DNA of 32,265 nt from a virus. Its lineage: Duplodnaviria; Caudoviricetes. The stretch covers positions 1 through 32,265 of IMG/VR virus record IMGVR_UViG_3300037484_000997; one strand, given 5' to 3'. Position 1 is the first letter of the stretch, and each line of letters opens with the position of its first letter. This document shows positions 1 through 32,265 of the stretch, piece after piece. The notes beneath the pieces are model-generated. The model saw nothing but the letters and a program-made list of their open reading frames with translations. It ran no database searches and had not been told where the DNA came from. The position numbers and the translations under genes are program-made.

Positions 1-137
1 GCGGGCGCGGATCATGTCGGCCAGGCCGGTGGGCAAGCCAGCGGCGGACAGGCGGACATTCAAAAGCTGATTGCACTGCTCGGCCAAGAGCGCGTCAGCT
101 TCGCGCAATGCCTGATTGACGGCGGTCGACACGTCGG
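1..137. repeat. Terminal direct repeat (left copy); contig circularity overlap
   Basis: 1-137 matches 32129-32265: first 126 nt identical, then mismatches at 127 and 130, both synonymous in the head ORF. Confidence 0.95.
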
Positions 138-786
138 TGGACTGAATGCCCATCGGCGCATGGTCGTGTTGCGGCGCGGGCGGCGTGGGCGAGCAAGTGT
201 GTTGCGTGCCCTCGTCGTACTCGACGTTGCATTTGGTGCACTTGATCTTCATGGTAGGTCCTTCCTGTTGTAGGAGAATATTTCTCACCTGGCCCCCGGC
301 GGCGGGGTGGACTACAACGTCAGTTGTAGCGATCTGGTCAATGCTCGTGACGATGCGCTCTTGTCCCTTTTCCTCCCAAGTGAGGTACGTGTCCGCAGAC
401 ATGCCCACCTTGGGGGCAGGTTGTCCCTGCATCTTCATTTGCACGACGAGATCAAGTAACTCTATGGCCGGTTGGGCCTGGCTGAGATTCAAAATGTGTA
501 GCTCGCCGACGGCTCGATCCATCTCGAAGCGGGGCGCGCGAATTTGGCCGATGAGGTTGCGGGTCGAGGGTCGCCCGGCAAGCCACTCGACGTGGTCCAT
601 GAGTACGTCAACGTTCTGCCACTTGGCAATCGCGGCCTGAATGACGGCGGCGCCCAGCGTCCAGCCGTTCGCCTTTCCGGCGGTCATCAACTCGACATCG
701 TAAACACGGATGATGCCGGGCGGCAGTTCGCGCTTGCTGGCGACGGGTGACGGGTTGAGTTGTAGGGTGATGCGTTCCTGGGTCAT
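1..786 (-). CDS. N-terminal part (prohead protease plus scaffold-like linker) of a fused protease/major capsid gene that continues across the circular junction into 32128-30866 (about 682 aa in total)
   Basis: Manual translation from ATG at 786 is stop-free (MTQERITLQL...MDH...VGMSAD...DVVVHPAAGG...MKIKCTKC...) and in frame with the 30866..32236 ORF through the terminal overlap; DH, GxS and DxVxxPA are prohead-protease-type motifs. Confidence 0.8.
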   Translation of the reverse strand, partial: MTQERITLQLNPSPVASKRELPPGIIRVYDVELMTAGKANGWTLGAAVIQAAIAKWQNVDVLMDHVEWLAGRPSTRNLIGQIRAPRFEMDRAVGELHILNLSQAQPAIELLDLVVQMKMQGQPAPKVGMSADTYLTWEEKGQERIVTSIDQIATTDVVVHPAAGGQVRNILLQQEGPTMKIKCTKCNVEYDEGTQHTCSPTPPAPQHDHAPMGIQSTDVSTAVNQALREADALLAEQCNQLLNVRLSAAGLPTGLADMIRAR

Positions 787-1001
787 GGTTCACCTCTGAT
801 AGACTCGATGTCTACTTCGGGTATCTCTGCGCCCTCGGCCACGACGGGCATGTTGGGATGCCTGATCTTGACGCTGAACTGTTCGTGAAGGTGGTCGGCT
901 GGCGTTTGGTAGATGCCCGTGATTTGCGCGTCTTCTGGGAGTCCCAGCAGTTGCGCTAGCAGTTCGATTTTCACCTTGACGATTCCGGCGTGCTTGATCA
1001 C
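783..1001 (-). CDS. Hypothetical protein (72 aa)
   Basis: 4-nt overlaps with both neighbours in the head operon. Confidence 0.7.
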   Translation of the reverse strand: MIKHAGIVKVKIELLAQLLGLPEDAQITGIYQTPADHLHEQFSVKIRHPNMPVVAEGAEIPEVDIESIRGEP

Positions 1002-1204
1002 GGCGTGCCTCCCGGCTTGCTCATTGCCGCCGTTGTGAAGACGATAAAGTAGGCCATTGCCTTCTCAATCTCGGTGATGGTCACGGCGTAGACGCGGGCC
1101 TGCTCGCTGCGGTCGTTGGGTTTGCCAGCGCGTAGTGTTGCCAACGTCTGACGGATAGAGTCGAGCGCCTTGGTGTCGTTGCTCATTTGCTCGTCTGTGA
1201 TCAT
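998..1204 (-). CDS. Hypothetical protein (68 aa)
   Basis: GGAGG RBS; ATGA coupling to the portal stop. Confidence 0.7.
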   Translation of the reverse strand: MITDEQMSNDTKALDSIRQTLATLRAGKPNDRSEQARVYAVTITEIEKAMAYFIVFTTAAMSKPGGTP

Positions 1205-2628
1205 GGCTTGCCTCCTGTGGTATCGGGCGGTTCTTTGGGCGGTTCACGAACCGCCCCTACGGTGGGTTCTTTCTGCGCGCGTCTCTCCGCGCGGCTGACG
1301 ATCTCGGCGATTTCCTCTTGATCGAGGTCTTCGCCCGCGAAACGGTAGATCATTTGCACAAGGCGCTTGTCACGGTCGAGGCCGTTCTCGATCATCACGG
1401 CAAAGCCCTCGGCCAGTTCCTTCGCGGATTGGGCGAGTTGCGCATTGTCGGATTGGCTGATGTCGGACACCGAGACCGTTATCCCTGGGTCGCTGAATTT
1501 GCGGACGGCGCCCACTTCGACGGCTCGCGCATAGGCCCACTTGCACACGTGCTCGATGCGCCGCTTGACGAATCCCTGGCGGGTCGCGTAGTGCCGGTAA
1601 CTGGTGTCGTTCATGTTGTTACTGGTCGCTTCGCTTGAGCCCTCGCCTGGCTCTGAGAGCCAGTGGATGGGGACGTTGCCGCCGACGGCGATTTGCATCT
1701 TGAGCGCGTAGCCGTCGCTTTTCCCGTTATCCGCCTGAATCATGGGCTGCTTGACCTGGTGCGTCTCGGCGGATGAGTGCACGACCGCCGTCCCGTCGCC
1801 GGGCGGTTTGAGATATTTTTCTTTGGCGTCTTTGAGTGCGGCGTCTCCTTCGACGCTGATGTCATAGTAGAACTTGGTGAGCGCCGCGTTGCGCTTGACG
1901 CGGTCTTCGAGCCAGTCGCTATAATAGGCCAGCCACGGCAGGATCGGCGTCAAGTCGCCGTCGCCTCGGATGACTCCAATCGGCTTGTTCACGGCGTACT
2001 GCCACGCGCACGGCTGGCCAGGCTGGGCGAACAAGAGCGACGTCCACCACTTCAATTCGATGTTGTCGCTGACCCGCTGTCCGAAGGCGGTCAATTGCTC
2101 ATAGTCGCCCGGCTGCCAGTGCATATCCTCGATCTGGGTAGCGGCCAGGGCGCGGACAATCGTCATGCCGTCCGCCTCGCTCTGGAAAAAGGTCGGGAAT
2201 ATCTCACCGTCCATCGTCAGGGCGTCAATCCACTGCGGCCAACGCTCCTCCATGTTGTTCAGGTCGTGGCCCCAAAATCGGTCGAGCCACTTGCGCACGG
2301 TCGCGTTTTTGCTCGTCGGATGGATCCCCCTGCCCCACACGTGGTCACGGGTCAGGTTTGTGATGCGGCGGGCGAGCGGGTTGGTGCGCCAGGCTGACAG
2401 GGCGTTGCTCAAGTCCTCCATCCGGCGCACAAGCGGCTTGTCGCGGTCACTGCCCTGGTGGCTGTGCCAGTCGCCCGATGCCGCCATGCCGGTCACGGCG
2501 TCTTCTTTGAAAAAGTCGCGCAGCGTGCGGTCAATGAACTGCGCGGGCGTCTCATGCGCGCGCGCGGGCGGCAGGGGTGCGGTCAGGGCGCGCCAGGCGA
2601 GGGAAAGGCGGGAGATTGGGAGATTCAT
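1201..2628 (-). CDS. Phage portal protein
   Basis: About 475 aa between TerL and the head genes; NPLARRI, DGEIF and RGDGDL motifs are portal-like; ATG at 2628 is coupled to the upstream stop. Confidence 0.8.
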   Translation of the reverse strand: MNLPISRLSLAWRALTAPLPPARAHETPAQFIDRTLRDFFKEDAVTGMAASGDWHSHQGSDRDKPLVRRMEDLSNALSAWRTNPLARRITNLTRDHVWGRGIHPTSKNATVRKWLDRFWGHDLNNMEERWPQWIDALTMDGEIFPTFFQSEADGMTIVRALAATQIEDMHWQPGDYEQLTAFGQRVSDNIELKWWTSLLFAQPGQPCAWQYAVNKPIGVIRGDGDLTPILPWLAYYSDWLEDRVKRNAALTKFYYDISVEGDAALKDAKEKYLKPPGDGTAVVHSSAETHQVKQPMIQADNGKSDGYALKMQIAVGGNVPIHWLSEPGEGSSEATSNNMNDTSYRHYATRQGFVKRRIEHVCKWAYARAVEVGAVRKFSDPGITVSVSDISQSDNAQLAQSAKELAEGFAVMIENGLDRDKRLVQMIYRFAGEDLDQEEIAEIVSRAERRAQKEPTVGAVREPPKEPPDTTGGKP

Positions 2629-2741
2629 AATTTCCCCAAGAGCGCGAGTGTCACAAGCGAGTTGCAGCAAACCCACAGCGACAGGAACGAAACGATAATG
2701 ACGATCAGGGCGATCTTGTTGCGGCGGTCGAGGTGCTTCAT
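2625..2741 (-). CDS. Small single-TM membrane protein (38 aa; not in the ORF track)
   Basis: MKHLDRRNKIALIVIIVSFLSLWVCCNSLVTLALLGKL; ATGA overlaps at both ends. Confidence 0.6.
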   Translation of the reverse strand: MKHLDRRNKIALIVIIVSFLSLWVCCNSLVTLALLGKL

Positions 2742-2998
2742 GCGTCCCCCAAAATTGCGGCGATCACGTCGGCGCGGGTGATCTCGTGCTGCCCAAGCAT
2801 CTGGTTGACGGTCCGTAGTTCGCCTAGAACGTGCGTTCGCTCACCCTTGATGGCGCTGTCGAATCGCTTGGTAGCCCATTCGATGCACTGCTGGCGCTCT
2901 TCTTCATTGAGGTTCGTCTGCCACGCGGCGACTTCGCCAATGCTGGTGACAAGTGCCTCTGTGATGTCGGTGGTGATGCTGTGCGTGACGATTGCCAT
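2738..2998 (-). CDS. Hypothetical protein (86 aa)
   Basis: Tightly packed after TerL, with a GAGGGG RBS. Confidence 0.65.
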   Translation of the reverse strand: MAIVTHSITTDITEALVTSIGEVAAWQTNLNEEERQQCIEWATKRFDSAIKGERTHVLGELRTVNQMLGQHEITRADVIAAILGDA

Positions 2999-3001
2999 GG
3001 G

Positions 3002-4546
3002 CTAAAATTTCCCCTCTCGTCTCTTCGTGATAAACTCTTCCGGCTCCGTCTGCACCTGCGCCGGCGCGTATTCCTCCGGTCGCGGCTGCTTGTCCAGCAC
3101 GGCGACGAAGGCGGCCGCAATCAGGCTGTCGTCGTGCCCGCGCGCAATCAGCCCGTCGTAGGCGGGATTCTCCCAAACACCCCACGAAAGCCGGTGCGCC
3201 GGGCCGTCTTGCAATTTCTTTTCGCAGTGATCCACCTCGTACCAGAATTGGCGGTACTCGCAACTGTTGTCGTCGGCGTGGTCGCGAAAGCGCCCGGTGT
3301 TCACGATGCCCAAGAAATCCCAACCCAGGTCACTCTTTGTGGTGCCGGAAAACTCGAACGGGATGACTCGGTCGCCTGCCCCCGTGCTGTTTCGGGGGTT
3401 CCACTTGGCGGCCAGGAAAGAGCACAGGCCTGCGCCCACGCCGGTCGCATCTACCACGATCCACCGCGCGGCCCAATGCGCCACGATCCCGTTGATCTGC
3501 TCGTAGAGCGCCGTGTGGCGCGTGCCAAGAAAGAATCGCCGGTCGCACACCAGGTACGTCGGCTGCAAGACGCCGTGCCCCTGGGTGATGTCCACGACGG
3601 TCAACTGCGTCGCGTCGCGGCGCTTGTTGCCTAACTCGTCGCGGTCAAGGTCGGCCAGCGTCCCGGCCGCTTCCTCGTCCTCGCCAGCTACGTCAATGAG
3701 TATTCCGTACACATGGCCCGGCTCGGGCTGGCGCGTGCGCGGGTGCGTGCCGTGCATCAGCGCCTTGCTGGCCTCGCTGAACAGCCCCCCGGCGGCGTCG
3801 ATCTCTTCCAAGAAATACTGCGTCTTGATGAGCGGATGCTCACGCCCCAGCCGGTCAACCCGGTCGCGCACGTGTGCGGCGTAGGCGGGTACGCAGCGCG
3901 CTACCTCGTCACACGGGTACACGAACACCCTTCGCTTGCCGTCCTTGTTTTGCGCGCGCTCGCACGCCTGGCGCACCAGGTAGAGGAGCGTGTTGGTCGT
4001 CCAGGCCGTGCCCCACATGACGATTGTGGCGTTCGTGGATGCTCTCATGGGCTCAAAGTCTTTATCCCACTTGCCGGCCCGGATGTCTTGCGCCTCGTCG
4101 GCCTCGAGCAACAGGCTGGCGGTTGCGCCGACGACGGACGACTTGGGATCGGCTGAGAAGAACATGGCGCGCGCGTCGCCAAACTCGACAATGTAGCCGG
4201 AGCGTTTCTTGACTCGCCCGATGTGCCAGGGCGTCTTGAGCCGGTCGGTCAGGCGCTGGATCGAGTTCAGCGTTTGCGGCTTGAAGGTCGGGCTAGCCTT
4301 CACGATCTGCCCCCCGGCGAGCGAGTACAGCGTGAGCAAGTAGCTTTCTAAGATTGCGGAGAGTTCGTTCTTCCCCGCTTGGCGCGACATCTCCACGACG
4401 AACGTCAACCCCTGGCGCCCGATGACCGAAGCGGCGATCGCGGCGGCGGCCTCGGCCTGGTAGGGCCGCAGGGGGCGATTGAGGATGAGCTTTGAAAACA
4501 CGCCGATATCTTTGAGTGCTTGCGCGGTTGCGTCGCGTAGTTGCAT
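3002..4546 (-). CDS. terL: Terminase large subunit
   Basis: LRPYQ adenine-binding motif, Walker A SRQAGKN, Walker B LLEADEAQD, RNase-H-like IDVAG / VDATGVG / HDDSLIA. Confidence 0.92.
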   Translation of the reverse strand: MQLRDATAQALKDIGVFSKLILNRPLRPYQAEAAAAIAASVIGRQGLTFVVEMSRQAGKNELSAILESYLLTLYSLAGGQIVKASPTFKPQTLNSIQRLTDRLKTPWHIGRVKKRSGYIVEFGDARAMFFSADPKSSVVGATASLLLEADEAQDIRAGKWDKDFEPMRASTNATIVMWGTAWTTNTLLYLVRQACERAQNKDGKRRVFVYPCDEVARCVPAYAAHVRDRVDRLGREHPLIKTQYFLEEIDAAGGLFSEASKALMHGTHPRTRQPEPGHVYGILIDVAGEDEEAAGTLADLDRDELGNKRRDATQLTVVDITQGHGVLQPTYLVCDRRFFLGTRHTALYEQINGIVAHWAARWIVVDATGVGAGLCSFLAAKWNPRNSTGAGDRVIPFEFSGTTKSDLGWDFLGIVNTGRFRDHADDNSCEYRQFWYEVDHCEKKLQDGPAHRLSWGVWENPAYDGLIARGHDDSLIAAAFVAVLDKQPRPEEYAPAQVQTEPEEFITKRREGKF

Positions 4547-4563
4547 TCATGGGTCCCTGCCGC

Positions 4564-4911
4564 CTATGGGTTGCATCCGCCGGTTCGAGGTAGCACGTTG
4601 GGCAAAATAGTGGCGATGGCGGTCTGGGGCGGTTCACGAACCGCCCGTACGGGCATCGGTGTGCTGGATGGTGCTATCGTCACGGTGAGCGATGGCACCA
4701 TGATAGGCGTGCGCGTTGCGCGCAGCGTGGCGGTGAATGTCACGATGGGACCCACGACGATAAAAGGGCGCGTCGCGGTCGGCGTCCGCGTCGGTGCGCG
4801 GGGTGCTTCGGGCGCGGCGTTGCGTCGCTGGCAGGAGGCGACGGTGAGCAGGACATCAATCAGGATGAGGGCCAGAACGATCAGGGCGAGGGCGCGCGCG
4901 CGGGTGGTCAT
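4564..4911 (-). CDS. Membrane-anchored Pro/Thr-rich protein, possible lipoprotein
   Basis: N-terminal hydrophobic helix ending VASC, low-complexity P/T tail; contains an in-frame REP. Confidence 0.55.
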   Translation of the reverse strand: MTTRARALALIVLALILIDVLLTVASCQRRNAAPEAPRAPTRTPTATRPFIVVGPIVTFTATLRATRTPIMVPSLTVTIAPSSTPMPVRAVREPPQTAIATILPNVLPRTGGCNP

Positions 4912-5333
4912 TCGAGTTTGATCCCCATCTCTTCCATGGTGGCAAGCAACGCCTCGTTGAGTGCGTCGGCCAGTTTCTGCGTCTTGTCGCTGCCGATGCC
5001 GTTGGCGGTCTTGACCATGCGCGCCAGGCGTGAGGCGTTCTGCCCGTAGAGCGACATGGCGGCCAGGTAGTGGCCGTCTTCGGCTCCGGGACAGGCGGCG
5101 TTATCCTTCATCCAATCTACAAGGTCGAGTTGGCGGCGGTACAGATCGGCGATGAGCTCGGGCAGGCTGGGGAGTCTATCAGGTGGGGGGTTGCTGGTGA
5201 TGTCTTTCGGGGGGGCAGTTTCTACCCCCCCGCCAGAAGCTACCTTACCGTGGGCGGCATCGGCTCGGCGGCGTCGCTGGTTGGAGTAGGCGCCGTGTCG
5301 GCGGGCGTTTTGGTTGTTCTTGGGTGCTGGCAT
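4908..5333 (-). CDS. Terminase small subunit (probable)
   Basis: N-terminal APKNNQNARRHGAYS motif typical of one TerS group; position upstream of TerL. Confidence 0.7.
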   Translation of the reverse strand: MPAPKNNQNARRHGAYSNQRRRRADAAHGKVASGGGVETAPPKDITSNPPPDRLPSLPELIADLYRRQLDLVDWMKDNAACPGAEDGHYLAAMSLYGQNASRLARMVKTANGIGSDKTQKLADALNEALLATMEEMGIKLE

Positions 5334-5713
5334 GGGTCGGCTGGATGCGCCGCCCGGTACATCTGTTCTATTTTACTCGCTTTGGCTGGACTATGTCAAG
5401 ATGGGGCAGGCGCTTTTTTGGGGAAACAACGTAACGGTTGCGTAACAGATTGCAAGTCGCAGGGCGCAAGTCGCAGTTTGCAGCCTTGCAGCCTTGTTTG
5501 CCTTGCGGCAAGGCAAGGCGGGGGGTCCCCCGACCGCTCTTATGGCGGGTAGGGGAGTCGGGTAGTATGTCCGTGGACATGCTGACGTCTGCCCTCGCCG
5601 GTCGCGGCGATAGGATCTCGGGCGCGGGCGGCCGCTATCGCTGGAGCTGGCGGTGCTCGAGCGCGGGCCAATGCGTCGGCGAGGGCTGGGTGACTCGGAC
5701 GCGGCGGGGCGAC

Positions 5714-5929
5714 GGGGGGCGTGGGGGGTGTCCCCCCAACTTGTCGTAGAGGCCCAGGGACGCACAAACAGGATTGGGGGGCTACGGGGGGAACGTGGGC
5801 CGCCTCTCTCGAAGTCAATGGGCGTTGGCTGGCCTGGTTGCATCGGAGGAAATGACGATGCTGGAGCAAAGGGGCGGCCCTCCCCCCGTGTCGCCGTACT
5901 CGGCGACTTCGGCTCTTGCTCTGCTTCAC
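5714..5929. repeat. Structured G/C-run element, copy 1 (related to 11581-11750)
   Basis: Shared blocks GGGGGGCGTGGGGGG, TGTCCCCCCAACTTGT, GGCCCAGGGA, GGATTGGGGGGCT, GGCCTCCCCCCGTG and CTTCGGCTCTTGC. Confidence 0.8.
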
Positions 5930-6034
5930 CGGGCGTATCGTAAACGAGTGTGCTTGTTTGTCGGGCCTGGGTGCGGGGTGGTGATATCGCCTCGTCGGTT
6001 CTGGCGGTGGCCGCGATCGCGCGGCAAACGAAAA

Positions 6035-6089
6035 GCCGCCCGGCTGCGGATGCGCTGCGCGGGCGGCGGTGTGGGCGTGGGGGCGTGGG
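6035..6089 (-). repeat. Post-stop GC-rich hairpin repeat (second copy at 6382-6436); terminator or processing-site candidate
   Basis: GCCGCCCGGCTGCGGATGCGCTGCGYGGGCGGCGGTGTGGG...GGGCGTGGG lies directly 3' of the TAG of two adjacent genes. Confidence 0.75.
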
Positions 6090-6341
6090 CTAGAGGCCGG
6101 TGAATTTCGCTGGATCGTTCAGTTTCAATCCAGCGGCCCGCGCGAACCTGAGCATATATGCTGGAATGCTCTCAGCGGGCGCGTTCCACGTGTTGCCACG
6201 CTCCGCACCCTTTTTATTGATCCACTTCGCGGCGAACTTGACGTTCATCTTGCCGCGCCGTGCAGACGCATTCCCGCACGGATATGAGACAAATTCAGCA
6301 TATCGGAGCCTCCACCCATTTTTCAAGTCTTTGTCGAACAT
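6090..6341 (-). CDS. Small basic protein (83 aa), cassette gene 4
   Basis: AGGGAG RBS preceded by a conserved hairpin; TAG followed by the conserved repeat. Confidence 0.75.
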   Translation of the reverse strand: MFDKDLKNGWRLRYAEFVSYPCGNASARRGKMNVKFAAKWINKKGAERGNTWNAPAESIPAYMLRFARAAGLKLNDPAKFTGL

Positions 6342-6436
6342 CTCAATCTCCCTGGCCGATTCGGGTCGGCCTGCCTGATGAGCCGCCCGGCTGCGGATGC
6401 GCTGCGTGGGCGGCGGTGTGGGTGCGAGGGCGTGGG

Positions 6437-6640
6437 CTACTTCTTGGCGCGCACAGGCCTGCCGTTTTTGTAGGTTTGCAGGGACGTAACTTCATCGGGG
6501 GCTACGCCGACTACTTTCGCGGTCGTTCCTGCGGACAATCGCTTTGCCGCGACGCAGGCGCTGCCATATGATTGATATGGGATAGTTTTGCCTCCCACAT
6601 CAACCCTGTAGTGCTCATAGTTGGTCTTGAGATACTTCAT
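6437..6640 (-). CDS. Small basic protein (67 aa), cassette gene 3
   Basis: Same upstream hairpin/RBS and same downstream repeat. Confidence 0.75.
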   Translation of the reverse strand: MKYLKTNYEHYRVDVGGKTIPYQSYGSACVAAKRLSAGTTAKVVGVAPDEVTSLQTYKNGRPVRAKK

Positions 6641-6766
6641 TCTGCTTTCTCTCTGGCCGGTTGGTGTGGGTCGTCGGCCTGCCCGAATCTTTCACGGAGC
6701 CCCGGCCGGGTCAGCGGCCGGGGCGGATCGGAGAGCGGCGACGGGTCAGCGTCGCCGCGGGATCCA

Positions 6767-6985
6767 CTAGAGATTGAAGCCAGCGGCCTCCAGGATGGCG
6801 CGGGCCTTGGCTACATCGCGCTGCGCCATAGCGGCCTTGGCCTTTCGGTAGGCGTCCATCTCGGCTTGGCCGAGATTCTTGGCGCCTCCGCCTACGTTGC
6901 TGTCCCCGCCCTTGGGATCGTACAACGTGATCTTGATGCTGCCACCTTTGGGGGTGGTTCCCGTGATGGTTGGAAATTGAGACAT
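6767..6985 (-). CDS. Small protein (72 aa, MSQFPTITG...), cassette gene 2
   Basis: AGGGAGAAAGCAG-ATG start at 6985. Confidence 0.7.
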   Translation of the reverse strand: MSQFPTITGTTPKGGSIKITLYDPKGGDSNVGGGAKNLGQAEMDAYRKAKAAMAQRDVAKARAILEAAGFNL

Positions 6986-7082
6986 CTGCTTTCTCCCTTT
7001 TCGCTTTGGCCGAGTCTGCCGCTCAGCCCGACTTAATTCTAGCACATCCCCGCCGCACATTTGCACGGTGCGGGGGTGTGGG

Positions 7083-7217
7083 CTACTTGTCCTTGATTCC
7101 CGCTCGGAGTTTTTCTTGCTCCACGAATTTAGCAGCCTTTCTCTTTTCCTTTGGCGTGCGGACTACAGTTTCAGTCTTGCCAAAGATTCCCTTTCGTTTA
7201 TTCGTCTTGCGCTTCAT
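7083..7217 (-). CDS. Small Lys-rich protein (44 aa; not in the ORF track), cassette gene 1
   Basis: MKRKTNKRKGIFGKTETVVRTPKEKRKAAKFVEQEKLRAGIKDK*; same hairpin/RBS unit upstream. Confidence 0.7.
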   Translation of the reverse strand: MKRKTNKRKGIFGKTETVVRTPKEKRKAAKFVEQEKLRAGIKDK

Positions 7218-7266
7218 CTCTGTTTTCTCCCTGGCCGGTGGTGGCGGGTCGGCCTGCCCGATCCCT

Positions 7267-7333
7267 AGGACACCCTTAAGGGGTGTGTCGCATCTACTAC
7301 AAGTGTACCATGCGTTTTGGAAAATAATGTAAA
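7267..7333 (-). promoter_or_regulatory. Extended -10 promoter (TGGTACACT) plus downstream palindrome ACCCTTAAGGGGT
   Basis: TGnTACACT at 7310-7302 with AT-rich upstream DNA; the palindrome recurs at 11443-11455. Confidence 0.55.
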
Positions 7334-7342
7334 CAGGTTTGG

Positions 7343-8185
7343 CTACTGCGCGGGCTGCGGCCCGATCTTCTTCTCCAGCAGTGCCAACGCGGCGACAAAC
7401 CCGTCGCCGTTGGCGGCTTTGACCAACTCATTGATCTCCGGCGCTGTGATTTTGTGCGCCGACATCGCCTTGCTGGCGATCGCATAGAATGCGGTGCGGG
7501 CTGCGCCTGGCGTTGGCGCGGGCTTCTGCGCTTGCGCGCGCGGGTTCGGCCCGAAGTGCGCGTCGAGCTCGGACACTGGCGCGGCTGCTCGGCGCGCAAC
7601 TTCGATGGCGCAATTCCACTCATGCAGTCCGTCCTCTTTGGTGCATGTGCAGGCTGTTGGCGTGCGAGCTGGTATCGCCGCGGCTGACGGTGTGGACCGC
7701 ACCGACGTTTCCGGCGAGGGCTGCCGGCGCCCATCGCTGGTTGCGGTGGTGCTCCCTGGCGCGGGCTGGCTGGCTGCCACCGGCGCGGGGACTTTGAGCT
7801 TTTTTGCGCCGTTCGCGAGCTTGTCCACTGATCGATCGCGGAAGGCCAACAGGCGCGCGTATTTCACGTTGCCGTCCTTGACGTTGCCGCCGATGACGCA
7901 ATTGAACCAAATCGCGTCACTCTTCTCCCCGTCTTCGTCGTGCGCGGATCGGCGCACGTAGATTCGTCCCTGGTACTCCGCGCGGGTCGGCCCGTCCTTG
8001 TCGCTGGCCGTGACGGTCGCGCCGATGCTCTCCAAGATTTCGGCGGCCTTGGGCCAGTCGGACATCGGGCGGGTGAGGTTCGGCGCTGGCGCGATGACGC
8101 TGGCGATTGCCTCGGCTGCGGTTGCCATGCGGCTCGTCTCTTTCACGAGTGCGCCTAACAGGTCGAGTAAGGATTGATCGGTCAT
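7343..8185 (-). CDS. DdrB-like single-stranded DNA-binding/annealing protein (probable)
   Basis: SIGATVxxxDxDGPT...GRIYVRRS...AIWF...KYARLLAF pattern recalls DdrB-like phage SSBs; Pro/Ala linker and C-terminal helical domain; AGGAG RBS. Confidence 0.55.
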   Translation of the reverse strand: MTDQSLLDLLGALVKETSRMATAAEAIASVIAPAPNLTRPMSDWPKAAEILESIGATVTASDKDGPTRAEYQGRIYVRRSAHDEDGEKSDAIWFNCVIGGNVKDGNVKYARLLAFRDRSVDKLANGAKKLKVPAPVAASQPAPGSTTATSDGRRQPSPETSVRSTPSAAAIPARTPTACTCTKEDGLHEWNCAIEVARRAAAPVSELDAHFGPNPRAQAQKPAPTPGAARTAFYAIASKAMSAHKITAPEINELVKAANGDGFVAALALLEKKIGPQPAQ

Positions 8186-8427
8186 TTCGCTTTCTCCTGT
8201 TCCATGAGTCGGCGGACCTTGTCCGCCAGCGGGTTCGCCGCGTCTGTGACGCGGATCACGTAGGTGTAGGTGGCCGCGTCGCGCGCGATCACCTGGCCGA
8301 GATACCGCCAACCGCCAGGCCCGAACGCGCAGACCTCCACGCCCAAGATCGGCAGAGGATCACGGCCACTGCTGAGAGTGAGCGGGCTTGTGCTGTTGCC
8401 CTGGCGGTCGGTGACGGCGAGTCGCAT
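8182..8427 (-). CDS. Hypothetical protein (81 aa)
   Basis: Operon packing. Confidence 0.6.
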   Translation of the reverse strand: MRLAVTDRQGNSTSPLTLSSGRDPLPILGVEVCAFGPGGWRYLGQVIARDAATYTYVIRVTDAANPLADKVRRLMEQEKAK

Positions 8428-8428
8428 T

Positions 8429-8878
8429 CTAGCAGCCCTTGTCCATGATCGGCGACTTGTCAGTCGTCAACCCGTAGCAGCGCATCATCGCGGCCCACGT
8501 CGGGCGCTCGACATACGCCAGGTCTTGCATTGTCCGCCCCTGGCGGCGGCGGTCGCGCTGAATCTGCCCGGCGCTGCGCGTCGTCTGAATTTTACCCTCG
8601 ACCGCGTTCCAAAAGCAAGTGGCGGGCCGGATGTCGCCCAGCGCGGTTGGGGCGAGGTATTCGGGCTGATCGGATTCCTTCAGCCAGCACACAGCCACAT
8701 CGCGGCGCGGGCCGACAAGTGCGCCGGCCTGGCGGTAGCCGTGCGCTTCGAGCCAGGACACGGCCAACGTGGGCGAAGTGACGGGTTCGACCTGGTTGTC
8801 GTTGTAGCCGAATTTGTACCAGGTGTGGCCACTCTCGGCTGAAACGACGATGACGGCGCGGAGGTCTTTGGTTTTCAT
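8429..8878 (-). CDS. Hypothetical protein (about 149 aa, MKTKDLRA...)
   Basis: AGGGGG RBS before ATG 8878. Confidence 0.6.
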   Translation of the reverse strand: MKTKDLRAVIVVSAESGHTWYKFGYNDNQVEPVTSPTLAVSWLEAHGYRQAGALVGPRRDVAVCWLKESDQPEYLAPTALGDIRPATCFWNAVEGKIQTTRSAGQIQRDRRRQGRTMQDLAYVERPTWAAMMRCYGLTTDKSPIMDKGC

Positions 8879-8891
8879 GCTGCCCCCTACC

Positions 8892-9245
8892 CTACCATCC
8901 CAGCGATTGCCCGGCGTTCTCGACCGCCCGGCAAGCTGCTTCGTCTGTGAGTCCGTCATCATGCGCGCTGTCCACGCCGGGAATGTTGGTGCTGGCCATG
9001 AGCGCATCGAGCGCGCGCCCATGCTCCGGCGTGCCGGGTCGGGTGCGGGCGAAGGCGCGGAAGCGGAGCATGTATTCGTGCCGCGTCCGCTCGTGGTTGC
9101 ACTCGTCGGCGGTCGGCGCGTAGATCGTGGCGCCGTCTGAGGCTGTGCAGGTGAAAAGATCGGTGTCGAGGTCGAGTGTCGGTTCTTCGCTTGCGATGCG
9201 CCAATCGAGGCGCGTTGCGACTTGCGACTTGTTACTTGTCAACAT
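8892..9245 (-). CDS. Hypothetical protein (117 aa)
   Basis: AAGGGAG RBS. Confidence 0.65.
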   Translation of the reverse strand: MLTSNKSQVATRLDWRIASEEPTLDLDTDLFTCTASDGATIYAPTADECNHERTRHEYMLRFRAFARTRPGTPEHGRALDALMASTNIPGVDSAHDDGLTDEAACRAVENAGQSLGW

Positions 9246-9307
9246 GAGCTATCTCCCTTCTCATTTGGTGCGCTTCGCTCCGGTTGCAGCCGGCGCGGGC
9301 GCGATGA

Positions 9308-9514
9308 TCAACTTTTGGCGGGTAATTCGCTTGGGTAGTACGCTTGCTTGTGCGTCTCCTGGTGCCCGTCTTCCCATGTGTGCGTCGCGTCCACGATGAG
9401 TTGCACACCTAGGCGGCGGTTGGTGCGGTATCCGCGCACGATGCACTTTTGCCCAAAGCGGTCCGTAAATTCTGTCCCCACTGGGTACAGTCGTTTTAGT
9501 TCGTCCTTGCCCAT
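9308..9514 (-). CDS. Hypothetical protein (68 aa, MGKDELKR...)
   Basis: Natural composition; start directly after the upstream stop. Confidence 0.6.
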   Translation of the reverse strand: MGKDELKRLYPVGTEFTDRFGQKCIVRGYRTNRRLGVQLIVDATHTWEDGHQETHKQAYYPSELPAKS

Positions 9515-9516
9515 TC

Positions 9517-9729
9517 CTACCCCCACACACACAAAGTATCCGGCTCGTGCCCCACGCCCCCGCGCGCGCCGTTGCTGGCCAGCCGCCAACAAGCGGGGCA
9601 AACCTCGCGCGGATCGAGCAGGCGCGCCAGCTCCTGCGCGGCCTGGTGGAGATCCCGCCCCGTCAGGGCCGACACGGGCGACGCGGAGAGCAACGCAAGT
9701 GAGATTTGAACGCAAGGATCGCTGACCAT
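9517..9729 (-). CDS. Hypothetical CxxC protein (70 aa)
   Basis: GAGGT RBS; CPAC motif. Confidence 0.55.
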   Translation of the reverse strand: MVSDPCVQISLALLSASPVSALTGRDLHQAAQELARLLDPREVCPACWRLASNGARGGVGHEPDTLCVWG

Positions 9730-9935
9730 TGCAACCTACCTCTTACTTTCTCCGCTCCTCAAGCCGCGGAGAACAATCAGGCCACACACAGCACAACGGG
9801 GCGAGGAGTGGGAGGGGCGGCGGGCCGAATGCCGACCAACACGGCCAGTGGATCGGCGCTCTCGAAGTCCAAGCGCCTGCCCGCTGCCCCTCCCCGACGA
9901 ACCCCGCACCGCACCACCACACACGGCAACCCCCA

Positions 9936-10220
9936 CTAGAACAAGCGCGCCTGCACCGGCGCAGCGGCCACCGGCGCAACCGAACGGCCCGACGCGGCCA
10001 CAACCCGGAGCGCCGCCGCACGGCGCGCCGACAGGAACGGCGCGCGGCCAGCAGCGGCGCGGGCCAGCAGAGCGCGGGCCAGGCCGGGCCGGACACGGGC
10101 AAGGGCAGCCGCGTGCACGGCGCAGCCGGAGCACGCCGACGCGACAGGCCGCCCGGCAGCGAGGACCGCCGCCAGGGCAGCACAACGAGCGCAGGGACCG
10201 GAGACGGACCCACCAGCCAT
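9936..10220 (-). CDS. Adenine-depleted ORF 2 (94 aa; CxxC...CxxCxxH; ends QARLF)
   Basis: ATG overlaps the TAA of ORF 1 (TAATG); the only A's are in ATG, one His, one Gln and TAG. Confidence 0.6.
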   Translation of the reverse strand: MAGGSVSGPCARCAALAAVLAAGRPVASACSGCAVHAAALARVRPGLARALLARAAAGRAPFLSARRAAALRVVAASGRSVAPVAAAPVQARLF

Positions 10221-10543
10221 TAGCCCATCCACCCGACGCAGACGCGCCCAGCCCAGCGGCCACCGACGCGGCCAAACCAGGAGGCCAAGCCGACCGCGGA
10301 AAACGCAGGCGACAGAACGACAAGCCCGAACGCGAGCCCACCACCGGAGGCGGGGAAGCGGACGAACCCAGCGCGCAGGCCCAGCCACCGGGCCAAGCGC
10401 CGAGCCGCAGCCAGCGCCGCGAAGCGGCCACGGCCACCGCAAGGCACGCCGCAGAACAAAACGCCGCGCGCGGCAGGCCGCACGGACAGGCCGACCGAAC
10501 CAAGACCACGAACCGCAGACCAGAACGAAACGAAAGCAGACAC
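10220..10543 (-). CDS. Adenine-depleted ORF 1 (107 aa, GTG start, VSAFVSFWSAVRG...)
   Basis: A-free GGGGG SD-like sequence before GTG; downstream of a spaced sigma70-type promoter; TAA coupled to the next ATG. Confidence 0.55.
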   Translation of the reverse strand: MSAFVSFWSAVRGLGSVGLSVRPAARGVLFCGVPCGGRGRFAALAAARRLARWLGLRAGFVRFPASGGGLAFGLVVLSPAFSAVGLASWFGRVGGRWAGRVCVGWMG

Positions 10544-10591
10544 GGCAACCCCCAGAGAGAGCGACCGCCACCCGGCCGCCGAAGCAAGCAC

Positions 10592-10620
10592 AGTGTACCA
10601 CAGCCACGACAGAAAAGCAA
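10592..10620 (-). promoter_or_regulatory. Sigma70-type promoter for the A-depleted operon
   Basis: TTGCTT-N17-TACACT with extended TG; same -10 as the promoters at 7302 and 16282. Confidence 0.7.
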
Positions 10621-11580
10621 GAGGGAAAACACCCAAACCCGCATGAGGGAAAACACCCACGACAGAAAAGCAAGGCGGCGCGGAGGGCCGGCGCACCGCC
10701 GGGCCCGGCGAGGGCGGACCGGAGAGCGGCGCAGCCACCACCGCCGGAAACGGCGAGACACCCCAGCGCACCCGCCGCCGGAGGGCGACCCCACCCGCAG
10801 CGGCGACACCCCCCTTTAAGTAATTTCCTCTGGCTACGCGCTTGCGCATGTGCTGCGCGTGCGGGGCGATGCGTGCGCGTAGCCTCTTGCTGGAGAGAAG
10901 ATTGCTGCCCCGGGGTTTTCCGAAGAGGACGGGGGGTTCGGGGGGCAGAGCGCCCCCGCCCGCTGGCGATCTTGGCCGAAGCGGGTCCGCCGCAGAAGTT
11001 GCGCGGGGGATGGGGGGACGGGGGGGGCGAGCCCCCCCAGCGGGGGGTTTCGGGGGGCAGAGCCCCCCGTTTCTCTCGATGGAATGTGTGCCACGCTGTT
11101 CTACCGCGCCTCGCAGACCGCAGGGTGTGTTCTTCGGCTCTTGCTCTGCTTCACGTCACGCCGCAAGGTTAGGATAGGCGCCCCGCTGGCCGCCTTCCCG
11201 TCGCTGGTTGGGTTGACTCGATGGGTTGGCCGTGGCTATAAACATGTTTTTGTGCGCTACGGACAATCCAGGGAGGACGAAACAAGAAATGACGCGGCGA
11301 ATAGGACGCTGGGGTGAGGTTGTGGCTTTCGGCGAACGGCTAGCCTTCATCAAGAAAAAGAGGCTTGTGTATCCTCTCTCACACATTTTTCCCCAGAAAC
11401 AATCCCGTCGGCATAGCCCGCACTTCTGGCTGTCCCCAGGATACCCTTAAGGGGTATGCCTACGGGACAAATGCCCCGGCTGCTGCAAAGGCTTGGCTAC
11501 GCGCGCTCTTGATCTATGTCCCCGGGAAGTCCACACACCTGGGAACTCCCAGGTGCATGGGGTGCGCGCGTGGCCTCTTT

Positions 11581-11750
11581 GGGGGGCGTGGGGGGGGGTG
11601 TCCCCCCAACTTGTAGCAGTGGCCCAGGGATGCATATAAAGGATTGGGGGGCTTCGGGGGGAATGTGGCCCGCTGCGACGGTAATCCGGCGCGTTCTGCG
11701 GGCCTCCCCCCGTGCGGTTGCGGTACTCCGTCAACCGCTTCGGCTCTTGC
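11581..11750. repeat. Structured G/C-run element, copy 2
   Basis: Same conserved blocks as 5714-5929. Confidence 0.8.
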
Positions 11751-12076
11751 ACTGCAAAGTGCTCTTCGGCTTTTGCTTTGAAGTTCTTGGTTTTGCGTTC
11801 CTACTCTTTGGCTCTTGGTCTTCGGCTCTTGTTCTGAAGCTTTTGCTCTTTGGCTCTTGTTCTGACGTCCTTGGTGTTGGCTATGCGCGTTCTTGTGGCG
11901 CATAGCCTCTTTGCGGTAGCAGTGTTCTTCGGCTCTTGTTCTGCTTGGAGGCGCGCTGTGGACGGAAACAAACCGCGCCCCGGCCGCTGCAACAGCCGGG
12001 GCGCTCACTGCGTCGCCGGGTGGGAGATAGCTTTACCCCGTAGGCATAGCCCTAAGATTTGGCTATGCCAACGGGG

Positions 12077-12295
12077 TTACCCGACGACGCCACTCTCCTG
12101 GATGATCCGCCTGACACCCTTGCCAAGCTTCCCTTCACCGTATGCGGCCAGCTTCGGCCCCCATTCCTTCGGCAGCCGCACGTCGTAGCGCTCCATAGCT
12201 TCGGAGCTTTCCTTCTTCGGTCGGCCCATGCGCTTGCCCTTGCCGGCCGTGCGGCGTCCGCCCCAGTTCTCATGCGTGTCTTTCTTGGCTGTCAT
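12077..12295 (-). CDS. Small DNA-binding protein (72 aa; WGGxR...GRPK AT-hook-like segment plus RHH-like segment)
   Basis: GGAGG RBS; own near-consensus promoter. Confidence 0.7.
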   Translation of the reverse strand: MTAKKDTHENWGGRRTAGKGKRMGRPKKESSEAMERYDVRLPKEWGPKLAAYGEGKLGKGVRRIIQESGVVG

Positions 12296-12317
12296 GGTAT
12301 GCCTCCATCCGACTTGG

Positions 12318-12346
12318 ATTATAGCACACGCGCACACGAAAGTCAA
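12318..12346 (-). promoter_or_regulatory. Near-consensus sigma70 promoter
   Basis: TTGACT-N17-TATAAT with extended TG. Confidence 0.85.
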
Positions 12347-12534
12347 GAGGCAATTTGAGACAAGCGCAAGCATTTCTTGCATATGCGGCGGCCAAGACCG
12401 AAGGGCGCGTTGATCGAGCGATTGAAGCGGTGCTTTGCTCCACACATGGCCTGCATGGTCATTTCTCCCGAAGGCGTAAAGCGCATCACGTGCATTACCC
12501 TGCGCTTTTTGCCTGCTTCCCAGATGTATCTCAT
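12343..12534 (-). CDS. Small Zn-binding protein (H...C...CxxC)
   Basis: ATGA coupling; CKKC motif. Confidence 0.6.
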   Translation of the reverse strand: MRYIWEAGKKRRVMHVMRFTPSGEMTMQAMCGAKHRFNRSINAPFGLGRRICKKCLRLSQIAS

Positions 12535-12728
12535 GGCGCTTTCCGCTTCTCCGCGCACGTCCCGCACACCTCGCCCTGCATCTCTTCAAACAACGTCAGC
12601 AACCCGCATTTCTGGCACACCTTCACGCCCGGCAGTGCCAGAATCGCCGTCTGTTCCTGGCTCTTGCTGTTGCCCATGCGGACCACCCCGCCCGCTTTCT
12701 GGTAGTACCACTTGGCCGAGTTGAGCAT
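12531..12728 (-). CDS. Small Zn-ribbon protein (CQKC...CGTC)
   Basis: GGAG RBS before ATG 12728; overlaps the 3' part of 12586..12957. Confidence 0.55.
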   Translation of the reverse strand: MLNSAKWYYQKAGGVVRMGNSKSQEQTAILALPGVKVCQKCGLLTLFEEMQGEVCGTCAEKRKAP

Positions 12729-12957
12729 GCCGATGGCGTCTCTCAACGTTATTGTGGTACGCGGCGAGTCGGGCCGCGCCCCCTGGGACTGTTTCACGTT
12801 TGCCGCCTGGGGCGGACTTCCTTTGCTTGCCACGTCCACACCTCCATATCCAGTAATCGCCCCGGTTTGTCATCTCCGTGCGCCAGCCGGGGCGCGCTGT
12901 GGGTTCTGGTACACTGTCGGCCAGTGTACCAGAATCGGTAATGTCTGTGTCGGTCAA
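12586..12957 (-). CDS. Hypothetical protein (Trp-rich core WRTE...YWIWR)
   Basis: TTG start; fills the gap after the membrane-protein gene. Confidence 0.45.
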   Translation of the reverse strand: MTDTDITDSGTLADSVPEPTARPGWRTEMTNRGDYWIWRCGRGKQRKSAPGGKRETVPGGAARLAAYHNNVERRHRHAQLGQVVLPESGRGGPHGQQQEPGTDGDSGTAGREGVPEMRVADVV

Positions 12958-12992
12958 TCTGCCCGCGTCTATGGGCGTTTCACGAAACGCCC

Positions 12993-14279
12993 CTACCTGC
13001 GCGGGCGGGTCACTTTTCCCCCCGATTGCTCGATGAGGGCGACGGCTTGGGCTAGGGCGTCGTCTTGGTCTCTCTGTTTCATTTGGGCGATGGCTTGCAC
13101 CAGTTCGTCGCTTATGACGGTGGAGTCTGGTACGGGTGCGTCTTTCTGGTACGTCGCCGTGCCGTTCCCGTTCTTGTTGGGAGTCGGCTTCTTGCCTTGG
13201 AGTGCCGCAATGATCTCGTCAATTTGCTTGCGCGTGTTGCCTGACGTTGGCCGCCTGAATGCTGCCATCATCTGCCCGGCCTTGAGCGCGGCTTCTGCGT
13301 CGGCGATGTCGGCGGCCCGCTCGGGCGCTTGGGCCATGAGGGCGCGGGCTTTCTGGTGAGTCAGTTCGTGGCTGAATGCCCGCTCTGCATCGCGTCCCTC
13401 TTGGTCGGGGTCCGTGATTTCTGTCGCTATGGCTCCGGCTATGTTCACGACGATGACAAAGCCGATCACCCACACGGCCACAAGGCCGATGGTGTCCCTT
13501 GTCTTGGGGTCGAAGTTCAACATCATGTCGCCCAGGATCCCGGCGGCGACTCCCACCAGGTCAACGATCACCATGATGAAGCCGAGGACTCGTTGCTTGC
13601 CTGGCGCGCTGGCGCGGGTCGTCCAGAACAGCCAGCACAGCAGGCCGAAATCCAAGGCGAATAACCCGAAAAATCCCATGATCTGCTGACCTTCGGGCAA
13701 GGTCTGCGAGAGTATGTTGTAGTTGCAGGTGATACTGAAGATGACCAACGCGATGGTCATAATCCACACAAGTATAGAGGTTCCTGACTTCATTTCGTTT
13801 TCTCCTATTGCTTGCCCCTGGGTTTGTTCAGGGTTCGGCTGCTTCAAGTGCCAGAATGTGACGGCTGCCAGGCCTACGGCGGGTAACGCCGCGATCACAA
13901 GCGGCGGCGCGCGCTCGATGCCCAAGTGTACCAGAAAGTCTATGACCGCCACGGCGAGCATCACGGCCCATGTGCCAGAATCCGACTTCAGTACCAGAAG
14001 CGTCGCGGGCGTGATGATGACGGCGGCAAGTGCCAGCATCGCGGCCGGCAGGTCGTTCCCGTAGCGGTCGAGCACCGTCATGAACAGCGTGACGGACCCG
14101 TACCCCGCCGCGACGACGGTCCCAGCCAGGGCGGCCGGGCGCGCCAGAATGAAAAGCGCTTGGATTGCCCGCGTCGCGAGGATGGCGAGTACCAGAAACA
14201 GCGCCAGGAGCGCCGTCATCATGGCGCGGATGGCGTTGGCGAGGGCTTCTTGCAGTTCGGCAAGTTGGTCGTCACTCAT
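12993..14279 (-). CDS. Multi-pass membrane protein with a possible internal in-frame start at 13793 (MKSGTSIL)
   Basis: About 9 hydrophobic segments then a helical tail; internal AGGAG RBS. Confidence 0.75.
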   Translation of the reverse strand: MSDDQLAELQEALANAIRAMMTALLALFLVLAILATRAIQALFILARPAALAGTVVAAGYGSVTLFMTVLDRYGNDLPAAMLALAAVIITPATLLVLKSDSGTWAVMLAVAVIDFLVHLGIERAPPLVIAALPAVGLAAVTFWHLKQPNPEQTQGQAIGENEMKSGTSILVWIMTIALVIFSITCNYNILSQTLPEGQQIMGFFGLFALDFGLLCWLFWTTRASAPGKQRVLGFIMVIVDLVGVAAGILGDMMLNFDPKTRDTIGLVAVWVIGFVIVVNIAGAIATEITDPDQEGRDAERAFSHELTHQKARALMAQAPERAADIADAEAALKAGQMMAAFRRPTSGNTRKQIDEIIAALQGKKPTPNKNGNGTATYQKDAPVPDSTVISDELVQAIAQMKQRDQDDALAQAVALIEQSGGKVTRPRR

Positions 14280-14524
14280 TGGACGATACGCATGTTGTGA
14301 AATAGGTGGCTGGCGTTCTTGCGCTTTGCCAGTTCCTTGCGTACCGCTGCGCTGTCACCCAGGCATTTGATGATTGCGTAGCCGCCGACATAGTGCCAGT
14401 CAATGCGCTGTTTGGTTTTCTTTGCTACTTGTCTGACCAGTGATTCAACTGCTCGTGGCTTTAGGTTGCCTATGGTGGCGACGTGTGTACCGAGCATGTA
14501 AATTGCTGGGTTACAGTTCTTCAT
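14276..14524 (-). CDS. Hypothetical protein (82 aa)
   Basis: AAGGAG RBS; ATGA coupling. Confidence 0.65.
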   Translation of the reverse strand: MKNCNPAIYMLGTHVATIGNLKPRAVESLVRQVAKKTKQRIDWHYVGGYAIIKCLGDSAAVRKELAKRKNASHLFHNMRIVQ

Positions 14525-14757
14525 GGCTGTTTCTCCTTCGCTTTTCTGGGCGTGTGTGCCCAATCAAACGGCAGTCCGACCTTCCAGCGGCGACACAGGC
14601 GTTCTATCGCTTTGAGGATCGCCCCCCGTTGCGGGTTGCCGGGCGATATCTCGGCGGCGGCGGCCTGGGCCATGGCCGCGATTTCGCGCCGCACCTTGGG
14701 GGGCCATGGCGGCTTTTCCTTGGGCGGCTTGAGCGTGCGGGCAGATTTGTGCGTCAT
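14521..14757 (-). CDS. Hypothetical protein (78 aa)
   Basis: ATGA coupling on both sides. Confidence 0.6.
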   Translation of the reverse strand: MTHKSARTLKPPKEKPPWPPKVRREIAAMAQAAAAEISPGNPQRGAILKAIERLCRRWKVGLPFDWAHTPRKAKEKQP

Positions 14758-14927
14758 TTCGCCTTGCCTTTCTTGGGTTGTGTCTTTGGCTGCTTGTCGC
14801 GTTTCCACTTGCAGGCGCGCAAGTCGAGGCGCTCGCTTCTCTCACATCGTTTGCATGCGCGCCAGAGTGAATGGATGTATACCCACTTGTGCCAACCGGA
14901 TTTGCAGAGTGCTCTTGTAGTTATCAC
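14754..14927 (-). CDS. Small Zn-finger protein (LCxxGWHKW...CKRC)
   Basis: Pattern common in prophage microproteins; GTGA overlap. Confidence 0.6.
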   Translation of the reverse strand: MITTRALCKSGWHKWVYIHSLWRACKRCERSERLDLRACKWKRDKQPKTQPKKGKAK

Positions 14928-15508
14928 CCTGCCTCCCTCTCTGCCATGAACTTGACTACCAACCGGCACGCCTCCGCGTCGGCGGCGGCCCGGTGCAGCG
15001 TGTTCGGCAGCGGGATGTTGCACAGCCGCATCGCTGCGCCCAACGATTTCCAGCGGTACCCGCCGGGCGGGAGTGCGTTTTTCTCGCCGTTGAACTGGGC
15101 AAACAGGTGCATGGCACAGCCGAACATCGCGCGCGGCCAGAGTGCGACGACGCCCGCGGCGTGGCCGGAGTGTTGGAGAATGCGGAGGTCGAACTGTGCG
15201 TTGTAGGTGATGACGATGTCGGCTCCAGTCAGGACGTGTAGGAGCTTGGGGCCGATCACGTCAAAGCCGCACGCGTCTGCAATCATCGCTTGGTCAATGC
15301 CGTGCACTTGGGTGGCGCTGGCGGGGATCGCGATGGTGGGCTTGACGAGTGCGCTGAATTGCACGAGTCCTTGCTTGTCCACGGCGACGATCTCGACGGC
15401 CTGGGCCCACGGTTCGAGGCCCGTCGTCTCGGTATCCAGGAACAAGGCGCGCTGGCTCATCCAGGCGCGGGCGGTCAGGATGCTGGCGTTGCGGTCTTGG
15501 GTGTTCAT
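14924..15508 (-). CDS. DEDDh 3'-5' exonuclease (DnaQ-like)
   Basis: ExoI FLDTETTG, ExoII YNAQFD, ExoIII HRAAADA. Confidence 0.93.
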   Translation of the reverse strand: MNTQDRNASILTARAWMSQRALFLDTETTGLEPWAQAVEIVAVDKQGLVQFSALVKPTIAIPASATQVHGIDQAMIADACGFDVIGPKLLHVLTGADIVITYNAQFDLRILQHSGHAAGVVALWPRAMFGCAMHLFAQFNGEKNALPPGGYRWKSLGAAMRLCNIPLPNTLHRAAADAEACRLVVKFMAEREAG

Positions 15509-15774
15509 CCCTTCGCCTCCTTTTTCATCTTCTTGAGTCGCCCCTTGTAGGCGGCGACCTGCCGGCTCTTGGTCTTGACTTGTTCGCGCGCTGCCTCCAA
15601 CTCTCTCTTGTAGTAGTCGCGCTCCTGGATCAGTACCCGGTAGTCCTGCGCGATGAGCTCAAGCGCATCGGCTATGCGCTGGAGCGCGCCGGTGTTTATT
15701 TGCTCTACCGTGGGTGGCGTGGTTACTGTCCATTTGCCCTTTGACGCTTCACGGAGTTGTACTTGCTCGTTCAT
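15505..15774 (-). CDS. Coiled-coil hypothetical protein (89 aa)
   Basis: Operon packing; heptad-rich C-terminus. Confidence 0.65.
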   Translation of the reverse strand: MNEQVQLREASKGKWTVTTPPTVEQINTGALQRIADALELIAQDYRVLIQERDYYKRELEAAREQVKTKSRQVAAYKGRLKKMKKEAKG

Positions 15775-16256
15775 TCCCTCACTTCCCTCGTGTCAATCGT
15801 GAGTACCAGCCCGGTCGCTCTGTTGAATCGTGCCAACACGCGCTTACCAAGCTCGGTCTCGAACAAGTCGCGGGCGATGGTCAAACGACAGGACGGGTGG
15901 GCTTCCCCGTACAATGCAAGCTGCTCCAGGATGACAAGCAACTCGCACGCTGTGGCGGATGCCTTCTCATTGAGGCTGTACGGTGCGTTCTGTGGTTGGC
16001 TCATATCCTTTTCCTTTCTTCCTTTCTTTTTCCGATGCTCCCGCGCGTGCGGGCAGTCGGCGAAGTGGGTCATCGCCCAGCGGTGGCCGCTGGGGTCGGT
16101 CCGGATGGTGACGACCGAGAGCGGGATCAGGTTGCCGCTGCCGGTCTCGGTCCAGATGATGGGCTGGCCGCACGATTTGCAGAAGGCGGGTGGATTGTCC
16201 GGCACGGCGTACTCGCCTTTGCGCGGGCCGATGCTGGTGTCGGTGGGTTGCTCCAT
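15771..16256 (-). CDS. Zn-finger protein (CKSC...HFADC) with C-terminal extension or internal start
   Basis: GGGAG RBS before ATG 16256; second SD-like sequence before MSQPQN. Confidence 0.65.
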   Translation of the reverse strand: MEQPTDTSIGPRKGEYAVPDNPPAFCKSCGQPIIWTETGSGNLIPLSVVTIRTDPSGHRWAMTHFADCPHAREHRKKKGRKEKDMSQPQNAPYSLNEKASATACELLVILEQLALYGEAHPSCRLTIARDLFETELGKRVLARFNRATGLVLTIDTREVRE

Positions 16257-16257
16257 C

Positions 16258-16287
16258 TTGACATGCTCCCTTCTGTTATGGTACACT
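16258..16287 (+). promoter_or_regulatory. Counter-oriented sigma70 promoter
   Basis: TTGACA-N18-TACACT with extended TG. Confidence 0.65.
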
Positions 16288-16293
16288 GGAATG

Positions 16294-16372
16294 CAAAGGA
16301 CGCTGTGTTTCACAGCCGCACGTCCTCTGTTTTCTCCCGCTGCCGCCCCTCTGCCAGGATGGGGCGGTTTGC
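16294..16372 (+). ncRNA. Candidate ~80-nt small RNA
   Basis: Promoter, then hairpin AGGACG...CGTCCT, then CCGCCCC/GGGGCGG-TTT terminator-like stem. Confidence 0.4.
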
Positions 16373-16382
16373 GTTCTGCTGG

Positions 16383-17051
16383 TCAATACAAGATGTGGTC
16401 GGCATATCTTCCCTCGATGTACTTGCGCCGGTCGGTGATCTGGTCTGTTTCAACCTCTACCCGGTCGCCGTCTCTCATGCGTCGGATCGCCAGCCCCTTC
16501 GCTTTGTAGCTCGGCAGTCCACGCTTGGCCGTGTCTTTCATGATGGCGTCAATGTACTCCGGCGTCATGTCCGGCAGGTGGGCGAGCTCGTCGGCGGTCT
16601 TGCCCATGATGTTGTGGCGGTGCAGGGCTGCCAGGGCTGATTGTACCTCTGGTTGCTCCAAAGTGAGGGTTTTTCCCTCACTTTGCTCTGCTTCTCCTTC
16701 TATAGGTGTGTCAGTGTTAAGATTAAGAAGAGTAGTAGTAGTAGATGCCAAAGTGAGGGTATTTCCCTCACTTTGTTCTGTCAACTCCATGGGCTGACGG
16801 GGCAACGAGAGGCCCGGTAACGGCAGTTGCCGGCCCTTGTCTGTCAGAAACCAGCGTTGGCCGCTGTGGGCCGCGTACCCGTCGCGCTCCAGGCCGTGAA
16901 GATGCTTGTTGGTCGTCCCCAGGTCCATCGGGATTTCGGCGGCGATGTCGGTGGCCGTGGGCGCGGGCGTGAAGGCGAAGAGGCAAAACAGGACGTGAAG
17001 GCGCTTGTTCGGGCAATCCCTGAGCACGCGCTTGACGGTTTGGTCAATCAT
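16383..17051 (-). CDS. Replication initiator-like protein with N-terminal winged HTH
   Basis: wHTH pattern (TATDIAAEI...TTNKHLHGLERDGY...WFLTDKG); internal palindromic repeats and AT-rich tract as in lambdoid O-type genes. Confidence 0.65.
   Translation of the reverse strand: MIDQTVKRVLRDCPNKRLHVLFCLFAFTPAPTATDIAAEIPMDLGTTNKHLHGLERDGYAAHSGQRWFLTDKGRQLPLPGLSLPRQPMELTEQSEGNTLTLASTTTTLLNLNTDTPIEGEAEQSEGKTLTLEQPEVQSALAALHRHNIMGKTADELAHLPDMTPEYIDAIMKDTAKRGLPSYKAKGLAIRRMRDGDRVEVETDQITDRRKYIEGRYADHILY
16659..16775. repeat. Two 27-bp palindromic iterons flanking an AT-rich spacer; candidate ori
   Basis: CAAAGTGAGGGTWTTTCCCTCACTTTG at 16659-16685 and 16749-16775. Confidence 0.7.
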
Positions 17052-17709
17052 GGCTCAGTCCTTTGATAAGCTGCTCCCCGATCCATTTTGTGAACAGCGG
17101 CGGGATCGCTTCCCTGATCTCGTCCCAGTCCATCCAGTCAATGCCCATGACGATTCTGGCTTCCTCGATCGAGGAGGCGACTCGCCCGGGTCGGTGATGG
17201 CGGTAGCTCACTCGTCGCCCGTCGGGTCTGGCGCCGTACACGCCGATGGTGTAATCCGCTGAGTAGTGACGGCACGGCGGAGCCATGAGAAGGATGCTGC
17301 TCTCAAAGTGCCGGTGGCGCGCCAAGTGGGGCAGGCCGAGAGAGACGCCGCACAGGATGATTTGAGTCAGGAGGGGAGAGTTTTTCACGTTCTCTATGAT
17401 CCACGGCTTGCCGGTCTGCTCGAGCGCTCGCCGAGTTGCGTCGATCAGGTCGGGGTATTCCGTACTGATCGAGCCGAAACGGGCGATGGTGACATTGCGC
17501 ATTCCGGTGTAGTGCTGGCACGGCGGCGATGCGTGCACCACGTCAAACTCTCTCCCGTGCGCCGCGCAGAACTCTAGCGCGTCGGCCAGGTGAAACTCAA
17601 ACGGGTAGTGCGGCTGCGGGCGATTGTCCACGCCCGTCACGTCGAACCCCGCCAGGTGGTAGCCCATGCCTGCGCCGCCTGCCCCACAAAAGAGGTCGAG
17701 GAGTTTCAT
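17044..17709 (-). CDS. DNA cytosine-C5 methyltransferase (short phage type)
   Basis: DLFCGAGG (motif I), HASPPCQ (motif IV), IENV (motif VI). Confidence 0.9.
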   Translation of the reverse strand: MKLLDLFCGAGGAGMGYHLAGFDVTGVDNRPQPHYPFEFHLADALEFCAAHGREFDVVHASPPCQHYTGMRNVTIARFGSISTEYPDLIDATRRALEQTGKPWIIENVKNSPLLTQIILCGVSLGLPHLARHRHFESSILLMAPPCRHYSADYTIGVYGARPDGRRVSYRHHRPGRVASSIEEARIVMGIDWMDWDEIREAIPPLFTKWIGEQLIKGLSHD

Positions 17710-18008
17710 ATCAGCACACCCTCCCCTGCCAGTTCCTTCCCGCTTGTCCGCGTCTTTTTCAGGAACTGAACGGGGATGACGTGGATGCTTCCGCCGGCTG
17801 TCTCTTTGATCTGACCGCTGTTCTTGTAGCGGCGGGCGTCCAGCAGTTGCACGCCGATCAGTACGGCCTCGTGTGTTGGCTCGTTGTGCTCGTACTTGGC
17901 ATGGTAGAGGATGATGCCCCGGCGGTTGATGTAGGGCGTGAGTTCCTTTGGGACGCCTGGCTGCACCCGCACGACGGTTCTGACGTTGAACATGTACGGC
18001 ATGGTCAT
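17706..18008 (-). CDS. Hypothetical protein (100 aa)
   Basis: ATGA coupling. Confidence 0.65.
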   Translation of the reverse strand: MTMPYMFNVRTVVRVQPGVPKELTPYINRRGIILYHAKYEHNEPTHEAVLIGVQLLDARRYKNSGQIKETAGGSIHVIPVQFLKKTRTSGKELAGEGVLI

Positions 18009-18256
18009 CCCTTCCCCGGAAATGCTTTCTTGAACGCTTCGCGCGGCGCGAACGCCTGTGTGCGCGTCACGGTATAGACGCCTACTTCATCGAGCCGCGT
18101 CCGTAACTGTTCAACTTGGCCTGGAAACCAGGCGAATCCCTCCGGGTCGCGCCGGACGTCAAAGCATTTGTCGTGTCCGTAGCCTACCACGCCGTTTGAG
18201 GCGTCGTAGGGGTGTCCGCATCTTTTGCATGTGAATTCGGTTTGCCACGGTGGCAT
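18005..18256 (-). CDS. Hypothetical Zn-binding protein (CKRC...HxxC)
   Basis: Coupled start and stop. Confidence 0.65.
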   Translation of the reverse strand: MPPWQTEFTCKRCGHPYDASNGVVGYGHDKCFDVRRDPEGFAWFPGQVEQLRTRLDEVGVYTVTRTQAFAPREAFKKAFPGKG

Positions 18257-18480
18257 TAGGCTTTCCCCCTGAGTTCTTCAAGCTCCTTCGTGAGCTTTTC
18301 GACCCGGCGTTGGAGCTTTTCGATTTGCAAGATAGCGGCGTCTCTGTCCTCCGCGATCTCGGTACAACTCTGTGTGAGCTCTCTCAGCTCGCGCAGGCAG
18401 CGGCGGTAGCGCAAGGCAAGCTGCGCGCTTGCGGGTAGCGCTTTGTCTTGGGTCTTGTAGACTGGTTTGGGTTCGCTCAT
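18256..18480 (-). CDS. Coiled-coil hypothetical protein (74 aa)
   Basis: GAGGT RBS; ATGA coupling. Confidence 0.6.
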   Translation of the reverse strand: MSEPKPVYKTQDKALPASAQLALRYRRCLRELRELTQSCTEIAEDRDAAILQIEKLQRRVEKLTKELEELRGKA

Positions 18481-18671
18481 GGTCTGGCTACCTCGTCGGC
18501 TTTCTCGTCGTTCGAGATGACAATGCCGGTGGCCTTGCTCAGCCACTTGATGGCCTTGGCCAGGTACTCTTGTACGTCCTGTTCGTCCGTGTGCGTTTCA
18601 ATTGCGAGAAACGCGGCGATTTCTTTGCTGATCGTTCCTAGCTTCTTCGCGCGCGTGCTTACGTTGGTCAT
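18477..18671 (-). CDS. Hypothetical protein (64 aa), first gene of the leftward early operon
   Basis: AGGAGG RBS. Confidence 0.7.
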   Translation of the reverse strand: MTNVSTRAKKLGTISKEIAAFLAIETHTDEQDVQEYLAKAIKWLSKATGIVISNDEKADEVARP

Positions 18672-18672
18672 C

Positions 18673-18702
18673 TTGACTTTACCTCCTGCTTCATGCTACA
18701 CT
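18673..18702 (+). promoter_or_regulatory. Integrase promoter overlapping the RBS of the divergent gene
   Basis: TTGACT-N18-TACACT with extended TG. Confidence 0.6.
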
Positions 18703-18791
18703 AGGGGCGGGTGGGCGCTGGCACGCCAACCCGCCTGGCTTGCGCTTCCTGTCCGCGCAATTTGCCCACACTGTTATTTGGGGGGTGTCGT

Positions 18792-19646
18792 GTGGTTTTG
18801 CGTGCGGCTGTGGAAGCGTTTTTACTTTCCCTCAACGGCGTCACCTCGCCGGCTACTCTCATCTGGTACCGCCGTCGGCTGCTCGACCTGGCCGATTACC
18901 TCGACGGTGCTCCTATCGAGACTGTCACGGTGCATGATCTGCGCCGTTGGCGGGTCATGCTCTGTGAGTCGCGCTCCTACTCCCCCCACACCCTGCACGG
19001 CTACATCCGCGCCGCGCGCCGGCTATTTCACTGGCTGGAAGACGAGGGCGTGCTTTCCGCCAACCCTGCCCGGCGGCTCGAGTTGCCGCGCTTGCCTCGT
19101 GGTCAGGTGAAAGGGATCGAGCATGAGGACTTGAAACGGATGCTGGCGGCGGCGCTGGCGTCATGCCCGCGTGACCTGGCGCTGTGCTGGTTCTTCTATT
19201 CGACCGCGGCGCGGCTCGGCGGCGTCTCGAACCTGAAACTTGGGGATTTGAAACTTGATCGCGGGATGGCCTACGTGACCGAAAAGGGCAACAAGACGAG
19301 GGCGGTCTTTCTCGTGCCCCAGGCGGTCGAGGCGCTGCGGGCGTGGCTCTCAGTTCGGCCCGAATCGCCCGACGATCATGTCTTTCTGGGCCTGCGCGGG
19401 CCGCTCAAGGGTAGCGGCGTGTATCAGGTGCTTGAGAGGTTGGCGAAAGCCGCGGGCGTTGCGTCAGGCTGGAATCCCCACTCGTTTCGTCACCGGAGAT
19501 TGAGAGACTTGCAGGCGGCGGGCGTGTCGCTTGGGGTCGTGTCGCAGATCGCGGGCCATGCGGACGTGTCGGTTACGGCCGACATCTATGGGCGGCTGCC
19601 TGAAAATGAGCTACAGAAGGCGGGGCAAATCCCCCTACCCTTCTGA
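18792..19646 (+). CDS. int: Tyrosine recombinase / phage integrase (XerC/D-like)
   Basis: SAM-like N-domain; catalytic R (TAARLG), K (EKGNK), HSFRH, AGH and Y (DIYG); likely GTG start at 18792. Confidence 0.93.
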   Translation: MVLRAAVEAFLLSLNGVTSPATLIWYRRRLLDLADYLDGAPIETVTVHDLRRWRVMLCESRSYSPHTLHGYIRAARRLFHWLEDEGVLSANPARRLELPRLPRGQVKGIEHEDLKRMLAAALASCPRDLALCWFFYSTAARLGGVSNLKLGDLKLDRGMAYVTEKGNKTRAVFLVPQAVEALRAWLSVRPESPDDHVFLGLRGPLKGSGVYQVLERLAKAAGVASGWNPHSFRHRRLRDLQAAGVSLGVVSQIAGHADVSVTADIYGRLPENELQKAGQIPLPF

Positions 19647-19769
19647 TGGCTGTTCGTAGTCGTCGTGGCCCTGACATGGGGCCTCGCCGCAGCGGAAGCA
19701 GAAATCGCAGAAGTAACAGTCCTCTGCCATTGGGTCAACCCATCCGCCGCATTGTGGACACTGTATCAT
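19635..19769 (-). CDS. Cys-rich microprotein (44 aa)
   Basis: AGGAG RBS; CPQC...CYFC..C..C....C..H. Confidence 0.6.
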   Translation of the reverse strand: MIQCPQCGGWVDPMAEDCYFCDFCFRCGEAPCQGHDDYEQPSEG

Positions 19770-20030
19770 GGTGACTTTCTCCTTTCTCTCACCAGGGGAC
19801 ACCCTGTCACTTGGTGAGGCTGTTGGAAGACCGCGCGGTGTCACCGTGTCTTGATTTACCGGGCTACCGCCTTCATCTGGGCTCCGTGCCTTTTGTTACT
19901 CTCAGGTGTCCTTACTGCGGCCTGTGTCGCAACCGCGCGGTCTTGGGTTCACGCCTCAACACCCCCGTAGCGGGTTGCCGTACAATTGGAATGCCTTACC
20001 GCGTCTGCTTCCTTTCCCAGAAACAGCGGA

Positions 20031-20060
20031 TTGACAGGCAGTGTCGAAGCGTGATAGAAT
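20031..20060 (+). promoter_or_regulatory. Sigma70 promoter pointing into attP
   Basis: TTGACA-N18-TAGAAT with extended TG. Confidence 0.65.
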
Positions 20061-20123
20061 ACTTGTGGGCGGCCTACCGAACGGCGCGTTTGGGCCAGTG
20101 AGCGCGCGGGCCTCTGACTATGT

Positions 20124-20168
20124 GACTCTTAATCCCTTGGTTACAGGTTCGAGTCCTGTGCGGCTCAC
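20124..20168 (+). other. attP core: 3' half of tRNA-Lys(CTT)
   Basis: GACTCTTAATC anticodon loop, ACAGG-TTCGAGT-CCTGT T-arm and 3' acceptor strand; no matching 5' half or D-arm; lies between int and the xis-like gene. Confidence 0.85.
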
Positions 20169-20264
20169 ACCGCACTGTTCGGTTGTAAAAGTGCTGATCA
20201 TCGCTTGCTATCTGCCAGGAGAGAAGCGAGATCGGCCGGTAGGGCCGAATGGTGTGGTATGCCG

Positions 20265-20510
20265 TCAGTCTTCGGACTGGCGGCGTTTTTTGTCTAGCTT
20301 GTGCTGCTGCTTTTGCTGATACGCCCGAAGGTCCACGGCCTTGACGAGGTACGCGCCGGTTCCGCCGGGTAGTTTCTGGGCGGGTAGATGACCGTTCGCA
20401 ATCAACCTTTGCACGCGCTTGATCGGTGTCTTGCCGTCGTCCTGGTATAGGGCCAGGGCGACTTGTCGCACGGTCATGTCGGGGACGGGCTTGGTTTCGT
20501 GCTTGGTCAC
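20265..20510 (-). CDS. Excisionase-like HTH protein
   Basis: MTVRQVA...VQRLIANGHLPAQK...YLVKAVDL pattern of MerR/Xis-type HTH; next to attP. Confidence 0.7.
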   Translation of the reverse strand: MTKHETKPVPDMTVRQVALALYQDDGKTPIKRVQRLIANGHLPAQKLPGGTGAYLVKAVDLRAYQQKQQHKLDKKRRQSED

Positions 20511-20758
20511 TGCTGCGGTGTCATCCACGGGTCTTCTTCCCAATAAAGTAGCCAGTTGTCGGTAGCGAATTCGTGGCGGACTTTGCCGTGCCTGGGTACA
20601 CTGTCGTTGGTGTGGAAAATCCACACCTCATACTGCTCGGCCTTTCTGTGCCGCTCGGTCGTTGCTTCCTTGATGCCTTGTTGGAGTAGGTAGGTTTGGA
20701 AATCCACTGTTGCCGCCAATGTCGTAACTAGGACAAATATACCATGAAACTTTCCCAT
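20507..20758 (-). CDS. Hypothetical protein (83 aa)
   Basis: GTGA overlap with the xis-like gene; lower GC. Confidence 0.5.
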   Translation of the reverse strand: MGKFHGIFVLVTTLAATVDFQTYLLQQGIKEATTERHRKAEQYEVWIFHTNDSVPRHGKVRHEFATDNWLLYWEEDPWMTPQQ

Positions 20759-20857
20759 TTGTCAAGAGGAACATTCGTTCGATTTCTCCGCTGGCTCTGG
20801 TGCGGCTTTCTCGATCTGCTCTTTCCTCCGCGCAAGTTCAAGCGCTGAATTTGGGGC

Positions 20858-20886
20858 TTGACATCCTCGCCGTTTCGTGCGATGAT
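20858..20886 (+). promoter_or_regulatory. Promoter of the adenine MTase
   Basis: TTGACA-N17-GATGAT with extended TG. Confidence 0.5.
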
Positions 20887-20929
20887 TGACGTCGAAGGAT
20901 CTCGAATCGTCACAACTAGCGAGGACACC

Positions 20930-21676
20930 ATGAGCACCTACCCAGGCGGCAAGTCCGGCGCGGGCGTCTATCAAAAGCTGATCTGCCAGATGCCTCCCCA
21001 CTCGACCTACATTGAGCCTTTCTTGGGCGGCGGGGCGGTCATGCGCTTGAAGCGCCCAGCGCGGTCGAGCATCGGCATTGATGCCGATGCCGACGTGCTC
21101 ACCGCCTTCGCGCAGCGTGGCGATGCGGTCCCGAATCTGCAATTGATCCACGGCGACGCCCTGGCCTGGCTGGCGGATGGGGACCTTCCCCGTGATGCCC
21201 TTGTCTACTGTGACCCTCCCTACCTTCTCTCGACTCGCCGTCAGCATCGCGCTATTTACCGATACGAGCTGTGCGACGCGGACCACGTGCGCCTGCTGGA
21301 CATCCTGCGCGGCCTGCACTGCATGGTGATGATCTCGGGCTATTACTCGGACCTGTACGCCTCCGCGCTTTCCGGTTGGCGCTCGATCTCGTTCTCGGCC
21401 CGCACGCGGGGCGGGAGCATGGCGACGGAATTTGTCTGGATGAACTACCCAGAGCCGCTTGAACTCCACGACTACCGTTACCTCGGTTGCGACTTTCGTG
21501 AGCGCGAGCGCATCAAGCGCAAGAAAGCGCGCTGGTCGGCCCGCCTGGCCCGCATGGATGCGTTGGAACGTCACGCGATGATGGCGGCCTTGGCTGAGCT
21601 ACGATCGGGCCTCGCCAGTTCCGATGGTGCTGCAGCCTCGTCGGTTCCGGTGGTGTCGGCTGCCGCTATTGCTTGA
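20930..21676 (+). CDS. Dam-like (D12 class) N6-adenine DNA methyltransferase
   Basis: YPGGKSG, YIEPFLGGGAV and YCDPPY motifs; GAGGA RBS before ATG 20930. Confidence 0.92.
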   Translation: MSTYPGGKSGAGVYQKLICQMPPHSTYIEPFLGGGAVMRLKRPARSSIGIDADADVLTAFAQRGDAVPNLQLIHGDALAWLADGDLPRDALVYCDPPYLLSTRRQHRAIYRYELCDADHVRLLDILRGLHCMVMISGYYSDLYASALSGWRSISFSARTRGGSMATEFVWMNYPEPLELHDYRYLGCDFRERERIKRKKARWSARLARMDALERHAMMAALAELRSGLASSDGAAASSVPVVSAAAIA

Positions 21677-21835
21677 TTTGGCGGTACGATATCGCATCGC
21701 TATTTCTGGCGTGCTTCGATGCTCGTTGCCTCTGACGATGGGCGCCGGCGCCCATCGCTCAATCTGACGATTTGGCCCGAGTCTTGCTCGGGCCAGCACG
21801 TCATATTTGACGATGCTCTCGATCGCTGATGGGCG

Positions 21836-23812
21836 TTATGGATACTCCGCGATCACTCCGTCCGAGTCGTGCCACGAGAACGAGATCAGATGCCCCGTGA
21901 TGTAACTGCCCGCTAGCACGGGCGCGGTCCGCCACACCCGCAGCACAAAGTACATTGTGGCGCTCGGCGCGTAGAACGGCCCGCCGTTCTGGATGGTGCG
22001 GACGCCCAGCGTGTCAACTACCCCCGAAATGTAGTAGGTCCCCATGACGTTCGGGCTTTGTCCGCCTGCTTCGCCTTCTGCCTGGACGCGGAAAGCGCCC
22101 CGGCTCCAGTTCGGGCCGGTCGGGTTGCCGCCGCGCGTGTCAATTGCAAACGTCATGTTCATGTGGGCGTTCCCGGTCAACGGGATGCCCTGCACGGCCC
22201 AAATCCCGATGCCTGCCCCAGAGCCCCACACCCACGACCAATTCAAACCGTTCTGTGTCAATCCGCCTACTCCGCTGACGGGCGAGACGACCAGCTTGGC
22301 CGGCCCCACAACCGGCGTCCCTCCGCCAAAGTCGTCCATTGTCCCGTGACCAGCCTCCGCCAGGTTGGCGGCCAGGTAGCCCGCGCCTGGGACGTTAGCG
22401 TCTGTGGCGATAAAGATGCGCTTGTACGCTCCGCCCGCGGGCTGATGCCAGGCCGTGATTTTGTTGCCTTCGCACTTCATGCCGATGCCGTCGCCGTCGG
22501 CGATGCTGACGGTGCGCCTGCCGATGCGGGCCAGGTCCACGCCGGTCGCCTTGACGTACAGGTCGAGCAAGTGACCGCTGGGGGCCGATTCGAGCAGGTG
22601 TGCGAGCGTGAGTTCGGCGCGATGTCCCAGGTCTTCGAGCATCTCGCCTACGCCCGTTTCGTAAGAAAAGCCCATGATGACAAAGCGCTTGGTGCAGTCG
22701 GCGACTTCTATTGGGGGTCCGTTTATCCAGAAAGCTCCATTGCCCACCATGCACGACTCGTAAAAGCCAGCCCAGCGAAAGCCAAACAGCCAAACTTCGT
22801 CAAACTCGTCTGCCATCACTCGCGCGATTAGGTCTTGGTCGTCCAACAACGGTTGGTAATCCATGTGGTCGGGACTATGCTCTTGCTCCATGCCGCCCAT
22901 GACCTCTAGCCAGGTCGCGGGCGTGTATCTGAATCCATCGGTCTTGATTGGGAACTCGTCCACAGTCACTTGTTCGATGACGCTGTACTGGACTAGCCCG
23001 CCGCTGCACTCGTCAACGTCTGCGATGTAGCCCGCGATGAGGTCATCTGTGTTATCCCAGCCCATGTGTTCAGTCAGCCGCTCGCCGGTCAGAGGGTCCA
23101 TGACCGGATCGTACACGACGACCAAGACACGCGGGGTCATCGCTTGCAGCGGCTCGTCAGGGCTGGCAGGTGGTAGGTCGTTCGCTTGGATGATGTGTTG
23201 CCACCAGTTGTTCCTGATTCGATTTATACTTCCCGCGGCCTTGGGCAAATGCTCGAACCACCACTTGTGATGGGCACGGGCGCTACCGCCGCCCCAGTCC
23301 AGCGTCGTCATTGCGCGATAGTTCGGCGGGTCGGGTAAGTTTGGAAACTGGTACCAATCATCAGCACAGGACTGTACGGGCGTCGCCAGGCCCCATTCGT
23401 AGTCAACCGTGCTGTTTGGTGCGTAGTGCATTGTGCCGACGTTTGACTCGCCCGGTGCAATTTGATCGTAGCTCAAAAAGCGTGCAAGTAGATTCCTGAG
23501 TAGATTCAGCGCGCTGTAGGCGCTGAGGCAATAATAGTTTGACGTGAAATCGCCCAGGGCTTGCAGGCGCGCGTACAGATCCATGAACCATGATTCGTCC
23601 GCCGCGCCTCCGGCGGTGGCGTACACTTCGCAATCCGCGCCGCTGGCGATGGTGTTCCAGGCTCCCCAGCCCGGCCCTCCTGCGTCTGATTCGCACTGGT
23701 TGCCGCTGACCACGAGGCCGGTTTCTCCGGCCGGCGTCGTCCAGCTGGCAGACGGCGGCGGCCCGGCGTCGGCGCGGTTGAAGTCATCCAAGATGCCTGT
23801 CGTCGGGAACAC
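21836..23812 (-). CDS. Mosaic tail / receptor-binding protein with an inserted enzyme-like domain
   Basis: DDFNRAD...DDFGGG beta-sandwich interrupted by a ~300-aa acidic domain (EMLEDLGHRAE, AHHKWW); last gene of the virion operon. Confidence 0.7.
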   Translation of the reverse strand: MFPTTGILDDFNRADAGPPPSASWTTPAGETGLVVSGNQCESDAGGPGWGAWNTIASGADCEVYATAGGAADESWFMDLYARLQALGDFTSNYYCLSAYSALNLLRNLLARFLSYDQIAPGESNVGTMHYAPNSTVDYEWGLATPVQSCADDWYQFPNLPDPPNYRAMTTLDWGGGSARAHHKWWFEHLPKAAGSINRIRNNWWQHIIQANDLPPASPDEPLQAMTPRVLVVVYDPVMDPLTGERLTEHMGWDNTDDLIAGYIADVDECSGGLVQYSVIEQVTVDEFPIKTDGFRYTPATWLEVMGGMEQEHSPDHMDYQPLLDDQDLIARVMADEFDEVWLFGFRWAGFYESCMVGNGAFWINGPPIEVADCTKRFVIMGFSYETGVGEMLEDLGHRAELTLAHLLESAPSGHLLDLYVKATGVDLARIGRRTVSIADGDGIGMKCEGNKITAWHQPAGGAYKRIFIATDANVPGAGYLAANLAEAGHGTMDDFGGGTPVVGPAKLVVSPVSGVGGLTQNGLNWSWVWGSGAGIGIWAVQGIPLTGNAHMNMTFAIDTRGGNPTGPNWSRGAFRVQAEGEAGGQSPNVMGTYYISGVVDTLGVRTIQNGGPFYAPSATMYFVLRVWRTAPVLAGSYITGHLISFSWHDSDGVIAEYP

Positions 23813-23830
23813 GCCCGGCGCTTCGAGGTT

Positions 23831-24121
23831 TCAGGTTCCCTCGATCAGGTCTTGCAACTGGTCGAGTAGGCTTTCGAGCACGTGCAGAATGTTGGCCATC
23901 CGCCCCCTGACCTCGGCGAGCTTGGCCTCGATGTCGCCGTGGCGGTGGGCCAGCGTGATGTTGCCCGCGTCGTCAATGTTCAGGTAGAGGTAGTAGCAGT
24001 GGCAGTGCTCGTGGATGGGTAACGTCGGCTCGGCGCCCGGGTCGTACAGGACGCCGGCCAGGTCTTTGCAGTGGTCACACGCCTTTCGGGTGGCGTTGCA
24101 GTAGAGCAGTTTTTCAGGCAT
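23831..24121 (-). CDS. Small MuF-like Zn-motif protein, paralog 3
   Basis: CDHC..LAG..Y..G.EP.LPIHEHCHC plus coiled coil. Confidence 0.7.
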   Translation of the reverse strand: MPEKLLYCNATRKACDHCKDLAGVLYDPGAEPTLPIHEHCHCYYLYLNIDDAGNITLAHRHGDIEAKLAEVRGRMANILHVLESLLDQLQDLIEGT

Positions 24122-24434
24122 AGGTGTTTACGCACACGCGCTCGGCCAGGTCTTGCAGTCTGGCGGCCAAGTCGAGTAGTTGCTGCTGTAGCTCGGTGAT
24201 ATTCAAGTCGTGAATCTGGTCTATCAGGTCTTGGTGGATGTGGTCTTCTTCGCTGTCCGGGTCGCCCAGGTTGACGGTGGTGTATAGGCACGTGCAGGCC
24301 GGGTGAAGCGGTAGCTCTGGCTCGTGGCCGGGCACGTAGATGCGCCCGGCGAGCGGAAAGCAGAACGAGCAATGGTTGGTGTCGTCCTCGTACTCGTGCT
24401 CTTGGCCGTAGGTCAGGACAAGCAGGTAGGGCAT
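24114..24434 (-). CDS. Small MuF-like Zn-motif protein, paralog 2
   Basis: CSFC..LAG..Y..G.EP.LPLHPACTC plus coiled coil. Confidence 0.7.
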   Translation of the reverse strand: MPYLLVLTYGQEHEYEDDTNHCSFCFPLAGRIYVPGHEPELPLHPACTCLYTTVNLGDPDSEEDHIHQDLIDQIHDLNITELQQQLLDLAARLQDLAERVCVNTYA

Positions 24435-24437
24435 TGC

Positions 24438-24782
24438 TTATGCTCCCTCGTCCACGCACACGCGCGTCGCCAGGTCCAGGATCGTCGCGGCCAGGCGGGA
24501 TAGCTCGTCCTCCATCTCGTCCAGCCACGGGCCAAAGGCATTGAGTTGGTCTAGCAGCTCCTGGTGGGTGTGGATGGGCGCGGCTGGCTCGTCGGGTGTG
24601 TAGATGTCGACATAGTAGCACTCGCAGACCGCGTTTCCGACTGGGCCGTGGATGGGTAGCTGCGGCTCGTCGCCCGCGACGTAGGTGTGCCCGGCCAGTT
24701 TGCGGCAGACTGAGCACTCGTATTGGTATATCTGGCCTGGCCCTAGCACGTCGTTGTAGGTGAAAACGCGTAGATGTGCCAT
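24438..24782 (-). CDS. Small MuF-like Zn-motif protein, paralog 1
   Basis: CSVC..LAG..Y..G.EP.LPIH......CEC plus coiled coil. Confidence 0.7.
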   Translation of the reverse strand: MAHLRVFTYNDVLGPGQIYQYECSVCRKLAGHTYVAGDEPQLPIHGPVGNAVCECYYVDIYTPDEPAAPIHTHQELLDQLNAFGPWLDEMEDELSRLAATILDLATRVCVDEGA

Positions 24783-24803
24783 GGTGCGATTCTCGAATCG
24801 CCC

Positions 24804-25832
24804 CTACTTTAGGGGCGCTCCGCCCAGCGCAACGCTTTGCGTCCAGCCTGAGCCGAAGTGCGTCTCCCTGTACTGGATCACGCGGCCTACGATGTCATCG
24901 CCCCCCCACGGCGGGTTATCCACCGTCACCACGTCGAGCAACTCCAAGCCGTGACACGGTCGGCATGTGAGCGTTGCTTGGGTGGCTTCGGCGGCGTATA
25001 GATTGAGATAGTGTTGCGCTGCGCTGACACATTGGGCGTCGGTTGAGAGCGTGTTGTCGGTGAACGTCATCACGCGCGCGTTGACAAGCGCGATCTGCGC
25101 CGCGTTCGTAGCCGTGCCGGTCTTGCCCGCGTCGGTGTTGACCGTGACGGTGTTGTACCTCCATGCCTGCGACCCGCCTGCGACGTGGATGAGCTTGTGA
25201 TTTGCGGCGGCGTTCCAACCGAACGTGTAACAGGAGGCTTCGTCGGTCGGAATCGTCTTCCACTTGATTTCCCCGTCAATGCCTGGGTACAGGTATTCGG
25301 GGATTTTCTGCAACAGCCTGCGCAGCGCGGTGGCAAGCGTCTCGGTTGCGCGCGCCGTAAACGTCAGTGTTGGGGCCGTCATCGCCCCGGCCAGGCGCGT
25401 GAGTCCGGCCTGCGTCAGAATCCATTCGAGTATCGTCGTCGCGCTCGTCGCCGTCCATGACTGGTCAGCCGTGGGCGACGTGGCGGCCAGCTTCCTCAGC
25501 CAGTCCATGCACTTGACCACACACAGCGCCCGGCCTCCGCCGTAGGTGAAGTTGATGCCCTCGACCCACAGGCGCGGCAGCTCGACCAGATCTGAGCCGA
25601 TGCCGCGCTTGAGCTCGATCACGGCCCCCTGCGCGGGCGGGTTGGAGTTGAAATACCCCGTAGAGTTGTTGAGCGTCAGGTTGATGGCGGCTGGCGCGCG
25701 GTCGAGGGATTCGGCGTAGTCGTAGCCTAGCAGGTAGTCGGTCAGCGTGGTCGCGCCGACCGTCAGGGCCCATGTGGGCTTTCCGTGCAATTGCTTTTGC
25801 GCGGTCAGCAGTGCGCCGGGGACGGCTCGCAT
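24804..25832 (-). CDS. Tail / baseplate hub-like protein
   Basis: 342 aa, beta-rich; hub-like layout (LTLNN...GAVIELKRG...LELLDVVTV); position in the virion operon. Confidence 0.6.
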   Translation of the reverse strand: MRAVPGALLTAQKQLHGKPTWALTVGATTLTDYLLGYDYAESLDRAPAAINLTLNNSTGYFNSNPPAQGAVIELKRGIGSDLVELPRLWVEGINFTYGGGRALCVVKCMDWLRKLAATSPTADQSWTATSATTILEWILTQAGLTRLAGAMTAPTLTFTARATETLATALRRLLQKIPEYLYPGIDGEIKWKTIPTDEASCYTFGWNAAANHKLIHVAGGSQAWRYNTVTVNTDAGKTGTATNAAQIALVNARVMTFTDNTLSTDAQCVSAAQHYLNLYAAEATQATLTCRPCHGLELLDVVTVDNPPWGGDDIVGRVIQYRETHFGSGWTQSVALGGAPLK

Positions 25833-28258
25833 TATTTCCCGCCCTGCGTCTCTGAGAACATCCTTTGCGCCCAGTTGAGAAGGCGCTGCTGCGCTCCGCC
25901 GTCAATCGTCGCCGACTCGGCCAGCTCGATGGCGCGCGATTGGGCCGCGTAGGCGGCGGCGTTGATGATGAGGACGCCATGCCAGAACGTCTCGAGCGTC
26001 GTTGCGGTCGCGTCGTCGAGCGATTCGATGGTGTAGGGCACGGTGTACCACACGCGCACGACCTCGGTCGCGGCTGGCTCGGTGGGGTCGTTGATGTAGA
26101 GAATGTTTCCGGGCCATACCTCAAAGTCGCGGAACGTGGGCGGGTGGCCTGGGTCCGTCGAGTCGTAATCCCACCAGACTTTCTTGACCTCGATGAGGCC
26201 CGTCAGGCTGGCAAGGCTGATTTCTCGTCCGGCGGCGGCGAGCGTGATCGTGCCGATGACCTGGCGCGGGAGCGTCCGGTTGTGGCGGTCGAGCGCCTTG
26301 CGGATGGCCTCGTCAATATCGGCGGTGCTCCAGGTGGCGTTACCGCTGTCTTGCAGCGTCGCCTCAACCCGGTCTCTGAGGCTGGCAAGCGTGGCGGTGC
26401 TGGCGGTGGACACGGCGGCGGTGATCGTGAGCGTGGTCGAGTCGGCGGCGACGACGAACGTGTCGGGGTTGGTGAACGTGTAGCCCGCTTTCTGCCCCCA
26501 AACGTAGTAGGTTCCGGCGTCCAGGTAGAACGTCACGGTTCCGGTGTCGTTGCTTACGCCCGTGACGACGATGGTGGACCCGCCCACGTCGGACGTGACC
26601 CACACGTTGGCGGCGCCGATGTCGTTTGAGTCGCCGTCGTGAACGGTGACGACGCACGTGATCAGACCCGTTCCGGCCTGGCTGGCGGCGGTGTCGAGTA
26701 GCAAGTCCAGTCGTCCGCCGTTGACCCAATCGGTCTGTAGCTCGTTCGTGTCGGCCAGGATGGCGGCAATCTCGGTGTCAAGGAAGTCGTCCACGGTAGC
26801 CAGTGCGGTGGCGATTCCGTCAACCACCGTGTCCACGGTTGCAATCGGCGCATTGATGTTGTCGCCGACGATCTTGCCGGCTGTGCCCGCGCCGTATGCG
26901 CCGGGCAGTGCGGTCAGCCACGGGTCGGCTGCCGCGCCGGATGCTTGCAGCAACACGCTTGCCGAGCCTGCTACTTCGTGCGCGGTGTCGAGGACTTCAT
27001 CCCAGACCGCATCTGCCACGGCTGCGGCTGATGGCGCGCTGGCGGCTTGCAGCAGGACGCTTGCCGAGCCTGCGACTTCGTGCGCGGTGTCAAGTACCTC
27101 GTCCCAAACGGCATCTGCGACGGTGGCGGCGCTGGGCGCGCTGGCCCCGTCGAGTAGCAAGTCAAGGCGTCCACCGTCCGCCCATTCGACTTGTAGCTCG
27201 TTCGTGTCGGCCAGGATCGCGTCAAGGTCCACGCCTGCCGCGTGCAGGCCGTCCGTCGAGGGGACGAAGGTCGAGGTGTCGCCGTTGCCGATGATGCGGG
27301 CCAAGATGCTGTCGTCTACCATCTCGGCTGTCATGTCGGCGGCGACGGTGGCGACGGCGGCCAGGTGGTCGAGGTTTTGCTGCACCAGAGCCTTGTCGGC
27401 GGCCAGGGCGATGACGTTGGTGGCGTAGGCGGTCGAGCCTACGTCGGCGGCGAAGGTCGCGTTATCAATCGCCCCGTTGGCGATCTTGGCGGCGGTGATG
27501 GCGTCGGCGGCGATAGCGCCCGCGTCTATGGCGTTGTCGGCGATGGCGTCGGCGTCAATGGCTCCGGTTGCGATGGCGGCGGCGGTGATGGCTCCCGCGG
27601 CGAATGTGGCCGCGTCAATCGCCCCGTCGGCGATCTTGGCGGCGGTGATGGCGTCTGCGGCAATCGCGGCGGCGGTGATGGCTCCGTTTGCGATGGCGGT
27701 GGCGTCGATTGCCCCCGCGGCGAATGTGGCCGCGTCAATCGCTCCGTTTGCGACCGCTGCGGCGGTGATGGCGTCATTCGTGATGGTCGCCACGTTGACG
27801 CCCAGCTTGGCCGTCCCGCCCGCGTAGCCGGTCCCGTCAAAGAAATCTTCGAGGTTGGTCGAGGCGGTTCCGCCTTCGATGAACAGGTCGTTGAGCGCCG
27901 CGCGGCGAAAGCCGATCGTCGGCCCGCGCCATGGCAGAATGCCGGTTGCCTTGCCGGTGATCCAGCCCACGCCCTCCGTGTCGTTGTTGGCGTCGCCTGC
28001 TGAGGCGGGAATCTCGATGGCGTACATGCCGATGTCGGCCAACGGCTCGGAGATGTCGTGATCGTCGCCGGTGGTCGGGGTGATGGCGACGGAGGTCATG
28101 ACGCCGGCTGGCGTGACGAAATTCCAGTGCACGACCAGGCCGGCCGCGTTGTAGACCAGGCCCGTCTCGATGGTCTTGAAATCCGTGTCGTCCAGCAGCG
28201 GCATGATGTTGAGGGGCACGACGACGGCGGTGTCTACGTCCATCCAAAGGTCAGGCAT
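25832..28258 (-). CDS. 808-aa virion protein: fibre-like repeats plus C-terminal head-tail-adaptor-like domain
   Basis: AITAA(K/A)IA repeats, duplicated AVADAVWDEVLDTAHEVAGSASVLLQA, Ig-like segment, TLASLRDRV...WSTADIDEAI. Confidence 0.7.
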   Translation of the reverse strand: MPDLWMDVDTAVVVPLNIMPLLDDTDFKTIETGLVYNAAGLVVHWNFVTPAGVMTSVAITPTTGDDHDISEPLADIGMYAIEIPASAGDANNDTEGVGWITGKATGILPWRGPTIGFRRAALNDLFIEGGTASTNLEDFFDGTGYAGGTAKLGVNVATITNDAITAAAVANGAIDAATFAAGAIDATAIANGAITAAAIAADAITAAKIADGAIDAATFAAGAITAAAIATGAIDADAIADNAIDAGAIAADAITAAKIANGAIDNATFAADVGSTAYATNVIALAADKALVQQNLDHLAAVATVAADMTAEMVDDSILARIIGNGDTSTFVPSTDGLHAAGVDLDAILADTNELQVEWADGGRLDLLLDGASAPSAATVADAVWDEVLDTAHEVAGSASVLLQAASAPSAAAVADAVWDEVLDTAHEVAGSASVLLQASGAAADPWLTALPGAYGAGTAGKIVGDNINAPIATVDTVVDGIATALATVDDFLDTEIAAILADTNELQTDWVNGGRLDLLLDTAASQAGTGLITCVVTVHDGDSNDIGAANVWVTSDVGGSTIVVTGVSNDTGTVTFYLDAGTYYVWGQKAGYTFTNPDTFVVAADSTTLTITAAVSTASTATLASLRDRVEATLQDSGNATWSTADIDEAIRKALDRHNRTLPRQVIGTITLAAAGREISLASLTGLIEVKKVWWDYDSTDPGHPPTFRDFEVWPGNILYINDPTEPAATEVVRVWYTVPYTIESLDDATATTLETFWHGVLIINAAAYAAQSRAIELAESATIDGGAQQRLLNWAQRMFSETQGGK

Positions 28259-28269
28259 GAGTTACCTCG

Positions 28270-28950
28270 TTACTGCTGAGCATAGGCATACCACGGATTC
28301 CCTGCAGCGGCGGCGGCGGCCTTGAATGACACGATCTCGGCCGCCCACAGGCGGTCCTGCGTGCGCGTCCAGTTGGCGGTGTCGGTCAGCGTGCCGGTGA
28401 CGATGCGCTCCTGGTCCTGGAAAACGATCGCGGTGTTTCCGTCCTCGTTCTTCTGCAACTCGGTATAGTCCCCGTCGGCGGTGAGCGCGTCCGATCCGCT
28501 GGCGACGTTGAGCGACGTTGCCGCAAAAAGAAGCTCAGCGGCCTGCGTGGTGGTGATGGCGCCCGAGTCCGGCGTTGTCGAGAGCCCCGTGTTTCCGTTG
28601 TGCTGGTCGAGGGGCGTGCTTGCGGTGAGCAGGCCCGCGTACTCGTAGATTGCAAAGCTGTTGCCGATGGGGTTGCCTTCGCCGAGATTAGCCGCCCACG
28701 AGATGGTTGTAGCGCCCGCGTTGGCGCCGTAGGCCATCCACACGTCAACGGCCTGCGGGCCGGTGGTCTTGTAGTACGCGACCCTGGCCCACGAGTTGCC
28801 GTTGTCGTCCGTGATGGACAAGAGTTCGGTGTTGTTGTAGCCGTGGACGACGGCGATCAGGAGCGCGCCGGCGGTGACGTTGCTTATAAACGCCAGCCCG
28901 CCGGTTTCGGCGTTTGAGAAGTTCCACCGTTTCTGTGTGTTGCTTGCCAC
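28270..28950 (-). CDS. Virion structural protein (beta-rich, 226 aa)
   Basis: Composition, AGALLIAVV / SITDDNGNSW motifs and operon position. Confidence 0.65.
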   Translation of the reverse strand: MASNTQKRWNFSNAETGGLAFISNVTAGALLIAVVHGYNNTELLSITDDNGNSWARVAYYKTTGPQAVDVWMAYGANAGATTISWAANLGEGNPIGNSFAIYEYAGLLTASTPLDQHNGNTGLSTTPDSGAITTTQAAELLFAATSLNVASGSDALTADGDYTELQKNEDGNTAIVFQDQERIVTGTLTDTANWTRTQDRLWAAEIVSFKAAAAAAGNPWYAYAQQ

Positions 28951-28953
28951 GTG

Positions 28954-29280
28954 TTACCCCTTCGGCTTGGCGGGTCGGCGTATCCTGCGCGTGGTCGCGG
29001 CGACGGTCGTCATGGGCGATTCACGAATCGCCCGTACAGGCGCGGGCGCGGGTGCGGGCGATTCACGAATCGAGGGCGATTCACGAATCGCCCCTACAGG
29101 CGCGGTCGCCCCTACAGGCGTTACGGGTGTGGGCATGCTCTGCACCTGGTCCCACGTGACCGTAAACTTGCGCGCGTCGTTCGTCACCACGACGAGCATA
29201 TTGTCTCTGCCGTGGTAGTGATGGACGTCCTCAAGTTTCAGGCCAAGATATTCGAGCGCTTCGCCGATGGTGGGGATCAC
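28954..29280 (-). CDS. Hypothetical protein with a REP-encoded repeat tail
   Basis: Globular N-terminus, then (A/S)IRESP x3 encoded by REP palindromes. Confidence 0.6.
   Translation of the reverse strand: MIPTIGEALEYLGLKLEDVHHYHGRDNMLVVVTNDARKFTVTWDQVQSMPTPVTPVGATAPVGAIRESPSIRESPAPAPAPVRAIRESPMTTVAATTRRIRRPAKPKG
29014..29115 (-). repeat. Cluster of GTAG-type REP palindromes (other copies at 1237-1260, 4627-4650, 12973-12996 and 24784-24807)
   Basis: GTASGGGCG-DTTCGWGAAH-CGCMC hairpins, all in the same orientation. Confidence 0.85.
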
Positions 29281-29570
29281 GGCTTGCCCCCAGAGGCGAT
29301 ATCGTGAATGAGGTTCGCGCCTCCGCCTATCAAAATGGCGGTCACGATTCGGCCCACGATGGGGTAGATAAACAGGCTTGGCATAAAGAGCGTGGTGTCA
29401 ACCGTCATCCCCAGGCCGAAGCCCGTCAGAAGCGCGACATAGAGAAGCAAACCTTTGTCGAGCTTGAAGCGGTCAAACAGGGGTGTGACGACGTACTCGA
29501 TGACCTTCATGTTCACGAAAGCGAGAAAGAGCACAGCGGCCAGTGCTGCGGCGTTGATCACGTCAGGCAT
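29277..29570 (-). CDS. Holin-like membrane protein (3 TM, 97 aa)
   Basis: Three hydrophobic helices; TAILIGGGANLIHD C-terminal motif seen in phage holin-like proteins; AAGGAG RBS. Confidence 0.6.
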   Translation of the reverse strand: MPDVINAAALAAVLFLAFVNMKVIEYVVTPLFDRFKLDKGLLLYVALLTGFGLGMTVDTTLFMPSLFIYPIVGRIVTAILIGGGANLIHDIASGGKP

Positions 29571-29709
29571 GGGAAACTCCTTTTCAAGTGTGAAGTGTGA
29601 AGTTCACACGACTTCACCACAGTTCACACTTAATTTGCTATGATTGGGGGAGGGGTGTTTGTGCTACCCCTCCCCTGCGGCTCAGAGAACCAACACCACA
29701 AACAAGTGG

Positions 29710-30234
29710 TTAATCGGCGTCGGTAGACTCGTGCGCTCCGGCGTCCTGGTCGAGATCGTAGCCTGGGCGGTCTTTGCCCACACAGCGCAGCGTGACGGTT
29801 ACCGGGTTGACTTCGCTCAGCGTGAGGACGGGGCGCGTGTAGAGCCCTTCCAACACGGTCACACCAAACACGGTGCTATCGGCTGAGATGTCGGCGTAGT
29901 CGTCGCTGACGGCCAGCACGTTGCTGGAAAGCTGCCACACGGGTTGAGCGGCAAAGTTCGTGTTATCGGGCGACGACTGGAAAGAGACCTTCACGGTCTG
30001 CGTCTCGGCCACGTCGGCGGTGGCGTAGCACTCGAAACGGCCATAGTCGCCGGTGAACTTGCCTGTGCCGGTGGTGGTGGCGATGATGGAGTTGTACGTC
30101 CATGTGTACTGGGCGTACCCGTCCACGGCGGACGCTTCGGCGGCTGGCGGCTGGGCGCGGAGTGATAGCAGCGCGACGAGCGCGGCCACGATGACGACAA
30201 GGGCGATGGTGGCGAGTGGTGGATAGCGTTTCAT
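29710..30234 (-). CDS. Signal-anchored beta-rich protein, paralog B
   Basis: N-terminal TM; highly similar to 30243..30788. Confidence 0.75.
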   Translation of the reverse strand: MKRYPPLATIALVVIVAALVALLSLRAQPPAAEASAVDGYAQYTWTYNSIIATTTGTGKFTGDYGRFECYATADVAETQTVKVSFQSSPDNTNFAAQPVWQLSSNVLAVSDDYADISADSTVFGVTVLEGLYTRPVLTLSEVNPVTVTLRCVGKDRPGYDLDQDAGAHESTDAD

Positions 30235-30242
30235 GTTGCCCC

Positions 30243-30788
30243 CTAGTCGGTCATTTCGAGCGCGCCGGCGTTCTGGTCGAGATCGTAGCCGGGTCGGTCT
30301 TTGCCGATACACTTCAAGGTGACGGTCACCGGGTTGGATGTCCCCAGCGTCACGACGGGCCGTGTATACAGGCCTTCGAGGACGGCAATGGCGAACGTTG
30401 TGCCGTCGGCGGTCACGTCGGCCATGTCGGCGTCAGCGGCCAGCACGTTGCTGGAAAACTGCCACATTGGGATCGCGGCAAAGTTGGTGTTTTCGGGCGA
30501 GGATTCCAGTTTGATGGTCACGGTCTGCGCGGCGGTCGCGTCCACGGTGCTGTAGCATTCGAAACGCCCATAGTCGCCGGTGAAGCGGCCGGCCAGGTTG
30601 GCGGTGGTGGTGATCGAGTTATTCGTCCACGTGTAGAGCGCGTAGCCGTCCACGCTGGACGCCTCGGCGATTTTGCTGGCCTGGTAATTGCCCACGGCCA
30701 GCGCGGCGACGAATAGCACGGCGCACAGCATCAAGGTGATGGCGAGATTGCGGCGGATTCGGGTCTTGTTCGTGTTCATGTGAAACAC
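30243..30788 (-). CDS. Signal-anchored beta-rich protein, paralog A
   Basis: N-terminal TM; FTGDYGRFECY, VLEGLYTRPV and GKDRPGYDLDQ shared with paralog B. Confidence 0.75.
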   Translation of the reverse strand: MFHMNTNKTRIRRNLAITLMLCAVLFVAALAVGNYQASKIAEASSVDGYALYTWTNNSITTTANLAGRFTGDYGRFECYSTVDATAAQTVTIKLESSPENTNFAAIPMWQFSSNVLAADADMADVTADGTTFAIAVLEGLYTRPVVTLGTSNPVTVTLKCIGKDRPGYDLDQNAGALEMTD

Positions 30789-30865
30789 TCCTGGTTATTT
30801 GGGGGGCAAGGGCAACCCCTGCCCCTATGGTTTGGTTGGTGGTCAAGGGGCCTTGCCCCTACGGT

Positions 30866-32265
30866 TTACAGGACACTCTTGGCGATACCTCTGTAATCGA
30901 CAACGCCCGCGGCGTAGAACCACCGGACTTTGACGGGCAAGCAGTCCTGATAGAACATCAGGAACGAGCTGGCGTCGGCGGCGCTGAAGATCTCGGGCCG
31001 GTCGCCGAAGCGATAGCCGATGCCGATGGTGGGCTGCAAGAGCGGGTTGCACAGCGCGTACCAGTCTTCGTGGTCGGTCAGTTCCGGGCACACGATCACG
31101 GGGCCGTCGCTGTCCTTCGTCCCGTCGAGCATGGCGACATTGATGTCGTTCAGGCTGCCGCCTGGCTCTTGGGGTGAGAAGAACAAGCTGATTGCCTTGC
31201 GGCGTTTCTGCACGGGCACGATGACGCGGTCGGGCCAGATGGCGAGGGTCTTGGCGCTGTTGACTTCGGTCTGCTCGTAGATCAGTTCCCCGGCGGCCTG
31301 CCAACCCGCCTCGTCCAGGTCCTGGGCGAGCAGGTTGTTATGGTCGGCGTGAAACCACGCCTTCGAGTCCTCGTCAATGGCGGCGTTGGCCGTCATCAGT
31401 GCGGCCACGTCGGCGCTCAGCGTGCGGATCGCGGCGATTCCAAGTTTCTCGCCGACGCTGCGCCAGGACTGCGTGTCGTCCTTGTCAATCGCCTCGATGG
31501 TCAGCGGCAGGAATCCGCCTTTCTTGACGAACGCGAATTCCTCTTTCTTGTCGTCGGTCGCCAGTTCGCCGTACACGCCGCCTTCGCTCACGGTGGACAG
31601 GTTCGCAACTCCACCCAGCACGATAAACTTGGCGGCTTGCAGGCTGGAAAAGTTCTGTGGCTTGGCGACGCGCTTGTACCAGCCGTAGCCGGCGGCGCTC
31701 CACGCGCTCCACGATTGCAAAGCCAACTTGTTCATCACGTCGGCGGTGATGTTGGCGAGGACGGCGGCGGTCATCGGCGTGGTGGCGCCGCCGATGGCGA
31801 ACTGCGCGCGCTCGGGCCGGTAGACGCCTTGCATTTCGCGGTCGCCGGTGAGCGTGATGTAGAGCTCGCGGATGCCGGTGAGGCGGGGCACGTCACTGAA
31901 TTGCGCGGCGATGGGCAGGCCCATCAGGCGCTCATACGCGGCGGTGATGCGGTCGCCGCTGTCGAACATCCCGGAGGTCTGCGCCCGGCGCGCACTCTGG
32001 ACCGGCTGGCCCATGTCGCGCACGGCGTTCTGCGCGCTCATCTGCGCGTGGGCGGCCTTGGCGCGGGTGATTTCGGCGTCCAGTTCGGCCGGCTGGAAGA
32101 TGCGCGTAGCGCCGCCCTCGTCCTGGAAGCGGGCGCGGATCATGTCGGCCAGGCCGGTGGGCAAGCCAGCGGCGGACAGGCGGACATTCAAAAGCTGATT
32201 GCACTGCTCGGCCAAGAGCGCGTCAGCTTCGCGCAATGCCTGATTGACGGCGGTGGATACGTCGG
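30866..32265 (-). CDS. Major capsid protein domain (Mu gpT-like / HK97 fold); C-terminal part of the gene starting at 786
   Basis: LSTVSEGGVY, KKGGFLPLTIEAIDKDD, WFHADHNNL and C-terminal GVVDYRG motifs of gpT-like capsids. Confidence 0.85.
   Translation of the reverse strand, partial: DVSTAVNQALREADALLAEQCNQLLNVRLSAAGLPTGLADMIRARFQDEGGATRIFQPAELDAEITRAKAAHAQMSAQNAVRDMGQPVQSARRAQTSGMFDSGDRITAAYERLMGLPIAAQFSDVPRLTGIRELYITLTGDREMQGVYRPERAQFAIGGATTPMTAAVLANITADVMNKLALQSWSAWSAAGYGWYKRVAKPQNFSSLQAAKFIVLGGVANLSTVSEGGVYGELATDDKKEEFAFVKKGGFLPLTIEAIDKDDTQSWRSVGEKLGIAAIRTLSADVAALMTANAAIDEDSKAWFHADHNNLLAQDLDEAGWQAAGELIYEQTEVNSAKTLAIWPDRVIVPVQKRRKAISLFFSPQEPGGSLNDINVAMLDGTKDSDGPVIVCPELTDHEDWYALCNPLLQPTIGIGYRFGDRPEIFSAADASSFLMFYQDCLPVKVRWFYAAGVVDYRGIAKSVL
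32129..32265. repeat. Terminal direct repeat (right copy)
   Basis: Matches 1-137. Confidence 0.95.

Follow-up and report, generated by a model that had tools for sequence, protein, structure and literature searches.

A nearly adenine-free operon in a temperate phage belongs to a widespread class of three-letter operons

The window, i.e., the entire stretch of 32,265 nt of viral DNA that was analyzed, is a whole circular contig with a 137-nt terminal repeat, and the genome consists of this contig alone. Integrase, terminase, portal, capsid and tail genes are present, and the element is a complete 32-kb temperate phage of the tailed, dsDNA type. Also annotated are a C5 cytosine methylase (17044–17709, minus strand) and a D12-class adenine methylase (20858–21676, plus strand). 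A REP-like 26-nt palindromic repeat occurs in six copies within coding regions (at 1237, 4627, 12973, 24784, 29014 and 29074). Comparison of the phage DNA with annotated phages gave no DNA match. Relatives of the phage genes suggest a host among the Chloroflexota; for instance, the DdrB-like gene of the phage is 43% identical to a gene that, in an Anaerolineae bin, adjoins an A-free one.

Between 9892 and 10814, the minus strand is almost devoid of adenine. A base count of the plus strand gave nine T's in 923 nt, at positions 9937, 9952, 10114, 10220, 10221, 10228, 10594, 10596 and 10644, and the longest T-free stretch, which is A-free on the minus strand, spans 365 nt (10229–10593); both figures agree with those of a previous sequence-only reading of this DNA. 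Outside the tract, the longest stretch in the whole window without any one base is 67 nt. The scarcity of T corresponds to a binomial log10 P of −52, taken at the lower (A) background rate of the window. The dinucleotide GA occurs once in the tract on the minus strand, compared to ≈71 times per kb in the remainder of that strand. The surviving A's are located at the start, the stops and the −10 box. The sequence-only reading had claimed that eight of the nine are obligatory, and their placement agrees with this, except that the A at 10228 is not clearly required for the proposed Met: it lies within GGTGGA, 8 nt 5′ of the ORF2 start, and may be part of an ORF2 ribosome site. Since A-free and T-free strands cannot hold stop codons, all six frames are nearly stop-free and open frames are no evidence here; coding was therefore judged from homologues.

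The operon is preceded by a candidate σ70 promoter (10592–10620, minus strand) with TTGCTT (10620–10615), a 17-nt spacer and TACACT (10597–10592), including an extended TG (TGG before the −10). It scores below the threshold of the promoter scan, and the call rests on the sequence. The 9-mer TGGTACACT of this promoter also stands before the next gene array, at 7310. An A-free ribosome site, GGGGG (10553–10549), and a GTG start (10543) follow (10541–10554, minus strand), a signature of the strict members of the class described below. ORF1 (107 aa; 10220–10543) and ORF2 (94 aa; 9936–10220), both on the minus strand, are coupled by a TAATG overlap. The promoter elements, GGGGG, GTG and TAATG, as well as the CxxCxxH motif, the QARLF terminus and the TAG stop, were all found where the sequence-only reading had placed them, and neither translation contains K, N, D, E, Y, I or T, as that reading had stated. 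It had missed that the 14-nt ribosome site and its GTG recur unchanged directly after the ORF2 stop (9935–9922). This second copy stands ahead of ORF3 (62 aa; 9736–9935, minus strand), in which 11 A-free codons are followed by ordinary composition; ORF3 probably represents what is left of a third A-free gene.

Small accessory genes form an array that begins with the tract and lies between the genes for replication and those for packaging. The downstream part of this array (6093–9729, minus strand) is made up of small genes of ordinary composition with repeated leaders, including a gene for the DdrB-like ssDNA-binding protein (7343–8311, minus strand; E = 3e-5, just under the cut-off). DdrB-like genes also come after A-free SLOG genes in six loci; the one in the window found no loci when used as a query. 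Genes adjoining the A-free operon have A-rich ribosome sites and ATG starts. Between 6034 and 7290 (minus strand), each small gene has a repeated leader before it and a repeated 59-nt terminator-like unit after it, in a cassette-like array. The entire 5.9-kb accessory block is flanked by a 90-nt direct repeat (84%; 5714–5803 and 11584–11673), part of which is conserved in L002, the locus with the most closely related terminase.

Upstream of the −10 box, the A-free DNA continues for ≈220 nt (10598–10814, minus strand) and contains two direct repeats, starting at 10673 and 10620, the second of which includes the −35 candidate. Similar A-free segments, reaching 97–254 nt upstream, were found in five other loci (L048, L107, L113, L115 and L119). 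Beyond it lies a hairpin-rich region (10830–11151) with an inverted repeat (≈10833–10885), three GGGG-loop-CCCC hairpins (10931–11068) and a repeat denoted D9 (11127–11151), for which pairing with the promoter repeats is predicted on the plus strand. D9 is an A-free 25-mer with five plus-strand copies (5902, 11127, 11759, 11815 and 11922); the copies resemble the promoter repeats inverted and are candidates for an operator, iteron or pairing element. A palindromic CCCTTAAGGG element follows the promoter candidate of 7310 (at 7275) and recurs at 11446, and a half-copy at 10820 marks the start of the A-free tract. In a fold-back of the kind described for Frpo, the −35 repeats of the window pair in the fold without a good −10 in register. 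No Rfam family was found over the A-free module of the window, and upstream of eight class loci Rfam gave nothing but one unrelated riboswitch, a c-di-GMP-I-GGC riboswitch in L040 (218–299). The hairpin motif of the window, used as a query, found no loci.

True tracts were found in only two of 50 terminase-related loci (L010 and L012), many of which are too short; a membrane-protein gene with 15 A's in 437 nt (L009/L123) was left out of this count. In L012, A-containing operator islands (8724–8757 and 7880–7930; repeated TGTCATAA), common to two promoters, interrupt and trail the tract. The A-free gene of L012 encodes a 193-aa protein (P0002) that requires only two A's and has 408 relatives. 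Its AlphaFold2 model (pLDDT 89.7) matches DprA and other SLOG folds with Z scores of 9–11 and has a Rossmannoid SLOG fold with a G.D nucleotide loop. The commonest protein of the class thus shares its fold with the SLOG superfamily (DprA/Smf, LOG, MoCo carrier and ThsA-SLOG), but unlike known members it is encoded almost wholly in A-free codons. Weak matches to PF02481 were seen in 21 of 75 members of the A-free family, and 43 of the 120 SLOG relatives among the matches listed have at most two A-requiring residues.

The P0002 alignment led to 92 genome loci, of which the best 80 were used, and to 15 viral loci. The genome loci span Cyanobacteria, Chloroflexota, Acidobacteria, Competibacteraceae, Bacteroidota and others, and 11 of the 15 viral loci have a protein in common with the window phage. 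A makes up no more than 12% of the sense strand of the matching gene in all 95 loci. The A content averages 2.6% across 88 distinct SLOG genes (the 95 minus seven duplicate or incomplete ones), compared to 27.6% in background genes filtered for ordinary amino acid content and 14–35% in whole loci. All class members were reached via A-free queries, and relatives of ordinary composition may be missed; third codon positions, which are unconstrained by the search, are still depleted of A. In 21 independent SLOG pairs, single changes were synonymous in 858 cases and non-synonymous in 164, and the A-free SLOG genes evolve under protein-level selection. The SLOG protein was not found in plasmid or phage collections searched with the low-complexity filter on. 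Genes for integrases, DdrB-like proteins, Erf, ArdA, DUF4326, DnaJ-like and coupling proteins neighbor the class genes.

A second class gene, family R, encodes a small β-α-β protein and is usually directly upstream of the SLOG gene. It is represented by 34 locus copies, 15 of which have no A in frame, and by 97 more proteins; the Atlas gave no match. Two loci carry a fusion of family R with the A-free SLOG gene (L093, 9536–10393; L098, 9614–10471). In L115, an ORF1-like domain is fused to family R.

The window ORFs are tied to this class with moderate confidence, as judged from sequence comparison. ORF1 resembles the first genes of A-free phage operons in L115, L117 and L119, with a score of 16.3 bits in its own frame (shuffle maximum 7.4, n = 1000) that is optimistic because the seeds were picked by eye. 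Its likeness to the family R profile is weak, with 0 of 1000 shuffles scoring higher without composition correction and 26 of 1000 with it, and an hhalign value of 4%. ORF1 has no Pfam, PHROG or PADLOC match (PADLOC gave none for 26 proteins), and no relatives were found by direct protein search, in the Atlas or in the viral loci. One apparent viral-locus relative (L001) was judged spurious. An AlphaFold2 model of ORF1, based on the family R alignment, which is probably not that of its nearest family, had a pLDDT of 62 and no fold match above background.

In ORF2, the CxxC...CxxCxxH motif is likely a zinc site, and the C-terminal QARLF resembles the β-clamp binding motif, QL[SD]LF. The sole ORF2 relative found, P0001, is 78% identical; it keeps the reading frame, all four Cys and the His, although the latter costs an A, and its changes are mostly conservative. 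It ends in QPRLL, and similar, QxxLF-like tails, which are a further difference from known SLOG proteins, occur in 40 of the 120 SLOG relatives listed. Because P0001 comes from a separate contig, an assembly artefact is unlikely. No relatives of ORF2 were found in the viral loci, and none of P0001 in metagenome contigs. The N-terminal half of ORF2 shows a weak likeness to the SLOG profile (8.4 bits, exceeded by none of 300 shuffles; hhalign probability 3.7%) and ORF2 has no Asp; P0001 scored 0.2 bits, with 24 of 300 shuffles higher. ORF2 would be at most a truncated, zinc-motif derivative of SLOG. The reading frames, for which the sequence-only reading had proposed a homologue check, are supported by P0001 and by the in-frame match of ORF1. 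With coupled ORFs nearly A-free in the sense strand, a G-only ribosome site, a GTG start and a TAG stop, the tract carries the signature of the class, and it is a real, non-artefactual member of a widespread class of A-free operons.

Across the class, the A-free strand tracks the sense of the gene, not the strand of the element. Where an element has a further tract on its other strand, this too encodes an A-free gene among the matches listed (5 of the 34 family R genes), and the phage tracts have the same orientation as terL in four loci and the window, and the opposite one in two. The pressure is at the nucleotide level. At codon joints, class genes have A after G in 27 of 6314 cases, after C in 173 of 5194 and after T in 107 of 5621, whereas the corresponding background frequencies are 0.27, 0.29 and 0.23. 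GA is avoided over codon joints with a z of −10 in a synonymous shuffle that keeps protein and codon usage fixed, and the A ratio at four-fold sites is 0.03 after G compared to 0.13–0.33 after C. GA depletion thus exceeds that of other A contexts at the level of the class, to which these statistics apply, since the window ORFs contain too few A's for context. TA is also depleted (192 vs. 326), while AA is not avoided, nor is ANA (61 vs. 67.6), and the shortage of GANA is no more than roughly that of GA. Stops are TAG in 55, TGA in 20 and TAA in 13 cases (vs. 106, 166 and 219), with TAG favored over TGA. The rarest codons are those for K, N and E, and the bases that replace A follow host GC (ρ = −0.88).

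The borders of the depletion are linked to the genes. In strict loci, the leader, ribosome site and terminator are A-free and the ribosome sites are G-only; GTG starts were found in 23 of 30 strict genes and 10 of 38 relaxed ones. In 40 strict genes, the depletion fades by ≈50 nt past the stop, often at the U-run of the terminator. The 5′ ends differ between loci. In 25 of 68 cases the tract is limited to the CDS and opens at the start codon; here A accounts for 26% of the 5′ flank but 4% of the gene, and the flank is only slightly short of GA (32 vs. 42.5). The earlier proposal that selection acts against A in an expressed unit, with A kept where needed, holds for the class, and we infer the same for the window operon.

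An attack directed at mRNA adenines is consistent with the GA hierarchy, the purging of the ribosome site and borders that follow the genes. We tentatively favor, at a little short of an even chance, a reading in which selection has purged the operon mRNA of A so that it would stay translatable under a GA-preferring RNA attack by the host. The operon would be transcribed as an accessory, early-acting counter-defence unit. A host effector would damage RNA at adenines, worst at GA, and the A-free message would still be translated into products that blunt that defence; the SLOG member, judging from its fold, would bind or hydrolyze an adenine-nucleotide adduct or signal. The attacker might be a CmdT-like mRNA ADP-ribosyltransferase, a Csx1-like adenosine-directed RNase, or several agents. 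Among the four candidate explanations of the sequence-only reading, immunity to A-specific RNases or anticodon nucleases fits best when taken as adenine-directed RNA attack with a GA hierarchy instead of an anticodon effect.

In the part of the CmdTAC report that bears on this point (PMC11618068), CmdT modifies N6 of A in ssRNA GA, thereby blocking translation, and the authors point to the GA of Shine-Dalgarno sites; its target is thus what the class avoids most. However, CmdT is a host weapon outside the A-free operon, and it alone cannot explain the loss of A after C or T, because a G-free oligo was unmodified and AA, AG and GG were only faintly modified (same section of PMC11618068). Csx1 is described as cutting after every adenosine, and no GA bias is reported in the relevant part of that paper (PMC4712672). 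No attacker was found in the phage. Cas10 was present in 23 of the 50 carriers listed (50 of 80 loci), and within one family of incomplete genomes it was found in 4 of 7 carriers and 32 of 64 non-carriers, i.e., without enrichment. An mRNA from the candidate promoter also leaves unexplained the A-free DNA upstream of its −10, where there is no clear further −10. The depletion of TA, and a GA deficit that is only slight in the flanks of the CDS-limited loci, also speak against this reading. Our confidence is limited because neither CmdT nor Csx1 yields both total loss and GA bias, no effector is tied to the carriers, and these upstream segments are not accounted for.

The upstream segments are better accommodated if the template strand is exposed as ssDNA, during entry or at an ssDNA promoter, and is T-free in order to escape a TC-preferring, thymine-directed agent, which we consider unlikely but the most serious alternative. 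In line with this, the mini-hairpin motif GCGNAGC is enriched on the template strand upstream of class tracts (59 vs. 19.6 ± 5), which points to an ssDNA role; part of the text of PMC13037366 describes it as a very stable DNA mini-hairpin. The plus strand of the window between 10600 and 11200 folds better than shuffled sequences (z = −3.45, 20 shuffles). SSB-like, ArdA, Erf and coupling-protein neighbors recall the leading-region anti-defence islands with Frpo, with which SSB-like, ArdA and methylase neighbors and hairpin-rich upstream DNA are held in common, whereas the portion of that report considered here describes no A-free genes (PMC11541004), and the present case is a phage, with tracts on both strands. 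Inverted repeats with a CAAGGG...CCCTTG core, some with TTGACA in the stem, lie upstream of tracts in nine loci (L044, L051, L054, L061, L082, L095, L096, L098 and L114) and are Frpo-like candidates. Nevertheless, long inverted repeats were found upstream in only 19 of 73 class loci, compared to 15% of controls, and none was found upstream of the tract in the window. Tracts on both strands of one element, A-rich 5′ flanks in 25 of 68 tracts and the tailed dsDNA nature of the phage also argue against exposure as ssDNA. TT is the main UV dimer, and its sense-strand counterpart AA is not avoided. Evasion of DarT, as suggested by the sequence-only reading, is weakened in the same way: DarT2 needs TNTC/TCTN according to a part of PMC12945103, and ANA (TNT in the template) is not avoided, with GANA low only to the extent of GA.

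Loss of A in every context, extending through terminators and upstream DNA, would also be expected if the unit had to be transcribed or copied while a defence depletes ATP or dATP. This explanation, which had likewise been put forward from the sequence, is weakened by the A-rich flanks of the 25 CDS-limited tracts and gives no reason for the GA hierarchy; moreover, translation itself requires ATP. We regard it as improbable.

Of similarly low probability is an escape at the codon level, either from anticodon nucleases or from the loss of tRNAs with U-containing anticodons. Many tracts do begin at the start codon, and K, N and E codons are the rarest, but GA is avoided over codon joints even when protein and codon usage are kept constant, and in strict loci the A-free sequence includes leader, ribosome site and terminator. 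GCG and GTG, which are read by U34 tRNAs in most bacteria, are plentiful in the tract.

It is very unlikely that the tract in the window is non-coding or a decaying remnant with ORFs that are by-products of stop-free DNA. The lack of a family, structure or Atlas match and the truncated appearance of ORF3 would agree with decay, but P0001 keeps the frame, the Cys and His residues and mostly conservative changes, the match between ORF1 and class genes is in frame, and A's remain at the start, stops and −10.

Diversity-generating retroelements (DGRs) share the adenine-specific loss on the sense strand, and saturation of the locus by directed A-to-N mutagenesis from a DGR-like RT in trans, with purifying selection holding the remaining A's, would explain both the context-wide loss and replacements that track host GC, as random replacement would. 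Against this, here there is no RT and no template/variable repeat pair, and whole genes with their signals are affected. No RT motif was found in phage ORFs of at least 200 aa, and a Pfam scan of 33 ORFs gave no RT; nor did the complete phage contain a template repeat differing at adenines, a search that leaves a host-genome template possible. Only weak self-matches (64–70% identity) were seen, in 5 of 72 loci, and the same sharp gene-linked borders recur in unrelated elements of many phyla. This candidate of the sequence-only reading is therefore highly improbable.

Universal avoidance of restriction sites needing A on both strands is the least probable explanation. On this view, the strand without A must be the sense one because codons without T could not specify a folded protein. 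An A-free strand indeed holds no even palindrome containing A/T, and some GC palindromes are low in SLOG genes (GGNCC, z −10; CYCGRG, z −7). However, GGCC (18), CCGG (10) and GCGC (20) are abundant and not depleted in ORF1 and ORF2, GATC is near expectation (29 vs. 33) with a conserved Asp forming it in 16 of 84 genes, and shielding 0.9 kb would not rescue the 32 kb of the whole genome.

mRNAs without ACA survive MazF in engineered systems. Among natural precedents, the avoidance of target motifs by invaders (depletion of restriction sites and palindromes; bioRxiv 10.1101/2025.04.03.647016, in part) likewise removes the attacker's target from the sequence and keeps protein function, whereas the A-free operon dispenses with a whole base all the way from its promoter to its stop and thereby forgoes seven to nine amino acids; the word "adenine" does not occur in the portion of that text considered here. 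Leading regions, motif depletion and ADP-ribose reversal are treated in PMC11541004, 10.1101/2025.04.03.647016, PMC5512222 and PMC11833690, the available parts of which contain no A-free genes. The literature searched, mainly open-access main texts without supplements, in which families could be listed unnamed, holds no description of such genes, and A-free three-letter operons are, as far as searched, an undescribed class.

Dropping an entire base yet encoding well-folded proteins that are under purifying selection implies a selection strong enough to forgo Lys, Glu, Asn, Tyr, Ile and Thr. It is conceivable, although we would give it only about half the weight of its negation, that phages and integrative elements of many phyla carry natural three-letter operons that present no target to adenine-directed defences, and whose folded proteins of some eleven amino acids would serve as last-standing antidotes after the host shuts down ordinary messages. 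The SLOG enzyme would then remove the adenine adduct or signal, and the GA bias would predict a widespread host effector that is still to be identified. Should RNA be what is attacked, at its adenines, the class would be both the trace that a defence has left in genomes and a ready answer to that defence; a force acting on ssDNA or nucleotide pools instead would be equally unexplained. The class also provides natural examples of reduced-alphabet proteins and a rule by which expression could be designed to be toxin-proof.
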